Positions 1-64,000 of a stretch of DNA of 64,000 nt are shown here, piece after piece; positions within the stretch are counted from its first letter, which is position 1, and the number at the start of each line of letters is the position of its first letter. The notes below the pieces were generated by a model, which had not been told where the DNA came from, did no database searches, and saw only the letters and a program-made list of their open reading frames with translations. This stretch comes from a virus (lineage: Duplodnaviria > Heunggongvirae > Uroviricota > Caudoviricetes): positions 131,339-195,338 of the IMG/VR virus record IMGVR_UViG_3300016667_000484; one strand, written 5' to 3'. The position numbers and the translations under genes are program-made.

Positions 1-697
1 CGTTATTAAACGTCAGAGAGTTTGTTGTGCTAGAAGTGATTGTGATGTCGGCTGAACCGTTGAATGACACACCGTTGATGTTACGTGCGGTCTGAAGCGT
101 CGTTGCAGTTCCAGCATTGCCGGTGATTGAACCGGTGATGGTGCTGCTAAACGTCTTAGCGCCGGCGATCGTTTGGGATGTGGCCGACAAAAGACCAGCC
201 GTGGTCGAGTTCGCAGCGAGAAGAGTCGTTCCGGTGCCGGTGCTCGACGTCAGTGTGATCGTCGAGTTGTCAGCGGTTTGACCGATGTTGGTCGTACCAT
301 TGAACGTTGACCAGTAAAGACCACCCGTTGAATTTGACGTGAGGATTTGACCTGCAGTACCAAGCGATCCGTTCGCAGTGAGTGTAGCAGTGAGTACCAA
401 GGTGTTCGCTGTCAGCGCAGTTGCGTTGAAGGTGTCGATCTTACCACTAGAGTCTACGATAACCGCTGAGCTGTTTGTCAAGGTACCAGGAACGTGATCG
501 AGCATCGCGGTGAAATACTTACCACCGATGACTTCAATGTTTGCTGCTACTCCGCCAGTCTCTGTTCCGGTACCAATGTAGAGACGATCACCACCGTTTG
601 ATTGAGTTCCACTTAGGAACGAATACGCCATTTCGCCTTGTGCAAGCGCTGAAGGAGAACCTGTTCCTCCCGATCTTTTGACACGAATGATTGCCAT
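1..697 (-). CDS. Tail fibre protein, N-terminal part (runs off the window edge)
   Basis: Hand translation from the ATG at 697 (overlapping the upstream TAA) gives MAIIRVKRSGGTGSPSALAQGEMAYSF...DRLYIG..., then Thr/Ser/Gly-rich sequence with TARNINGVSFNGSADITI, typical of phage fibres. Not in the ORF track because it is truncated. Confidence 0.8.
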   Translation of the reverse strand, partial: MAIIRVKRSGGTGSPSALAQGEMAYSFLSGTQSNGGDRLYIGTGTETGGVAANIEVIGGKYFTAMLDHVPGTLTNSSAVIVDSSGKIDTFNATALTANTLVLTATLTANGSLGTAGQILTSNSTGGLYWSTFNGTTNIGQTADNSTITLTSSTGTGTTLLAANSTTAGLLSATSQTIAGAKTFSSTITGSITGNAGTATTLQTARNINGVSFNGSADITITSSTTNSLTFNN

Positions 698-945
698 TAG
701 AAGAAGCCTCCATTAACTTCAGTGTTTGGATTCTCTATCACGGTGCGAGCTTTCCAAGTTTGTGTTGTTGCGTCGTAAGTTAATAGAGCACCATCTTGAT
801 TGTTTCCCACTTCAACATCAATCAGGTCGTCTAAAGTAATGTTGCTCGTATTTACTTGATAATTTGTTACTAAGATGTTCTGCTGAGGAGTGACCTTAGC
901 CAGAGTCTTACCATTTTGTGTAACTATGGCTCTAATGTTAGTCAT
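697..945 (-). CDS. Small virion/fibre-associated protein
   Basis: 82-aa ORF with LDDLIDV...DGALLTYD...W...NGGFF, a motif common in fibre-associated proteins; tightly coupled to its neighbours. Confidence 0.6.
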   Translation of the reverse strand: MTNIRAIVTQNGKTLAKVTPQQNILVTNYQVNTSNITLDDLIDVEVGNNQDGALLTYDATTQTWKARTVIENPNTEVNGGFF

Positions 946-946
946 C

Positions 947-1279
947 TTAGATTCTCGTTATTCCAGGTGTGACAGTGACAATACCCTCAACGATGCGCAT
1001 CACTGATCCACCGGATGATGTGATCTCTACGTCGTAAAGATAGCGACCGGGTTCAATTGAAGCGGTATTGTTTGCTAGCAGAGAAAGTGTAATCGCTCCA
1101 CCCGCGTTGTTATGCGTGGCAGAGAACGTAACAGCTGTGCTTGAGTTGTAGTTCTTTCGCATCTGTGCAGCAACGGTGTAACCAGTTAGGTTGTACACCG
1201 CTCCAGATGAATCGGTAACATCGATCGTAGCAGAAAAACTACTACCTTGGTCGATTACAAGATTTGCTTTGATAGCCAT
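947..1279 (-). CDS. Virion structural protein (BppU-N/Ig-like, fibre-associated)
   Basis: MAIKANLVIDQGSSF...NLTGYTVAAQMRK...GRYLYDVEI...RIVEGIVTVTPGITR, a family conserved in T4-like phages; AGGGAG SD and TATAAATA upstream. Confidence 0.75.
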   Translation of the reverse strand: MAIKANLVIDQGSSFSATIDVTDSSGAVYNLTGYTVAAQMRKNYNSSTAVTFSATHNNAGGAITLSLLANNTASIEPGRYLYDVEITSSGGSVMRIVEGIVTVTPGITRI

Positions 1280-1303
1280 AGAATTACTCCCTAGTTCTAT
1301 GGC

Positions 1304-1311
1304 TATTTATA
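1304..1311 (-). promoter_or_regulatory. T4-type late promoter TATAAATA
   Basis: Exact consensus about 25 nt upstream of the 947..1279 start codon. Confidence 0.8.
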
Positions 1312-1348
1312 AGATAGCCCTGTCGTATTGCATTCAAGATTCTAAAGG

Positions 1349-1373
1349 GCTAGTCATGTTAGTCATGACTAGC
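1349..1373 (-). terminator. Hairpin after the long fibre gene (possible terminator or processing site)
   Basis: GCTAGTCATG-N5-CATGACTAGC, a 10-bp perfect inverted repeat; the U-tail is weak. Confidence 0.45.
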
Positions 1374-1391
1374 GCCAAAATTACTTTCTTC

Positions 1392-4300
1392 TTACTTATT
1401 TCGTTTCAGCTCTTCAATCTCAGCTTTCAATTCCTTGATTGCTTCGATCAACACACCAACGATGTTACCATAAGCCACCGACTTATATTCATCACCTTCG
1501 TTTTGCATGACGACTTCTGGGAGGATCTGCTCAATCTCCTGAGCGATAACACCTGTGCCTGCCTTACCGTCTTTATCGAAGTAAACACCACGCATCGAAG
1601 AAACTTTGTCAAGGGCGCCATCGATAGTGCGTACGTTACTCTTCAGTCGAGCGTCGGAGTAAGCAGTGACGTTACCAACCGCGGTGAAGTCACCACCCGA
1701 GCTGAACGTTGCAGCAAGAGAGCCAGCGGTTGTGACGTTGATCGTGCTTGTTGCCGACGAATAGAAACCAGTGTCTTGGTTTCTTAGTGCGATAGATGGT
1801 GTTGTGTTCGATCCAGCAGGGAAGTATGATCTTCCACTTGCGACGTGTAGTGCATGTGAATTATCGAGAACGGTGTTTGTGCCGGCAAAAGGCGAACCGC
1901 TGATGTAAACCGTTGATGCGTCAGTGACATGTACGTTAGCTGAAGTCGATGCATATGTCGGTGCGGCGAAAGAAGCAGCCGTGCGTGTTCCGCGCGTTTG
2001 GTTAGTTGTGGACGTCGTATCTGTATGAGTACTTGCTACCATTCTGAGTGCAATACCCGAAGTGGTCCAAGAAGCAGACGAGATGTCTCCATCAAGGGCG
2101 ACCGTATTCGCGAATGTTTTCACGCCGCTGAACGTCTGTGCACCAGTGGTAATAATACCAGACGCAGATGCAGAAGCAGACGGAATTGCTTGACCGGTAC
2201 CAGTCGACGAATTGATCACTGGACCAGATGTTGTACCAGCAGTCCACGTTAGATCGGTGTTCGATACATCAAGTTTGATCGAACCAGCACCATTTGTGAT
2301 GGTGATGTTTTGACCTTGAGTCAAAGTCGCCTTGGTCAATGTGTTACCGGTCGAGTTTCCAATAAGCAGTTGACCATTCGTGTAAGTCGTTTGACCGGTG
2401 CCACCCTTATTCACTGGAATCGTCGATCCACCCCAAACACCAGAAGTGATAGTTCCTACGATAGAAACATTTGAGTCAACTGTGACATCACCGGTTACAT
2501 GAAGCAACGTAGAAGGCGTTCCAGTTCCAATACCAACGTTGCCGTTTGCCGCGATTGTGACTCTGTCAACCATATTGACGTTTGCGACAGTGTTATTCGC
2601 GGTTCTGAACACAAGAGCAGTTGGCATAAGTCCGGTGTTTGCCGTTCCATCAACCTTTGCTTGAACAGAAGCACCAAGAATGAATTCAGTGCCGTCAGAT
2701 CCCACGAATTGGTAATCACCTAGAGAATCACCATTCGTCAGTTTACCGTGAGTACCGAGTGTGTCAGATAGAGAGTGACCAACTTGAATACGACCACCGT
2801 TAACACTTGCGGCGGTATAATGAAGTGCGTTAAACTTAATGCCCGTACCAGCACCACTTGCGATCTGGACTTGCGCGGTTGATCCACCAGTTCCAGTTGA
2901 TCGAGTAGGATACGCGGTGGTAGTACCAAACAACACTCTATTGTTCGTGCTGTCGATGAACATCGTATCGGTGTCGAAGGTGGTGTCACCATTCAGAGTC
3001 GTGTTCGTCAGCGTAGCAGCTGAGCTGAACACCAAGTTACCGGATCCAGTTTCGTCTGAGATAACACCGGCCAATTCCGAAGAAGACGTAGCAGCAAACG
3101 CCGAGAGTTTGTTCGATGTAGTAGCGATTGTTCCAGATGTTGGCAGAGTTACGTCGGTCACACCGGTTGCATTCAACTTAAGAGCGAAGTTGCCAGAAGT
3201 CGTGAAGCTATTCGCAGTCGAGATGTTTCCACCTAGGCTGATAGAAGAACCTGCTGCTTGGCTTGTGACAGTGAGGTTGCCCGTGTTCAGCGTGAGAGTA
3301 CGACCACCGTTGTTGACTCCGGTTCCGCCATAAGTGCTGTTGATGATAGAACCTTGCCACGTACCAGTTCCGATCGTTCCAACCGAGGTCAAGCTAGACG
3401 ATACAACACCTGAACCCAAGCCAGTTGCGCTTAGGACAGTAGTGCCATTGATCTCGTATACTTTACCGGTGAGAAGGTTGAAGTCTTCAGACGATGTCCA
3501 AGCACCAGTTGCGTTAACCCAGTTCAGAGTCTTATCGGTGGTGCCTTTTAGTGTGATACCACCACCATCTGCCGTGACGTTCGTAGGAGACGCGACCGAA
3601 CCAAGCTCGATGTTCTTATCGTCTACCGAGATAGTGGTTGAGTTAACAGTAGTCGTCGTGCCGTTAACTGTGAGATTACCCGAAATAACCACGTTAGAAT
3701 TGATGGTCGCAGACGAACCGTTGACTGTGAGGTTACCAGCGATGACAGTGTTGCTGCTGTTGATCGTAGAAGTCGCGCCGTTAACAGTTAGGCTACCAGA
3801 GATAACTGCATTGTTATTGAACGTTGCAGTTCCGCTTCCTGATGTTGAACCGAAGTTGATATTCGTCGTCGAACCTGTAGCACCGCCCGTGCCGAAGTTG
3901 ATAGTCTTCGTGCTAGTGTTAGCGACTGCCCCGGTTGCGATGTTAAGTGTAGAGCCGGAAGTTCCACTGTATCCAAGCGTCAGGTTAGTTGAGCTTGCGA
4001 ATGCGCTAAATACCGCACTCGAATCCATGCTCGTCGTGAACATTGAAGGTCCTGCAACATCAAGCAATGATTTTGGAGTGCTTGTGCCAATACCAAAGTT
4101 GCCGTTTGCTGCAAGGATAGCTTTAGTTGTGATGGTATTAGTTGACGAAGAACTTCTAAACAGAATCGCCGTTGGCAAATAACCAGTAGTAGGTGTGCCG
4201 TCAACTACTGAAGTGATCTCAGAACCAACAATGAATTCTGAATCAATCGAACCAACCGTTTGATATTCACCGAGTGTATCTCCGTCTAAGACGTTGGAGT

Positions 4301-7300
4301 GTGTTCCAACCGTTGCTCCTCGGGATTTACCAAGTTGGAGTCTAGCACCATTTACGCTGTTGGTCCAATGAAGAGCGTTTAGTTTAATCGCAGTGTTGTT
4401 ATCATTGATTTGAACTTGCGCTATAGATCCGGTGTCGCTTCCTGTAGCACGAGTTGTATACGTGGTCGTACTTCCAACGGAGATGCGATTTCCGGAAGAA
4501 TTAATAAACAGCGTATTGCCATCAAACGTAGTGTCGCCGTTCAACGTCGTGTTCGTCAACGTAGCTGCTGAGCTGAACACTAAGTTACCAGCTGAACCAG
4601 TTGCGTTGGTTATGACACCGGCCAACTCAGCCGACGTTGTTGCAGCGAAAGCCGACAGTTTGTTTGCAGTATATGCTACTGTTCCACCCGAGCCAAATGC
4701 GACCGATGATGCATCTGTGCCAGAGAAAGTCAAGGTGTTGTTGATCGTGGCGGTCTTACCATCGGCGATCGTCAATGTAGCGGATGTAGCAGGAGCGGTG
4801 ATCGCTACTTTGTTGATCGACGTTGCCGTAGCCACGCCTAGGATCGGCGTGGTAAGCGTTGGGCTAGACGCAAACACCAGGTTGCCGGTTCCGGTTACTC
4901 CTGAGATTTTGCCTCTAAAGTTCGTAGCAGTCGTAGTCGCGAACTGTGTGAGGTCGCCACCAGTGATAGCCATCGTTCCGGCTTGGAGTGTGGTGTCACC
5001 ATCAGCAAGGTTGAGAACACGGTTAGCGCTGAGTGCGGCGGTAGGAGTCTTAATAGTGACCTTGTAAGCGCTCGTACCTGCGACGTTCGCATCGATCACG
5101 ATAGAGTCTTTGTTTCCGTTGACGACTGTTAGGCCAGCGGTAGATGTCGTTCCACTTACGATGGCGCTAGTCGTGTTAAAGGTGTTCGTGACGGTGACGT
5201 TGTTTGCATATACATCGAGCCAACGCTTTTCGGAAGTACCGAGGTTGTACGCGTTGTTGGCGCCTGGGATGAAGGAAGAACCAACAGTGCCTTCGAAGAT
5301 CGCGTTTGTCGTGACTTTCAGGACAGCTGTGTTTGCTTCGGCAAGAGTAACACTGACGCTTCCTGGGAAGCTAACGGCGCCGAGAACGGTTAGGTCACCA
5401 GAGACGATCGCGTCAGTTCCGACACGAAGTTGCTTAGCGATACCAACACCACCAGCCACAACCAGTGCGCCCGTGGAGGTTGTGCTTGAGTCGGTGGTAA
5501 ACAATACCTTTGCCGCGCCGGTGTTACCAGAACCAAGTTCTACTGAGCCAGTAGTGAGGCTAGGACCGATAGCAATCTTACCGGTTGTCACATTCGACGT
5601 GATGGTCGCAGTTCCGGTTGTTCCATTTCCAGAGATGTTGAGTAGGGTGTTTCCGGTAGTCTTACCAATCGTCACCGTTGATGCAGCAGCACCAAGATTA
5701 AGAGCAGTCGCCGCGCCAAACGCGTTCACAGTGGTGGAAGTGGTGTTCCAAAGGTTGACCGTCGTAGCACTTCCAACAACCGTTGGGTTATTCAGAGTAA
5801 GAGTTCCAGTCGATCCACCAACCGACACAGAAGAAGCGTTGGTGAAAGCTGTTACAGTTGAAGGAGTGTTGAACACATTAGATGTCGACGCGGATGTCGT
5901 GATGTCTCCACCATCGACATTCAAGTCAAGATCTACGTCAAGGTTGTTTTTGATGTTAGTCGTGCCGGTTGCAGCACCAAGGTTAAGAGCAGTTGCTGCA
6001 CCGAACGCGTTCACTGTGGTAGAAGTTGTGTTCCACAGGTTTACGGTGGAAGCCGCACCTACAACGGTAGCCGAGTTAAGAGTCGTCGTACCAGCGACTG
6101 AAGAACCTACGTTGACGTTAGTCGTAGATCCAGCTGCGCCGCCTGTACCCAGATTGACGGTCTTAGTCGCAGCCGAAGCAGTCGCACCTGTACCGATGTT
6201 ATAGGTCGATGCGCCAGTTGAAGCGTTGCCAAGGTTGATCGTCTGAGCCGCTGTTGCGTTACCAAGGTTCAGGGTAGTAGCAGCACCAAATGCGTTTACA
6301 GTTGTCGCAGTCGTGTTGAGAAGAGTGAAAGTCGTCTTGTTGGTCGTGACCGTTCCACCATTCAGTGCTGCGGTCGCGTTATTCAGAGTGATCGTGCCAG
6401 TAGCTGCGCCGATGTTAACTGCAGTCGCTGCTCCGAATGCGTTAACAGTTGTAGCAGTTGTGTTCCATAGGTCTTGAGATGCTTGTGTACCAACAACAGT
6501 TGGGTTATTGATAGTGATTGTACCACTTGTTGCACCAATGTCAATGGCCGTCGCTGCACCAAATGCGTTAATCGTGGTCGCGTTCGTCTCGAGAAGGTTG
6601 AAAGTAGCTGCTGAAGTCGTGATGTCTCCACCGTTAACGGCTACATCCCCAGTGACTACTTCGTTTCCAGTGACGAAAGAATTTTGTACGTACAGATCTT
6701 TCCAGTTGACAGAACTGCTGCCAAGGGAGTATAATTGGTTAACACCACCAAATAAACCAGAAGTATTTGCTACTACTGCTGTATTGGCTATGGTACCATT
6801 ATCGAATACAAGTCTAAGATCTTGATATGCGGTATCGGAAACCCGAAGGGTTTTAGCAGTAGAACCTTTGAGTCTGAGCTCTCCAGAAGCTTCTACATCA
6901 GCTGCAGCATACACATAGGTTACATGGGCGTTGCCGTACTTGTTTGAAGCAGTACCGAGGTCGACTGCCGTAGAAGCAGGAATCAGGTCTGACTCAAGGT
7001 ATGCTGTGATGTTGAGTCGATCACTCGTCGAGTCGCCGATTACTGTGTTGCTCGAGTTGATCGTTACTTTTCCGCCACTGAATGTTGCGTTTGCAGTGAC
7101 TGTGAATAGACCATCGATGTTTACCGATGAGTTAAAATCAGCAGCTGCGTTAACGGTCAGAGCATCAGAGCTATTGACACCAAGGTTGATGTTGTCAACG
7201 TTTGCAAAGAGCGATGAAGACGTGATCGTCGTGTTAGACGTGACGTCGAGGATTGGCGCATCGACGTCAACACGACCACCTGTGAACTCAGCAGCAGTGC

Positions 7301-7742
7301 GGACGTAGAGAGGACCGTCATTGATCGTTGTATTTGCCGCAGAGATGAGAACCGTCTTAGACGAGTTGATCGCTACGTTTCCAGTGAACAGCGTGTTGTG
7401 TGCGTTCACTGTGAAGTTATTTGTGTTGGCATCAATCCGAATGAGCTCAGACTGATTGAAGATGGTGTTAGACGTTATGGTTAGATTACCATACGCACTC
7501 GTAGACCCGCCACGAAGTCCATCTGAAGCGACAATCGTATTCGCCGATAGAATTCCTTGAACATGAGCATTACCGGTCGTGTAACCGCCTACCGATGTAT
7601 TAGGCTGTGGATAAGGTGTAGTCGTAAGAACGACTGTACCCATATCATACACGAGTTGGTTAGTCGTGTCAACCCATGAAGCAAATGTATCAGTTGCTTC
7701 GACATTTGCTCCTGGTAGCAGATAAACGTGTGCCTTTGCCAT
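1392..7742 (-). CDS. Long tail fibre with C-terminal peptidase S74 intramolecular chaperone
   Basis: 2116 aa, T/S/G/N-rich repeats and GNVGIGT motifs; C-terminal YSDARLKSNV...GVIAQEIEQILPEVV...VAYGNIVGVLIEAIKELKAEIEELK. Confidence 0.9.
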   Translation of the reverse strand: MAKAHVYLLPGANVEATDTFASWVDTTNQLVYDMGTVVLTTTPYPQPNTSVGGYTTGNAHVQGILSANTIVASDGLRGGSTSAYGNLTITSNTIFNQSELIRIDANTNNFTVNAHNTLFTGNVAINSSKTVLISAANTTINDGPLYVRTAAEFTGGRVDVDAPILDVTSNTTITSSSLFANVDNINLGVNSSDALTVNAAADFNSSVNIDGLFTVTANATFSGGKVTINSSNTVIGDSTSDRLNITAYLESDLIPASTAVDLGTASNKYGNAHVTYVYAAADVEASGELRLKGSTAKTLRVSDTAYQDLRLVFDNGTIANTAVVANTSGLFGGVNQLYSLGSSSVNWKDLYVQNSFVTGNEVVTGDVAVNGGDITTSAATFNLLETNATTINAFGAATAIDIGATSGTITINNPTVVGTQASQDLWNTTATTVNAFGAATAVNIGAATGTITLNNATAALNGGTVTTNKTTFTLLNTTATTVNAFGAATTLNLGNATAAQTINLGNASTGASTYNIGTGATASAATKTVNLGTGGAAGSTTNVNVGSSVAGTTTLNSATVVGAASTVNLWNTTSTTVNAFGAATALNLGAATGTTNIKNNLDVDLDLNVDGGDITTSASTSNVFNTPSTVTAFTNASSVSVGGSTGTLTLNNPTVVGSATTVNLWNTTSTTVNAFGAATALNLGAAASTVTIGKTTGNTLLNISGNGTTGTATITSNVTTGKIAIGPSLTTGSVELGSGNTGAAKVLFTTDSSTTSTGALVVAGGVGIAKQLRVGTDAIVSGDLTVLGAVSFPGSVSVTLAEANTAVLKVTTNAIFEGTVGSSFIPGANNAYNLGTSEKRWLDVYANNVTVTNTFNTTSAIVSGTTSTAGLTVVNGNKDSIVIDANVAGTSAYKVTIKTPTAALSANRVLNLADGDTTLQAGTMAITGGDLTQFATTTATNFRGKISGVTGTGNLVFASSPTLTTPILGVATATSINKVAITAPATSATLTIADGKTATINNTLTFSGTDASSVAFGSGGTVAYTANKLSAFAATTSAELAGVITNATGSAGNLVFSSAATLTNTTLNGDTTFDGNTLFINSSGNRISVGSTTTYTTRATGSDTGSIAQVQINDNNTAIKLNALHWTNSVNGARLQLGKSRGATVGTHSNVLDGDTLGEYQTVGSIDSEFIVGSEITSVVDGTPTTGYLPTAILFRSSSSTNTITTKAILAANGNFGIGTSTPKSLLDVAGPSMFTTSMDSSAVFSAFASSTNLTLGYSGTSGSTLNIATGAVANTSTKTINFGTGGATGSTTNINFGSTSGSGTATFNNNAVISGSLTVNGATSTINSSNTVIAGNLTVNGSSATINSNVVISGNLTVNGTTTTVNSTTISVDDKNIELGSVASPTNVTADGGGITLKGTTDKTLNWVNATGAWTSSEDFNLLTGKVYEINGTTVLSATGLGSGVVSSSLTSVGTIGTGTWQGSIINSTYGGTGVNNGGRTLTLNTGNLTVTSQAAGSSISLGGNISTANSFTTSGNFALKLNATGVTDVTLPTSGTIATTSNKLSAFAATSSSELAGVISDETGSGNLVFSSAATLTNTTLNGDTTFDTDTMFIDSTNNRVLFGTTTAYPTRSTGTGGSTAQVQIASGAGTGIKFNALHYTAASVNGGRIQVGHSLSDTLGTHGKLTNGDSLGDYQFVGSDGTEFILGASVQAKVDGTANTGLMPTALVFRTANNTVANVNMVDRVTIAANGNVGIGTGTPSTLLHVTGDVTVDSNVSIVGTITSGVWGGSTIPVNKGGTGQTTYTNGQLLIGNSTGNTLTKATLTQGQNITITNGAGSIKLDVSNTDLTWTAGTTSGPVINSSTGTGQAIPSASASASGIITTGAQTFSGVKTFANTVALDGDISSASWTTSGIALRMVASTHTDTTSTTNQTRGTRTAASFAAPTYASTSANVHVTDASTVYISGSPFAGTNTVLDNSHALHVASGRSYFPAGSNTTPSIALRNQDTGFYSSATSTINVTTAGSLAATFSSGGDFTAVGNVTAYSDARLKSNVRTIDGALDKVSSMRGVYFDKDGKAGTGVIAQEIEQILPEVVMQNEGDEYKSVAYGNIVGVLIEAIKELKAEIEELKRNK

Positions 7743-7745
7743 TCT

Positions 7746-7952
7746 TTATTTACCCGTTCCTAATTCTTTTAGAGCACCACGTATTTCAGTCAGAATAGAC
7801 ATGACGCATTGCATGTCTCTTTCCAGTTTGTCAATCCGTGCCGCTTGTTCCTTTTTCATTCGATGCTCATTGAGAGCCCTGACATTAGTATTTATCAAGG
7901 CTCTCGTTGTTATATCTCGAGCATAGTCTTTTTCTTCTGTTTGGATGATCAT
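7746..7952 (-). CDS. Hypothetical protein (conserved next to VrlC-like genes)
   Basis: 68-aa ORF with RD..TRALINTN and a coiled-coil C-terminus; overlaps the upstream gene end. Confidence 0.65.
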   Translation of the reverse strand: MIIQTEEKDYARDITTRALINTNVRALNEHRMKKEQAARIDKLERDMQCVMSILTEIRGALKELGTGK

Positions 7953-10900
7953 GATAGTGCGAGCGCTCTAAGGTCTTTCAGACGAGGAACTTGACTATGA
8001 CTGTCGGCAAGCATAACGATTTTGATCGCGAAGTATTTGTAGTTAGTGAATAGAACGTCGTTACCATCAATCGAAGCGATGTAGTTTATAACGCCGTTGT
8101 TATCCCATGCACCTTGGCCAACAGTCTTGGTGGATGTGCTCAGTGCGTATTCATACTCACGATAGTCGTAACGGTTGACTGCCGAAGACGTACTATTCGA
8201 TTCAGGCTTAAGCACCAGTGGTGTCCACTCGATTTGATTCATCTCGCGGATGTCTGTAGCTGACTTGAATCGTGCATACACACGAATCTCAGTGCCGGTT
8301 GGGCGATAAGCACCAAGAATGACGCGCATATCTTCTGCGTCTAGTCCGTCAGCCAGAGTGACCAATTTCGAGACGTACTTAGCCGAAGCATTTCCTAGAC
8401 CGATGAGTTCACTTCCATCGATGTCGTTCGTCGTATTTGCCGAGTTGACAAGGTATTCAGCGACCAACACCGACGAGATCTCATGGTCGATGACTGGCGA
8501 TGTCTCTGGCGAATTTGAACTAGAGACGTTTTCCATGTTCACTCTGAGCACGAAATTGCTTCCGGCTGGGTTGTTCGACTTACTTCTGATGTAGTAATCG
8601 TTATCGCTCAAGTAGTTGGTGTTGTTGAAGTTCATATCGCGAGATACAGCGCTAACACCATTGTACAGTTCTGTTGCTATGAGCGTAGTACGAGTCTTCG
8701 TGAAATTGCTACGATAGATCTGAGGCTGAACGTAGCTAATTGGTAGGTCGTCAACTGACACAATCTCTGCTGTCACATCACTGTCTTCACCATAGATCGT
8801 TTGACCAGCGAGGAACTTAAGTCCAACTTTTTCCTTCGCGCTCGATCCTTGAAGGATCATACGTGGAGGAGAATCTTGGTTGTAATAGATCATATCACCA
8901 ACAGGTGCAGCGTAGTGGTTTAGACCAGTGTTCGTATTCAAGAATGGCGCATACGTAGTGAGAGAGGTGTTATTCGTGATTGCCTTAATCTTTCTCGCGT
9001 TGTATTTCGTGCCGTTCTTAATGATGATGTATTCGTCAACCACATAGTCAGTGTTAAACGCAGTTCCGGAACCAGTTACAACGTCTGAGCCAGCTGTTGT
9101 CGAGATAGTACCATTCGCGAAAGAAGTCTTCACTGGGAATACTTGTTCACCGCCCAAGAAAATACCAGTGGCGTTTTGAACCGTAAAGAACTCGTTAGAG
9201 TCATTTGTGAGGTCGACAGAACCAGACTTTGGCGAGAAGTTTGCTGCGTACAGGGTGAACTTCAGGTTTTCGTTCTGGTAAGGCGTCCATGCGCGGTTAT
9301 TTGTCGAAGTGAACAGAACACCTGCGTTGCTGTCCTGAGTCACATACTTATTCGTATCAACATCGGCTTCACCTGTGCGGCAGATCCAAACTAAGTAGTC
9401 AGGATCGTTTCCATCAGGAGCGATGACAATCGCATACTCAGTGTTGACTTTCAGCGCAACTGGTCCTTCAAACGTGACGGTCGTCTTAGTCGATCCGCTT
9501 GAAGATACGTTGATGGTTGGAGCATTCACTTCAGATGCATCAAGATGCACTGACGAGAATGGGATCGCTTTACCAGCAGGATAACCATTAACAACTTCAC
9601 GAATCTGTACACCTACACCTTTACCGACTTTGCTTTTTCGAGCGAAGTAAAGATCAAGCTTAGTGATAAAGACGTCAGTGTCATTTGATAGGCTTCCATC
9701 GATGATGAACGTCTGTGCAATTGGGTCAGAGCCACTTGATTGAGTAACAGTTTCTACAGTAGTGACCACATCAAATTGAGGTGGTCTAGTCGTTGTGCTG
9801 ACACCTGACTTTGTCACAGAGAAGTTGTAAGCACTATAGACAGCTGAAGCATAAGACGTAGCAGCATCGCGATCAGCTAGGCTATTGACGTCCATCATTT
9901 CAACTTTTCTATCACCGACGTAGAACTTTCCTTCATTGATGTGCATGACGGCGATCAGTCTGCCTCTACTATCAGACATAATAGCTGTACCCCAGTCGGC
10001 GGTACGTACTATCTGTCCAACATCATTGAATTGAGCTGGAGCAGCTTGTGCTAGACCTTCAACACCTACGATCAGATTGCCATCAAAGAAAACATAGTGA
10101 CGAGTGTTAGGGCGAAGACCAACTGCTTGGATTCCGATCGTCGCAGCGCGCATGAATGGCTGGAAGCTAACGTCACGAACAAAGTCACCGACACTAGTCG
10201 TATTTGCTGTGCCTTCAGTCGTCACCAATTCAGTCGTCGTGATTGCACTCGTAGTAGTGCGGCGAAGTCCTAAGAATCCAGTGCGATCGCTGTCAATAAC
10301 CTCAGTGTCAGTTGTTATAAGCGGAATGATATTACCGAGGTTTTCGGTGAATTCAATGAAAGGCTGAGCTATATTCGTATCGAAGTTTACGTCAGGCGCA
10401 ATCTTTGTTTCAGGACCAGAATCGTATGGTGGATTCAGAGTCATTTTGCCCGCGTAGTTATAGAAGCTCGTCGTGCAATTCTTCACCGCTGTTGCGAATG
10501 GCTGAGAGACTGAGGGTAGAGCTGTGCTTGTGTAATTCAGCGTCGCAAACTTACCTGCGTTATTCGTTACGTTCGAAGATCCAGAGACAACTAGATTCAG
10601 AGGATATTGACGAATCGGAGGAGTGATGTCTTTCACTGATGAATCGACCGCTGCAGCAAATTCACCACCGTTGACGTCCGCGAGAGTTAAGTTGTCAAAG
10701 TTGTCGACGAAGATACCATTCTTGAATCTGTCAGCGCCAGTAGCGTCGGTCACGAGGAAGTCTTTCGCTTTCTTTTCAAGCAGTGAAAGCGAGGTGTAGT
10801 ACTCAAGATTTGTGATACGCTGATCGATTCCAGCGATGTCTTTCATCGTATATCTCTGTGTTTGGTTAGAAGATACACTCACACCGTAGTTTGACTTCTT

Positions 10901-13483
10901 AAGCTTACTTGCTTCTGATGTGCTGAGAGTCGGGAATGGCGGAACAGATATACGTGCGAGCAACATTCCTCGTGTTGGCTCTTGAGGATATGATGGATTC
11001 TCTGAAGGAGTGCCTTTGATCAACTCAAAGTTGCCGTTCTTATCAATGATGACGATGTCGTTTCTACCCAGGTAGTATGAGTAGTTCGACTCAATGCTCT
11101 TATTAGGTGCTGGAGTTAGAAGATCGGCGAATGTTTGAGCAGAAGTTGGGTTAATCGTGGCGTCAGCCGGAGCAATTGCATAAGCAGCCGTGTTTAAGGC
11201 GTATGGGCGTAGGTCAATTACATCACGCAGGTCGTAAGAGTTTCCATCGCTAGATTTGAACGAAGGGATGTTCTCTGTACGAATCTTATCGCTTGGAAGA
11301 GGAATAGTCGTGTCGTTGATTGGATAACTATCAACAGTAAAGAAGTGTCCGGTACCTGTCTTCAACGCAAAAACTTTAGCCTTTACGATGATCTTGTCGT
11401 TAGCACCAATTGTAATTGACTTCTTCTTATTCAGCGTAGATAGGCCGTAGATGTTATCATTTTGGTTCGAATCGATTCGGAAAGAATCAGATACACTGTT
11501 CGTCGTCTCATTGTTTGCCGCGTTGTTTTCAAGTGTTGCCCAAGACGTAGCAGACGTGCCTCTCCAGACACCGACGAGTTCATAAGCATCGGCCATACCA
11601 AGAGACCATGGGCCATTCACACCGTTTGTCGCGGTGTTGGCTTGAATCTTGATGTATACTGTCTTAAGCTCTTTTTTACGAATAGAAACCTGTTTTTTCT
11701 TTACACTGTAGTAGGAATTCACCACAAGGTTTTCACCTGGGTTCTTAGCAAGAGTGACTGTTAGGTTTCTACCGGTAGAGTCGAGAGAAGCAGAGTTGAT
11801 TGCAATCGATTCACCGGATGTAATGCCACCACCAGAAGCAGAATTCGCGACCACAATGATGTCGAGAAGCTCATCACTATTCAATGATGAGCTTGGTGTG
11901 TATGGGAATACATCAGGCGAAGTAACAGTTAGTGTTAGGCTATTAGTGTTTATCGTATTAGCGGAAAAGGTGCGATAAACAAAGTCAGTGTTCACTGAAT
12001 CAATTGCTTTAACAAACGACTTACCAATTGGGAAGAACAACTTGTTGAAAGTTTCGTCTTTTAGCACGGCATTTCCAGAGACTAGGACCGTGTTAGCCGA
12101 GCCGCCCGACGCTGAAGTAATTCCAACTACATCAGCAAAGGTGTAGGCAGAGCTCTTCATCTTCGTGCCCTGTAGGTACAGACGATAGTTACCATCTACC
12201 TGTTTTGTGACAGCACGAACTCGTGAAGTACCAATTTCAACAGTGGTGTTTCCAGCGCGATAGAAATTAACAGTCTCCATCGTGCTTGTGTCAAACTTTC
12301 CTTTGAAGTTGTTGACGATAACATATGAACCGTAGTTGGCGTTGATGTCTTGACCGGTCACCGTTCCAAATGTGTTTGCTTCTGGGAGGTCAATGTCGAT
12401 GGCGTTCAGAAGTTCAACTCTCTGTCCATCAACGTAAGCAATGCCTGGATCAATATACACCTTCAAGTTGCTGGTGTTTGCTGTGTCAGTTCTTACCGAG
12501 ACGTCGAAACGATTCACTACGTAGTCACCAGACTCTTCGCTGGTTCTACGCTCCATCTCTTTTTCGATCTTGTTGTATTGAGTTGTCAACTTACGACGAA
12601 CGACTTTGCCGTTCGCATATTCTTGAATTGCAAAGAATGTATCGTCACCTGCTGCTTCTTCAACAGTCTTGACGACCAATCCAGGCGATAGCTTTACACG
12701 GTCTGCACCTGGTGCGTTTTCGTTGTTGAAGCCATTCGCGTTGTCAAGAAGACTCGAGTCTGCGTTGCTGTCGATGATCTCTTCGATCGTTTCAAAGCCT
12801 ACCACTACACCATCTGGCTCGTTTGAATACTTTGACACAATAGTGAGAGCATCGGTGAATCGAATGAAGTGACCTTTCTGATAGATGATACCATCGCCAC
12901 AACGCACGCCGTATCCAGTGCCAACCGGTGTTCCTTGAACGTCAATCGCTGAAGGCGCGACAGTAACGACATGATAAGGAATTGAGTAATCGCCATTCAC
13001 ATCAAGAGAGTACAACTGCACAGCTTCACCGGCGGTGAACGTCTTGATGTTGACGTCGTTCAGCACCTTTGAATTCGTGTACTTGATGAACAGTGTGCTG
13101 AGGTTAGGCGATTGCGACTCAAGGCCGTACTCGGTCGCGATTATGATACCTTCAACACCATTCACCAGACCAACGGCCTTCAGTCCAACGTATTGATTAA
13201 CATCAGTGCTAACTTCGGCACCAGAAGAGTTCTTCGCGATGTCGAGAAGCTTTACATACGAAAGTTTCTTCTCTTCAACGAAGTTGCCACCCTGAATGAT
13301 AGTACCTTCAGTCAAGATGTTGTTACCAAATCGCTCAATCTGATTCTGCAGAATCGTTTGGAGTTGTGTTAGCTCTCGAGCCTGCACAGCTACGGCTGGT
13401 TTAAACAGAACGCGATGAAAGTTCTTCGTTTGATCGAAGTCATCAAAATATGGTGATTGGTTAAAATCAGTCTTAAGACCCAT
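7949..13483 (-). CDS. Large virion structural protein, VrlC/DUF4815-like
   Basis: N-terminal TDFNQSPYFDDFD..KNFHRVLFKP..AVQARELTQLQTILQNQIERFG, APGADR, RFKNGIFVDNF, DPIAQTF; C-terminal VPRLKDLRALAL. Confidence 0.85.
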   Translation of the reverse strand: MGLKTDFNQSPYFDDFDQTKNFHRVLFKPAVAVQARELTQLQTILQNQIERFGNNILTEGTIIQGGNFVEEKKLSYVKLLDIAKNSSGAEVSTDVNQYVGLKAVGLVNGVEGIIIATEYGLESQSPNLSTLFIKYTNSKVLNDVNIKTFTAGEAVQLYSLDVNGDYSIPYHVVTVAPSAIDVQGTPVGTGYGVRCGDGIIYQKGHFIRFTDALTIVSKYSNEPDGVVVGFETIEEIIDSNADSSLLDNANGFNNENAPGADRVKLSPGLVVKTVEEAAGDDTFFAIQEYANGKVVRRKLTTQYNKIEKEMERRTSEESGDYVVNRFDVSVRTDTANTSNLKVYIDPGIAYVDGQRVELLNAIDIDLPEANTFGTVTGQDINANYGSYVIVNNFKGKFDTSTMETVNFYRAGNTTVEIGTSRVRAVTKQVDGNYRLYLQGTKMKSSAYTFADVVGITSASGGSANTVLVSGNAVLKDETFNKLFFPIGKSFVKAIDSVNTDFVYRTFSANTINTNSLTLTVTSPDVFPYTPSSSLNSDELLDIIVVANSASGGGITSGESIAINSASLDSTGRNLTVTLAKNPGENLVVNSYYSVKKKQVSIRKKELKTVYIKIQANTATNGVNGPWSLGMADAYELVGVWRGTSATSWATLENNAANNETTNSVSDSFRIDSNQNDNIYGLSTLNKKKSITIGANDKIIVKAKVFALKTGTGHFFTVDSYPINDTTIPLPSDKIRTENIPSFKSSDGNSYDLRDVIDLRPYALNTAAYAIAPADATINPTSAQTFADLLTPAPNKSIESNYSYYLGRNDIVIIDKNGNFELIKGTPSENPSYPQEPTRGMLLARISVPPFPTLSTSEASKLKKSNYGVSVSSNQTQRYTMKDIAGIDQRITNLEYYTSLSLLEKKAKDFLVTDATGADRFKNGIFVDNFDNLTLADVNGGEFAAAVDSSVKDITPPIRQYPLNLVVSGSSNVTNNAGKFATLNYTSTALPSVSQPFATAVKNCTTSFYNYAGKMTLNPPYDSGPETKIAPDVNFDTNIAQPFIEFTENLGNIIPLITTDTEVIDSDRTGFLGLRRTTTSAITTTELVTTEGTANTTSVGDFVRDVSFQPFMRAATIGIQAVGLRPNTRHYVFFDGNLIVGVEGLAQAAPAQFNDVGQIVRTADWGTAIMSDSRGRLIAVMHINEGKFYVGDRKVEMMDVNSLADRDAATSYASAVYSAYNFSVTKSGVSTTTRPPQFDVVTTVETVTQSSGSDPIAQTFIIDGSLSNDTDVFITKLDLYFARKSKVGKGVGVQIREVVNGYPAGKAIPFSSVHLDASEVNAPTINVSSSGSTKTTVTFEGPVALKVNTEYAIVIAPDGNDPDYLVWICRTGEADVDTNKYVTQDSNAGVLFTSTNNRAWTPYQNENLKFTLYAANFSPKSGSVDLTNDSNEFFTVQNATGIFLGGEQVFPVKTSFANGTISTTAGSDVVTGSGTAFNTDYVVDEYIIIKNGTKYNARKIKAITNNTSLTTYAPFLNTNTGLNHYAAPVGDMIYYNQDSPPRMILQGSSAKEKVGLKFLAGQTIYGEDSDVTAEIVSVDDLPISYVQPQIYRSNFTKTRTTLIATELYNGVSAVSRDMNFNNTNYLSDNDYYIRSKSNNPAGSNFVLRVNMENVSSSNSPETSPVIDHEISSVLVAEYLVNSANTTNDIDGSELIGLGNASAKYVSKLVTLADGLDAEDMRVILGAYRPTGTEIRVYARFKSATDIREMNQIEWTPLVLKPESNSTSSAVNRYDYREYEYALSTSTKTVGQGAWDNNGVINYIASIDGNDVLFTNYKYFAIKIVMLADSHSQVPRLKDLRALALS

Positions 13484-13494
13484 TTGGCTTCCTC

Positions 13495-15603
13495 TTAGAA
13501 TTCAATAACTAGCTTTATGCGTTCTGTCTGGTCTACATCACGAGTAATTGGTACGAAGTTTTCCACGTACATAATCTCTCCGCTTCCATCGATCATCTTA
13601 TTCTTTGACTCATCGATGTCAATAAGAGAAGCAATCGCTTGCGATACCTGACCCTTGAAGCTATTTATGGTGTTTGTTCCGGTGTCAGACAACAAGAACA
13701 TACCATTCATGTTAGTTACTGCTATTATTCCGGTGTTTACTGTCGCGAGTTGAACTTCATGAACAACACCTGTTGCAGTAGCCGAAAATGTGTTATCATA
13801 ATCGGTGACAACGCTATTTGCGCCTGAAGTTAAGCCATTGACGGGTAGGCCAACACTGAAATAACTAGTCGGTGCGGTGATTGTCAACACGTTCATTTGG
13901 CGTGAAGTTACAACACCGGTTGATACGATTCCACCTGCGTTTGTCTGCTCAATGGTCTCACCATCGATAAACTTATAGGCATCTTCTAGATCGGTCAATG
14001 TTAACTTGACAATGTCTCCAATCGCAGTCATGTTCAATCCTGACTGGACGACATACTCATCGGTTTGGAATCCCATGTTGTTGATGCCGTCGTCAAGGAT
14101 CTCAACAGTGTAAATCGCTCTTTGATCAAAAGTCTCGAAGCTTCGGTCGATCGAATAGATATATTTACTAATCGCAGATGTTTGACCCACGATAGCTGTG
14201 TTAGCATCAAGTATAGACGTATTTGAAGTTGTTGAGCTTGAAGTCTCAAAGAAGCCACGGATGTCTGTGATGCTTACTGTGTTTCCACTCAAGCCACTAA
14301 TTTTGGCTGACGCACCTGTAGAAGGTTGGACGATGATCTCACCGCTCATCAGGCCTGAAGACGCGGCTGACTCGGTCAACACGAGATTACCGTCTTTGAA
14401 CAGTGGGTCTTTGATGAGGCTAATCTTACGATAGTCGTTTACAGCTGGGATCGTGCTTGATTCTGTGCCGGCGAGTTCTACAGCGATGCCTACTCGACTC
14501 GCATACAACTCATTGACCGCATCTGAGCCATGACCACCTGGAGGAGAGATTACCGCACGGACAGTCGCAGATGAAGTAGTCGCGACAGCAGTCGTTCCGG
14601 TGTTACCCACAACTTCCACTGAAGCATATGTATACTTTTGACCACGATTGATGATCGTGATAGATTCGACCGAACCGTTGTTCGCGTTGATGTCACATCT
14701 TGCTCTCGCACCTGCACCGTCGCCTGAGATGATGACTCGAGGTGAGATGATGAATTCGCTTGAGCCATCAGGAGTTATATCAAACGGACTATCAATCAGA
14801 ACCGATTTCTCTCCGCCTGACGTAAAGTAATCTACGATTGTTCTAATCTGGCCTGCACCAATTCCCGAGTTGATATAGATCGAGCAGTTTTCATAGAACG
14901 CGTCGTTGGAAGAAAGCGTCATATTTGAGCTTTCAATCGTGTAGATCAGGTTGTTTCCACCGACAGTGATTTCTCTGAATGTACCAGTCGCAAAGCTATA
15001 GTACGAGAAGCCTGGATCTTCAATGATGATCGTATCAATAGAACCGTCGATTGCATTTGCGACTACGTCTGGATTCTCAAAGACTGGGACATAACCCGCC
15101 ATCGCGAACTTAAGATATTGCGCGGCTGTGATAGTGTACATGTACTTCCATTCATAGTCATCGGAAGTCTTGTAAAAATCATCGGCTGGGTTGACTTCGG
15201 AACGCTTTGGCTGAGCGGTAGAAGCAGCACCACCATTGTTGTTCAAGCACTTAAAGACGTGGTATTCGCTCGCCTCACGAGATACAACGAAGAAGTTCTT
15301 TGTCTCTGGTGACTCCAGATTAGAGTCATACATATCGTAGACCGTGCCGGAAACCCATGGAACGTTGCGAATCATGTGAGTGACGTCTGATGATTTCACG
15401 TGCTTCCCAAAGATCAACTCATCATACATCTTGTAGTGGGTGCTATTGATGTCGGTACCAGGTTCAGGTGGAATCTGATCATTTACGAATGGAAGACTAC
15501 GGTGCGCACCAATGTAGTATATGGTGTTCTGTGGTTCACTCAGTGATTCAACGAATTGCTTAGCAACGTGAGTTCTGAAGTTCGATGTTATAAGCTTGGC
15601 CAT
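13495..15603 (-). CDS. Baseplate wedge subunit, gp8-like
   Basis: W.SGTVYDMY, YHVFKCLNNNGG, DDYEWKYMYTI, ISPPGGHGSDAVNEL; C-terminal SGEIMYVENFVPITRDVDQTERIKLVIEF. Confidence 0.85.
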   Translation of the reverse strand: MAKLITSNFRTHVAKQFVESLSEPQNTIYYIGAHRSLPFVNDQIPPEPGTDINSTHYKMYDELIFGKHVKSSDVTHMIRNVPWVSGTVYDMYDSNLESPETKNFFVVSREASEYHVFKCLNNNGGAASTAQPKRSEVNPADDFYKTSDDYEWKYMYTITAAQYLKFAMAGYVPVFENPDVVANAIDGSIDTIIIEDPGFSYYSFATGTFREITVGGNNLIYTIESSNMTLSSNDAFYENCSIYINSGIGAGQIRTIVDYFTSGGEKSVLIDSPFDITPDGSSEFIISPRVIISGDGAGARARCDINANNGSVESITIINRGQKYTYASVEVVGNTGTTAVATTSSATVRAVISPPGGHGSDAVNELYASRVGIAVELAGTESSTIPAVNDYRKISLIKDPLFKDGNLVLTESAASSGLMSGEIIVQPSTGASAKISGLSGNTVSITDIRGFFETSSSTTSNTSILDANTAIVGQTSAISKYIYSIDRSFETFDQRAIYTVEILDDGINNMGFQTDEYVVQSGLNMTAIGDIVKLTLTDLEDAYKFIDGETIEQTNAGGIVSTGVVTSRQMNVLTITAPTSYFSVGLPVNGLTSGANSVVTDYDNTFSATATGVVHEVQLATVNTGIIAVTNMNGMFLLSDTGTNTINSFKGQVSQAIASLIDIDESKNKMIDGSGEIMYVENFVPITRDVDQTERIKLVIEF

Positions 15604-15612
15604 TTGTTATCC

Positions 15613-16707
15613 TTAAGCTGACGTCACAGCTTCCCATGCAGTACCGTTGTAGAAATTAAGCTTGTTCGTAGAGGTATTGTAGATCATCAATCCAGCTGGA
15701 GGAGTTGCGATAGCGTTACGCTGAGTGGTAGTCATACGTGGTGGCAAGAAACCCTGCGTAGTGCTGTTGATCTGAACCTTTGCTGCAGCGTCAGGAGCAT
15801 TCGTGCCAATAGACAGAACACCATTGATGTAGTTCGGTGCAGTGCCATTTACGTATAAGTTCCAAGAAGTACCACCGCCAGTGGCCGTTGGGTTATTTGA
15901 GTAGAAGCTATACGTTGTTTTTCCGGCGATAACGTTTGCTGCAGTCGCCCCAGCAGCATAGAATTGGAAGTTGTTATTTGCCGCAGTAAGGCCTGCTGAG
16001 TTAAATCCATATTGGTTTGTGATGATTGTGTTAGCACCAATTGTCATCGGGTTGATGTCATAGTGTCTAACGTTGGTGATTGTATATTGTGTAGCAGATG
16101 CAGCGGTAGATAGAGATGTTCTAAATCCTGTTGCTGCGCTTGTCACGTCAGTATTAACTGTTGCACTGACTTGCATACCATATGCGCTAACACCACCGGT
16201 GATTGGTTTTGATATGTTAAGTCCGGTGATTGATGATACTGTAGGACCAACTGAAACGCACCCATCACCACGAATAATGATTTTAGATGTAAACGCACCA
16301 TTGTTCATACTGTTAATGATTAGGTGACCGGTTTCACTGCCAGCCGTTGGTGATGTTATAGAGGCTTCAATAGAAGCATATCCGACATCAGTGGCAGATG
16401 AATTTTTACCTCGGAATCTAATGTTTCCAATAAAGTCAGATGCAGCGGGAGAAGCACTGTCACGATAAAATACAATATCTGGTGCCGCAGACGCTCCAGA
16501 GTCAGTGCTAGTTACCAACAAAGCATCAGTAGTGCTCGTAGTTGTTACCGACAACGTACCATTAAGTGATCTGACCATGTTCTTCATCTCAGAAGAACTG
16601 ATCTGTTTTTCAATTCCCGCACTTGCGTCATACACTAAGAATATGTCGTTGTTAGCGACATCGGTGCCGAGCAATGACGTTAGTTGATCAATAGTTGTGT
16701 TTGCCAT
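15613..16707 (-). CDS. Short fibre/baseplate-associated structural protein
   Basis: N-terminal TIDQLTSL...DIFLVYD fibre-attachment motif; C-terminal STTQGFLPPRMTTTQRNAIATPPAGLMIYNT...YNGTAW. Confidence 0.7.
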   Translation of the reverse strand: MANTTIDQLTSLLGTDVANNDIFLVYDASAGIEKQISSSEMKNMVRSLNGTLSVTTTSTTDALLVTSTDSGASAAPDIVFYRDSASPAASDFIGNIRFRGKNSSATDVGYASIEASITSPTAGSETGHLIINSMNNGAFTSKIIIRGDGCVSVGPTVSSITGLNISKPITGGVSAYGMQVSATVNTDVTSAATGFRTSLSTAASATQYTITNVRHYDINPMTIGANTIITNQYGFNSAGLTAANNNFQFYAAGATAANVIAGKTTYSFYSNNPTATGGGTSWNLYVNGTAPNYINGVLSIGTNAPDAAAKVQINSTTQGFLPPRMTTTQRNAIATPPAGLMIYNTSTNKLNFYNGTAWEAVTSA

Positions 16708-16708
16708 G

Positions 16709-19700
16709 TTAAACAATAGCCTCCGTGCGGATCACAATGTAAGATCCAGATTTGGTTACAAGCGCATTACCTGACTGAGTAGTTAGGTTATTCGTTACAA
16801 TTTGATATGGTGTTATGCTACTATCAGCGACCATCACAGTTGAATCAATGTTCGAAACCTTAACGACCGATCCAAACAATCTCGTTCCAGCGACGTGGAA
16901 GACTTTTTTCAGGACTGTTTCGTATCGGTTGAGAGATAGACCAGACATAACATCATATGAATATTCTTGATAGTATTTATTGTCGTGTAATTTCTTCTCA
17001 GAGTTCAGGTGCGAGTTAGTTGTACGCCAGAATCCTTCGCTAACACCCTGTTTCTCTACTCGAGTCTTAGCGGTGATGATGAATGGATTCGTTCCATCAA
17101 CTGCCTCAAGCGTAACTTCCCCGTTGTTGATATAGCCAAAGCCCGATGACGTGACCTCGAGTCCCGTTGCGATACCACTCGCTGAGATTGCGTTAGCGTT
17201 CACCACACCGTTCTCACCGATAGGTGGAACTGTCTCATCGGCGATGAAGCTGTTGAGAGTAGCAGTCGTTCCTGTCTCGGCACCGCGAATTGGATAACCG
17301 TCAGTGAAAGCTATTGACACTGACGTTCTCTCGAGATATACTTTACCAGTGCCGGTATCATCGATCTCTGCAGCCTTCACACGACCTTTCACCGACGTAC
17401 TCGTCAACACAGTTTGCAGGATCTCTTCACCGACTCTGAATGATCCATTCTCTACGTTGCTTACGTTAAGGATCAGGTCATATCTTTGGTAGGCCGCTAC
17501 GTACTTGTTTCTCACCGCGACGAATGGGTCAGCTGTGTATTCTGTACCAGGGTTGATTCTCGACAGGACTGAGATAGCACCAACATCAGCGATAGTCGAG
17601 TTCAAGACGTCTCCGATGAAGTTGAAGTATTCGGCGTTAGGACTCTTAGGAAAGCCATATCCATAGTTCATCACGACTGCTACGTTTGCGTCAGTTCCTG
17701 CACCGTTGTTTGGTAGGATGAATGTTGGTGCAGTGTAGTAACCCGAACCGTTTGTGTCGACTGTGATCGAGGTGATAGCACCAGTTCCATCTGTCGTGAT
17801 GTATGCGTTGGCTGAGACTTCGGGTTCGCCACCAGCGAATCCACCACCGCTGAATCCGATTCGATCGTTGTTCGCGTAACCAGATCCTCCCGTGACGATA
17901 GTCATGCTCGAGACGAATCCAAAGCCTGAGTTCTCACCGTTCAATTGAATCTGACTATATGGCACTCCAACTGAGTTCACATCACCAATGATGTCGGTGT
18001 AGAATGTGACATTCTCTTCAATGTTATCAACAGCACCGATCTCAAAGTTAGCAGACTTACCACCTGCGATACGAGTGATTGCTTTCGTCAGTTCAATGAT
18101 CGTGTTGTTTGCGTATCTTGGTGGAGAGATTAGATCTTCTCGACGGGTGTAAAGATATGACGTATAGGTATTAGCGAAGTAGAAGATCGACGTGTTTCCA
18201 TAGACACCAACCGCAGTCGTATTTTGACCGATGATGATTCCCTCGACTGGAGTCACTTGAGTGGAATACACGATCGCGTTAGCCGAGGTGTTTGCTTCAA
18301 GGAAAGTGTAGTAAGCCCCAGCGTCATCAACAGAGTTTATCGTCAGCATCTTCTTAGTCTTGTCGCCACGAATCAAGTTACCAGTGTTGAACACACCGTA
18401 GTTGACGTCAACCACGATCGTGTTTCCAGACACCGCTGAAACCTGCCCACGGGCACCAATGGAGGATACGTACACACTCGTTGGAAGAGCCGACGCCGAT
18501 GATGTCACTCCAACGATGACCGTGTTCGCGTCAGTCTTTATAGTTCCAAACGCATCTTCAAGGATGACCACTGTCGTGTTAGAAGACGCAACTGTACCAA
18601 ACGCATAGCCGGTTCTAAGTGAGTATGTGTTAGCGGTGAACGTGATCGCTCCAGAGGTGATAGGAAGGCGATCGAGAACCAACTGAGTAGAACTGTTGAT
18701 GGCCTTAATGGTTGTTCCAACTTGGAACTCTCCAGTGCCTCCCGTCTTCACAAGAGGCTGGCCAACGATGAGGTTCGCAGTAGAAGATACATCAATCGTC
18801 GTGTTGGAAGTGCTGAGCGTCGAGGTGATACCTGTGACGACCATACCATATGACTGAGTGATGATCTGCTCGACCTTCTCACCATTCGTAAAGTTTCCGA
18901 CCTTATTCGTGAAGGTTACTTCATAGGTGCTCTCTTCATTGACGTACTCACCGATCTTATAGTTGGTGTTCGAACTAAGAGTGATGCTCTTTTGATCACC
19001 AAACGTTCCACTACTGACTTGAATGGTCATGATGCCATTCGACGTAGCTGTGGTGACTACCTCGCCGTTCGCATTTGTGTTAGCGACAGCGACGATGATG
19101 CCATTCGCAACAAGACTTCCGGCAGCTGTTTTGCCAATGATGTATTTTCCGACGGGGTTGTTTGCCAATACGTTTGTCCCGGATATGACCGAAACCTTTT
19201 CAATTGGCTGATACACAGTTTCGTATTGGATGAAGTCGGTGTTTGCGTTATCGACAAATAAAAGGGCGTCTGATACGAATACGTCTGTCGTGTTGTCAGC
19301 GGTGTAGCCCCAGCCGGGCTTGTAGATACTAAAGTCAACACGACCGGTCGCGGCTGAGACCGAAGTGACTTTCACCTTTCCCTGCACGCCTTCTTCTGTG
19401 ACGACATTGAATACGTCACCGACCGCGTTGTTTCTTCCACCAAGGATGATGTCAACAGCTGTCATAGATCCGATGATCTTTGGTGCCTTCGCGATCACAC
19501 CATTGTCGGTGATTCTTTCATTCGTCTTAAACGAACCACGAAGATCACTTAGGTAAAGTACGTCAAAGACTTTGCCTTTCACACGCTTACGAACGATGCT
19601 CTCAACAAATGCTTTCGCACCGGATTTTACTCCGGTTATTTGCTTGTTGAGAAAGCTCGAGTTTCGAGATGATACCGTTACTTCTAAGTAATATGGTTTG

Positions 19701-20110
19701 TACCAATCTGAATCCGAAGCACGTAAGATGTCTTGACCAGGATAATACACATCAACTTCTTCATTGAAGAGAAGCTTCATCAATAGCTCAAGAGACTGCT
19801 CAGTACCCTTTGTGCTATAATAGTCGTTGATGTGCTTGATCGCGAATCGCTTGTCAGTTACCGTGTTGAATGGAAAGTCAGCGAGATAGGTCGACTTAAA
19901 GTGCTTTATGAAGTCATTCAAAGAACTATCGATGTCGCCAATGTCAAATATCTGACGGCCGATCTTATATGAGTACATGTCATTCGACTGAAGGAACTCA
20001 TAATAAGCTTTGACGAATGCAGTGAGTGCTTCACCTTCTTCACGATATATCGCTGGGAATTGTGACTCAATAAGTTGAGCCACTTCTTTCGTGAATGCGA
20101 CCATGGTCAT
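16709..20110 (-). CDS. Baseplate wedge initiator, gp7-like
   Basis: IESQFPAIYREE, FVKAYYEFL, YSTKGTEQS; C-terminal LHDNKYYQEYSY...HVAGTRLFG; follows gp6. Confidence 0.8.
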   Translation of the reverse strand: MTMVAFTKEVAQLIESQFPAIYREEGEALTAFVKAYYEFLQSNDMYSYKIGRQIFDIGDIDSSLNDFIKHFKSTYLADFPFNTVTDKRFAIKHINDYYSTKGTEQSLELLMKLLFNEEVDVYYPGQDILRASDSDWYKPYYLEVTVSSRNSSFLNKQITGVKSGAKAFVESIVRKRVKGKVFDVLYLSDLRGSFKTNERITDNGVIAKAPKIIGSMTAVDIILGGRNNAVGDVFNVVTEEGVQGKVKVTSVSAATGRVDFSIYKPGWGYTADNTTDVFVSDALLFVDNANTDFIQYETVYQPIEKVSVISGTNVLANNPVGKYIIGKTAAGSLVANGIIVAVANTNANGEVVTTATSNGIMTIQVSSGTFGDQKSITLSSNTNYKIGEYVNEESTYEVTFTNKVGNFTNGEKVEQIITQSYGMVVTGITSTLSTSNTTIDVSSTANLIVGQPLVKTGGTGEFQVGTTIKAINSSTQLVLDRLPITSGAITFTANTYSLRTGYAFGTVASSNTTVVILEDAFGTIKTDANTVIVGVTSSASALPTSVYVSSIGARGQVSAVSGNTIVVDVNYGVFNTGNLIRGDKTKKMLTINSVDDAGAYYTFLEANTSANAIVYSTQVTPVEGIIIGQNTTAVGVYGNTSIFYFANTYTSYLYTRREDLISPPRYANNTIIELTKAITRIAGGKSANFEIGAVDNIEENVTFYTDIIGDVNSVGVPYSQIQLNGENSGFGFVSSMTIVTGGSGYANNDRIGFSGGGFAGGEPEVSANAYITTDGTGAITSITVDTNGSGYYTAPTFILPNNGAGTDANVAVVMNYGYGFPKSPNAEYFNFIGDVLNSTIADVGAISVLSRINPGTEYTADPFVAVRNKYVAAYQRYDLILNVSNVENGSFRVGEEILQTVLTSTSVKGRVKAAEIDDTGTGKVYLERTSVSIAFTDGYPIRGAETGTTATLNSFIADETVPPIGENGVVNANAISASGIATGLEVTSSGFGYINNGEVTLEAVDGTNPFIITAKTRVEKQGVSEGFWRTTNSHLNSEKKLHDNKYYQEYSYDVMSGLSLNRYETVLKKVFHVAGTRLFGSVVKVSNIDSTVMVADSSITPYQIVTNNLTTQSGNALVTKSGSYIVIRTEAIV

Positions 20111-20111
20111 A

Positions 20112-21887
20112 TTAGCTTACTCCCGATACGTCAACTACAACGTCTTCATCTCGAATTGTCAAGATTCTATTTTTAGGTGATGTGATAGTTGGAACACGAG
20201 TCTTTGCATACAGTTTGATCTCAGACCCAGTATAAGCCGAGACGTTAAGATCACGAATCACGACGCGTCCAGTCTCATAGTTGACTGTTCCAATGTTCTT
20301 GCGTAGGAAGTTGTAACTAGTTCCAATGAGTTTGACGATGTTCAATTGACCAGCACCATCATCCATGATGAATCCAACAGAACCGTTATAAGTAAATGAA
20401 GAAGACTTGATCGCAGGACGATGATTTGCGATAGGCTCACCAACTTCTATGTGCTGATCTAATACAAGAGCATTGCCGAAGGTAACGTCATACACATTCT
20501 TCTGATTAAGGATAGGGTTCAGAGGAATGATTGGATACACCTCGATGTCATTCGAAAGGATGTGTGTGTCAGCGGCATCAATTGCAGCTTGAAGCTTTGA
20601 TGTTCTGAAGGTTGACTTGAAGTCATTGAGATTCGCGGTGTTGAAAGCAGAGATTGCGTTTGTCACGAGATTCGCGATGTCGCCAGAAGAGGCTGAAGTC
20701 ATCTTAGTGTCGTAGTAAACTCGAGTGCTCACCGACATAAACATGAACTGCGGAGACATGATGATTGGTTCAATTGCAATTGGCGAACGCATGTGAAGGA
20801 AGCTTGCGTACTTCGCTTTGTTGTTCTCAGATACGCCATCTGCACCTGCGACGTCAACTGCTACGACAACTCGACCATAGCGTGGTGGATCAAGTTCTTC
20901 TCCGCCATAGACCGAGATTGCTTGTATCTCAGGAAACTTTGCTTTGAGCAAGATCTCATAGTCTGACTCAGTGACAGCGCGGTCTTGAACTTGAAGAGAC
21001 TTAGGTGCGAAGTATTTGATCGACTCGATAGACTCTTTCTCTGCTCCACCCTCGGAAGCTTGAGCTAGTGTGCAAGAAGCTGGGAATCCCGAGATTGTGG
21101 TTGCAGGCACGAAGCTGTTGATGCCATTCGCCTCTTCACCGCTCGCGACTCTATACTCTACGCGAATGATGTTGCCGTTCTTTGGCTGTACACCAAAGTT
21201 GTCTAGTCCGAAGATCAGCTGATATTTGTCTTCATCATAAGCCTGAACATAAAACACGCTGTCGGTTGATTCAGCGCCGAAGATGGTTGTTCTTTGAACG
21301 AACTCGGTCTCAGTCTGATCATCGATGGAATCACGAATAAACACACGAATCGAACTCGTGTCGACATTGGCGTTAGAGAGGACGAACTTATCCGAAGAAG
21401 TGACTACGTTGAACAACTCCTGTACATACGTACCTTCATAGATGTTGACTCCGTAGTAGGTATACACACCATTCACAGGAGTGATCGTATAGGAGTTTTC
21501 GGTGTAGAACGAGAAAGTCTTATTTCCGCAACGAGCTGTGAACTTAGTCTTAGCCGGAATCGTGACGAATGTAGGATTACCTGTCGTCGTCAGAGTAACG
21601 TTGACCTTAGCACCCGACGAGACTCTCGATCGCGGTGTGTAGTTCAGAGTCTTAGCATGAGAAACAACCGATCCTCGAAGCTGAGCGCTGTCGAGGAACA
21701 TCTCATTGATCGCCATGTTGGTGAAGAAGTTGTTCTGAAAGGTGTTATACGCCAGGACGTCCAACAGCACGGCCATGTTCGAACCTTCAAAGTTGTAGTC
21801 TTTGAAGCGATCTTGACCTTTCAGGTAGTCTTTAAGGTTTGATTTGATTTGATCAAAATCAAGTTGTGTGATTGGTGCATTGGACAT
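20112..21887 (-). CDS. gp6: Baseplate wedge subunit gp6
   Basis: LDFDQIKSNLKDYL...FKDYNFEGSNMAVLLDVLAYNT...FLDSAQLRGSVVSHAK..QDRAVTESDY. Confidence 0.92.
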   Translation of the reverse strand: MSNAPITQLDFDQIKSNLKDYLKGQDRFKDYNFEGSNMAVLLDVLAYNTFQNNFFTNMAINEMFLDSAQLRGSVVSHAKTLNYTPRSRVSSGAKVNVTLTTTGNPTFVTIPAKTKFTARCGNKTFSFYTENSYTITPVNGVYTYYGVNIYEGTYVQELFNVVTSSDKFVLSNANVDTSSIRVFIRDSIDDQTETEFVQRTTIFGAESTDSVFYVQAYDEDKYQLIFGLDNFGVQPKNGNIIRVEYRVASGEEANGINSFVPATTISGFPASCTLAQASEGGAEKESIESIKYFAPKSLQVQDRAVTESDYEILLKAKFPEIQAISVYGGEELDPPRYGRVVVAVDVAGADGVSENNKAKYASFLHMRSPIAIEPIIMSPQFMFMSVSTRVYYDTKMTSASSGDIANLVTNAISAFNTANLNDFKSTFRTSKLQAAIDAADTHILSNDIEVYPIIPLNPILNQKNVYDVTFGNALVLDQHIEVGEPIANHRPAIKSSSFTYNGSVGFIMDDGAGQLNIVKLIGTSYNFLRKNIGTVNYETGRVVIRDLNVSAYTGSEIKLYAKTRVPTITSPKNRILTIRDEDVVVDVSGVS

Positions 21888-22294
21888 TAGCGTACTCTCT
21901 CAAGAGTGATATTAAGTGTGACCGGTTCTTCTCTATTTATTACGTTAAAGACGATCGTCACGATAAGGGTATTTTGATCAGGCGGAGCGTGGACGTCAAC
22001 ACCGATGATAGCTGCACGAGGTTCATAAGCTTTCAAAGTGTTGATTATCATCTCCTTTGCGATGATGATCGTGTCGGGTGCAACGTTTTCAAACAGGATT
22101 TTTCGAATGTCACATCCCAGGTTTGGCTGAAATGGTCTTTCACCACGATCTGTTAGCACCAAGTTTTTGATCGACTCTTTGATCGAGTCTTCGTCGATTT
22201 TACGAGCGAGGTCGTTGTTCACAGGGCTCAGCGTCAGATCTTTGAAGAAGTCTGAATAGGTCTCGGGTTTTCTTCTTGACTGAGGTGTAATCAT
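21887..22294 (-). CDS. gp25: Baseplate wedge subunit gp25
   Basis: SIKESIKNLVLTDRGERPFQPNLGC...YEPRA...LERVR. Confidence 0.92.
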   Translation of the reverse strand: MITPQSRRKPETYSDFFKDLTLSPVNNDLARKIDEDSIKESIKNLVLTDRGERPFQPNLGCDIRKILFENVAPDTIIIAKEMIINTLKAYEPRAAIIGVDVHAPPDQNTLIVTIVFNVINREEPVTLNITLERVR

Positions 22295-22315
22295 CGCTGA
22301 TTCCTTTTTGACTAT

Positions 22316-23959
22316 TTATTGCGCGTTCGACGTAGCATTAGGCAATGCAGCTGCAGCTGTATGTGAAGGCGTGACTTGAGTTCCACCTGTTCTAAAGGCG
22401 TTAGCTTTATGCATAGCGAGGGCATTAGTCTGAAGTGAACCCCACGTTCTCACCGGTCCTATGTCGATATGAATCATATTTTTGTATGTACCAATACCAC
22501 CGATTCCCTCTCGACTTGCCATGGCAATGAACTTGTTACGAATTTCTTCTGTGTTAGACAATCCCTTCGAGTTCGTCATGCTGATGTCCAAAGCTTTACC
22601 AGTTTGATGCTGGCCGGGAGGTTTTGCTACAGGCTCATTAGCAGGGCTTCCTTTTGCAACCCAGGCGTCATATAGTCTTTGTTGATATTGCATACTTCTA
22701 AACGCGCTATTCACGTATAAACGCGCGTTCATATTTTTCGCGATTCTCATCGCTCGAATAAGCACATCACCATTAACTCGCTTCCATCCATCACCTGGAT
22801 CTGCGTCTGACACATCTTCACCCATGTTAAGAACTTCCGGACTCCACTCGATGTATTGATTGCCTGATTCTGTAAGTGAATTCAGGAGTTGAATCTCTTC
22901 TTCGCTGATTGGCAACGTTACATACGTGCTGCCGGTCAATCCATCGGGAGCGCCAGCGCCGGCATTCAGGTTCTTGCCCATCTCTTCACGCATAGCGGTA
23001 ATGGTGAAAGGATCCATTCTATAAAGACCGCTGTTGACTGACTCAAGACGAGCGATATTCGATAGGTTTGTGAACTTAGCCTTTTCAATCGCGAATCTAG
23101 CGATGAAGTCTTTCAATGAATCAACTGGTGCGGTCATGAACTTATTGATCGTCTCAATCAATTGGCAGAGACGATACAGTAGATACGCAATTACTTCAGG
23201 CGTAAGCTCTTCATAGTTACCCGCGAGACCAGCGATAAGAGCTTCAATTGAAGACTTAAGCTTCTCAATAGTTAGATCATTAAAGAACGACTCGACACGT
23301 TGAATCTTGTTTCGAATAACATTAACGGTTGCGATGAATTGATCTGCGATCTGTGTGACGCTATTCATGATAGCTTTGATTTGATCAAGCATAGCTTTAA
23401 CAAGACTGTCAATTAGATTGAACATGATTTGCTTGATCGATTGTAGTTGTGCGGTGACATCTTCTATGAAGTTCTGCAAGTTACTAATCAACGACACACC
23501 GGCAGAGATTAGGCTAGTCAACTTATTGATTATCGGAATGAATGTAGAGCAGAACCCTCCTTCAATTGTAGCCGCCATGTTATCGGTGTAGTAGTAATTC
23601 AATTGATCAAAATAGTCGATTTCATTGATCGACGTGATACCCGTGAGAAGTGCACTATCGACCGTGCTGATCGTGAATCCCGATGAATCTAGGAAAGACG
23701 CAAATTCATATGTAGTGATCGGGCCTTGACTCACACGATCATTCAACATTGGGTAATCGGTCTTATTTGGAATCGAGTTAAAAAGATCTACGGTTAGTTT
23801 GATGTCTCGCACGAGTGTTGCAGCATCATATTTAGCCGTAGGATCATTCTCAAGTCTAATCAACTGTTCATAAGAATAGATCTGCTTCTCTAGATCCGCA
23901 GGAGTCAAAGCGAGAGAAGACTGTTTTGAAGCGGGGTTGTTAAAGGTATTACAAGTCAT
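22316..23959 (-). CDS. Baseplate-associated protein with C-terminal peptidase M15 (Zn) domain
   Basis: NSAFRS...HQTGKALDI...GIGTYKNMIHIDIG (M15 His/Asp/His motifs) after a long helical N-terminus; lies between gp5 and gp25. Confidence 0.75.
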   Translation of the reverse strand: MTCNTFNNPASKQSSLALTPADLEKQIYSYEQLIRLENDPTAKYDAATLVRDIKLTVDLFNSIPNKTDYPMLNDRVSQGPITTYEFASFLDSSGFTISTVDSALLTGITSINEIDYFDQLNYYYTDNMAATIEGGFCSTFIPIINKLTSLISAGVSLISNLQNFIEDVTAQLQSIKQIMFNLIDSLVKAMLDQIKAIMNSVTQIADQFIATVNVIRNKIQRVESFFNDLTIEKLKSSIEALIAGLAGNYEELTPEVIAYLLYRLCQLIETINKFMTAPVDSLKDFIARFAIEKAKFTNLSNIARLESVNSGLYRMDPFTITAMREEMGKNLNAGAGAPDGLTGSTYVTLPISEEEIQLLNSLTESGNQYIEWSPEVLNMGEDVSDADPGDGWKRVNGDVLIRAMRIAKNMNARLYVNSAFRSMQYQQRLYDAWVAKGSPANEPVAKPPGQHQTGKALDISMTNSKGLSNTEEIRNKFIAMASREGIGGIGTYKNMIHIDIGPVRTWGSLQTNALAMHKANAFRTGGTQVTPSHTAAAALPNATSNAQ

Positions 23960-25647
23960 TGTGGTCCCGTATCATCTGTCATGCTAGCGCTAATATCGCT
24001 TGGCGTTGGTTTAGGTTTTGATTCTCCGACAACACTGAGTGGAATAGCGTCAGGAACGTTTGCTGCCACGGCTGTGAGAGCACCTGCAGCAGAAGATGGC
24101 GCGTCGCTGTTGAGGTGTATCTGTGTGCCCGAAGCCACGACTTTACCACCACTTGATCCTAGACCGATCTCCCCTGCACCGCTCAATAGAATAGCGTCCC
24201 CAGACTTGATGTTGAGTTTATCCTTTGATTCCATGAACAACGCTTCTGCACTGCTCAAGCTCAATCCCACTGATTGAGAATGTAGTGCTAGTTTGCCGGC
24301 TGATGTGAAGTTGATTGCGTCTACTCTTGCGGTAGCAGCAACGCGAGAACCCGCGATGTCAATCGAGTCACCTGCGTTGAGCGTCATCTTTCCACCAGAG
24401 TTCAGTGTTAGATTTCCGCCAGTGCTAATCTCAACGTCACCTGCACTCATGATCTGAAGCTTTCCACCCGTGATCTCCATTGCATATCCACCCATGTGAT
24501 GAGCGATCTTCAATCCTTCAGACGACTCCTCGATGTCGCCTTCTGAACCAATGTAGACTCGGCCCATCGCTTTGATCGTGATGTTTCCGTTTCCATCAAG
24601 AGTGACTCTGCTCCCCGAAGCGTGGTTGATGTCGATGTATTCGTTTGCACCGTTCTTTCCAGATAGAGTGATGTTCGACCCACCATATCGAGTGTGCCAT
24701 ACCGCGGTGTCAGTCACGTGTCCTACAGTAGGAGCAGCAGGTTCTTCACTGGTGTATCCATTCGTGAATGAAACCGACCGACGAGTCGCGGCTTGAACCA
24801 CTGCTGCAGTTTGTTCGATGTTCTCACCCGTGATTTGTGGTGGAAGAGCTGGATTTCCAAAGTTAGACACCGCATCTTGAGATGGAGCGAGGTATGGATT
24901 TTCAAACTGAGACAAGCTACTATTAGGCCCACCAATACCCTGAACTTGATCTAAATACTGAGCATATGATCCATTCTTATAAACTGACCATGCTGAGAAT
25001 CCTTGTTGTTTATAGATTTCATAAGCAGCTCTGGCGTTGGTTAAAGGATCGTACAGTTGTTCGTTTGCACTTAATCCGAATTGAGCACGTCTTTCTACAC
25101 CCAGATTGCCGATCATATTAATTTGCCATAAGCCGTATGAAGTATCACCGGTATTGACATTACCATTAAACGCTTCACTATTCAACCCAGATTCAGCCAC
25201 TGCGATCGCCGCCATAGTGCGGGCTTCAGAGTCACTGAATCCAGCTTGTCTTGCTAGTCCATATGCTTCTTCTATAGTGACTGTTCCACCCGTAGGTATA
25301 ACACCACCCTTATTGGCGATGCTACCTGTAGTAGCATCGGGAGACGTGCTCCGTCCAGCTGGAGATGAGAATTTTGCGCTGTTGATCGTGCCGATGACGA
25401 CTGGGTGCTGAGCGTCTCGGCCATCCATAAAGAATCCAAAGACCAGATCGTCGGTGCCGAAGGGCGTGATCACCTTACTGACGCGGACTACGTGCGCCCA
25501 CGGAAGATCTTCGGTCGCGACTGTTCCTTCCGATGCCGGAGGATGGAATCCAAACGCTCTTACACGAACACGACCGTTGCGGTCGCTGTTGTCTTCGACA
25601 TAACCAATAAACCACGAGACCGTGTCAATACCATTTTCACCTATCAT
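23956..25647 (-). CDS. gp5: Baseplate hub/tail spike gp5 with lytic-transglycosylase (SLT-like) domain
   Basis: OB-fold N-terminus (GRVRVRAFGFH..LPWA..VFGFFMDGRDAQHPVVIG); central IAVAESG...YGLWQIN...LYDPLTNARAA...W; beta-helix C-terminus. Confidence 0.85.
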   Translation of the reverse strand: MIGENGIDTVSWFIGYVEDNSDRNGRVRVRAFGFHPPASEGTVATEDLPWAHVVRVSKVITPFGTDDLVFGFFMDGRDAQHPVVIGTINSAKFSSPAGRSTSPDATTGSIANKGGVIPTGGTVTIEEAYGLARQAGFSDSEARTMAAIAVAESGLNSEAFNGNVNTGDTSYGLWQINMIGNLGVERRAQFGLSANEQLYDPLTNARAAYEIYKQQGFSAWSVYKNGSYAQYLDQVQGIGGPNSSLSQFENPYLAPSQDAVSNFGNPALPPQITGENIEQTAAVVQAATRRSVSFTNGYTSEEPAAPTVGHVTDTAVWHTRYGGSNITLSGKNGANEYIDINHASGSRVTLDGNGNITIKAMGRVYIGSEGDIEESSEGLKIAHHMGGYAMEITGGKLQIMSAGDVEISTGGNLTLNSGGKMTLNAGDSIDIAGSRVAATARVDAINFTSAGKLALHSQSVGLSLSSAEALFMESKDKLNIKSGDAILLSGAGEIGLGSSGGKVVASGTQIHLNSDAPSSAAGALTAVAANVPDAIPLSVVGESKPKPTPSDISASMTDDTGPQ

Positions 25648-27002
25648 TCCGCACCTATTCCATTTCTTGACAACACTAGATTCTGTGTGTACACACTTTC
25701 ATAAAAGACGTTTTCAATGCTTTCAACCAAGTAATCACCACTTCGATCTGTATCTAATTTCAATTCACCCGAAGCAGAGTGTTCGAACAACTGTAATGCG
25801 ACAACATCACCGGCGAAGAGAGTGTTTCTACCATAGATCTTAGCTTTGACTTTGTTACGCTCATAGTGATAGAAACTCGTCGTCTTGATGTTATACAAAT
25901 CGGCGTAGTTTTGATCGGGACGAAGCGCTGGACCTGTAGGGGCACCTGGCTGAGCATAATCTGTGAACACGAATCTCTCACGATACTTTTGCATCCGGTT
26001 ATCGATGAAAGTCTTTGAGTGAGGGAGCTTAACTTTAGCAGCAGTGAACTCTTCAAAGTGATTGTAGTCGCGAGAAGTAACTGCTCCGTTGATTAGGTCG
26101 ATTTCCCAAGTTCTACGTTTGTATCCACCGACGTTGATGTCTTCGATCGTATTAGCACGGACGCCATAATCAATTGATTGTAATTCATACATCAAAGACT
26201 CTTGACGCTCAGGAGTTAAATCGCCGAGGTAGTTCATACGAAATACCGGTATCACCTTTTCTTTGATGCCAACCGCGTTAGCCAATGTTGGATCAATGCC
26301 AAAGCTACCAACTGCATCAACACCGAACGTAGTCATATAGTCGTTTGAAGCGAAGTAATACTTCTCGCGAGACTCAAAGAATCTAAACATCTGAGTAGAA
26401 TTTGCCGTGCTGTTATAAGCACGACGAGAAAAGAATTGCATCGTGTGTTCAGGAGTCAGTCGTGGAATAACGTATTGAGTCTGACCAGATGTAGGTTCAA
26501 TCTCGATCTCTTTTGGCTTTACATTGTAATCAGTGAGAGGCTTCGCGTAATACTCATCATAGACTTCTTTTACGTATCCAGCGATCGTTCCATTGTTAGA
26601 TGGATTCGCCTTATAGGTCTTTTGAATACGATAGTCTTCAGAGAACACTCGACCAATAGAGACAAAGTTGAGTTTGTACTCGATCATCGACTGGCTGTTT
26701 TGTTTAGCGTACTTAACGTCGGTGATTGAATACACAAACATGTCTTCTGTGCGTTCAACGTCAAAGAAGTCAGAATACGTGATCTGAACGTATTCTTCAC
26801 AGATGAATGGAAAGTTTTTGATCAAATCATCGGTGTCATACACAACAGCAGAGCCACGCACAGCACCGTTCGACATCGACTCAACGATGTTAAACGTATG
26901 GATCACCAACTTCAGGTCGATGCTCTTTGTGCGGGCGAAGTTATATACTCTGAACTGCTTGAGTCTATAATGGCCGGCCTGCTTGACTGCCGAATCACTC
27001 AT
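25644..27002 (-). CDS. Baseplate hub protein (gp27-like position)
   Basis: 452 aa between gp53 and gp5, with FRFFESR and AGDVV...SGDYLVESIEN motifs typical of hub proteins. Confidence 0.6.
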   Translation of the reverse strand: MSDSAVKQAGHYRLKQFRVYNFARTKSIDLKLVIHTFNIVESMSNGAVRGSAVVYDTDDLIKNFPFICEEYVQITYSDFFDVERTEDMFVYSITDVKYAKQNSQSMIEYKLNFVSIGRVFSEDYRIQKTYKANPSNNGTIAGYVKEVYDEYYAKPLTDYNVKPKEIEIEPTSGQTQYVIPRLTPEHTMQFFSRRAYNSTANSTQMFRFFESREKYYFASNDYMTTFGVDAVGSFGIDPTLANAVGIKEKVIPVFRMNYLGDLTPERQESLMYELQSIDYGVRANTIEDINVGGYKRRTWEIDLINGAVTSRDYNHFEEFTAAKVKLPHSKTFIDNRMQKYRERFVFTDYAQPGAPTGPALRPDQNYADLYNIKTTSFYHYERNKVKAKIYGRNTLFAGDVVALQLFEHSASGELKLDTDRSGDYLVESIENVFYESVYTQNLVLSRNGIGAE

Positions 27003-27783
27003 TTAGCACCCGTTTCAAATCTGTTTCAAGTTGATTGGCATACACTTTGTTGATCAACCAAATCGCACGACGACTTTCATTCTGTTCAACTTCATATTCA
27101 TATACTCGCACTGGAGTCCAACTGATTACGTCTGCTAGATATGTATCAAGCGTCGCATGAATAGTAGGATCATCGTTGCTTTGCACATACACGATATTAG
27201 ATGTCAATGAAGTGCTCATGAGAAACACCTCAATGTCAAACTCAAGTGAATGAGTGACGTTTGGTGCAGTCGTTATATCGATGTCTGTGCCATTCTTGGC
27301 GTTTGTTGCGCTTGTCGCGAGTTTGATTCTATTATCATTAACACGAATGACGTAGTACGTGTTACCACTCACTAAAGGAGATGCATTCGACGTAGCGGTG
27401 TATATCACTGGATCAGTGGTCTTATATCCATGATTCGTTATGTCGATTGCGTTACTCGTTAGATTAACTGAGTCATGCTTAAAGGTCTGAGTTGGCTTAG
27501 TATATTTAGCACGAATTGTCTTATCAAAGTCGTCGTTTGACATTGGCCATTGTGTGTATGGATCAACGATGTTATTCGCTAGATACACCATCCACACCTT
27601 GTTGGCATCACCGTAGTAATACTGAGCGATGTGTTCAGGACGATCATCCCCTGTGACGGTGTAAGGTAGAAAGCCATATGGGTCTCTACGAATATCATCA
27701 ATGATCTTTACACGACGAGTGATGTCAGTCACCGTTCTATTCATGTAATTAGTGGTTGGGAAATATCGGAAGTACTTTGACAT
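26995..27783 (-). CDS. gp53: Baseplate wedge subunit gp53 (with internal insertion)
   Basis: YFRYFP...DDRPEHIAQYYYGD..WMVYLANNIVDPYTQWPMS...YEYEVEQNESRRAI. Confidence 0.85.
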   Translation of the reverse strand: MSKYFRYFPTTNYMNRTVTDITRRVKIIDDIRRDPYGFLPYTVTGDDRPEHIAQYYYGDANKVWMVYLANNIVDPYTQWPMSNDDFDKTIRAKYTKPTQTFKHDSVNLTSNAIDITNHGYKTTDPVIYTATSNASPLVSGNTYYVIRVNDNRIKLATSATNAKNGTDIDITTAPNVTHSLEFDIEVFLMSTSLTSNIVYVQSNDDPTIHATLDTYLADVISWTPVRVYEYEVEQNESRRAIWLINKVYANQLETDLKRVLNE

Positions 27784-27785
27784 CG

Positions 27786-28754
27786 TTAACCTCGTACAGG
27801 AGGAAGAGTTGATTGAGGCGCGATTGATGCAGTTGAGGAACCTGTTCCGGCGTAGTCTTCACGGGTATGAATCTGCGATTCGATCAAGTCGACTTTGAAG
27901 TGCACTAACACAGGTCTTGAACCACCACTGTCCTTGAACAGAGCTTGTCCCTGAGGAGCGTAGTCGACCACGATGTTGTTGATCATGCAAGTCTTGAAAT
28001 AGAAGTAGTACTCTTGATTGAGTCCGACGAAGAATATATCGACCATCGACGGGTAATTCAAGAGTGCGCGGTCATACGACGTGCCAGTCGAAGATGATGT
28101 GCCAAGAGGAGAAGCGTAACTTGGAAGCGCCGCTTTCTTAAACTCATTGATGATGTTCTTAACGAGAGTGCTTTCGTTGGAGTTCTTTGGTGATAGGGTC
28201 CAGTCGAATTGGTGAGTCTTCATCGCCACACCATCAAAGACGATTGAAGCATGAGGGTTCACCGCAGTGCCGCCACCAGCCGAAATGCCTGATTCGACTT
28301 CAGCGCCGCCTGGAAGAGACGTGAGACCAGCTCTTGATAAGTATCGAGCAAAGTTTGCTACGTTCGATGCCATCGTAGTGATGTCAGCTTGACCTGCACT
28401 CTCTACACTCTTTAGCGCAGATCCAGTGATACCAGCCAATTTACCGAGAGCCTGTGTCGCAGTTGCACCATTTGCAACTAATCCACCCGCATCAGCAGTC
28501 AAAGCACCGAGAACGCCGAGTTCCTTTGAACCGAGCTGAACCGAGTACGAGTCACTGATGTTAGTAGGTAATGGAAGAGCGATTGAACTATCGATGATAG
28601 TAGTAACTGGCTCTCCGCCACGATATGTGTAATTCTTGAAGTTGAAGATCATCGCATGAGCGCCTAGATCTTCTGGAAAACGAAAACGAGCGACACCAGT
28701 TTGTGACTGGCGATTCGACTCGATAACAGACTGTGCTGGTTTAATTAAAGTCAT
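27786..28754 (-). CDS. gp48: Baseplate tail-tube cap gp48
   Basis: IALPLPTNISDSYS, AVNPHASIVFDGVAMKTHQFDWTLSPKNSNES..IINEFK. Confidence 0.85.
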   Translation of the reverse strand: MTLIKPAQSVIESNRQSQTGVARFRFPEDLGAHAMIFNFKNYTYRGGEPVTTIIDSSIALPLPTNISDSYSVQLGSKELGVLGALTADAGGLVANGATATQALGKLAGITGSALKSVESAGQADITTMASNVANFARYLSRAGLTSLPGGAEVESGISAGGGTAVNPHASIVFDGVAMKTHQFDWTLSPKNSNESTLVKNIINEFKKAALPSYASPLGTSSSTGTSYDRALLNYPSMVDIFFVGLNQEYYFYFKTCMINNIVVDYAPQGQALFKDSGGSRPVLVHFKVDLIESQIHTREDYAGTGSSTASIAPQSTLPPVRG

Positions 28755-28765
28755 GGACTATGTTC

Positions 28766-28797
28766 CATAAATACTTGACATGTTGAAAGTATTTATA
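28766..28797. promoter_or_regulatory. Pair of oppositely oriented late promoters (CATAAATA on +, TATAAATA on -)
   Basis: 28766-28773 (+) serves gp4; 28790-28797 (-) serves the gp48-baseplate operon. Confidence 0.7.
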
Positions 28798-28806
28798 CGG
28801 AAAGTC

Positions 28807-29274
28807 ATGGCTACGTATTACCAGGGAAAGTTCAGACCTAGGAACCCACAGAAGTACAAAGGTGATCCAACTAACATCATCTACCGTTCTGGCTGGGAGC
28901 TCAAGCTATTCAACTACCTCGATGCACATCCAAACGTGACTAAGTGGTCGAGTGAAGAGTTCTTCATCCCATACATCTCGCCAATCGACGGAAAGTGGCA
29001 TCGTTATTTCCCTGACGTCTACGTTGAACAGATAAATACAGATGGAAAGAAGCAGGTTCTTTTGATCGAAGTAAAACCCGACGCTCAGACTCGTCCACCC
29101 GAGTTGAGTAACAAACTGACCGCAAAGGGTAACATCAGTAGGCGTTACCTAAATGAAGTCAAGATCTGGGGAACTAACGAAGCCAAGTGGAAAGCTGCTC
29201 GAGAATTTTGTCTTGATCGCGGATGGACATTCCAGATCTTGACTGAGAAACAGTTATTTGGAAATAGCAAGTGA
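28807..29274 (+). CDS. gp4: Head completion nuclease gp4
   Basis: YQGKFRPRNPQKYKGDPTNIIYRSGWE...WSSEE..IPY.SP.DGKWHRYFPD...EVKP...NEAKWKAA. Confidence 0.92.
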   Translation: MATYYQGKFRPRNPQKYKGDPTNIIYRSGWELKLFNYLDAHPNVTKWSSEEFFIPYISPIDGKWHRYFPDVYVEQINTDGKKQVLLIEVKPDAQTRPPELSNKLTAKGNISRRYLNEVKIWGTNEAKWKAAREFCLDRGWTFQILTEKQLFGNSK

Positions 29275-29790
29275 CCTACACTTATCACCATGCCATCTAT
29301 GATAATTGCCAACACTGATTTCTCTATTGCAATGAATGCATCGTATTGTCGGACGCGTTACACCAATTTTGCTTTTAGAGATTTTTGATCTATGCTCAGC
29401 ACTCTTTGGTTTACGCATCATATTCTTCCACTCTTCAGATTTCTTCTTACCAATTCGTGATTTTGACTGTTTTTCTCGAGTATACTCTGAAACATATCGC
29501 CCACGTTTATCCCATGTGTTTCCACCTTGGCCTTCTTCTTGACATAGGTTCGCAAACTCATTTGATTTATCGACTGCCCACAGTTTAGAAAAGAATAATC
29601 CAGTTTCTTTTAATTCTTCTTTACAATCTGTTACTAACAATATTTGTGTCGTCACGTCATATCCATATTTTTTGATATGACGCACCCACATTTTACCAGA
29701 ACCTTTGTAAACGTACGGGTCTTTAATTGTCTTACCTAAGTATTTCAATCCTGTTACGTTATGAGTCTTCAAGTAAAGATAAATAGTCAT
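29254..29790 (-). mobile_element. Free-standing GIY-YIG (Seg-like) homing endonuclease with NUMOD3-like tail
   Basis: MTIYLYLKTHNVTGLKYLGKT..Y.GSG..W; SEYTREKQSKS/SAEHRSKISKS repeats; C-terminal CIHC...HGDKC; AT-rich and antisense to the flanking gp4/gp2. Confidence 0.85.
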
Positions 29791-29855
29791 GCTGGAACTC
29801 CTGATGTTTCTAGAGTAGGTGGGGATTCTTGCCGGTCTCCCGCGATCTACATCAA

Positions 29856-29863
29856 TATTTATA
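29856..29863 (-). promoter_or_regulatory. Late promoter TATAAATA for the GIY-YIG gene
   Basis: Exact consensus about 65 nt upstream of the ATG. Confidence 0.7.
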
Positions 29864-29877
29864 AGTTAAGGCCATAG

Positions 29878-30468
29878 ATGACTAACGTTTTTGACACCAT
29901 CTTAACAAAAGGAATTCGAGCTGGACAAATTCCGGCTAGAACAGATGCCGCGCGCGAATGGTACAGAAATACTAGTAAAGAGTATAAGCGTATAGATGAA
30001 CGCCAGCTCATGAAGTCGGACGTTGAGAGATTAACTAGTCGTATGCAAGTTGGAAATTGTTATATGTATTACTACGACCCGAAGCATAAGGGCACTCTCC
30101 CGTACTACGACAGGTTCCCATTGGTGTTCCCCTATAAGAAAGTCGCAGGTGGCTTTATGGGCATCAACATGCACTACCTGCCATTGCCTCTTCGAGCCAA
30201 GCTGATGGACTCCCTCTACGACGTAGCAAACAACGAGCAGTTCGACGAGTCGACTCGTCTTAAGCTCAACTATAGAATTCTCGATGGTGCTTCGAAGTTC
30301 AGATGGTTCAAGCCTTGTGTGAAGCATTACCTGACAGAGCAACTTCGTAGTCGATTCCTTTATGTGTATCCATCAGAGTGGGACGTGGCACTCTTTCTTC
30401 CAACAGAACGCTTTCAGGGTGCGACCAAGCAACAGGTTTGGGCCGACTCGAAGAAACTCATCGTATAA
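29878..30468 (+). CDS. gp2: DNA end protector gp2
   Basis: YYYDPKHKGTLPYYDRFPLV...GINMHYLP...KPCVKHYL...W..ALFLPTERF. Confidence 0.92.
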   Translation: MTNVFDTILTKGIRAGQIPARTDAAREWYRNTSKEYKRIDERQLMKSDVERLTSRMQVGNCYMYYYDPKHKGTLPYYDRFPLVFPYKKVAGGFMGINMHYLPLPLRAKLMDSLYDVANNEQFDESTRLKLNYRILDGASKFRWFKPCVKHYLTEQLRSRFLYVYPSEWDVALFLPTERFQGATKQQVWADSKKLIV

Positions 30469-30477
30469 GGACCGACC

Positions 30478-31230
30478 ATGGTTTTTAACATCAACGAATT
30501 CAAGTCACAGATTGCTTCGCGCGGCCTAGCGAAAAACAACCTGTTCATCACTCGAATCACATTGCCCGCGACTTTGTCTAGCCTAGAACAAAACATCCCA
30601 ACTCGCGACTTGTCTTTCCTATGCAAGTCAGTGAGTCTGCCATCTTTTGAACTTAACTACGTCGACGTCAGACCACAGGGATTCGGTAAACCAGAGAAGC
30701 GTCCACTTGAGTTTCATGCTGGTGATTTGACTGGACTGTTCATGGTTGATAGCAACTTCGCAGTCATGAAGTTCTTCCACAGATGGATTCAATCGATCAC
30801 AAACATCGGCGACTATAACGGTAGCCACAGTGTCGACACCGACGGTAAAGTACCATACGAGTTTGCGTACAAAGAAGACTACGTTGCGACGATGGAAGTC
30901 TTAGTCTATTCAGGAAACGACGCTAACAAAGTTTATCAATATAAGTTTGGTAACGTATATCCATTGAACATCGGAAACATCGATGTTGCGTGGGAAAACC
31001 AAGCCGAGATTATGACTGTTGGAGTTAACTTCGCGTACGACAAAATTGCTGTTGATGGCTTTGAACTCGGAAGCATCACGAGTGATATGGAAAACGCAAA
31101 TGGTCTATTGACCTATGCTGCTTCTTATTATGGTTTCATTCAAGCAATCAACCAAGTTTCAACGCCAACGTCAGTGCAAGATATGATCAACCAAGCAACG
31201 ACTGTGACTACAATCTACAATGCACTTTAA
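30478..31230 (+). CDS. Tail tube initiator gp54-like (gp19 fold)
   Basis: GLAKNNLF...LSFLCKSVSLP...FFHRWIQSI...YKEDY...VYPLNIGNIDVAWE...VNFAY. Confidence 0.8.
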   Translation: MVFNINEFKSQIASRGLAKNNLFITRITLPATLSSLEQNIPTRDLSFLCKSVSLPSFELNYVDVRPQGFGKPEKRPLEFHAGDLTGLFMVDSNFAVMKFFHRWIQSITNIGDYNGSHSVDTDGKVPYEFAYKEDYVATMEVLVYSGNDANKVYQYKFGNVYPLNIGNIDVAWENQAEIMTVGVNFAYDKIAVDGFELGSITSDMENANGLLTYAASYYGFIQAINQVSTPTSVQDMINQATTVTTIYNAL

Positions 31231-31241
31231 TGGAGTAAATC

Positions 31242-31943
31242 ATGGCATTACCTAGAATTAGCCTGCCCCTATATGAGATCACTATCCCATCTACAGATAA
31301 AAAGGTTACATATCGCCCATTCACTGTTAAGGAAGAAAAGATTCTTCTATTAGCAAAAGAATCTAAAGACATCGATCAGATCATTCTTGCTATAACGCAG
31401 ATAATCAACAACTGCGTTAAAGACGTTGATGTATCAAAATTGTCAACGTTTGATCTAGAATATCTCATGTTCAATATTCGTGCAAGATCTGTTAATGACA
31501 TAATCAAATTCAAAGTTTCTGATCCAGATACTAATGAAGATGTTGAGCTGGAATTGAACATCAACTCAGTGACTATGGTCAAAAATGATCAACACAATAA
31601 AATCATCAAGCTGAATGATGACTATAATTTGGTGATGCGTTATCCAACGGTAAATGAGCTTAAAGTCTTGTCAGACACTGACTCAAATGATACGTCTAAG
31701 ATCTTCGATATGATGATTGGATGTATTGACTTCATCGCTTCAGGAGATTCCATAACAAAGATGTCGGAATGCACACCGAAAGAAGTGGTAGATTTTGTTG
31801 AAGGTTTGCCAACTTCTGCCATCAAAGACATCCAAACGTTCTTTCAGACTATGCCAGTGATGAGGGTCGAATGTCCTTATGTTAACCGCAAAGGTGAACA
31901 CAAATCGTTCGTTATTCAGGGTATCGAAAGTTTTTTTATCTAA
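31242..31943 (+). CDS. gp26: Baseplate hub assembly protein gp26
   Basis: MALPRI..P.YEITIPSTDKKVTYRPFTVKEEKILLLA...FDLEYLMFNIRARSV...MRYPT...FFQTMP...GIESFF. Confidence 0.9.
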   Translation: MALPRISLPLYEITIPSTDKKVTYRPFTVKEEKILLLAKESKDIDQIILAITQIINNCVKDVDVSKLSTFDLEYLMFNIRARSVNDIIKFKVSDPDTNEDVELELNINSVTMVKNDQHNKIIKLNDDYNLVMRYPTVNELKVLSDTDSNDTSKIFDMMIGCIDFIASGDSITKMSECTPKEVVDFVEGLPTSAIKDIQTFFQTMPVMRVECPYVNRKGEHKSFVIQGIESFFI

Positions 31944-31945
31944 GC

Positions 31946-32110
31946 ATGAGTCATCGAACATTGCTAGAGTACTATAAAGCAATGTTCGCTTTGGCTCAAC
32001 ACCATAAATACTCCATAGATACTCTCGAAAGAATGATGCCATTTGAATTGGATATTTACTTTGATATGCTTGTTGATTTCATTGAAGAGAGCAGACAGAA
32101 AAATAGGTAA
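31946..32110 (+). CDS. gp51: gp51-like hub assembly catalyst (54 aa; possibly the frameshifted C-terminus of gp26)
   Basis: Hand translation MSHRTLLEYYKAMFALAQHHKYSIDTLERMMPFELDIYFDMLVDFIEESRQKNR; below the ORF-track cutoff. Confidence 0.85.
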   Translation: MSHRTLLEYYKAMFALAQHHKYSIDTLERMMPFELDIYFDMLVDFIEESRQKNR

Positions 32111-32117
32111 GTAATCC

Positions 32118-34217
32118 ATGGCAGTTGATCAAGACAAAGAAGATACAGATCGTGTGAAGCGTGAAAAAGAACACTTGCTGTCTAGTCAAGTGAGTCAAAA
32201 ACGTCTTGGCGAGATCAAGGATATTCTTAGCACTATGAAGAAGTCGACTGATGATTACTTTAGTAGTCTAAAAGAGTCGGCTAAAATACGTGCTGATGCA
32301 GCCGCCGACGAAGCGAGAAATACACAATTTGAGTCACTTCGCCGCGAAGCAAAGAACACTTCTGAAGGTAGATCAAGCGTAGAAGGAACTATAGATTCTA
32401 TTTCTAAGGCTAGCCCAAAATTAGGAGGCCTAGGAATTGGCCTCGGCGCGCTTGGATTAGGCATTGGTGGATTCTTTATGGGTCTATCTGGTGCTGAAGC
32501 GATTATGGATCACTTTGGGACAGGCGAAAACCTAAAGAAGATGATCATAAATCTAGGTGATGGTCTTTCATCTCTAGATGCACAGAGTCTTGCGGCGCTT
32601 GGCACATTGGTTGCTGGCTCAGCGCTATTCGCGGCGAACACATCGTTTGGTAAGCAGATCCGTGTTCCGACTGGAATGTTTGCAGTCGGTGCCGGCATCG
32701 GTGGATTCTTTGCCGGATTGGCTCTAGCGGATAGCGCGATGTCGTGGGTCTCGACTGACACCGGTGCTTTAAAGAATCAGATGATCAATCTTGCAGATGG
32801 ATTAGCTGCGTTTTCTGGCCGCGACTTAACCGCACTCGGTGGACTTCTAACTGGCTCAGCGCTGTTTGCCACAAACACTTCTTTGGGTACGCAGTTTAAA
32901 GCTGCTACCGGCATGACTCTATTGGGCGCGGGCATCGGTGGATTCTTTGCCGGATTGACTGGAGTTACAGATCTGGCAGCGTTTTTAGGCGCTGATGGTG
33001 AAGGCATCAAAAACATGATGGTCAATATAGCTGAAGGCTTAAATGCCTTCAGTGGCCAAAGTTTAGGCGCGCTAGGTGCACTTCTTGGCACCGGCGCTCT
33101 CTTTGGTTTAGCCGGGCCAGTCGTAAATGGCATGGCTGCAGTCGGAATGACTATGATAGGTGTAGGACTCGCGGGATTTCTTTCAGCGTTCTCTGGTATC
33201 GGTGACATTGCATCATATCTAGGAGCCGATGGTTCTGGTGCTAAGGTGATGATGATTAACCTAGCGGAAGGCCTTAAGTCATTCATTGGGGTTGATTCTA
33301 AGGCAATAACCGATGCAGCTGTTGGAATGGCAGTTCTAAGCCCTGCTCTATTGGCTTTCTTTGGCTCACAAGGTATATCATCTGTTTTAGATACCATCAC
33401 AAGTTTCATCACTTGGGCTACAGGCAGCGATGATCCAATCACTACGGTTGTAGCTCAACTTCGTAAGTTTGAATCGATTGATACGTCCAAACTGGAAAAC
33501 ACAAAAGGTATTGGTATTGGAAGCATCCTGACTGATATAGCATCAGGATTAAGTGCCTTCTCTGAAGCACAATTTGATGCATCAGTCCTAGGTGTGTTGA
33601 CGAATATTGCAAACTGGTTCAGCGGCAATGATACACCATTTGATGCTATCGCCAAACTCGGTGAAAAGGCTGATCTTCTGACCTCTGCTGCTTCTGCGAT
33701 AGAACGTATAGCAGAAGCAATGAAAAAGTTTGCAGAGATACCTTCTTCTGCAAACTTTGACTTTGATCAAATGGCTAAACAACTTGCTTCAGCAGTGCCT
33801 CTGTTTGATGCGGTGCTTCACGGTGGACCATTGAATGATTCGATGTTTGGTTTCGATACAGTGATAGAAAAGGGTCTGCTTGATCCAGACTTCAATCTGG
33901 ACGCCGGCATTGACGCGATCAATAAAGTGAAACGCGCTCTCAGTGAAGTATACGACATTGAAATTTCACCTAGTGTTAACATCGCTCCTGCAGCGGAAGT
34001 TACCTTGCCAACAACAAAGGCTGTTAACACTATATCTACTAATGCAGTAGATATGGCAATATCATCAAGAGGACCTGCTGGAGCACCTATAAACTATGCG
34101 CCGATGTCAGTGAATAACAACAGTGGCGGTAATGTGAATTCTTCGACAACTAACATCGTCGTGAACCCATCTACTGGTTTGGACACTGCGCCTTGGTTAT
34201 TGGGCTCTGCGATGTAA
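32118..34217 (+). CDS. Tape-measure-like protein (gp29 position) with hydrophobic ~79-aa repeats
   Basis: 699 aa, Ala/Gly-rich helical repeats, directly after gp26/gp51; ends in an N/S/T-rich tail. Confidence 0.6.
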   Translation: MAVDQDKEDTDRVKREKEHLLSSQVSQKRLGEIKDILSTMKKSTDDYFSSLKESAKIRADAAADEARNTQFESLRREAKNTSEGRSSVEGTIDSISKASPKLGGLGIGLGALGLGIGGFFMGLSGAEAIMDHFGTGENLKKMIINLGDGLSSLDAQSLAALGTLVAGSALFAANTSFGKQIRVPTGMFAVGAGIGGFFAGLALADSAMSWVSTDTGALKNQMINLADGLAAFSGRDLTALGGLLTGSALFATNTSLGTQFKAATGMTLLGAGIGGFFAGLTGVTDLAAFLGADGEGIKNMMVNIAEGLNAFSGQSLGALGALLGTGALFGLAGPVVNGMAAVGMTMIGVGLAGFLSAFSGIGDIASYLGADGSGAKVMMINLAEGLKSFIGVDSKAITDAAVGMAVLSPALLAFFGSQGISSVLDTITSFITWATGSDDPITTVVAQLRKFESIDTSKLENTKGIGIGSILTDIASGLSAFSEAQFDASVLGVLTNIANWFSGNDTPFDAIAKLGEKADLLTSAASAIERIAEAMKKFAEIPSSANFDFDQMAKQLASAVPLFDAVLHGGPLNDSMFGFDTVIEKGLLDPDFNLDAGIDAINKVKRALSEVYDIEISPSVNIAPAAEVTLPTTKAVNTISTNAVDMAISSRGPAGAPINYAPMSVNNNSGGNVNSSTTNIVVNPSTGLDTAPWLLGSAM

Positions 34218-34628
34218 TCATCCTTTGAACATGGCGATCGCGATAAAGGCGATGATGCCGAGTATGATGAGCCCACCAAATCCACTTGACGAAGTGGTGT
34301 TCTTTGAAGCCGATCGAGAGGATGTTCTCTTGGTCGGCTTCTTTTTTGCCGTACCAAATATCGTAGCCCAGAACTGCTGTGCATCCTTTTGCTTGCGTCG
34401 CCGCTGAGCCTCTGTCTCTGACTTGTAGAGTGTCTTGCGATGGATGTAACCCGCACCATCCTTAAATGTCTGAGTGGTCTTCATGCCACCCTTGGTGCTC
34501 CAAGAGGTGGTCGTACGGGTGCCTCCCTTAGTTCCAATAGAGGTACTATGAGTGATGTTCCCGTTGGTGTTACGAGTGTCTGTGGTGCGGAAATTTCCAG
34601 ACTTGCGAGTGGTTCTTTTGTATGCCAT
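34218..34628 (-). CDS. Basic hypothetical protein with C-terminal transmembrane anchor
   Basis: K/R/T-rich 136 aa ending GLIILGIIAFIAIAMFKG. Confidence 0.6.
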   Translation of the reverse strand: MAYKRTTRKSGNFRTTDTRNTNGNITHSTSIGTKGGTRTTTSWSTKGGMKTTQTFKDGAGYIHRKTLYKSETEAQRRRKQKDAQQFWATIFGTAKKKPTKRTSSRSASKNTTSSSGFGGLIILGIIAFIAIAMFKG

Positions 34629-34650
34629 GATTCGATACTCTGATATGAAG

Positions 34651-34670
34651 AAGGAGCCCGAAGGCTCCTT
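34651..34670 (-). terminator. UUCG-tetraloop hairpin after gp32
   Basis: AAGGAGCC-TTCG-GGCTCCTT on the minus strand, a T4-style C(UUCG)G hairpin. Confidence 0.75.
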
Positions 34671-34679
34671 CCTTTTGGA

Positions 34680-35624
34680 TTACTCTTCAGCCGCGAGGCT
34701 CTTGAAGAAGTCCAGGGTGTCATCATCTTCGTCCAGAGACGGAGTGAATGACGGAGATGGAGCTTCCTCCTGCTTAGGGGCAGCGCGTTCTTTGAACTTC
34801 GGAGTGAAGTCCATCTCCTGAGCGTCGTCCTCAGCAGCGGATTTCATGGGTGCGTGTGCACTGCCATCAAGACCCAGGACCTTGTAAAGCTTGGCTTTCA
34901 GTTCGGCATAAGTCTTGAAGTTTTTAGGATCGACGATTTCCTTGAGCGAATGCTGCTGCTTCCAGATTGCTTCCAATTGTTCGTCCGAAAGCGGTTCGCC
35001 TTTAGGATTAGTCATAGGAGCTGCTTCGGAGAATTCCGAGCGATCGTAGTTGCGGTAGCCTTCGTAGTTACGAATCTTCAGTTTGAAGTCAGCACCCTCC
35101 CACATGTCGAATGGGTTGACCGGAGTCTCACCCTCGTACTGTGGGTTCATTGCTTCCTGAAGCTTCTCCATGATCTTCTTGCCGAACTTGAACAGGAACA
35201 CCTTACCTTCATTCGAAGGGTTAGCGGAGTCCTTAACGACGTAGATGTTAGCATGGAAATTGGTGCGACGCTTTTGTTTGCGTGCGATTTCTTTGTCTGC
35301 CTCGTTGCCCGAGTTCCAGAGCTTGGAGTTGTATTCCGAGACGGGGTCGTCTTGACCAAGGGTCGTCAACGAGTTCTCGATGTACCAACCACCAGGACCT
35401 TGGAAGCCATGGTCGTGCATCTTAACGAACGGCAGATCTTCACCTTCAGGGGCCGGCAAGAAACGAATAACAGCGTACCCATTCCCCGCCTTGTCGACGT
35501 CGGGCTTCCAGTACTTGTCATCATTGTTGTTGGATTGGCCGCCGATGGTCTTCTGCAGTTGCTGGTTCAGTTTGTCGAACGAAGACGAACGGGCTTTTTT
35601 GAGTGCTGCGAATGAGCTAGACAT
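34680..35624 (-). CDS. gp32: Single-stranded DNA-binding protein gp32
   Basis: DKAGNGYAVIRFLPAP...HGFQGPGGWYIENSLTTLGQDDPVSEYN...FKFGKKI; acidic tail DDDDTLDFFKSLA. Confidence 0.96.
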   Translation of the reverse strand: MSSSFAALKKARSSSFDKLNQQLQKTIGGQSNNNDDKYWKPDVDKAGNGYAVIRFLPAPEGEDLPFVKMHDHGFQGPGGWYIENSLTTLGQDDPVSEYNSKLWNSGNEADKEIARKQKRRTNFHANIYVVKDSANPSNEGKVFLFKFGKKIMEKLQEAMNPQYEGETPVNPFDMWEGADFKLKIRNYEGYRNYDRSEFSEAAPMTNPKGEPLSDEQLEAIWKQQHSLKEIVDPKNFKTYAELKAKLYKVLGLDGSAHAPMKSAAEDDAQEMDFTPKFKERAAPKQEEAPSPSFTPSLDEDDDTLDFFKSLAAEE

Positions 35625-35653
35625 ATGAGTATCCTTTGCGATTGTAAGCGATT

Positions 35654-36262
35654 TTAAGCGGCTTGTTGCGATTGTGAGAATTTGTCAAGAAGGATAGCTT
35701 TCATCTTCTGCTTGTCGTAGTGGATGAAAGGTCTTACCTTGCTGACAAACTTATTTATACTCGGAAAGATGATCGGATCTGAAATTTTCCGTTCCCAGTA
35801 AGAAAAATTTTGCACGAGGTCGTCGATGATCACCAGCGTTTCGATGTTGACTCGACGCATATTATAGAGCTGGAGAAGCCTAGGATGCTGCCCATCTTTC
35901 ACGAGTAGATTCGAGTTGAAGTCTTCATTCAACTCTGAGAGGTCGTTCTTGAACACATACGACAAAGTCTGTTGCCGTTTGGTCCACTCAGTGAACACCT
36001 CTTCTGCCTTCTCATTGTCGAGAAGGTCTCCGATCCAAAGTGTTGGATCAAAGATCATGTTGGCCAGGATGAATTCCTTGGCGTCTTTTCGCTTCGAGAG
36101 CTTGTAGAACTGGAACTTGTCCTTGCGGTTCTCGAATGCTTGTTGAGAGGCCTTCACCTTACCATTGTACTTGAAGAAGTCGTAGTCTGTGGTGAAGTGC
36201 CGTTTCAACGCAAGATAATAGATGTAGATCTCAAAGGCAGCTTGCGTTGAATAGACAGACAT
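35654..36262 (-). CDS. gp59: Helicase loader gp59
   Basis: YLALKRHFTTDYDFFKYNGKVKA...FENRKDKFQFYKLS; sits upstream of gp32. Confidence 0.92.
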   Translation of the reverse strand: MSVYSTQAAFEIYIYYLALKRHFTTDYDFFKYNGKVKASQQAFENRKDKFQFYKLSKRKDAKEFILANMIFDPTLWIGDLLDNEKAEEVFTEWTKRQQTLSYVFKNDLSELNEDFNSNLLVKDGQHPRLLQLYNMRRVNIETLVIIDDLVQNFSYWERKISDPIIFPSINKFVSKVRPFIHYDKQKMKAILLDKFSQSQQAA

Positions 36263-36486
36263 CAGATTGGTAACCTATTTTGCTTTTCGACTAAGTTAAG
36301 TTTCTCAGCGTCCTCATGAACTTTCGCTTTCATGATTTGGCTGCGGCGAACAATATCGCCTATGACTTCAATCTCAATTCCGTGAATGTCAGCGTAATGA
36401 ACTAAGGCGTCAATGTAAGAGACTTCCTCGTTAACATATTTGCTCACTTCACGGAGAATACTTTCCGCGGTGAGTTCAACTTGCAT
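36262..36486 (-). CDS. gp33: Late transcription co-activator gp33
   Basis: SYIDALVHYA...IEIE...KAKV..DAEKLNL....LPI; gp33-gp59-gp32 synteny. Confidence 0.85.
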   Translation of the reverse strand: MQVELTAESILREVSKYVNEEVSYIDALVHYADIHGIEIEVIGDIVRRSQIMKAKVHEDAEKLNLVEKQNRLPI

Positions 36487-36692
36487 TACCCGTTTAACAC
36501 CTTGATGTTCGACGCCCAGTTCTCAGCGGCGTCTTCAACGAAGCGCAAAGCTTTACCTGGAAAAGTTTCAGTGTAGAACTTACTACCACTTACGTCATAA
36601 TAGTCGATGTAGTAATATTCGCCTTGTTCGTTGCGCATCACTTCAGCGCGAGCAGCTTGAGCGTTTTCTTTGAAATATGTTGAGATAAGCAT
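36486..36692 (-). CDS. Hypothetical protein
   Basis: 68 aa with a FVEDAAENW motif; GGAG SD. Confidence 0.65.
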   Translation of the reverse strand: MLISTYFKENAQAARAEVMRNEQGEYYYIDYYDVSGSKFYTETFPGKALRFVEDAAENWASNIKVLNG

Positions 36693-36700
36693 TTTTACTC

Positions 36701-37342
36701 CTACTTTACCATGAAGCCTAACCTATAGGTTTCTAGGTGTCCGTTCGAATTGTCGGGGGCTTCTATAAAACTATAACCCAGTTTCCCATAAATGTCAACT
36801 ACTTGTTGTTCATCACTCCAAACTGGGATCAGTTCGTCGTAGTCTGGGTCTGGCGTATCTCGAAAGTGAATCTCGATCACCTTATCACCTATCATTTCAA
36901 GGTTAACGACAGGGATGTCTGAAAACATTAAATCGTCTTCGATAAGAAACGGCATATCGATCTTCTTGTCGGAACGAGTCCACTTCTTGAATCGAAAGAG
37001 TTGATCAACATCACGGTCTGCTTTGAAACAAGATTTTTGCTTGTATCCCAGCAAAGAGTCTAGTTCGACCTCGTATGTGATAGAATATTGATCTCCATCG
37101 AACCATTCACACCAGAAGTACCCTGGTTCTACGCCGGTACGATCTCCGGCTTCGATCCATTGCTTTCTAGCTCCTACAGACATACCATCGAGGTTGTAGA
37201 TAGGTCTTACACAGTAGAAGCTAGACTTACTTGGTGGAACACCTCCAGGCCCGCATCGATACCCGAATGTCTCAGCAACGTATAACTTGTTGAACCAATG
37301 TCTTACATATGGGAATGATTGCCAAGCCTGGAAGTCTTCCAT
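36701..37342 (-). CDS. Conserved phage protein, possible ATP-grasp-like fold
   Basis: VRPIYNLDGM..GA, YFWCEWFDG, NLEMIGDKVIEIHFR. Confidence 0.55.
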   Translation of the reverse strand: MEDFQAWQSFPYVRHWFNKLYVAETFGYRCGPGGVPPSKSSFYCVRPIYNLDGMSVGARKQWIEAGDRTGVEPGYFWCEWFDGDQYSITYEVELDSLLGYKQKSCFKADRDVDQLFRFKKWTRSDKKIDMPFLIEDDLMFSDIPVVNLEMIGDKVIEIHFRDTPDPDYDELIPVWSDEQQVVDIYGKLGYSFIEAPDNSNGHLETYRLGFMVK

Positions 37343-37368
37343 AGATTTCTCCGAGATTACTCCACTAT

Positions 37369-38331
37369 TTATTCAAGAGCGGAAACCATCTCCTGAGTAG
37401 TAGCGAGTTCTGGATCAGGAACTAGACCATACTCAACGAGTGCACCATCAGGCCCGGCCATCTCGTCGCTCACAAAGAACTCGACGTATTCTTTGAGTCC
37501 AGGAATAACTCCAAGGTGAGCGTTCTTCACATAGAAGTAGAGAGGACGGCTGATAGCATAGTCACCGGAAGCAATAGTATCGATGTCGGGATGGACACCA
37601 TTTATGTTAGATACTTCGAGTTTGTCTTGGTTGTTCTGATAGAAGCTTAAGCCAAACACTCCGAGAGCAGTTGGATTTGCGTCAAGCCGAGCTAGAGTTT
37701 CGGTGTAGTCACCGTCGATGTCGACTGATACTCCATCGGTGCGCAACTTGTGACAAGCTTTCTTTTGATCGTCGTCAAGTTTATCGACACCAAGAGCAGC
37801 CTTACAACCTTCTTCCATGACTTTTACATCGAACACTTCACGAGTGCCATGTTTTGTTCCTGGCACGAAAACCAGAATATCGATCGCTGGAAGAGCAGGG
37901 TCGACTTCATTCCACATCTTTGCGGTGCTGCTCTCATGCAGCGCATTGTATAGTTGAAGAGGAGTCAAGTCATCGATGTTTAGTTTGCCAATGTTTGCCG
38001 CAAAGACGATGCCGTCGTATCCGATTCTAACTTCAGTGACTTTGCCAACGACTGCTTCACACGCCGCCCACTCTTCCTCTTTCATCTTCGAAGAGCTATT
38101 AGCGATGTCGACTGTGTTCTCACCAGTGCCCTCACAAAGCTTTTTGCGACCTGCGCCAGAACCACCACCTTCTACGACAGGAGTCTGAAAGTCAAAGTTC
38201 TCGCCGAAGGCTTCGGCAACGATAGTAGCGTATGGTAGAATGGTAGAAGAACCAGTTACTTGTACGTTGTCTCGTGCAAACGCTGGAAAAGCAACTGTAA
38301 GCGCGAGTAGAGAAATTACTAGAGATTTCAT
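37369..38331 (-). CDS. pstS: Periplasmic phosphate-binding protein PstS
   Basis: Signal peptide, then RDNVQVTGSSTILPY...GGGSGAG...DIANSS...IGYDGIV...HGTREVF...YAISRPLYFYVK (alphaproteobacterial type). Confidence 0.92.
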   Translation of the reverse strand: MKSLVISLLALTVAFPAFARDNVQVTGSSTILPYATIVAEAFGENFDFQTPVVEGGGSGAGRKKLCEGTGENTVDIANSSSKMKEEEWAACEAVVGKVTEVRIGYDGIVFAANIGKLNIDDLTPLQLYNALHESSTAKMWNEVDPALPAIDILVFVPGTKHGTREVFDVKVMEEGCKAALGVDKLDDDQKKACHKLRTDGVSVDIDGDYTETLARLDANPTALGVFGLSFYQNNQDKLEVSNINGVHPDIDTIASGDYAISRPLYFYVKNAHLGVIPGLKEYVEFFVSDEMAGPDGALVEYGLVPDPELATTQEMVSALE

Positions 38332-38364
38332 GTGTATCCTTTCAAAAGAGCGATATTGCTCAGG

Positions 38365-38401
38365 ATAATACTATCACACAATTGTAACGATTGTTTAACA
38401 G
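38365..38401 (-). promoter_or_regulatory. Putative Pho box plus -10 element upstream of pstS
   Basis: Minus strand CTGTTAA-acaa-TCGTTAC-aatt-GTGTGAT (11-bp period, resembling CTGTCAT), followed by TATTAT. Confidence 0.6.
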
Positions 38402-38407
38402 ATTCAT

Positions 38408-38435
38408 AAAAAAGCGGAGCTAACCGTGGCTCCGC
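38408..38435 (-). terminator. Rho-independent terminator after the porin-like gene
   Basis: GCGGAGC-cacggtta-GCTCCGC-TTTTTT on the minus strand. Confidence 0.8.
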
Positions 38436-38466
38436 GCGGGTTTATTAGGTAACCACCCCAACCAGA

Positions 38467-38799
38467 TTAGAACCGGAAAGCAACGCCGACGACAGCATCG
38501 TCGTAGTTAAAGTCGGCGTCAGTCTTGATCTTGCCATAGACGTCGATGTTCTCGTTCACGATGTAGGTTGCTTTCACTTCAGCCCGAGTGAAGTCAAAGG
38601 CATCAACGTCTCCGTTGCCGATAACCATCGGCGTCAGATAGAAACCATCGAGCACGTACAGCTCAGCACCAGCACCAATTTCAAAGCTATTTGCTTCAAC
38701 GGCATACTCCGAATAACCAACGAAGGTCGGCGTCTCGGCCATAGCCATACCAGTCATAGCGACAAGAGCAGTCACAGCGATCATAACAGATTTCATCAT
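38467..38799 (-). CDS. Small outer-membrane beta-barrel/porin-like protein
   Basis: Signal peptide (AMA/E), amphipathic beta strands, C-terminal VGVAFRF Bam signal; AAGGAG SD. Confidence 0.65.
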   Translation of the reverse strand: MMKSVMIAVTALVAMTGMAMAETPTFVGYSEYAVEANSFEIGAGAELYVLDGFYLTPMVIGNGDVDAFDFTRAEVKATYIVNENIDVYGKIKTDADFNYDDAVVGVAFRF

Positions 38800-38810
38800 T
38801 CATATTCTCC

Positions 38811-39071
38811 TTAAGGTTTGTTTGTGGTGGTGTTATTGACGAAGGCGTAGAGTGCGCTTGAGCGAGCCACCACTTCGCTCGGATCGTACATCTTCGGTTT
38901 GTTGGTGTCGATGAAGTTGTTGATCTCATCGACCGAGGTGTTGGAAGCCCGAAGAGTCTCGAGCTTCGCAAAGAAAGTGTTCTCTTCGATTCGCTTCTCA
39001 TTGTTCAGCATCTCTTGTGCCATCTTGAGAATGTCGAGTCGAACTTCGTACGGTGTCTTATTTCCCTGCAT
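38811..39071 (-). CDS. Conserved hypothetical protein
   Basis: MQGNKTPYEVRLDILKMAQEML...ALYAFV; true start taken as the ATG at 39071. Confidence 0.65.
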   Translation of the reverse strand: MQGNKTPYEVRLDILKMAQEMLNNEKRIEENTFFAKLETLRASNTSVDEINNFIDTNKPKMYDPSEVVARSSALYAFVNNTTTNKP

Positions 39072-39930
39072 CTGTGTCACCCACAGCGGCAGCTCGTTCA
39101 ACATCGTTGAAAGCGGAAACGGTGTAAGAGTCCATGGTAGCCATACCAGATGCATATGCACCTTTCAGACGAGAAGTCATGGCAGAAGCACCACGCATGG
39201 TCTCAGCGGCGTTAGCGGTAGAGAACTGCATCGTGTTGTTATAGTTGAAGCCCATAGCAGCACCGGCATGGAATGCGTCGATGTTTGCGCCGAGGAACAT
39301 GAAGCCCCAGTTCTTGCCTTCAGCCTTTTCGACCATCGCCTTGATGTCGTCGTTGCGGAAGGTGCGAGACTGATTCTCTTCACCATCGGTCAAAACAGTG
39401 ATGATGACCGACTCACGATCAGCTTTCTTCTTGTCAGCCAGAAGAAGGTTGATCTTCATCATGACACCACCCATAGCGTCGAGAAGGTTGGTGCCACCAC
39501 TTGGGTGATAGCTGTTCTTGTCGAGGGGTTGAACCTCACCCACGTCTTGACGATCAAAGATCGCACGAACGTCGTGGCCATTGAACTTGTAGAGGGAGAC
39601 CAGAGTCTTGATGCCTGTCTTTTCAGCGTCTTCTTTCTGAGCCTTCAGATATTCATTGTAGCCCGAGATGGTTTGATCCCAGCAGGACGACATCGAAGAG
39701 GATTCGTCGAGGACAAAGATGATGTGCGAAAGATTCGGATTCTTTCCGGCGCGCTTAGGTTTGAAAGCTTCGCCGAGATTTGCCGGTGCTGCAACAGTTG
39801 GTGCGGCCACTGCGAGTGAAAATGAACCTGGAATAGCAGAAGTCGGAGTAGAGTAAACGTAACCACCAGATTGGATGCCAATACCATTGGTGACTACTTG
39901 TGCCTGTGACGTAATGCGACGTGATGTCAT
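39058..39930 (-). CDS. von Willebrand factor A domain protein
   Basis: MIDAS motif IIFVLDESSSMS, GGTNLLDAMG, ITVLTDGEENQS, FMFLGANIDA. Confidence 0.9.
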   Translation of the reverse strand: MTSRRITSQAQVVTNGIGIQSGGYVYSTPTSAIPGSFSLAVAAPTVAAPANLGEAFKPKRAGKNPNLSHIIFVLDESSSMSSCWDQTISGYNEYLKAQKEDAEKTGIKTLVSLYKFNGHDVRAIFDRQDVGEVQPLDKNSYHPSGGTNLLDAMGGVMMKINLLLADKKKADRESVIITVLTDGEENQSRTFRNDDIKAMVEKAEGKNWGFMFLGANIDAFHAGAAMGFNYNNTMQFSTANAAETMRGASAMTSRLKGAYASGMATMDSYTVSAFNDVERAAAVGDTDAGK

Positions 39931-39964
39931 GAAATGCCTCGTGTGTAATGTGTGTTGTGTGTAA

Positions 39965-40262
39965 AGCGTCACCGATTCTGTTTCGAGGCTGGTGACCCGC
40001 CCATGTAGATTAGGCTGCGAGAGCGTAAGCTACAGGTGCAACGTTGTCGTTTGCATTTGTTGATTTCTTCGCGTTAACCCAGCTTAGATCGGGATAGCTC
40101 CACCCTGCCTAGTCCGCCTGTCGATCCTATTTCGGGCCCATCAAAGATACAGATGTGAAAACTTATGCATTCTTCTTCGCCTCGCGGGTGGAAGCATCTG
40201 TATCTATGGTGGACCCGACCGGTACCGCCCCGGTGTCCAGAACGTGTTCAGTGAGTATCATC
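39965..40262 (-). ncRNA. ssrA: Circularly permuted (two-piece) tmRNA
   Basis: Acceptor piece ends ...CGGGTCCACCA (3' end 40207); a 67-nt intervening hairpin follows; the coding piece starts GGGCCCGAAATAGGATCGAC (40139) with a G3:U70 pair; tag ORF 40054-40010 reads ANDNVAPVAYALAA*. Outer ends are approximate. Confidence 0.93.
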
Positions 40263-40272
40263 ACTACAAGTC

Positions 40273-40302
40273 TATTTATACCACATCACTCGTAAATGTC
40301 AA
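40273..40302 (-). promoter_or_regulatory. Overlapping sigma70-like and late promoters for the tmRNA
   Basis: TTGACA (40302-40297), 16-nt spacer, TATAAATA (40280-40273). Confidence 0.7.
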
Positions 40303-40311
40303 CAAAAACTT

Positions 40312-40572
40312 TCAGTCTTTATATCCGCCCATTTCGCGCGATTGATTCTGCGCGGACACAGTCATGTCTTTCATCTCGACGACCTGCTTGATCGTGACAT
40401 CTCGATTCATGCGGATCCACTTGATCACTTCTTCCCAATTAGTGCAGCGAACTTTTACTTCGCTTGTCGACATATATGCACCATCACGCTGATCGTGCTT
40501 TTGCACCTGCTTGGTTCCGATGATCTCATAGAGGAAGTCTGCTTTCACTGTGACGTTGAAGTCGTACATCAT
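40312..40572 (-). CDS. Hypothetical protein
   Basis: 86-aa ORF in the coding direction with a weak SD. Confidence 0.6.
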   Translation of the reverse strand: MMYDFNVTVKADFLYEIIGTKQVQKHDQRDGAYMSTSEVKVRCTNWEEVIKWIRMNRDVTIKQVVEMKDMTVSAQNQSREMGGYKD

Positions 40573-40585
40573 ATAGAGTCCTATG

Positions 40586-41593
40586 TTATTTCTTTCGACG
40601 GCTTGGGAATTGGTTGTATGCTCGCTGATACTTCGAGTAGTTGATGATCATCTGAGTGTTCCAGACTTGCTCTTCACCGTCGTTGGTCTCGACGGTCAGA
40701 ACAGCGTTTCTCCAGATTGAACCAGTCATCGTCGCCTTAACGACGGGCTTACCGATCTTTTCGATCATCTTCTGCATGAAGGCGCGATAATCGTCTTCAG
40801 CAGCCTGAACGTTTTGCTTGATGTAGTGGTCGACCATCGTTTGGTTGAGTTCACGAATGTCAGGTTCATTCGGCTTACGAGAAGAAGTTTTAGCTTTTGT
40901 GATCGAAGTGTAAACTGTTCGACGGGCTTGAGCCATCTTGTATGCTTCAGTGCCGTAACCAGATTTAGGCTCGGGAGCTACTACATTCAGGTCCCAACCA
41001 GCTTTCTTCAAAGCTTCTACACGAGCATCGATGAACTTCTGAGCCTCTTCACGAGCACCTTTCTTGTACTCTTCAAGGTGATCTTCGAACACTTTGATCA
41101 GAGACGAAGAATCAGCAAACTTACGTTCCATAGCTTTTGCTGCTACTGCTTTTGTTTCAGCACGCTTGGTGGATACCTTGACGACCTTATCTTTCAAGGT
41201 CTTCATATCATCGGCGATGGGCTTCCACTTCTCGATGAACTTGTTGACTTCGGCGACCATCGACTTGACATACTTGTCAGACGAGCCTTTGTTCTTCTCA
41301 GCCATCTTCTGAAGCTTGCCAAGACCGGTCATGCTATCAGAGATGCTGTAGTAGAAGTCATTCACAATCGAATCATCTTCCTTTGCCGCACGAGCAGCAC
41401 GAAGAAGATCAAGAGCGTGATTTTGTACTGCGTCTGCATCTTTGCGGAACAGACGTTTAGCTGAGTCACCGAGCTGAACATACTCAGGATTGATGATCTC
41501 GCCGGCTTTCTTGAATTCATCGATCGCAGTCACGAGACCAGCAATATCGGTGATTCGGGTCTGTTCGACGAAGAAGTGTTTGAAAGATTGCAT
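40586..41593 (-). CDS. Hypothetical protein, possible internal head protein
   Basis: N-terminus MQSFKHFFVE resembles T4 capsid-targeting sequences; GATAAATA late-like promoter and GGAGG SD upstream. Confidence 0.6.
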   Translation of the reverse strand: MQSFKHFFVEQTRITDIAGLVTAIDEFKKAGEIINPEYVQLGDSAKRLFRKDADAVQNHALDLLRAARAAKEDDSIVNDFYYSISDSMTGLGKLQKMAEKNKGSSDKYVKSMVAEVNKFIEKWKPIADDMKTLKDKVVKVSTKRAETKAVAAKAMERKFADSSSLIKVFEDHLEEYKKGAREEAQKFIDARVEALKKAGWDLNVVAPEPKSGYGTEAYKMAQARRTVYTSITKAKTSSRKPNEPDIRELNQTMVDHYIKQNVQAAEDDYRAFMQKMIEKIGKPVVKATMTGSIWRNAVLTVETNDGEEQVWNTQMIINYSKYQRAYNQFPSRRKK

Positions 41594-41647
41594 GATGCCT
41601 CCGATAGCTACTTCTACTATTTATCACAAGTGATGTCAATAGAAAAG

Positions 41648-41800
41648 TTAGCCGCGATCGTATCGTCTTCGCTTTTCTTCATACGTGCTGATTCGCTTGG
41701 CGTACTCGTCGGGTACTTTTCCGATACCGACTACGCGATCCCATTCGCGCTGAGTGTAACCATCTGGTTCTGGTTTTGTTTCTTCTTTTTCTTTGTCCAT
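41648..41800 (-). CDS. Small hypothetical protein (50 aa)
   Basis: Hand translation MDKEKEETKPEPDGYTQREWDRVVGIGKVPDEYAKRISTYEEKRRRYDRG; GAGG SD. Confidence 0.55.
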   Translation of the reverse strand: MDKEKEETKPEPDGYTQREWDRVVGIGKVPDEYAKRISTYEEKRRRYDRG

Positions 41801-41808
41801 ATGATGCC

Positions 41809-42075
41809 TCACACATCAGGGTGTTGATAGATGTGTGAGGCTTTGTTATCCACAAAAGCAGTGCCGACGTAGACCGAGTGGTCGGGCACAGCACCACCAG
41901 TTGGAACGATCGTGAAAGTCACGTCGACTGGAATAACCGGTTTCTCGAGTGTTTCGTACCAAATAGTTGGAATACCTTCTCGTTCGTGTACCGTTAGAAC
42001 TTTGAAGGCACCTACAGACGTTCGGATAGTTACACTATCACCTGGGATCTGCACCCTTTGTACGACTCGAGTCAT
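41809..42075 (-). CDS. Hypothetical protein
   Basis: MTRVVQRVQIP...TIWY...VPTGGAVP...YVGT; AAGGAG SD before the ATG at 42075. Confidence 0.65.
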   Translation of the reverse strand: MTRVVQRVQIPGDSVTIRTSVGAFKVLTVHEREGIPTIWYETLEKPVIPVDVTFTIVPTGGAVPDHSVYVGTAFVDNKASHIYQHPDV

Positions 42076-42079
42076 GGAA

Positions 42080-42607
42080 TTACTCCTTGCGATAGAAGAT
42101 GTGATTTTCGATCTGAGTAGTTTCTTCGAACGCTTTACGCCAGCCAGGCTTAACGCCTTCAGCGTGATACATTGTCGCGCCCATCGTAGGGTCAAATGAA
42201 TAACCATACGTATTTATAACGATTGAAGCAACCCGCACAGCTTCTTCATAAGCTTCATCGTCGGTTGGTTCATCGTCCTTGCCGTCACAGTACCAAGAGA
42301 ATTGGCACTTGTTCTTGACGGGTACGCCATTCTTTTCTACTGCCTGATATACAACTGAGCATACGTCGCTCGGATAGTCAGGGCTGTTAGCACGGTTGAG
42401 TGTGACATAAGCAACAGCGCGTTGGCCAAGCTCAGATTCACCTTGTGCTTCATGGTAGATGTTCAACGCCAAACAGTCGCGTTGACGAGTAAAGTCTGCT
42501 TCTAGAGTTTCTTCGATGCTTTTGTTATATGCTTCAACCCCGACAGCAGACATTCCAAGGAGCGTGATGGCAGATGCCACCGCACCCAAAAGTGTTAAAG
42601 TTTTCAT
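42080..42607 (-). CDS. SleB/Hydrolase_2 cell-wall hydrolase with N-terminal membrane anchor
   Basis: CLALNIYHEAQGES..GQRAVAYVTLNR....YP..VC.VVYQ...CQFSWYCDGK...GATMYHA...IENHIFY. Confidence 0.92.
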   Translation of the reverse strand: MKTLTLLGAVASAITLLGMSAVGVEAYNKSIEETLEADFTRQRDCLALNIYHEAQGESELGQRAVAYVTLNRANSPDYPSDVCSVVYQAVEKNGVPVKNKCQFSWYCDGKDDEPTDDEAYEEAVRVASIVINTYGYSFDPTMGATMYHAEGVKPGWRKAFEETTQIENHIFYRKE

Positions 42608-42704
42608 TGGAGTCTTACCTCTGTCTTGTTTACGTCGGTACCCAATATTTATCACTAGTAGACCGTTATGTCAACTTATACTTTACGTATAAGCAAAAAC
42701 TTGC

Positions 42705-43049
42705 CTATTGCCGATGGATACCGACAATGCCAAGCTTCAAGAGAACCGACAGGATGTTGATGAAGCCCTGGATAACCAACCAAGGGGCGGCTAGCAGAGC
42801 TACATAGGTGTAACCACCGCTGAATGTGATCACTGCGGCAGTAACATAGATCATGTAGATGGTGATCATCTTCAAGATGTCAATGTCTTCGACCAGTTCT
42901 GCACGAGAAAGTCCGGTGAAAAGACGAAAGGCCATGATGTAGAACAAGGCAGCAAAGGATGCTAAGAAGAGCACTGTGACTTCCATAGCACCATTGATGC
43001 CGTACGCAGCGGCCAATACAGCCGCTGCACCGATGAACTTAAACATCAC
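42705..43049 (-). CDS. Membrane protein
   Basis: About four hydrophobic segments in 114 aa. Confidence 0.65.
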   Translation of the reverse strand: MMFKFIGAAAVLAAAYGINGAMEVTVLFLASFAALFYIMAFRLFTGLSRAELVEDIDILKMITIYMIYVTAAVITFSGGYTYVALLAAPWLVIQGFINILSVLLKLGIVGIHRQ

Positions 43050-43054
43050 ATACC

Positions 43055-44194
43055 TCAGAAAGGAGCTTCATCACGGTAGTCTTCCTCGTCAGCCTTGGTG
43101 GTCTGGCTGGTGGTATCCACCTTGGAAGCCGAAGCGTCGATCTTGGTGTAGAGGTCGACGAAGGCAGCCCGAGTATCTTCATCAAAGCGAGAGACGCAGA
43201 GGTCGATCGACTTCTTGCGATCCTTGAAGATCGCGAAGGTCTGAGCGATGTGACACAGACGCCGAGTCGAGATCACTTCGTCGATGCCACCGTCCTCGAA
43301 AGTCTTACGGATTGCCGTCGACCACTTCGTCAGGTTCTCAGCGAACTCATCATCGACTTGACCGTAGAGTTCCATGTGCTTGAGAATGATCTTCTTCTCG
43401 ACAGGGCCCGTCGGATAGGGTTGCTCCATGGTGATCGTGAAGCGCTCAAGGAAGGCCTCGTCGATGATCGTAGCGGCGATGAAGCGACCATCCTCGGAAC
43501 CCTTACCCTTGGTGTTCGAGGTAGCGATGACGTTGAATCCGGGAGCCGGAGTCACGAGTTCACCAGTCTTCTTGATGAGAACCGGCTTACCCTCAAGAAC
43601 ACCTTGAAGAGCCATGAGCTTGTTCGAACCACGGTCGATCTCGTCGACCAGAAGGATAGCACCGGCTTCCATCGCTTTGATGACCGGACCCTTCGAGAAG
43701 ATGGTCTCACCGTTGACGAGACGGAAACCACCGATCAGGTCGTCTTCGTCAGTCTCGGGAGTGATCTGGACCCGGATGTACTCACGGTTGAGCTCAGCGC
43801 AAGCTTGTTCGACCATCATGGTCTTGCCGTTGCCCGAGAGGCCGGTGATGTAGACAGGGTAGAACATCTTGGACTCGATGATGGTACCCACATCACGAGC
43901 GTGGCCCCACTTCACGTAGGTCTTGATGCGCTTGGGAATATACGTACCCTCTTCCGAGAGCACGATCTTCGGGGCGGTTTCAACCGGACGAAGCTGAGTG
44001 ACCGTAGCAGCGAGATCGTAGACGCCACGTTTCACAGCGGGGACCGATTTGATCACACCCCAGACGATGTTGTGTTTCACACCGTTTTCGTCAGCAAAGT
44101 CGAGAAGAGCTTTGCGAGTGAAAACCGAGGTGCCGGGATTAGCAGCGCGGATAGCTTCGATGAAGGATTGAACGTCGAGCATAGTAGGTTCCAT
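43055..44194 (-). CDS. MoxR/CobS-like AAA+ ATPase
   Basis: Walker A GLSGNGKT, Walker B ILLVDEID, TDEDDLIGGFRL, DEAFLERF, ISTRRL. Confidence 0.92.
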   Translation of the reverse strand: MEPTMLDVQSFIEAIRAANPGTSVFTRKALLDFADENGVKHNIVWGVIKSVPAVKRGVYDLAATVTQLRPVETAPKIVLSEEGTYIPKRIKTYVKWGHARDVGTIIESKMFYPVYITGLSGNGKTMMVEQACAELNREYIRVQITPETDEDDLIGGFRLVNGETIFSKGPVIKAMEAGAILLVDEIDRGSNKLMALQGVLEGKPVLIKKTGELVTPAPGFNVIATSNTKGKGSEDGRFIAATIIDEAFLERFTITMEQPYPTGPVEKKIILKHMELYGQVDDEFAENLTKWSTAIRKTFEDGGIDEVISTRRLCHIAQTFAIFKDRKKSIDLCVSRFDEDTRAAFVDLYTKIDASASKVDTTSQTTKADEEDYRDEAPF

Positions 44195-44248
44195 GATTTG
44201 ATTGGCTACATGTTCTATATAAGTCAGTTAAGGGGAAATGTCAACCCC

Positions 44249-46393
44249 TTAACTGACGATTTCTGCAAATTTTGCGGCGATCAAGCGGTTGCGCTTCTTC
44301 TTGAGCGCTTTGTTCTGGAAAGCTTCCGCGATGTTCTTGGTGTTGATGTCGAGTTCATCGTCGTCATCACCGTCGTTGCTCGAAGAACCAGTGCTACCCA
44401 GGTTCGTCAAGATCTGCCGATCATAACCATCAATGTTGTCGTTGATGAGACAACCATCTTTGTTCATGACGGCCAGGGCAGCTTGGATTTCTTCAACCGA
44501 AGATTTGTTCATGCGCCACTTGAGTTCACCAGGGTTGATCAGGTGGTAGTTCATAGTCCGCACACCTTGATCCCGAAGACCCTGCAGGATGCTAGCGGTG
44601 CCGGCACCGTAGCTGTGCATGTTGATCTTCGTGCCATTCACCTCGATGATACGCCGATGGGCATTACCGGTCGACTTGATGTCGATGCCCTTTTCAACCA
44701 TGACGCCTTCGCTATCACCATCAGTCAGAGTGATGAAGTTCATCTTCTGAACGTTGTGCTTCGCCCGGAAAGCGGCGATGTGGTGATACATGACCAAGAG
44801 GCTGGCGTCAAGAGGAGTGCCACCCATCGACTCCATCGAACCCATCCAGTTACGACGACCGTTACCAGTCTGAGCAAAGAGGCCTTTGTAAGCTTCTTCA
44901 TAGACTTTCTTCGGCATCGAAGAGTCGATGAGCTTGAAGACATGGCAGTTGTTCATGTTCACGGAGGTGAGGGTCTGCGACATCTTACGGATCTTGTCGT
45001 TGTACGCCGAAGGGCTGGTGAAGCCATACACCTCGAAGGGAATGTTCACTCGCTTGCAGAAGGTAACCAAGATCAGGAGTTGCTTGATCACTTTCGGCAG
45101 GATGGACGACATCGACTGAGAGTAGTCGATCAGCATCATCATACCGTGGGACTGATCGTCGTCGAGGTGAGTCACCTGCTTGAAGATGTTGTCTTCGTAC
45201 TTATACTTGTGCAGGGAGTTGACGTCGAGAGAACCCTTCGTCGAAGTCCGAGCCCGAGCAAACCGACGAGCAGTCTTACGCATCTCGAACTCTTTCACCA
45301 TCACAGCAACGGTGTCTTTCGTGTCAGACAGGAAGCGAACATACCGCTTCTCGGGGAAGTCGGCCGAGTTCACTTGGCGCCAGCGCCCCTTCTTCACTTC
45401 TTCGAAAGACCGAGTCACAGCAGTGGCTTGAGCTTTCGTCGGGCCTTTGACGTAGAGAGTGGTACCACCGGTAGCCATCGAGTCGACAAGAGCTTTGGCG
45501 ATAGCAGCCCGGAAGATGGCGTCAGTCTCAACACCTTCGATGTTGTTGTCGACATCCGGCACAGTGATGAGGTCTTCGTCTTCTTCAGGCTCAGGAGTTT
45601 CTTTTTCCTGCTCTTCAGTAGCAACTTCATTGAAGCTCTCGACGTCGACTTCAATCTCGACGTCACCGTTCTTGATAGCTTGTTTGAGCTCTTCCGAGAT
45701 GGGCTCGGGCTTTTCATCTCCGCCCTGAGGCTTACCAGCCTTGATGACGATCTTGTCGGGAATAGCTTCAGGAAGTTTTACGCCCGCTTCCTGAAGAGCT
45801 TTAATCGCAGCTTCTTGAGCTTTACGGGCAGCCTCGAGCTCTTCTTTCATGAAGGCATAGAGTTCACGGCAAGAGTCCATGACGTCGTCCCACGTTTCGA
45901 CCGCCATAGCACGATCAACGTAAGGTTGTTCTTTCGACGAGAAACGCACCGTCACCAAGCCGCGAGACTTAGCGAAGATGTTAAGCCGGTTCATAAAAGA
46001 GAGTTTGTTAACGTCTTCGTTCTTGATCCTGAAGAAGTCACGATTCAGGAGGTCTTGATAACCCCGCATGAAAGACCCGAGAAGACCCGGGAACTCACGA
46101 AGAACAAGCTTCTCGATGCGGATGTCTTCGACGATGTTCACATAGGAACGAGGGCAACCCGGAATCTGAGTCGTCGACTCGTGCCAACCTTCGGCCGGGG
46201 TGTGAAGAGCGTGGCCGATTTCGTGACCGACGAGAAGATCGTACAGATCTTTGTCGACGTCTTTCCACTGAGGAAGACCGAGGATACGCCGCTCGACGTC
46301 AAAGAACGCAGTGTGATGGTTGGTGTGTTCGACCGTGATGTTCTCACGAGCGAGAAGACGGGCGAGGATGGACTTTTTGACAAGAACTGACAT
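44249..46393 (-). CDS. CobT-like protein: HExxH metallopeptidase N-domain plus C-terminal VWA
   Basis: DLLVGHEIGHALHT...NIVEDIRIEK; acidic linker; LIDYSQSM, GGTPL, LTDGDS. Confidence 0.88.
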   Translation of the reverse strand: MSVLVKKSILARLLARENITVEHTNHHTAFFDVERRILGLPQWKDVDKDLYDLLVGHEIGHALHTPAEGWHESTTQIPGCPRSYVNIVEDIRIEKLVLREFPGLLGSFMRGYQDLLNRDFFRIKNEDVNKLSFMNRLNIFAKSRGLVTVRFSSKEQPYVDRAMAVETWDDVMDSCRELYAFMKEELEAARKAQEAAIKALQEAGVKLPEAIPDKIVIKAGKPQGGDEKPEPISEELKQAIKNGDVEIEVDVESFNEVATEEQEKETPEPEEDEDLITVPDVDNNIEGVETDAIFRAAIAKALVDSMATGGTTLYVKGPTKAQATAVTRSFEEVKKGRWRQVNSADFPEKRYVRFLSDTKDTVAVMVKEFEMRKTARRFARARTSTKGSLDVNSLHKYKYEDNIFKQVTHLDDDQSHGMMMLIDYSQSMSSILPKVIKQLLILVTFCKRVNIPFEVYGFTSPSAYNDKIRKMSQTLTSVNMNNCHVFKLIDSSMPKKVYEEAYKGLFAQTGNGRRNWMGSMESMGGTPLDASLLVMYHHIAAFRAKHNVQKMNFITLTDGDSEGVMVEKGIDIKSTGNAHRRIIEVNGTKINMHSYGAGTASILQGLRDQGVRTMNYHLINPGELKWRMNKSSVEEIQAALAVMNKDGCLINDNIDGYDRQILTNLGSTGSSSNDGDDDDELDINTKNIAEAFQNKALKKKRNRLIAAKFAEIVS

Positions 46394-46457
46394 GATGGGT
46401 TCCTTTCTGAGACCAGACTATACTAGCCCGCCGAGAATGTCAATAGAAAAGTGCAGG

Positions 46458-46811
46458 TTATTTCACCTGCACGTAAGCTTTATTCCACTTGCCGATCGAC
46501 AGACCCACGTAGTAGGCGGTATGGAAGTAGTCGATCATCGAGTCCGACTTGTCGAACCAGTTCTGGCTCTTCATCACCTTGAAGATGTCGGTGAAGAGCT
46601 TCTCGAAGCGACCGTACTGATAGAGGTGATACTGGTTCACGTCCATAGAGTTTCGAAGTCCAAGGACTTCTCGGAAGTCCTCAGGACCAGACATGATCGC
46701 TACCTTGAGCGAAAGTGAGTTACCACCCGACACCGAGAACTTGAACTTGGGAAACTCCTGCTTGAGGAGGTTCCGAACGTTCTTCACTTCTTCAGTCGTG
46801 ATGTAGGCCAT
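46458..46811 (-). CDS. Hypothetical early protein (LPD29-like)
   Basis: VRNLLKQEFPKFKFSVS...DKSDSMIDYFHTAYY. Confidence 0.6.
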   Translation of the reverse strand: MAYITTEEVKNVRNLLKQEFPKFKFSVSGGNSLSLKVAIMSGPEDFREVLGLRNSMDVNQYHLYQYGRFEKLFTDIFKVMKSQNWFDKSDSMIDYFHTAYYVGLSIGKWNKAYVQVK

Positions 46812-46826
46812 GATGATCCCTCTGTT

Positions 46827-46867
46827 GCTTACTAGTTAGATATAAGCAATCCAGTCGAGAATGTCAA
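46827..46867 (-). promoter_or_regulatory. Early promoter, conserved class
   Basis: TTGACA-N17-TATATC within TTGCTTATATCTAACTAGTAAGC; near-identical copies at 48920-48961 and 63771-63813. Confidence 0.75.
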
Positions 46868-47076
46868 TACCGTTCGATCAAAATTTTCACAATTTTTTGA
46901 ATATCTTCGAGCGTACCGGACTCGATGAGCTTCACCATCTCGGCTTTCTGTCTTTGATGGTACATATCCATGAAGTGCTTCTTCGCCTCCATCATGCTCA
47001 CACCGAACTGCTCACGGTACTCACGCACATCTTCCGCGCTGAAACCATACTCATTCTTTACTTCACTGTAAACCAT
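46864..47076 (-). CDS. Hypothetical protein
   Basis: 70 aa with VREYREQFGVSMMEAKK (ribosomal L7/L12-like helix motif); GAGG SD. Confidence 0.6.
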   Translation of the reverse strand: MVYSEVKNEYGFSAEDVREYREQFGVSMMEAKKHFMDMYHQRQKAEMVKLIESGTLEDIQKIVKILIERY

Positions 47077-47612
47077 GCCGGCACCTCACGCTTTGTCCAA
47101 GCCATCTTGAAGCGTTCCTGCTTAGTCTGGTAGAACTCACGGTACGAACGAACAGGATCATTCGGATGCATACACTCGGGGTTCGACTTCATTGCAAGAG
47201 GCTGTTGAGTGAGAGGACCCACCTCGATGTTGCGAGGAAGCTGCTTCAACTTCTCTCGAAGAAGAGTGTCAGTCGCATGGACTTTGCCATAACGATAGGT
47301 GTACTCGTCACAGAGAGCAGCGAAGTGAATCCAGTGCCAAGTGTAGTTGTTGTTCGACTTCATGGTCCACACGGTGCAAGGATGATTCATGTGGACAGCT
47401 TTGTACAGCACGTCTTCGCGGTCGTCGGGTAGAACCCAAGCTTTGACTTGAGTCTTACCGGACTTTGATGCGACACGAGTTTGTCGACCATCGAGCATAC
47501 GATGTACAGTCGAGAGCATTTGAGCTGACTCGACGATCATTTTCACTACATGTGCATTACACTGTAGTTGTGCTGCTTCAACCGGGTCTTTCGAAAGTAC
47601 GAAGATATTCAT
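47058..47612 (-). CDS. Pyrimidine-dimer DNA glycosylase-like (DenV/Pyr_excise) protein
   Basis: MNIFVLSKDP..AAQ..C..HVVKMIVESAQMLST...HMNHPCTVW...LCDEYTYRYGKVH. Confidence 0.8.
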   Translation of the reverse strand: MNIFVLSKDPVEAAQLQCNAHVVKMIVESAQMLSTVHRMLDGRQTRVASKSGKTQVKAWVLPDDREDVLYKAVHMNHPCTVWTMKSNNNYTWHWIHFAALCDEYTYRYGKVHATDTLLREKLKQLPRNIEVGPLTQQPLAMKSNPECMHPNDPVRSYREFYQTKQERFKMAWTKREVPAWFTVK

Positions 47613-48258
47613 CAAGTTCATCCCAAAGTTTAGGGTCATTGACCCCGTGTTCTTCATCTATGAAGACTATATCATATCCTTGTTCGATTGTACATACCAT
47701 TTTTGATATGTTTAGATCTAAGTTCTGCTTCCATGTCCAGTCGCTCTTGACTTCAACAATCAGATCGAGTTCAACAATGTAGAAGTCTGGATAGTAATGT
47801 CTAGAAGTTCCTTCATGGGTATATTCTATTCTAGAAGGAACCTCTAAAGTATATCCGCATTGTTCTGCAAAATCAACGAAAAGTTTTTCATATGCAGACC
47901 TACACACAAATCCTTTGTATCGTTCTGCTACAGAATGCTTTGTTAGATAACCATTTGAAACACCATACCGTTCGACCATCGTATCGCGACGTTTATCTAT
48001 TAGACCTTGTGGTTGAGTTCGTCCAGTCCAATAAGAAGTTGGTGCAATGTGATTAGATCTACATTTTGGTGAGCAATATTCACGGTATCCTTCGCCGAGA
48101 TTACGAAACTTTTTAGTGGTGCCGCATCTACAGATTGAGTCTACTTCTTTTATGTATAGATCGTAGTACTCTTTCTTTGAAATATTATGATTTCTAATGT
48201 GTTTAGCTAGTCCATTCACATTGTTGAATTCTTTTTTACAAATGCTACAAATAGTCAT
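47578..48258 (-). mobile_element. Putative homing endonuclease: Zn-finger N-terminus plus PD-(D/E)XK nuclease
   Basis: CSIC...HIRNH, CRCG...YCSPKC, TMVERYGV, YYPDFYIVELDLIVEVKS; AT-rich with its own late promoter. Confidence 0.75.
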
Positions 48259-48276
48259 GTCGATCTCCTTCATGAC

Positions 48277-48284
48277 TATTTATA
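48277..48284 (-). promoter_or_regulatory. Late promoter TATAAATA
   Basis: Exact consensus; a second CATAAATA lies at 48293-48300. Confidence 0.75.
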
Positions 48285-48314
48285 AGATTATGTATTTATG
48301 ATGTGCTTATCACC

Positions 48315-48509
48315 TCACTTGTTCGCGCGGTAGTAGGCGATCAGTTGCTTGTCGACTTCGGTGAGCTTCGACAGGTCCGACTTGTCTTTCAACCGAGTCA
48401 GACGATCCGACAGCGAAGCGAGAGCGTTGCTGATCGTGTCGTTCTTGTGGGTAGCGGCCATTGCCGACATGCCGTGCGAGAGTTCGAAGATCATACGTTC
48501 GAAAGTCAT
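48315..48509 (-). CDS. Hypothetical protein
   Basis: 64-aa ORF with GAGG SD. Confidence 0.6.
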   Translation of the reverse strand: MTFERMIFELSHGMSAMAATHKNDTISNALASLSDRLTRLKDKSDLSKLTEVDKQLIAYYRANK

Positions 48510-48517
48510 TCTATACC

Positions 48518-48751
48518 TCAGTCGTTGTAGACGATCAGATCAATGCAGCCGAGTTGCTGCCTGTAGCGAACATAAACCACATCACCTTCACTGTCAACCT
48601 TTTTTGTGTAGCCCACGAAAGGTTGTTTGTTGCCCATGTTGGTGGGCACGATCTTGGGGAAACCCTTACGGAACTCTTCGACATCAGAGGCGAAGCAGCT
48701 GAAGACGTGGATCTCAGTTTCCTTGATGAAGGGGTGGTTGTAGGCAATCAT
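48518..48751 (-). CDS. Hypothetical protein
   Basis: 77-aa ORF coupled to the upstream stop (TGATG). Confidence 0.6.
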   Translation of the reverse strand: MIAYNHPFIKETEIHVFSCFASDVEEFRKGFPKIVPTNMGNKQPFVGYTKKVDSEGDVVYVRYRQQLGCIDLIVYND

Positions 48752-48906
48752 CAGAGGTCCGCCATCGTCATGATACGATCGAGGCGAAGCTCGAGGTTCT
48801 TGACCTTGGTCTCAGCGACGTCGATCTCGAAGTGAGTGACTGCTTTCGACAGTTCATCTTTGGCTTTGATCAGCAGGTCGGTCAGGATGGTGACGATGTC
48901 GGACAT
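48751..48906 (-). CDS. Small hypothetical early protein (51 aa)
   Basis: Hand translation MSDIVTILTDLLIKAKDELSKAVTHFEIDVAETKVKNLELRLDRIMTMADL; AAGGA SD; follows an early promoter. Confidence 0.6.
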   Translation of the reverse strand: MSDIVTILTDLLIKAKDELSKAVTHFEIDVAETKVKNLELRLDRIMTMADL

Positions 48907-48919
48907 GTTCTGTTCCTTT

Positions 48920-48961
48920 GCTTTACTAGTTAGATATAAGCAACCGAAACGGAAATGTCAA
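48920..48961 (-). promoter_or_regulatory. Early promoter, conserved class
   Basis: TTGACA...TTGCTTATATCTAACTAGTAAAGC. Confidence 0.75.
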
Positions 48962-49005
48962 CCGGCTATGTGCACTTTTCTGAAGTATTTTTCTGCACTT
49001 TTACC

Positions 49006-49033
49006 TTGACACCTTCTACAGACCTGGTATAAT
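49006..49033 (+). promoter_or_regulatory. Consensus sigma70 promoter pointing antisense
   Basis: TTGACA-N16-TATAAT with a TG extension; no credible plus-strand gene downstream. Confidence 0.55.
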
Positions 49034-49052
49034 CCCTTTAAGGGCAATAAAT

Positions 49053-49721
49053 TTAGATTCCATATATTTGTTTGTATTTGTTCCTAAGATCAAGAAACTG
49101 TGGTAACCACTTGAGTGGTTGTTCAATAAAGATCTGAGGTTGATCATCGTCAACCATCACCAGTGTAACAATTTGTCGAATAGGAATACCAGTCAGCTCA
49201 AAGAAAGCAGCTGCATAGAAGGATTCCTGCATAAAATAGCCAGTGATCCACTCAGCCTTCTTTGGCTTACGAGAAGTCTTGAAGTCGATGATAGATAGTT
49301 GCCCATCAAACTCAGCGATCAAGTCGACTCGGCCTGCGGTCTTGATCTTTCTCGAGAACAACGGAGCTTCCTGGAAGTAGATGTTGTCGACTCGAGCATC
49401 GAGCACCGGCTTCAGTGTGTTGAAAGTCATGACGTTGATCGGCATACGACCTTTGCCGTAGTCGGCTTCGTTGTTCAGATAGTTCTCAGCGATGAGGTGG
49501 ACATCAGATCCACGATTCGCGGCTTGAACGCTGATCCGTTTTGCTTCCTCTTCCCCAACGCGTTTCTTCCATGCCTCGAGGCCAGACTTATCCTGGACCC
49601 CGAGCACAGTCGTCACTGAAGGAAACTTCTCGCCCGTGGATGGAAAGTAAAAACGCCCGGTTGGAGTAGTATCACAACCGAGCGGCTCAAGTACGATTCC
49701 ATGATTCACATGGTTAAACAT
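49053..49721 (-). CDS. PD-(D/E)XK exonuclease
   Basis: PSVTTVLG..W..RVG...RGSDVH...AGRVDLIAEFDGQLSIIDFKTS...YFMQ. Confidence 0.88.
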   Translation of the reverse strand: MFNHVNHGIVLEPLGCDTTPTGRFYFPSTGEKFPSVTTVLGVQDKSGLEAWKKRVGEEEAKRISVQAANRGSDVHLIAENYLNNEADYGKGRMPINVMTFNTLKPVLDARVDNIYFQEAPLFSRKIKTAGRVDLIAEFDGQLSIIDFKTSRKPKKAEWITGYFMQESFYAAAFFELTGIPIRQIVTLVMVDDDQPQIFIEQPLKWLPQFLDLRNKYKQIYGI

Positions 49722-50406
49722 TAGACTGACTCTTTCGATATTTCTGTACAAGGAACTCAAGCGTGTCGGGAATGTGCTTGAAGAATCGAAGACTCTCTTT
49801 GCCGTTCATGGCATAAGCTTCTTCTCGAGTGACTGCTCGCCATTCGTCGAATGACTTGGTCTGGCAGTCAATACTTATATGCTCGTCCATGATGGTGACA
49901 TCGTAGGTGAAACCAGTAAGCACGATAGGCTTCTGAGTCGTCTTGCGAGTGATGTTGGCATATCCATCAATCACTAAGTCACCGTACACCCATGCATCAT
50001 CGTGGACTTTCGAGTGGCCAAGAACCTGGGCTTTACCAAACACCTGGGCATTACCATACACAGTCGACAAGCCACCAATGCGCGCTTCATCATATACCAC
50101 GGCACGCTGGAATATCTCAGCTTGGCCAGACACAATCGCCTTGTCGCTTACAGTCGCGTAATCATACACATGGGCTTGGTCTTTGATCTTTGCATCGCGG
50201 TTGACTCGGCCTTTGCCATAGACGATCGCGCTGTCATAAACCCAACAGTTACCTTCATGCGAGAGGTTCTCTTCACTCTCGACAAATCCACCTATGTCGC
50301 CTTCGGCAACATCACCGAAGTCTCTTAGAGCTTCTATCATATAAACCGTTTTCTCACCGATCCGAAGATTGATGTCACGGTTTAGCTTATATTTCTGCTG
50401 CATCAT
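49714..50406 (-). CDS. Left-handed beta-helix (hexapeptide repeat) protein
   Basis: IEALRDFGDV..GDIGGFVESEENLSHEGNCWVYD followed by A.VYG/D hexapeptide repeats. Confidence 0.85.
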   Translation of the reverse strand: MMQQKYKLNRDINLRIGEKTVYMIEALRDFGDVAEGDIGGFVESEENLSHEGNCWVYDSAIVYGKGRVNRDAKIKDQAHVYDYATVSDKAIVSGQAEIFQRAVVYDEARIGGLSTVYGNAQVFGKAQVLGHSKVHDDAWVYGDLVIDGYANITRKTTQKPIVLTGFTYDVTIMDEHISIDCQTKSFDEWRAVTREEAYAMNGKESLRFFKHIPDTLEFLVQKYRKSQSNV

Positions 50407-50881
50407 CTACCTTAATTTCATTGAACGTCAATTCAAACGTTGGAAGCTTCACTTTACTCATGTCTGGCAGGTCCTTTGAATACGACACTGAGACGTGCGG
50501 TTTGTACTCTGGCCACTGATCTTCCATGCCATACACCTCTGCGTAATGCTTACGAAGACGTAACACCATAGGTGACTCGATCTTGAGTACTGGTATGTCA
50601 TTATTAACCCCAAGCATCATAATGTCAACTACTTTTGCACTCGCGCTTGGAGCAATCACCTTCACATGGTTAGGGATCTGATGCTCCGTCGTCGTGAAGA
50701 AGATCGTCGTGTGAAAGTCAAAATCTTTCGCGTCTTGCTTCGTACCATCGTACTTAGTCGTTAGGTCGAACCCATTGTCCTGAGCCCAAGCTCTTAGCTT
50801 GCGCTGTGTTGCTTCATCGTATTGAACTGCTACGTACTTCTTGGTTGGTGCTTTTTCCATAAAGTCCTTGAATCCTAACAT
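50387..50881 (-). CDS. 2H phosphoesterase, Acb1/T4 gp57B-like (anti-CBASS candidate)
   Basis: FKDF...YVAV, HTTIFFT and YKPHVSVSY (two HxT/S motifs) line up with my recollection of T4 Acb1 (FKDF..YVAA, HSTICYS, YTPHITLSY). Confidence 0.75.
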   Translation of the reverse strand: MLGFKDFMEKAPTKKYVAVQYDEATQRKLRAWAQDNGFDLTTKYDGTKQDAKDFDFHTTIFFTTTEHQIPNHVKVIAPSASAKVVDIMMLGVNNDIPVLKIESPMVLRLRKHYAEVYGMEDQWPEYKPHVSVSYSKDLPDMSKVKLPTFELTFNEIKVDDAAEI

Positions 50882-50884
50882 AAA

Positions 50885-51184
50885 TCATCCTATGAATACT
50901 GTTGATGCTCCGCTTGTGATAGTTCCAGCATCACAAACATCGCCTTTCATCGCCGCCTTAGCTCCTCCAATGAAAACTGTAGAAGAAGCTCCAGTTATGT
51001 ACCCGATGTGATCCACGCAATTGTCTCCGGATTCAATGGTGTGCACAATGGTCTTGTCACCTTGACATGCTACAAGCTGGCCTTGAACGAAAACTTTAGT
51101 CTGAGTCGGTGTATCGAGTTTTGTAGTACCGGTACACCCATGCCCGGTACTTACGGTATCATCTTTACGAGCTATTTCGGCCAT
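50885..51184 (-). CDS. PAAR-family spike tip protein (gp5.4-like)
   Basis: IARKDD...GHGC...VFVQG...GD...H...GASSTVFIGGAKAAMKGD..C...GASTVFIG. Confidence 0.85.
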   Translation of the reverse strand: MAEIARKDDTVSTGHGCTGTTKLDTPTQTKVFVQGQLVACQGDKTIVHTIESGDNCVDHIGYITGASSTVFIGGAKAAMKGDVCDAGTITSGASTVFIG

Positions 51185-51347
51185 CGTCTTTCTTCCTTAT
51201 GACTGCCATGTTTCCCATGATTTCCCATTCCAGAAGTGTTTGATCGTCCCAACCCATTTGTTTCATGAGAGCGGCGTTGAACTCTATGTAGGGTTCACCA
51301 TTCTCATCTTCTTTGACTGTTGATACACCGACTATCTCTGCCATCAT
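51165..51347 (-). CDS. Small AbrB-like hypothetical protein
   Basis: VKEDENGEPYIEF...LMKQMGW...LEW. Confidence 0.55.
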   Translation of the reverse strand: MMAEIVGVSTVKEDENGEPYIEFNAALMKQMGWDDQTLLEWEIMGNMAVIRKKDDGRNSS

Positions 51348-52096
51348 AGACCCAATCTATCTCTCTCGATGATGTATGATTTCACGAGCTTCGATCGGAC
51401 GATGTCTTCTACCTGGAAGTCGATGAATTCGAACTCTTTCATTCTGTGAAGAATCTTCATGAAGTCACGAAGTCCTGAGAGTTCTTTCTTTCGTTCTGAG
51501 GTGAGGTCGTCTTGCTTGACGTCACCACAGAAGATGATTCTGCAGTTCTCACCGACACGAGTCATGACCGTATGGAGTTCACCATCACCCATGTTTTGGA
51601 CTTCATCGACAAGTAGGATGCAGTCGTCGAAGGTCTCACCGCGCAGATAAGACGTAGTAATGAACTCAACGTATCCTTTTCCTTTGAGAATCTCGTACGC
51701 ATCTCCACGACCAAACAACTTCGTGCAGATGGGGACGTATGGTGACTCGAAGACCTTCGCTTTGTCCTTTAGAGAACCCGGAAGGAATCCCTGGTCGCGA
51801 GTAGAAACAGTTGAACGAACGATGTAGACTTTCTTGTACTGAGAGTTTGGCTTAATGACTTCCTTCAGCGCGAAATACAGGCCTAGAAAGGTCTTACCAG
51901 TTCCAGCGATACCATGGAGCATTAGGTTGTATCCTTCATCCCAGAAGTCAAACGCAACTCTTTGGTTGTCTGTCATTGGGCTAACGTCGCCTTTCATATT
52001 GAACTGCTGACGTTGATCGTTTGAAGTAAAATCATCTCCCTGTTGACGCTGCATACGTTTCTGTTTCTTTGTCACTCTTGGTTGGTGCAGGGGCAT
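51344..52096 (-). CDS. phoH: PhoH-family ATPase
   Basis: GIAGTGKT, GFLPG, SYLRGETFDD..LLVDEVQN, TRVGE...FCGD..Q, DIVRS. Confidence 0.93.
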   Translation of the reverse strand: MPLHQPRVTKKQKRMQRQQGDDFTSNDQRQQFNMKGDVSPMTDNQRVAFDFWDEGYNLMLHGIAGTGKTFLGLYFALKEVIKPNSQYKKVYIVRSTVSTRDQGFLPGSLKDKAKVFESPYVPICTKLFGRGDAYEILKGKGYVEFITTSYLRGETFDDCILLVDEVQNMGDGELHTVMTRVGENCRIIFCGDVKQDDLTSERKKELSGLRDFMKILHRMKEFEFIDFQVEDIVRSKLVKSYIIERDRLGL

Positions 52097-52110
52097 TAGA
52101 AGTCCTTGTA

Positions 52111-52347
52111 TTATAACGTGTTGATTGTAGAATGCAAGTGCGCAGACTTGGTTTTTTGCAGGACGTCGTTAAAACCACGGTCAATCTTACGCACACCGAT
52201 TCTCGCCGAATCAGCAAAGGCCGGCGTTGCTAAACACTGTTTGATGTGAGGGTTATTTTTCAAAAACTCTTCGCGTTCACTGATCGTCATGACCGTGGTG
52301 AACTCTTCTTCAGTTTCTTGATTGCGAAAAGTATAGGTTGGCATCAT
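52111..52347 (-). CDS. FmdB-like small regulatory protein
   Basis: MPTYTFRN..T.EEF...M.ISEREEFLKNNPH...GFNDVLQK. Confidence 0.7.
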   Translation of the reverse strand: MMPTYTFRNQETEEEFTTVMTISEREEFLKNNPHIKQCLATPAFADSARIGVRKIDRGFNDVLQKTKSAHLHSTINTL

Positions 52348-52357
52348 GTTCTCCAAT

Positions 52358-52383
52358 AAAAAAGGGACCCATGATAGGGTCCC
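52358..52383 (-). terminator. Rho-independent terminator
   Basis: GGGACCC-tatcat-GGGTCCC-TTTTTT on the minus strand. Confidence 0.75.
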
Positions 52384-52414
52384 CTGTTCACTACCACAAA
52401 GCTATTTATGGTGC

Positions 52415-52996
52415 TTACGTGATCAACTCATAGATGTGCCGCCAATTTTGCACGCGGCTGATGTCAGGATGATGCTTACCTTTGTTGTGCCCATGTTCCA
52501 GCAAGAATGGACTCAGGCCCGCATTCAAACCAGCGAGAGCGTTCTCATACTTGTCTTCAACCCAGATGCAACCGCTGTCTTTGTACTCCGAGAGCGCTTC
52601 ATCTTTGTCGGCACCAGTGTCAAGACAGATGATCTTCTCAAAAGCGGTCTCACCAAAGAGCCGACGAATGTTCTTCCGACGAAGGTCACCTGCGTAAGGA
52701 TCTGTACTCAACGACGTGATACAGTGGAAGACGTACCCATGCTCTTCATGGAGTTTCTTCACGTACTTGATGGCATCACGGAAAGGCGGAAGATACTCAA
52801 TTCGAGCACTCTCGTTGAAGTGCCGGGCAAGAGCCTTGGCCTTTTCTTTCGGGATGTCGAAGGTCTTCTCGATCTGATACTCATCGTTCATGACGATCGG
52901 GTATCCATGGAACTTCATCCATTGTGCGAAGGCATGGAACCAGTCTAGCAGAACACCGTCTGCGTCGACAAGGATTAGTTTTTCTGACAGTTTCAT
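52415..52996 (-). CDS. HAD-family 5'(3')-deoxyribonucleotidase-like protein (T4 30.2-like)
   Basis: ILVDADGVLLDW, CITSL, WVEDK..NA..G, RVQNW. Confidence 0.85.
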   Translation of the reverse strand: MKLSEKLILVDADGVLLDWFHAFAQWMKFHGYPIVMNDEYQIEKTFDIPKEKAKALARHFNESARIEYLPPFRDAIKYVKKLHEEHGYVFHCITSLSTDPYAGDLRRKNIRRLFGETAFEKIICLDTGADKDEALSEYKDSGCIWVEDKYENALAGLNAGLSPFLLEHGHNKGKHHPDISRVQNWRHIYELIT

Positions 52997-53054
52997 TCTA
53001 TACTTTCTCTGCTTACATTACCAATATAATCACTAGTCAGAGGATGTCAATAGC

Positions 53055-53225
53055 TCATTGATCTCGCGGCTCAAAAAATTTTTCTTTTTGGCTCGACTTC
53101 TGGTAACGCTGCTGCTTTACGGCTTCTTTCTTTGCGTTATACCGCTTACCATCTTTACGAGCGTCGTCAACAGACCCCCACTCGTCTTCGTACCAGTCAC
53201 TGAACTTCTTCTGCTTCTTAGCCAT
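53055..53225 (-). CDS. Small basic hypothetical protein
   Basis: MAKKQKKFSDWYEDEW...; overlaps the upstream stop. Confidence 0.5.
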   Translation of the reverse strand: MAKKQKKFSDWYEDEWGSVDDARKDGKRYNAKKEAVKQQRYQKSSQKEKFFEPRDQ

Positions 53226-53709
53226 TTTTTGGTTTTCTGCCACGCTTCTTTGGTTGTGCCGGTGCTTCGGCTGGTTGAGGTTGATCCAAAGGGAGTTGTA
53301 GTCCCAATGCTTCGTTGATCACGTCTGCAGGTAGGCCCGCAGGAGGTGTTTGCATCAATACCTTTTCCATGAGTTTAGCGTCATCTTTGTCGATAGACTC
53401 GAGCATCTCGATGAACAGAAACTCACGACGATATTGCTGAAGGCGGTCACCATCAAATCCCTTGATGAAGTATCGTAGCTTACGAACTTGACGATACATC
53501 ATACCTTGAGATTCTACATGCGGCGATGGTGTATATGGTGGAGGGGTTTCATTTGGAATGTTCCACTCGTAGCGCTTATCATACATCAACATCAGGATAG
53601 TACGAAGAGCGTCACTCTTGTTTCGGCGGATCCATTCGATCTTTTCTTCTCGTGTTGGCAGTTCACATGCTTTAGCAACGATCTCTGATAACGAATACGT
53701 TGTACTCAA
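53218..53709 (-). CDS. Conserved T4-like hypothetical protein
   Basis: W.IP...PPY.P...LRYFIKG...RREFLFIEMLESI...DAKL; follows rnh. Confidence 0.7.
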   Translation of the reverse strand: MSTTYSLSEIVAKACELPTREEKIEWIRRNKSDALRTILMLMYDKRYEWNIPNETPPPYTPSPHVESQGMMYRQVRKLRYFIKGFDGDRLQQYRREFLFIEMLESIDKDDAKLMEKVLMQTPPAGLPADVINEALGLQLPLDQPQPAEAPAQPKKRGRKPKNG

Positions 53710-53720
53710 TATGGTTCTCC

Positions 53721-54575
53721 TCAGAACTCACCGAGGCTTTCGGTGAGCAATTTCAAGCGATTTTTGATGAAAAAGTTGAGAAGTTGAGAGCGGTCTTTAG
53801 TGTTCTCCGCGGCATACGCTTCGAGAACTTGTGTCTTGATGTGTTCGGGAACTTCAGACAAGTCGATCAAGGACTTATTCCGCAGATAGTTGCGCTTAAC
53901 TTCTGAACTCATCTTATTTATATCGATCCATTCTTCCAGACGCTTTTTAGTAACAGGCTTCTGGCGAATGTTCATCACAAACGAGTTATCAGGAGAGAGG
54001 ATGTTGGGAACACCGTCGCCAGCGTCACCTTTGACGATGTGTTCGAACAAGTATTGCTCGGGGTTCGAGTGAGTGATCCACTTCTTCATCACAGGGTTGT
54101 ACTGCTTGACGTTGGCGTACTTGTGAAGTTGGATGTAGTCTTTATCACCAGAGAGGATCAAGAACTTCTCACCAGTGTTAAGCTCACGACCTTCGTGGTG
54201 AACGATCGTGCCGATGATGTCGTCGGCTTCAGCACCATCGATCTGAATGACTTTGTACGGGAACACGTCCTTGAGTTCTTGACGGATCTTGTTCAAAGCG
54301 GTAAAGATCGCGGTCCAGTCGAGTTCAGACTCTTCGCGGTTCTTACGACGAGCCGCTTTGTAGTAAGGGAAAGCCTGCCGCCGCCAGTAGTTTTTGTCGT
54401 CAGCACAGATGATGAGTTCACCAAACTCATCTTTGAACTTCATGCGATTGAAGCGGATCGAGTTGAGTACCATGTGACGAATCATGTTTTCGTCAACTTC
54501 AGCGTTGTGATGATTGCCAATCTGCATCATGAGATTTGCGATCATCACTTGGTTAAGATCGACCAGAACGGCCAT
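53721..54575 (-). CDS. rnh: T4-type RNase H (5'-3' exonuclease)
   Basis: LVDLNQVMI, YWRR..FPYYKA.R, AEADDIIG, ILSGDKDYIQL, KGDAGDGVPN. Confidence 0.95.
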   Translation of the reverse strand: MAVLVDLNQVMIANLMMQIGNHHNAEVDENMIRHMVLNSIRFNRMKFKDEFGELIICADDKNYWRRQAFPYYKAARRKNREESELDWTAIFTALNKIRQELKDVFPYKVIQIDGAEADDIIGTIVHHEGRELNTGEKFLILSGDKDYIQLHKYANVKQYNPVMKKWITHSNPEQYLFEHIVKGDAGDGVPNILSPDNSFVMNIRQKPVTKKRLEEWIDINKMSSEVKRNYLRNKSLIDLSEVPEHIKTQVLEAYAAENTKDRSQLLNFFIKNRLKLLTESLGEF

Positions 54576-54639
54576 GTTAGAACTCCTGTCAATTTGGGTA
54601 TGATAGAATTATATATCAGAGTTCGAGAGGTGTCAACCG

Positions 54640-55842
54640 TTACTTGAACACCTTAAGGATGACGATCTCTTCATTCAAGCGACCATTCGCTGCAGCAGCT
54701 TTCGTCTTGATGTCGAGGAACACCTTATTGACTCGTGCCTTAGTGGTCTTGCCGATCTCGGTCAAGACGTCTTCTGGTTTACGAAGAGTCTTCTTCAGAC
54801 AAGCTTCTTCACGCAAGTTCGTGATGGTAGTTCCCTTGATCGAGAATCCATCGACCGAAGCCGCTACGAGTTGCACCAGATGCCGATACTTAGTGTTGAA
54901 GAGATATACCTCAGTGGCGCCGATGATGTTTGCGGGATCAACCGACGTCAGCTTGTACTCAGCACTTTCCTTTTGATACTTGACTCGAGCGACAAGCTTC
55001 TCAACCGGAACTTTCTTCTTTGCCCGAGGCTGTCGAGGAGCACGCACCTTTGCTGCGGTAGCTGCGTTCATGAACTTCTGACAATCGTCGACGATGTTCT
55101 TGATGAAAGCCAAGTAGTCTTTCTTGTCTTTCGCGGTTTTCAGGTGGCGGTATCCTTCGACAAGGTCCGGCGTTTTCTTCGTCACGAGTTCTTCGATCTC
55201 TTCATACAGAGGCTTGTAGTAATCGTACACCTTCTGGGCCAGAGGCTTTGGGGCGTTGATCTTCTTGAGCTCATTGTAGACCGAGTAGTTTTCAGCATCA
55301 AAGACGACAGTGTCGTCGTGATACTCATCGAGTACACCTTCAACTTCAGCGATGAAGTCATGGATCTTTTCAGCAAGGATGTCTGCGGAAGTTTTTGCTG
55401 GCTTTGCAGACACCAACGCTTCGGCTTGACGATTGGTCTTACCTGCTTCAATCACCTCAGGGATACCGTTATGAATCCTCTTCATGTACTTTTCTTCAAG
55501 CGGAGCACCGGCCATGTGTATCTTGCACAAGCCGCCAAGGGTCGTGTTCACTCTCCAATCATCGGCGTGCTTATAGTTCGCAAGATCTGCTGCGGTCATA
55601 TTTTTCTTAACCCAAGCTTCACCCCACTTGAAGGCTTCCTTGTGATCATAGAAGTAACCATAGTTACGAAGGCACTGGTAGACCGCGCGGTCCATATCTT
55701 CTGGTTTAACCAACGCCCAGTTTGTGATCTCGGCACCGACGTGTTTTTCTTCGAGAATTTTCGCGGCACCTGACTTACGTTGAGGCACTGGCTTCAGTTC
55801 AGGTTTTTTCTTCTTCGCAGTAATTTTCTTGAGTGAGGCCAT
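54640..55842 (-). CDS. Conserved hypothetical protein
   Basis: 400 aa ending FSIKGTT...KTLRKP...NGRLNEEIVILKV; AAGGAG SD and a TTGACA promoter upstream. Confidence 0.7.
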   Translation of the reverse strand: MASLKKITAKKKKPELKPVPQRKSGAAKILEEKHVGAEITNWALVKPEDMDRAVYQCLRNYGYFYDHKEAFKWGEAWVKKNMTAADLANYKHADDWRVNTTLGGLCKIHMAGAPLEEKYMKRIHNGIPEVIEAGKTNRQAEALVSAKPAKTSADILAEKIHDFIAEVEGVLDEYHDDTVVFDAENYSVYNELKKINAPKPLAQKVYDYYKPLYEEIEELVTKKTPDLVEGYRHLKTAKDKKDYLAFIKNIVDDCQKFMNAATAAKVRAPRQPRAKKKVPVEKLVARVKYQKESAEYKLTSVDPANIIGATEVYLFNTKYRHLVQLVAASVDGFSIKGTTITNLREEACLKKTLRKPEDVLTEIGKTTKARVNKVFLDIKTKAAAANGRLNEEIVILKVFK

Positions 55843-55873
55843 GACATATCTCCTTTGTGGTCACTATACACCA

Positions 55874-56779
55874 TCACAGAAGTGATGTCAATAGTTCTTC
55901 CCACTGCCACTTACGGTTTTCCCACGAGTAAGTCTCATTCAGGAACTCGATTCTATCTTCACTCATCATGTCACCTGCTGAGAGGTCTTCGATCGCATCT
56001 CTTAGATTAGCTTCGAACCGAGCCATATGCTCGTTGTAGTCTTCAGTGTAACCATACATATAGGTGCAGCCCATCGCTGTCTCAGGTAAGGCCGCGAGAG
56101 AAGAGTGTACACACACCAATCCGGCACACATAGCTTCGATCATGACTAAGCACGAAGTCTCTTGCCAGATCGATGGATATGCCAGGATGTGCGATCGCTT
56201 CAATTCTTCACGAATGCGTTCGTTTGAGACAGACTTTGAGTAGTTGATGCCAGGATGTTGTTTCATCTTCTCGAACAGTGGCTTATATGGCTCATCGCGA
56301 ACATCCCAACCATAAAGATCAAAGGACGAGAAGACATTAAGTTCGATACTATCACCAAGGTCTTTGTAGATCTTGTCGTACACTGGATAAAGCAACTCAA
56401 GGCCACGATGAGGAGTCGAGAAGTACATCAGACGAATCTTATCAGTAGGCTTCTTATGCTTCTCGATGGGTTCAATCGCGTTCTGTAGAACAATACCAGC
56501 GTCGAACGGAACACCTAGGTAAGCGTTGTACATCTGTTGCTGCCAATGGCTGACAAACACTAGCTTATCGAATCGCTTCCAGCCACCGTTCTTGAGGTGT
56601 TCTACCTCTGGATCTCCTGGAAGATCATGCAGGACGTAGATCTTCTTGTTCGGATCGAGTTCACGAACACGAGAGTGAATGATTTGAAAATGCGAAAGCA
56701 ACTCAGGCGGAAGGGAGTTAATCCGATCCGCCATGAGCTCAGTTCCGCCACGAGGGGCCTTAGACAAATTCTTCTCCAT
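55874..56779 (-). CDS. Glycosyltransferase (GT-B, family 4-like)
   Basis: GGTE, VFVSHWQ, YFSTPHRGL, YPSIWQETSCLVMIEAMCAG...AALPET. Confidence 0.88.
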   Translation of the reverse strand: MEKNLSKAPRGGTELMADRINSLPPELLSHFQIIHSRVRELDPNKKIYVLHDLPGDPEVEHLKNGGWKRFDKLVFVSHWQQQMYNAYLGVPFDAGIVLQNAIEPIEKHKKPTDKIRLMYFSTPHRGLELLYPVYDKIYKDLGDSIELNVFSSFDLYGWDVRDEPYKPLFEKMKQHPGINYSKSVSNERIREELKRSHILAYPSIWQETSCLVMIEAMCAGLVCVHSSLAALPETAMGCTYMYGYTEDYNEHMARFEANLRDAIEDLSAGDMMSEDRIEFLNETYSWENRKWQWEELLTSLL

Positions 56780-57017
56780 TGACTTTCTTCAGGCTGTCCC
56801 ACCGAAAAGAACGCCAGCCTTGATTGATCACATCAAACACGGCCAAAACGTCTGGATTGCCCTTACGGGTGTTGATCAGCTCTTCGATGTCAACTTGCTT
56901 TGGCAGAGACTCTTCACGAAGAGTGCACGTCATAAGGCGAATCGTACCATCTTTCTTGACGAACTCGATGTCAACGATCTCGCTTTTCAAGAGCGCGAGA
57001 ACATCAGATCTTTCCAT
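56760..57017 (-). CDS. SH3/WYL-like (DUF2693-type) protein
   Basis: IEFVKKDGTIRLMTCTL...VFDVINQGWRSFRWD. Confidence 0.75.
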   Translation of the reverse strand: MERSDVLALLKSEIVDIEFVKKDGTIRLMTCTLREESLPKQVDIEELINTRKGNPDVLAVFDVINQGWRSFRWDSLKKVNGEEFV

Positions 57018-57258
57018 CACCATAACCTCCACTGGTGTTTTCAATCTCAGCGACAAAATCGGAGTATCCACCGATGTATCGGTTGTCCCACCAGATCTGT
57101 GGAATGGTTTTCACATCAGGCTTCAACGCTTTCATCTCGATGTAGAACTGTTCGTTCTGATCGATAGGGCGATATTCAAAATTCAGTTCTCTGGCCTCAG
57201 CCAGAGCAACTGCAGCCTTGCACCACTTACAAGTGGCGGTACCATAGATCGTGATCAT
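57004..57258 (-). CDS. Glutaredoxin (NrdC-like)
   Basis: CKWC active site, KTIPQI, YIGGYSD. Confidence 0.9.
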   Translation of the reverse strand: MITIYGTATCKWCKAAVALAEARELNFEYRPIDQNEQFYIEMKALKPDVKTIPQIWWDNRYIGGYSDFVAEIENTSGGYGDGKI

Positions 57259-57542
57259 TCACCATCAGCCTTCTTTGCGGATTTGTTCCAGTCTTTCAGA
57301 CGAGCGACGTATTCACGGCCAGAGACTTTCACCTTGATGAACTTCTTGTTCGTCTGCTCCTTGTTCGGATTCGCGATCGTCATGACGACATCCTTACCCT
57401 TCTTCAGAGCAGCGAGCTGATTCATCACACGCTCACCGGATTGAAGGTACTCGGTGCGCATCGCATTCGTCACCTTACGATTCACGTTCGAGTGAATCCC
57501 TTGCGAGATAAAGCCTTTGCTTTTTCCGCCCTTTTTAGCCAT
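57255..57542 (-). CDS. Basic hypothetical protein
   Basis: KGKDVVMTIANPNKEQTNKKFIKV; overlapping start/stop with its neighbours. Confidence 0.65.
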   Translation of the reverse strand: MAKKGGKSKGFISQGIHSNVNRKVTNAMRTEYLQSGERVMNQLAALKKGKDVVMTIANPNKEQTNKKFIKVKVSGREYVARLKDWNKSAKKADGE

Positions 57543-57792
57543 CCAAATTCTCCTTCATTTCATGTTGTACGTCTTTTCGCAAGAACCAGTATAACCAACA
57601 GGTCATGCAATGATCACGCTCCCAGAAAAATAGCCTGTCGATTAGCCAGACAAAGTTTGGCTTACCTTGTCTTTTGAGACCATAGTTTCTGGCGCTTAGT
57701 GTTTGATTGCTAGATCCACCCAGCAACACATTCAGTAAAACTGATACCGCAGTACCCACTCTAGAAAAATATCTTAACACTGTATGTTGCAT
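57535..57792 (-). CDS. Hypothetical protein
   Basis: LLNVLLGG...QTLSAR...IDRLFFWERDHC. Confidence 0.6.
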   Translation of the reverse strand: MQHTVLRYFSRVGTAVSVLLNVLLGGSSNQTLSARNYGLKRQGKPNFVWLIDRLFFWERDHCMTCWLYWFLRKDVQHEMKENLDG

Positions 57793-57825
57793 GTGTCAAC
57801 CCAATAGTGGAATCCTATTGGGTAT

Positions 57826-58308
57826 TTATGCGGCGTAGTCTGCGTCGATCGCATCCCTCAAGAACTTGAGCAGGTCTTCGTAAGTCTCGACCATTGCGAT
57901 CTCATAACGATCGCACACCATCTTCACGTTGCCATAACGATAGAACTCTTTCGGGCAACACACGATCACAGGTTGATCTTTGAACAAGCCAAGTTCGAGA
58001 AGAGTGATAGGCGACTTTGAACCCGCAGCGAAGTAATAGACGATGCCATCTGCGTTTTCTTGATTGACGAGTTCCCAGTCGACCTGCTCATAGAACTGTG
58101 TTCCAGGAGTCGGATCTTGTTTCCAAGAAGCATCCCAGTCATCACGACGAGGGTTGATGAGAATCAAACCATCATCATAATCTGACAAGTCATTCGCCAA
58201 CCGATCTTGCCAATCTTCGGCCGCACCCATGTCGATCGATCCGCCAAGGAAGATCTTCAACGCGTTTTCATTTGGAATGGGTTGTGGCGCTTTAACTACG
58301 ATAGTCAT
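57826..58308 (-). CDS. Nucleoside 2-deoxyribosyltransferase-like protein
   Basis: IFLGGSIDMG.A.DWQ...INPRRDDWD...QVDWEL...SPITLLELGL...YRYGNV. Confidence 0.85.
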   Translation of the reverse strand: MTIVVKAPQPIPNENALKIFLGGSIDMGAAEDWQDRLANDLSDYDDGLILINPRRDDWDASWKQDPTPGTQFYEQVDWELVNQENADGIVYYFAAGSKSPITLLELGLFKDQPVIVCCPKEFYRYGNVKMVCDRYEIAMVETYEDLLKFLRDAIDADYAA

Positions 58309-58468
58309 CTTCGCTTCCAGTCTCGGACAAATAGTTGAAGTAGCTGGCGATACCAAGGAACACCCACGTGACGATGCCGAACCAGTCTCCGACATATGCC
58401 AGTAATACGATAAACGGTATCGCAATCAAGGATGTGATAAGCCAGAACCACTTGACGAACTTATTCAT
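58292..58468 (-). CDS. Small two-TM membrane protein
   Basis: MNKFVKWFWLITSLIAIPFIVLLAY...; GGAG SD. Confidence 0.55.
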   Translation of the reverse strand: MNKFVKWFWLITSLIAIPFIVLLAYVGDWFGIVTWVFLGIASYFNYLSETGSEDDYRS

Positions 58469-58469
58469 A

Positions 58470-58907
58470 TTATACTCCATAGGTATCAAGAAGAATTTGA
58501 CCGACACGCTTCATGTCAACTTTAGCACCGAACTTGTCACGAACCGCTTTCATGATTTCGCCTTTCTTCGGCATAGTTTCTTTCGTCTTGCCAGTCATGA
58601 TAGGACGTATCACATTCATGACATCTTCATCAGAAGCCATCTGAGGCAGAACGCCCGACAGAATTTGCTTCTCAAAGTTGAAGGCGATCTTGCGACCATC
58701 GTCGGTCGTGACTTTCAAGTTCTCATCGATCGTAGCGATCAGCTTCTGAATCACCTTGATCGCTTCATCTTCAGTCGTAGCACGGTTGCCGTTGTTCTTC
58801 CCGACTTTCTCGATCTCACTGAGAGCGAAGAGAATGGAAGGAGCAATAGGGTTTCGCGTCTTACGAAGAGCGATGGACTCAGCTTTTAGTTTCTCAATTA
58901 CAGACAT
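58470..58907 (-). CDS. GatB/YqeY-domain protein
   Basis: IEKLKAE..ALRK...LSEIE...TEDEAIKVIQK...EKQIL...LPQM...GEIMKAVRDKFG. Confidence 0.75.
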   Translation of the reverse strand: MSVIEKLKAESIALRKTRNPIAPSILFALSEIEKVGKNNGNRATTEDEAIKVIQKLIATIDENLKVTTDDGRKIAFNFEKQILSGVLPQMASDEDVMNVIRPIMTGKTKETMPKKGEIMKAVRDKFGAKVDMKRVGQILLDTYGV

Positions 58908-58908
58908 T

Positions 58909-59169
58909 TCATTTCTCTTTCTTAGCGTCTTCACACGCCACAACCCAACGATAGATTTGCAGCTGATTCATTTTGTCCCACGTAGAGAGGTGGACCAATG
59001 CAGTACATTCACCGCTCGGATCACCTACCGTTAGCACCACTTCATCAAGTGCATTCTGCTTGATGGCTTCAATGTTGTACATGAAGTGAAACATTGTTTC
59101 TTTGTAGAACCACCCAGTTCCCATGAAGAGGATGGCGACAACACCTGAGAGGGCCAGTGACTTCAACAT
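58909..59169 (-). CDS. Hypothetical protein with N-terminal membrane segment
   Basis: 86-aa ORF with AAGGA SD. Confidence 0.55.
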   Translation of the reverse strand: MLKSLALSGVVAILFMGTGWFYKETMFHFMYNIEAIKQNALDEVVLTVGDPSGECTALVHLSTWDKMNQLQIYRWVVACEDAKKEK

Positions 59170-59189
59170 TTTGATTTCCTTGTTAAAGT

Positions 59190-60437
59190 TCAGGCGGACT
59201 TAACCGCCTGAACACGAGCTTTGAACATACCGTCCTTGATCTTCGTCGGGTTCGTCTCACCATTCGGGAAGACGTTGGCGAACTTCACCGCAGCAACCCG
59301 AGTAGCTACTTCAGACATCTTCGACAGATGATCAACTGAAGCATTCTCCGAGCCCAGACGACCCCGCTCGTCACACATACCGACTTGCTCCAGCAGACCA
59401 ACCACGTCGGGATCACGGAAAGCATCCATGTCCTCGAACATGTGAACCCAAGTCTTCGGGTTCAGAGTGTCCAGCTTGTGCATATGCATGTGGTACCGAG
59501 TAGTCTTCATCACTCGATCCCGCATCTTTGCAGGAACAGTCAGACGGTTACAGAAGTCACGAGCAACAGGAACCCCAGTCATCTCGTGCCCGTAGTGCTT
59601 GGGCAGCTGATCACGAGGAGTCAGACCCTTACCAAAGTCATGAACCAGCGTAGCCAGGCGAGCTTCCAGACCAAAGCCAAACTTTACGGCTTGAGTCAGA
59701 ACCAGCATGGTGTGCTCGTAAGCATCACCTTCAGGGTGCCAACGCCGAGCTTCCAGTGCAGTCTTCAGGCGGTAGACTTCAGGGAACAGGACGTGCAGAG
59801 CGTCACACTCCAGCAGAGTGTCGAAGAACAGACGAGCATGGGGTTCCATCAGAGCCCGGCTCAGTTCTTTCCAAACTCGCTCAGCAGTCAGCTCGTTCAG
59901 AACACCTTTCTTCGCCATCTGAGAAACCAGAGCAACAGTCTCGGGAGCGACGGTCCAGTCAGAACCGAAACGGGCCCGAAAACGAGCCAGTCGCAGAACC
60001 CGAACCGGGTCTTCGACGAATGCATCAGAAGTATGTCTCAGCACTTTGTTCTTCAGATCTTCTTGTCCATTGAAGGGATCGACGACTTCCATAACACGAG
60101 TCTTACCGTCGTTGAAGAACTCGATCGCCATCGCATTGATTGTCAGATCACGCCGAGACAGATCTTCTTCGATCGTGACTTCAGGACCAAAGTCAACCGC
60201 GAAGCCGTGATAACCCGCACCAACTTTACGTTCGCGACGAGCCAGAGCCCACTCTTCACCTTGATCACTCAGGTAGACCGGAAACTCAGCACCGACTTTG
60301 GCGAAAGACTTGATGTAGAACGGAGGGTTCGCCATCAGCTCAGCTTCGGTTGCACCGGTGACAACCCAGTCGACGTCTTGAGAGTTGACACCCATCAGAC
60401 GATCGCGGACATACCCGCCGACTTTGTAGAAACGCAT
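59190..60437 (-). CDS. cca: Multifunctional CCA-adding enzyme (tRNA nucleotidyltransferase plus HD domain)
   Basis: YKVGGYVRD, DVDWVV, ALARRERK, EDLSRRDLTINAMA, FVEDPVRVLRLARF, ERVWKE, HPEGDAYEH...LVHDFGK. Confidence 0.93.
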   Translation of the reverse strand: MRFYKVGGYVRDRLMGVNSQDVDWVVTGATEAELMANPPFYIKSFAKVGAEFPVYLSDQGEEWALARRERKVGAGYHGFAVDFGPEVTIEEDLSRRDLTINAMAIEFFNDGKTRVMEVVDPFNGQEDLKNKVLRHTSDAFVEDPVRVLRLARFRARFGSDWTVAPETVALVSQMAKKGVLNELTAERVWKELSRALMEPHARLFFDTLLECDALHVLFPEVYRLKTALEARRWHPEGDAYEHTMLVLTQAVKFGFGLEARLATLVHDFGKGLTPRDQLPKHYGHEMTGVPVARDFCNRLTVPAKMRDRVMKTTRYHMHMHKLDTLNPKTWVHMFEDMDAFRDPDVVGLLEQVGMCDERGRLGSENASVDHLSKMSEVATRVAAVKFANVFPNGETNPTKIKDGMFKARVQAVKSA

Positions 60438-60493
60438 GTTGTTCACCTCTTTCATGTATACAGTCTACACTACTTCACAGAAGGTGTCAACCG

Positions 60494-60694
60494 TCAATTG
60501 TAGCATTCGTACATTTGATACTCGATGCAGTCAGCTTCAAACTCGGGTTCGGCGTACACCTCGGGACGAAAAGCTTTGCGTTCGCTGACGTCTTGCATGT
60601 ACTCGAGTTGCATCGCGCGATCTTGATCAACTGGAAGAACGTTCGAAGCACATGCCGAGAGTGCAACGATCGAGAGGATGGCGAAGTATTTCAT
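60494..60694 (-). CDS. Small lipoprotein
   Basis: Lipobox LSAC after a hydrophobic leader; AAGGAG SD. Confidence 0.65.
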   Translation of the reverse strand: MKYFAILSIVALSACASNVLPVDQDRAMQLEYMQDVSERKAFRPEVYAEPEFEADCIEYQMYECYN

Positions 60695-60743
60695 GTTGAG
60701 CTCCTTGCTTACATGATCAGACTATCACCATCCTCTTACGATG

Positions 60744-60977
60744 TCAACCGTTTTGTGCGGTAGCAGCACAATGATTCAAGATAGAAGGAATCATCTCGTT
60801 GGTGATCTCGCCTTCTACTTTGTAGTTATCGCTGCTGCCATCATATTCATACGCAGCGATGTAGTACTGATCCCAATACTTTTCAACTTTGAAGTGAGAG
60901 TATGCGCTGAAGTTCACAGGAACTTCATTCCCGCCGACCAGAAAGATCTGGCCGACGATCATGACACAATGCAGCAT
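60744..60977 (-). CDS. Hypothetical protein
   Basis: 77 aa, coupled to the upstream stop (TAATG). Confidence 0.5.
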   Translation of the reverse strand: MLHCVMIVGQIFLVGGNEVPVNFSAYSHFKVEKYWDQYYIAAYEYDGSSDNYKVEGEITNEMIPSILNHCAATAQNG

Positions 60978-61570
60978 TAGCCGCCGAAGCCTCCAGCCTT
61001 AGCACCACCAAAGCCACCCTTCGAAGCAATCGAAACCGAAGTCATAGGAGCAGCTTTCACAGTCGAAGCCGGCTTTGCGTAGAAGGTCGACGTCGACATG
61101 TAGCCCTTCGTGCCGAGCGAAGAGGCATAGTATCCAGTCGAGGTGCCATAGCCACCACCGGCAACGGAATACATCGGGACATAGGTGTACGACCTACGCT
61201 TAGAGTCGTTGTCGGACATCATCGAGCCCATCATGTAACCCATCATGAGAGGGACGAAGACTGACCCACCGTCACTGCCTTGCACAACCGTGCAACCATT
61301 TTCGCCATGTTCTGACTCACAAACTTTTTCATCAACGTACTTCGGAGCAGTTTCGGCATAGGACTTCTCAGCCGCGGCAAAGCCTTCACGGCATTCTTTT
61401 TCACCAAAGCCTGCATCAACGTTCCGAGAAGCAGAGATACACTGTTCGAGGTTTGCAAAGTTGAATGCAGTAGCCTCTTCTTGCTGACAAGCAGCCAGTG
61501 CAAATGCAGAGACAGTCAGCAGACCGATGGTGAGAGCTTTCATATTGGTAGAACGTTTCATGTCTTTCAT
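60977..61570 (-). CDS. DUF1190/YgiB-like lipoprotein
   Basis: LAAC lipobox; C...C...APKY...CESEHG..C; FVPLMMGYMMG; Gly-rich GGFGG tail; adjacent to the Gsp synthase. Confidence 0.85.
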   Translation of the reverse strand: MKDMKRSTNMKALTIGLLTVSAFALAACQQEEATAFNFANLEQCISASRNVDAGFGEKECREGFAAAEKSYAETAPKYVDEKVCESEHGENGCTVVQGSDGGSVFVPLMMGYMMGSMMSDNDSKRRSYTYVPMYSVAGGGYGTSTGYYASSLGTKGYMSTSTFYAKPASTVKAAPMTSVSIASKGGFGGAKAGGFGG

Positions 61571-61572
61571 CC

Positions 61573-62736
61573 TTAGTTCATGATAAAGTGGGGTTTGAAG
61601 CGCGAGAGGTCTTGAGTGATCCGGCTTTGATCTTCACGGATACCCATGCCTACACACGTGCGCCCAACAATCCACGAACCAATGATAGGACGATAGCCAT
61701 CAAAGACGGGGAGCGCACAGTATTCTTGAACGATCATCGAGTTGTGATCATACTCACGGTTGGTCGATGACTCGGTCGTTTTGCCATTCTCGACGATCGT
61801 GATCGAAGCACCTTCACGAGAGAAGATCGGCTTGGTCACATAGTTCGTCAGGTTGTGGCTTTCGTCTGCCCAGTAAGCAGGCAGGAGGTTCTTGTGTCCC
61901 GGGAACATCTTCCAGAGAACAGGCAGGATACCCTTATTCGACACTACGGCTTTCCAAGCCGGTTCGATCATTCGACAGCGAGACGAGGCCAGATTGACCG
62001 CGTACTCATCACGAAGCATGTCTTCCCACGGATAGAGCTTGAAGAGCGATCCAATCACACGGTTCTGATCGTCGGCGAATTGACCGGCGTCAGACAGACC
62101 AATGTCTTCAACTTTGACATAGTGAGGGATGAGACCAGCATCAGAAGCGGCCCAGCCCATCGTCTCGACGGTGCCGTAATCTTCGAGGTTGTCGATACCA
62201 CCGACAGAAGCGAAGTGTACGTTTTCGTTGGGAAGGAACATCTCTTGAAAGCGCTCGACGAGCGCGTCATAGATGCGGTTGAACTGATCAGAGTTCTCAG
62301 GCAGATGCCCAAGTTTGATCTTTTCTTCGAGCCACGTCCACTGGAAGTTGCCGGCCTCGAACAGAGACGTCGGAGTGTCAGCGTTGTACTCGAGCATCTT
62401 CGCCGGACCTTTGCCATCATAAGCAAGGTCGAAACGACCGTAGAGTTCTTGTTCGTCGCGCTTCCACGAGTTCCGAACGAAGTCCATCATGTTCGAGGGA
62501 ATACCCATCTTCGTCATGAGGCGTTCGTTGTCGACGATCTCATCGACAGCTTGCCGGCACATCTCATGAAGCTCGGTGCTCGGGTCTTCAATGTCGTTCT
62601 CGACTTGCTCGAGCGTGAACTGATACATGGACTTCTCGTCCCAGTAGGGTTCACCATACATCGTATGGAAGTTGAAGCCGATCTCTTCAGCAGCATCCAT
62701 CCAGTTCGGACGTTCTTGAGTAGGAACTCGTTTCAT
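61573..62736 (-). CDS. Glutathionylspermidine synthase-like ATP-grasp ligase (YgiC-like)
   Basis: YWDE, LYGRFDLAYDG..PAKMLEYNADTPTSLFE, FKLYPWE, EPAWK..SNKGIL, KPIFSREGAS, GIRED...SRFKPH. Confidence 0.93.
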   Translation of the reverse strand: MKRVPTQERPNWMDAAEEIGFNFHTMYGEPYWDEKSMYQFTLEQVENDIEDPSTELHEMCRQAVDEIVDNERLMTKMGIPSNMMDFVRNSWKRDEQELYGRFDLAYDGKGPAKMLEYNADTPTSLFEAGNFQWTWLEEKIKLGHLPENSDQFNRIYDALVERFQEMFLPNENVHFASVGGIDNLEDYGTVETMGWAASDAGLIPHYVKVEDIGLSDAGQFADDQNRVIGSLFKLYPWEDMLRDEYAVNLASSRCRMIEPAWKAVVSNKGILPVLWKMFPGHKNLLPAYWADESHNLTNYVTKPIFSREGASITIVENGKTTESSTNREYDHNSMIVQEYCALPVFDGYRPIIGSWIVGRTCVGMGIREDQSRITQDLSRFKPHFIMN

Positions 62737-62797
62737 CACGATCTCACGTTGTTCATCATATAGAAGTTATACACCACCTTTACGATGGTGTCAACCG

Positions 62798-62947
62798 TTA
62801 TTCGTTAGAAACTGCAATTCCATATGCAACGACAAGGGCCGCGTTGACGAACACAGTGATCCAGAACTCGATACCAGTACCGAATGCAAGGCCTGCTACA
62901 TAACCCGAAAGGGCACCTTGAGCCAAGAGAAGAAGAGTAGTCAGCAT
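62798..62947 (-). CDS. Small membrane protein (49 aa)
   Basis: Hand translation MLTTLLLLAQGALSGYVAGLAFGTGIEFWITVFVNAALVVAYGIAVSNE; AAGGTG SD. Confidence 0.5.
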   Translation of the reverse strand: MLTTLLLLAQGALSGYVAGLAFGTGIEFWITVFVNAALVVAYGIAVSNE

Positions 62948-62956
62948 AGTTTCACC

Positions 62957-63151
62957 TTACCAGTTGAAAAGATCAGAGAAGAAGCCATCAGACTTCTTGG
63001 AGACACGGCCAGACAGGATCGCAAAGTTCCTGTCGTAAATGTTAGCGAGTTGCATAAGCGCATCTTGAGTACGCCTAAGCTGTCGCTCAATTTCATCCAT
63101 GCGCTTCAGCTTTTCTTCAGCGATGGCCAGTCGTTCTTCGATGCTATACAT
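62957..63151 (-). CDS. Coiled-coil hypothetical protein
   Basis: 64-aa ORF within the operon. Confidence 0.55.
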   Translation of the reverse strand: MYSIEERLAIAEEKLKRMDEIERQLRRTQDALMQLANIYDRNFAILSGRVSKKSDGFFSDLFNW

Positions 63152-63154
63152 GTT

Positions 63155-63556
63155 TCACCGATGCAGAGACAGTTTACGCAGATCCTCAAGCAGTTGAGGA
63201 GGAGTCAGATCGCAGGCGAACACCCAAGCGCAGGTGACTTCCGAAGTAAGAAACACCTTACCGTAGAAGTTGCGCCACGGATACGTCGGATCGACCGTCA
63301 CCCCGACAGGAAGATCAGTGCCCAGCGCGATCGACGTGATGTCACCGATTTGCTCGAGCGTCGACTCGAGGACGAGAGTGCGACCGAACGAACGGTCTTC
63401 TTTCCATTGGGCGATGTACGGCATATACTCGCTTCCCGGATGGTCGTCGACCCATTGATCGAAGTCAGCTTGAGCATGCATGGCTTGAGCCATACCTTTG
63501 CCCGGATTCAGGTCTTGCAGGTCTTCCCGCATCAGACAGTAGAGAGTTGGAGTCAT
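63155..63556 (-). CDS. Peptidyl-tRNA hydrolase 2 (Pth2)-like protein
   Basis: LYCLMREDL...PGKGMAQAMHA resembles the Pth2 R.DL...GK..AQ..HA motif; later D...TC and LRKLSLH. Confidence 0.7.
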   Translation of the reverse strand: MTPTLYCLMREDLQDLNPGKGMAQAMHAQADFDQWVDDHPGSEYMPYIAQWKEDRSFGRTLVLESTLEQIGDITSIALGTDLPVGVTVDPTYPWRNFYGKVFLTSEVTCAWVFACDLTPPQLLEDLRKLSLHR

Positions 63557-63565
63557 TGTATATCC

Positions 63566-63757
63566 TTACTTACGCTTTGCGATCAGAGTCACATAGCCAT
63601 TCCGAGTGAAGTCGACGCCATGATTGAAGTCAGTCGACGGGTATTCTTTCATGAACTTAAACACTCTGTCAGTGAAAAGCTCAGGGTTTTCGCGGGCCCA
63701 GACTTCATTCATCTCACAGTGGACTTCAGACGGACGATAATCTTTCGGCGTGCTCAT
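63566..63757 (-). CDS. Hypothetical early protein
   Basis: 63 aa with GGAG SD, directly after an early promoter. Confidence 0.6.
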   Translation of the reverse strand: MSTPKDYRPSEVHCEMNEVWARENPELFTDRVFKFMKEYPSTDFNHGVDFTRNGYVTLIAKRK

Positions 63758-63770
63758 ATGTTAAACTCCG

Positions 63771-63813
63771 TTGCTTACTAATTAGATATAAGCAATGGTG
63801 CAGCAAATGTCAA
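63771..63813 (-). promoter_or_regulatory. Early promoter, conserved class
   Basis: TTGACA...TTGCTTATATCTAATTAGTAAGCAA. Confidence 0.75.
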
Positions 63814-63828
63814 CCAGAAAATGCACTT

Positions 63829-64000
63829 TCAGAAAATTTTTGTGATGTCGTCTCGGATCGACATAAGAATCTTCCCGAGCTCGTTTCTGCCTTTTCCAAG
63901 AGGACACTCGCCCCAGAATGTATCACCCCAGGTGTTCCCTTCGATCAGATCATGACCTTTAGTAGCCATGAGCCTTTCCATCAGATCTGGGTTCTGTTCG
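63829..64000 (-). CDS. NADAR (YbiA-like) family protein, C-terminal part
   Basis: Hand translation EQNPDLMERLMATKGHDLIEGNTWGDTFWGECPLGKGRNELGKILMSIRDDITKIF*; start lies outside the window. Confidence 0.85.
   Translation of the reverse strand, partial: EQNPDLMERLMATKGHDLIEGNTWGDTFWGECPLGKGRNELGKILMSIRDDITKIF

Follow-up and report, generated by a model that had tools for sequence, protein, structure and literature searches.

A predicted -1 frameshift signal between the gp26-like and gp51-like reading frames of a T4-like phage

Background

The gp26-like gene of a T4-like phage known from IMG/VR record IMGVR_UViG_3300016667_000484 ends in a run of T residues, and just past its stop codon lies a small gp51-like open reading frame (ORF) in the -1 frame. 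The question raised by this locus is whether the two frames are two genes or one gene that is read in two ways. The virus record comprises 195,338 bp and was judged complete; the window, i.e. the whole stretch of DNA that was analysed, has 64,000 nucleotides and corresponds to positions 131,339 to 195,338 of the record. All coordinates below refer to the window.

Lambda gpG/gpGT and the -1 frameshift that the tail assembly chaperones of long-tailed phages have in common are reported to have been described by Levin in 1993 and by Xu, Hendrix and Duda in 2004, and are reviewed in PMC5009743. T4 has long been quoted as the sole long-tailed phage without a chaperone frameshift of the G/GT type; according to Atkins et al. 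2016 (PMC5009743) G-T frameshifting is a conserved feature of long-tailed phages "except T4". The term "hub assembly chaperones" was used by Leiman et al. 2010 (PMC3004832), in whose description T4 gp51 is required yet absent from the particle. The gap was closed by Vladimirov, Gautam and Davidson in 2022 (Virology 566:9-15, PMID 34826709), who, according to the content of their paper given in PMC10885494 and PMC12846349, recognised in these genes the tail assembly chaperones that T4-like phages use. In the account of that work given with PRFect, some T4-like phages have a short gene and a longer fused gene instead of frameshifting, and a 2025 paper refers to the same work for -1 frameshift signals of the poly-T type in the genes that encode the short form in T4-like phages. 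The first-pass annotation of the window, made from the letters alone, implied that such a signal would be new for T4-like phages; this part of it fails, as the 2022 identification, in the form in which it is relayed by the later papers, preceded it. On these accounts the class is already known and the window holds a new, unannotated single-gene member of it.

Results

The gp26-like gene and its neighbours

The gp26-like gene occupies positions 31242-31943 of the plus strand and encodes in the zero frame a protein of 233 aa, referred to as the short form (TAC-N). It matches the Pfam family PF12322 (T4_baseplate) with an E value of 1.5e-55 and 188.7 bits against a cut-off of 24.5, residues 10-232 being aligned with profile positions 3-218 of 219, and it also matches phrog_150 (E 7.9e-61). 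The complete 195,338-bp genome contains no second PF12322 match, so a long form could come only from recoding.

For the gene order claimed in the first-pass annotation, namely tube-fold gene, gp26, gp51 and tape-measure-like gene, the two ends are backed by different kinds of evidence. Directly 5' of the gp26-like gene a tail-tube-family gene of 250 aa was found (30478-31230, plus strand); it was assigned through phrog_45 "tail tube" (E 1.7e-36) and scored 26.6 bits against Pfam Phage_TTP_2, slightly below the 27-bit cut-off. The gene directly 3' of the gp51-like frame (32118-34217, plus strand) encodes a protein of 699 aa which is termed tape-measure-like on its position, size and Gly/Ala/Leu-rich hydrophobic stretches. 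This protein had no Pfam or PHROG match and is not assignable to any tape-measure family; BLASTP gave T4 gp29 as a weak match (E 0.059), which is the sole sequence support. Further upstream lie genes for a gp48-like tube cap (27786-28754, minus strand), a gp4-like head closure protein (28780-29274, plus strand) and a gp2-like DNA end protector (29878-30468), and gp32 follows 3' of the 699-aa gene on the minus strand. The gp4-like protein was recognised by phrog_218 (E 1.3e-58) and also matched the Pfam TnsA-like endonuclease N-terminal domain (E 3e-22).

A comparable order was seen in phage phiM12, in which a gene annotated with "similarity to tape measure" lies near the gp51-like ORF, downstream of it, with one small ORF between. 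This extra hypothetical ORF (2690-3109 of the examined phiM12 locus) has a counterpart in phage Melnitz (1710-2039 of the examined locus), which likewise follows the gp51-like tail and precedes the large tape-measure-like gene. The extra ORFs encode 109-139 aa and the window is without such an ORF.

Fold of the 233-aa protein

An AlphaFold2 model of the 233-aa protein was built from 45 sequences (pLDDT 84, pTM 0.77). In an exhaustive VIA-align search with the model, the three top matches all fell on residues 1-90: 3fgx with a Z score of 7.6, 2ob9, which is the tail assembly chaperone of HK97, with 7.1 (83 residues, rmsd 3.9), and YqbN 3klu with 6.4; the next match had a Z score of 4.5. These three structures form one functional family, as each either is a tail assembly chaperone or closely resembles one, and their scores of 6.4-7.6 are middling in size and clear of the rest. 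A Foldseek search of the model against the PDB returned nothing better than E 0.1, and a sequence search of the PDB with gp26 gave a chance-level match only. The model thus backs, at middling Z scores, a fold of the N-terminal domain like that of the HK97 and YqbN chaperones, and these matches also back the analogy with lambda G/GT drawn in the first-pass annotation. We infer that the gp26-like gene is the phage's single tail (tape-measure) assembly chaperone gene.

The slippery heptamer and the -1 frame

The 3' end of the gp26-like gene reads GAA AGT TTT TTT ATC TAA. The heptamer T TTT TTT at 31931-31937 of the plus strand is placed in the X XXY YYZ phase, the zero-frame codons being (AG)T TTT TTT, and one sense codon separates it from the TAA stop of the short form at 31941-31943. 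The -1 frame reads TTT TTT TAT CTA AGC ATG and stays open up to the stop at 32108-32110. The extension in this frame (31937-32110, plus strand) has 57 codons plus the stop and constitutes a gp51-like C-terminal tail; its 54-codon part from 31946 to 32110, which may be taken for an ORF of its own, matches PHROG 634 "baseplate hub assembly catalyst" with an E value of 2.9e-20. Residues 1-232 followed by the -1 extension give a predicted long form (TAC-NC) of 289 aa with the junction peptide ..SFFYLSMSHR. The phased heptamer one sense codon before the stop, the open -1 frame leading into a 54-aa gp51-like ORF, a fusion of about 290 aa and the same junction peptide had all been described or predicted in the first-pass annotation and agree with the sequence in every detail.

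Conservation of the signal in related loci

Searching the phage collection with the nucleotide sequence of the locus gave no match, and relatives were found at the protein level only. The survey covered 80 IMG/VR loci that encode a gp26 with 45-55 % identity to the one in the window, together with phiM12 and the window itself, 82 loci in all. Removal of duplicates left 56 unique loci with a median pairwise identity of 50 % and a minimum of 30 %. These loci are kin and the counts given below are not counts of independent events.

The gp51-like frame was -1 relative to gp26 and the in-phase heptamer was kept in 82 of 82 loci. In the unique set the heptamer was TTTTTTT in 55 loci and TTTTTTC in one, always in phase, and it ended 3 nt before the stop in 54 of the 56. 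The Z position, free to be T or C, is therefore the sole heptamer position that varies, as the X XXY YYZ rule predicts. The synonymous sites around it are frozen: the slip-site Phe codons were TTT in 56/56 loci (first) and 55/56 (second), whereas the control, formed by six further columns in which 90 % or more of the loci have Phe, showed TTT:TTC ratios of 29:27, 46:9, 41:12, 39:17, 18:38 and 36:16. All the remaining conserved degenerate columns were mixed too. The codon preceding the Phe pair always ended in T (ACT in 35 loci, AGT in 16, TCT in 4 and AAT in one), while elsewhere T accounts for about a third of the third positions of ACN and TCN codons. Conservation of the -1 frame sets in at the heptamer itself, and from there on the 56 loci share the motif FF[YS][LVI]x[LM][SC]H..L..YY...F.LAQHHK, kept as FFYLSMSH..YYK..F.LAQHHK at the peptide level.

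The signal was also present in ten cultured phages of several families, in which an in-phase T TTT TTY lies 0-6 nt before the stop and is followed by an open -1 tail; with the surveyed loci included the distance is 0-9 nt. These are syn9, P-SSM2, B23 and Melnitz (Kyanoviridae); pf16 (Chakrabartyvirus) and Milchi; Stenotrophomonas phage Ps15 (Menderavirus); Aeromonas phage Asswx_1 (Ceceduovirus); a KVP40-like vibriophage (Schizotequatrovirus); and phiM12 (Emdodecavirus). Among them, too, the heptamer differs at its seventh base alone, which is T or C. A joined coding sequence was annotated in none of the ten GenBank records, and several of them give a truncated "gp51" ORF or none. In the record of Asswx_1 (MH791398; 1881-2069 of the examined locus), for instance, a gp51-like -1 frame of 62 codons after T TTT TTC is unannotated. 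The cyanophage records ACG-2014b/d/e, S-CAM1, P-RSM1 and S-MbCM6 have "none" listed under the gp51 match.

A gp26/gp51 phase that varies among relatives and a free use of TTC at the two Phe codons had been named in the first-pass annotation as observations that would speak against a frameshift. The phase turned out to be invariant, in the 82 loci as well as in the ten cultured phages, and TTC never occurred at the first Phe codon, being confined to the free Z position.

T4 gp26 and gp51 and the two-gene lineages

The window genes belong to the same family as T4 gp26 and gp51 (PF12322; phrog_150 and phrog_634). T4 gp51 (249 aa) consists of a full T4_baseplate domain (1-201) and a tail, PHROG 634 covering residues 147-246. 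The tail of the window protein shows homology to the last ~50 residues of T4 gp51, with which it has the motif YY[KQ]..F.L..H[KN]YS....MxP.E in common. The small ORF of phiM12, moreover, matches the last part of PHROG 150, a part that is spanned by T4 gp51 and not by T4 gp26. Judged by these sequence matches, the predicted 289-aa fusion has its in-frame counterpart in T4 gp51, and the short form corresponds to T4 gp26 (208 aa). Among longer database proteins no in-frame fused relative of the 54-aa tail was found with a word index that is insensitive to short queries.

In T4 and its close kin the short and the long protein come from two divergently transcribed genes with no T-run, whereas the window phage has one gene followed by a -1 tail. 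The two-gene arrangement was used as a control. Since a scan of IMG/VR for relatives of T4 gp26 gave near-identical T4 kin only, the controls were taken from GenBank records and comprised seven lineages: T4, Moon, a Klebsiella phage, AnYang, Acinetobacter phage Berthold, RB49 and Aeromonas phage AS4. In the last 60 nt of gp26 of these seven lineages there was no T-run of at least 4 and no in-phase heptamer. Most of them keep the motif "..G[LF]KEFF.." in the gp26 tail, coded with TTC TTT. The T-run thus accompanies a tail that lies in the -1 frame and is missing from lineages in which the long form has a gene of its own.

Two of the control records carry chaperone labels of their own. In the record of Acinetobacter phage Berthold (NC_049490; 478-1945 of the examined locus) gp26 and gp51 are already labelled "tape measure protein assembly chaperone". 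In that of Citrobacter phage Moon (KM236240; 1-498 of the examined locus) the gp27-like and gp28-like genes are annotated as "tape measure chaperone" with a joined "GT-like fusion protein"; this annotation puts a frameshift of the G/GT type at gp27/28 and conflicts with the gp26/gp51 assignment supported here.

Candidate stimulators on both sides of the heptamer

Downstream, an RNA hairpin at 31947-31998 (plus strand), which begins 9 nt past the heptamer and has an outer stem of 7 bp and an inner stem of 11 bp, is a candidate stimulator. Its folding in silico gave a minimum free energy of -23.6 kcal/mol (z -5.8), and 0 of 200 shuffled sequences were as stable. In the outer stem 93.5 % of cells were paired across 48 relatives, a level reached by 0 of 500 shuffles, and slid controls gave at most 39 %. 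Eleven cells showed a double change, e.g. A-U to U-A, in which Ser AGY is replaced by Cys TGY together with Ala GCT by GCA. Both arms of the stem encode conserved residues, so that constraint on the protein accounts for some of the conserved pairing and the covariation support is moderate. RNAalifold retained the outer stem only, with a weak consensus of -1.21 kcal/mol, and since the inner stems differ among relatives no conserved full structure is claimed. No Rfam family matched the hairpin. With 9 nt, the spacer between heptamer and hairpin is at the upper end of the known range.

Upstream, the element AGGG at 31918-31921 (plus strand), resembling a Shine-Dalgarno (SD) sequence, lies 9 nt before the heptamer, close to the distance of about 10 nt given for it in the first-pass annotation, and is a candidate upstream stimulator which is weak in the window. 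Here the two codons read CAG GGT, weaker than the GGAGGG formed in many related loci, where the matching Glu-Gly codons read G GAG GGN about 9 nt before the heptamer. At this Glu codon GAG and GAA were used in a ratio of 29:13 compared with 352:801 over the rest of the gene, which amounts to an odds ratio of 5 (p 6e-7, ignoring phylogeny); besides the 13 loci with GAA, 11 loci have CAR at this site.

Alternative origins of the gp51-like tail

The identical 289-aa protein would be made if it were RNA polymerase and not the ribosome that slipped, i.e. if the polymerase stuttered on the T7 run and left an extra U in some of the mRNAs. A T7 run can support slippage of RNA polymerase, and the site is a pure homopolymer (T7 in the window, T6-T8 in relatives) which is never mixed as A AAA AAG or G GGA AAG are. 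Slippage of this kind would not need a defined phase, however, and the run always keeps the X XXY YYZ phase exactly, variation being limited to Z. In many lineages, furthermore, it is reduced to T6 followed by C, which is short for slippage of bacterial RNA polymerase. The covarying downstream hairpin and the enrichment of the SD-like element at dnaX-like spacing both fit a ribosomal signal, and in PRFect's reading of the 2022 paper, as far as it conveys that paper, the "other mechanism" of making a long form is two separate genes and not slippage. Transcriptional slippage is therefore considered an improbable source of the long form, if still the best placed of the alternatives.

Slightly less probable again is that no recoding takes place and that a 54-aa protein is made from the ATG at 31946-31948 (plus strand), annotated as the start of gp51, by termination and reinitiation, the -1 phase then merely reflecting the tight packing of stop and start. 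This ATG lies 2 nt past the TAA and 704 nt (3n+2) after the ATG of gp26, which places it in the -1 frame, and 40 of the 56 relatives have ATG, GTG or TTG within one codon of that position, often in a TAATG overlap. In addition, two Ackermannviridae-like Vibrio phages, YC (1138-2066) and D504 (1174-2090), have a gp26-like gene followed by a -1 gp51-like tail with a TAATG overlap, and in these two an X XXY YYZ heptamer is absent, a "T TTC" tetramer being all that was found. Their tail may be made separately, or via a non-canonical shift, and there may thus be lineages in which a free-standing tail is functional.

The codon itself, however, behaves like an internal one. In the 56 unique loci the codon aligned with ATG 31946 was TTG in 24, CTG in 20, CTA in 5, ATG in 4, GTC in 2 and ACG in one; it encodes Leu in 49 of 56, the pattern of an internal hydrophobic residue, and the would-be start drifts among TTG, CTG and CTA accordingly. 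In 16 of the 56 no ATG, GTG or TTG occurs until 5-40 codons into the conserved tail. No purine-rich SD sequence precedes ATG 31946, and the conservation of the -1 frame begins 5' of it, at the heptamer. Independent initiation also leaves unexplained both the frozen T-run and its loss in the two-gene lineages, and the long form of T4 is a fused protein. Taken together, these findings indicate that ATG 31946 most likely encodes an internal Met residue in the long form. The absence of an SD sequence had been noticed correctly in the first-pass annotation, in which the conservation of this ATG was proposed as a check; the outcome of that check, like those on phase and on TTC, favours the frameshift interpretation. 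Its further guess, that small "gp51" annotations in related phages are frameshift tails, is in line with the records of syn9 (TTG; 1971-2114) and Melnitz (ATG; 1549-1692), in which gp51 is annotated from a start 18 and 19 codons, respectively, inside the conserved -1 motif. Judging from this position, the deposited gp51 proteins of syn9 and Melnitz are probably truncated frameshift tails.

An accidental T-run beside an unrelated small ORF, for which the low G+C content, at which T-runs are commoner, is the sole argument, was rejected with near certainty, since phase and heptamer are kept in 82 of 82 loci, the Phe codons stand out against their internal synonymous-site control and the small ORF matches phrog_634 with an E value of 2.9e-20.

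Discussion

The reading that best accommodates the data is that programmed ribosomal -1 frameshifting yields two forms of one chaperone, of 233 and 289 aa; on the sequence evidence its probability is put at roughly 0.7. Most ribosomes would stop at the TAA at 31941 and release the 233-aa short form. A minority would slip back by one base on U UUU UUU (31931-31937), both tRNA-Phe molecules re-pairing on UUU, and would continue in the -1 frame through "...SFF-YLSMSHR..." to give the 289-aa long form, the tail of which is the so-called gp51. The two forms may be made at a fixed ratio, as was proposed in the first-pass annotation. The slip would probably be aided by the hairpin 9 nt downstream and by the weak SD-like AGGG 9 nt upstream, in a layout like that of dnaX. 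The phased heptamer, its frozen synonymous sites and the single copy of the gene belong to the sequence; that ribosomes slip on it, and at an efficiency which leaves the long form in the minority, we infer.

By analogy, the pair in the window may be taken to correspond to lambda G/GT and to T4 genes 26 (short) and 51 (long). As in the case of lambda gpG and gpGT, a short and a long form would come from one gene by a -1 shift near its 3' end, and the gene sits between a tube-family gene and a tape-measure-like gene. The likeness is one of arrangement: lambda gpG has no detectable sequence similarity to the gp26-like protein of the window, whose short form is about 90 residues longer than gpG and carries in addition an alpha/beta domain at its C-terminus (model residues ~85-230). 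The heptamers differ as well, that of lambda being G GGA AAG and that of the window U UUU UUU. The site is closer in its layout to that of E. coli dnaX, which likewise combines an SD-like element, an in-phase homopolymeric heptamer and a stable downstream hairpin; in the window the SD-like element stands ~9 nt upstream, and the elements are predicted. The dnaX heptamer is A AAA AAG and not U-rich, its spacer to the hairpin is 6 nt compared with 9 nt in the window, and the dnaX shift truncates the protein, whereas the shift in the window would extend it.

No new biological category is opened by this locus. Its practical value lies in a better annotation of hundreds of T4-like genomes, in which one gene would be assigned two products. 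The segment 31915-32000 makes a well-defined cassette for U UUU UUU shifting, on which ribosomal and transcriptional slippage can be set against each other.

A more far-reaching interpretation is conceivable and is put forward tentatively, as it has appreciably less than an even chance of being right. If the published account of the long form is one of two genes or of transcriptional slippage, the single-gene signal of T4-like phages would be a true three-part ribosomal -1 site of the dnaX type, the frameshift would be ancestral and the two-gene state of T4 derived. The groups with a single gene would then be Kyanoviridae, Schizotequatrovirus, Ceceduovirus, Emdodecavirus, Chakrabartyvirus and Menderavirus, and the site, if this holds true, would be a phase-locked U UUU UUY in which only Z is free, with SD-like enrichment ahead of it and a covarying hairpin behind it, its loss coinciding exactly with the presence of a separate gene 51.
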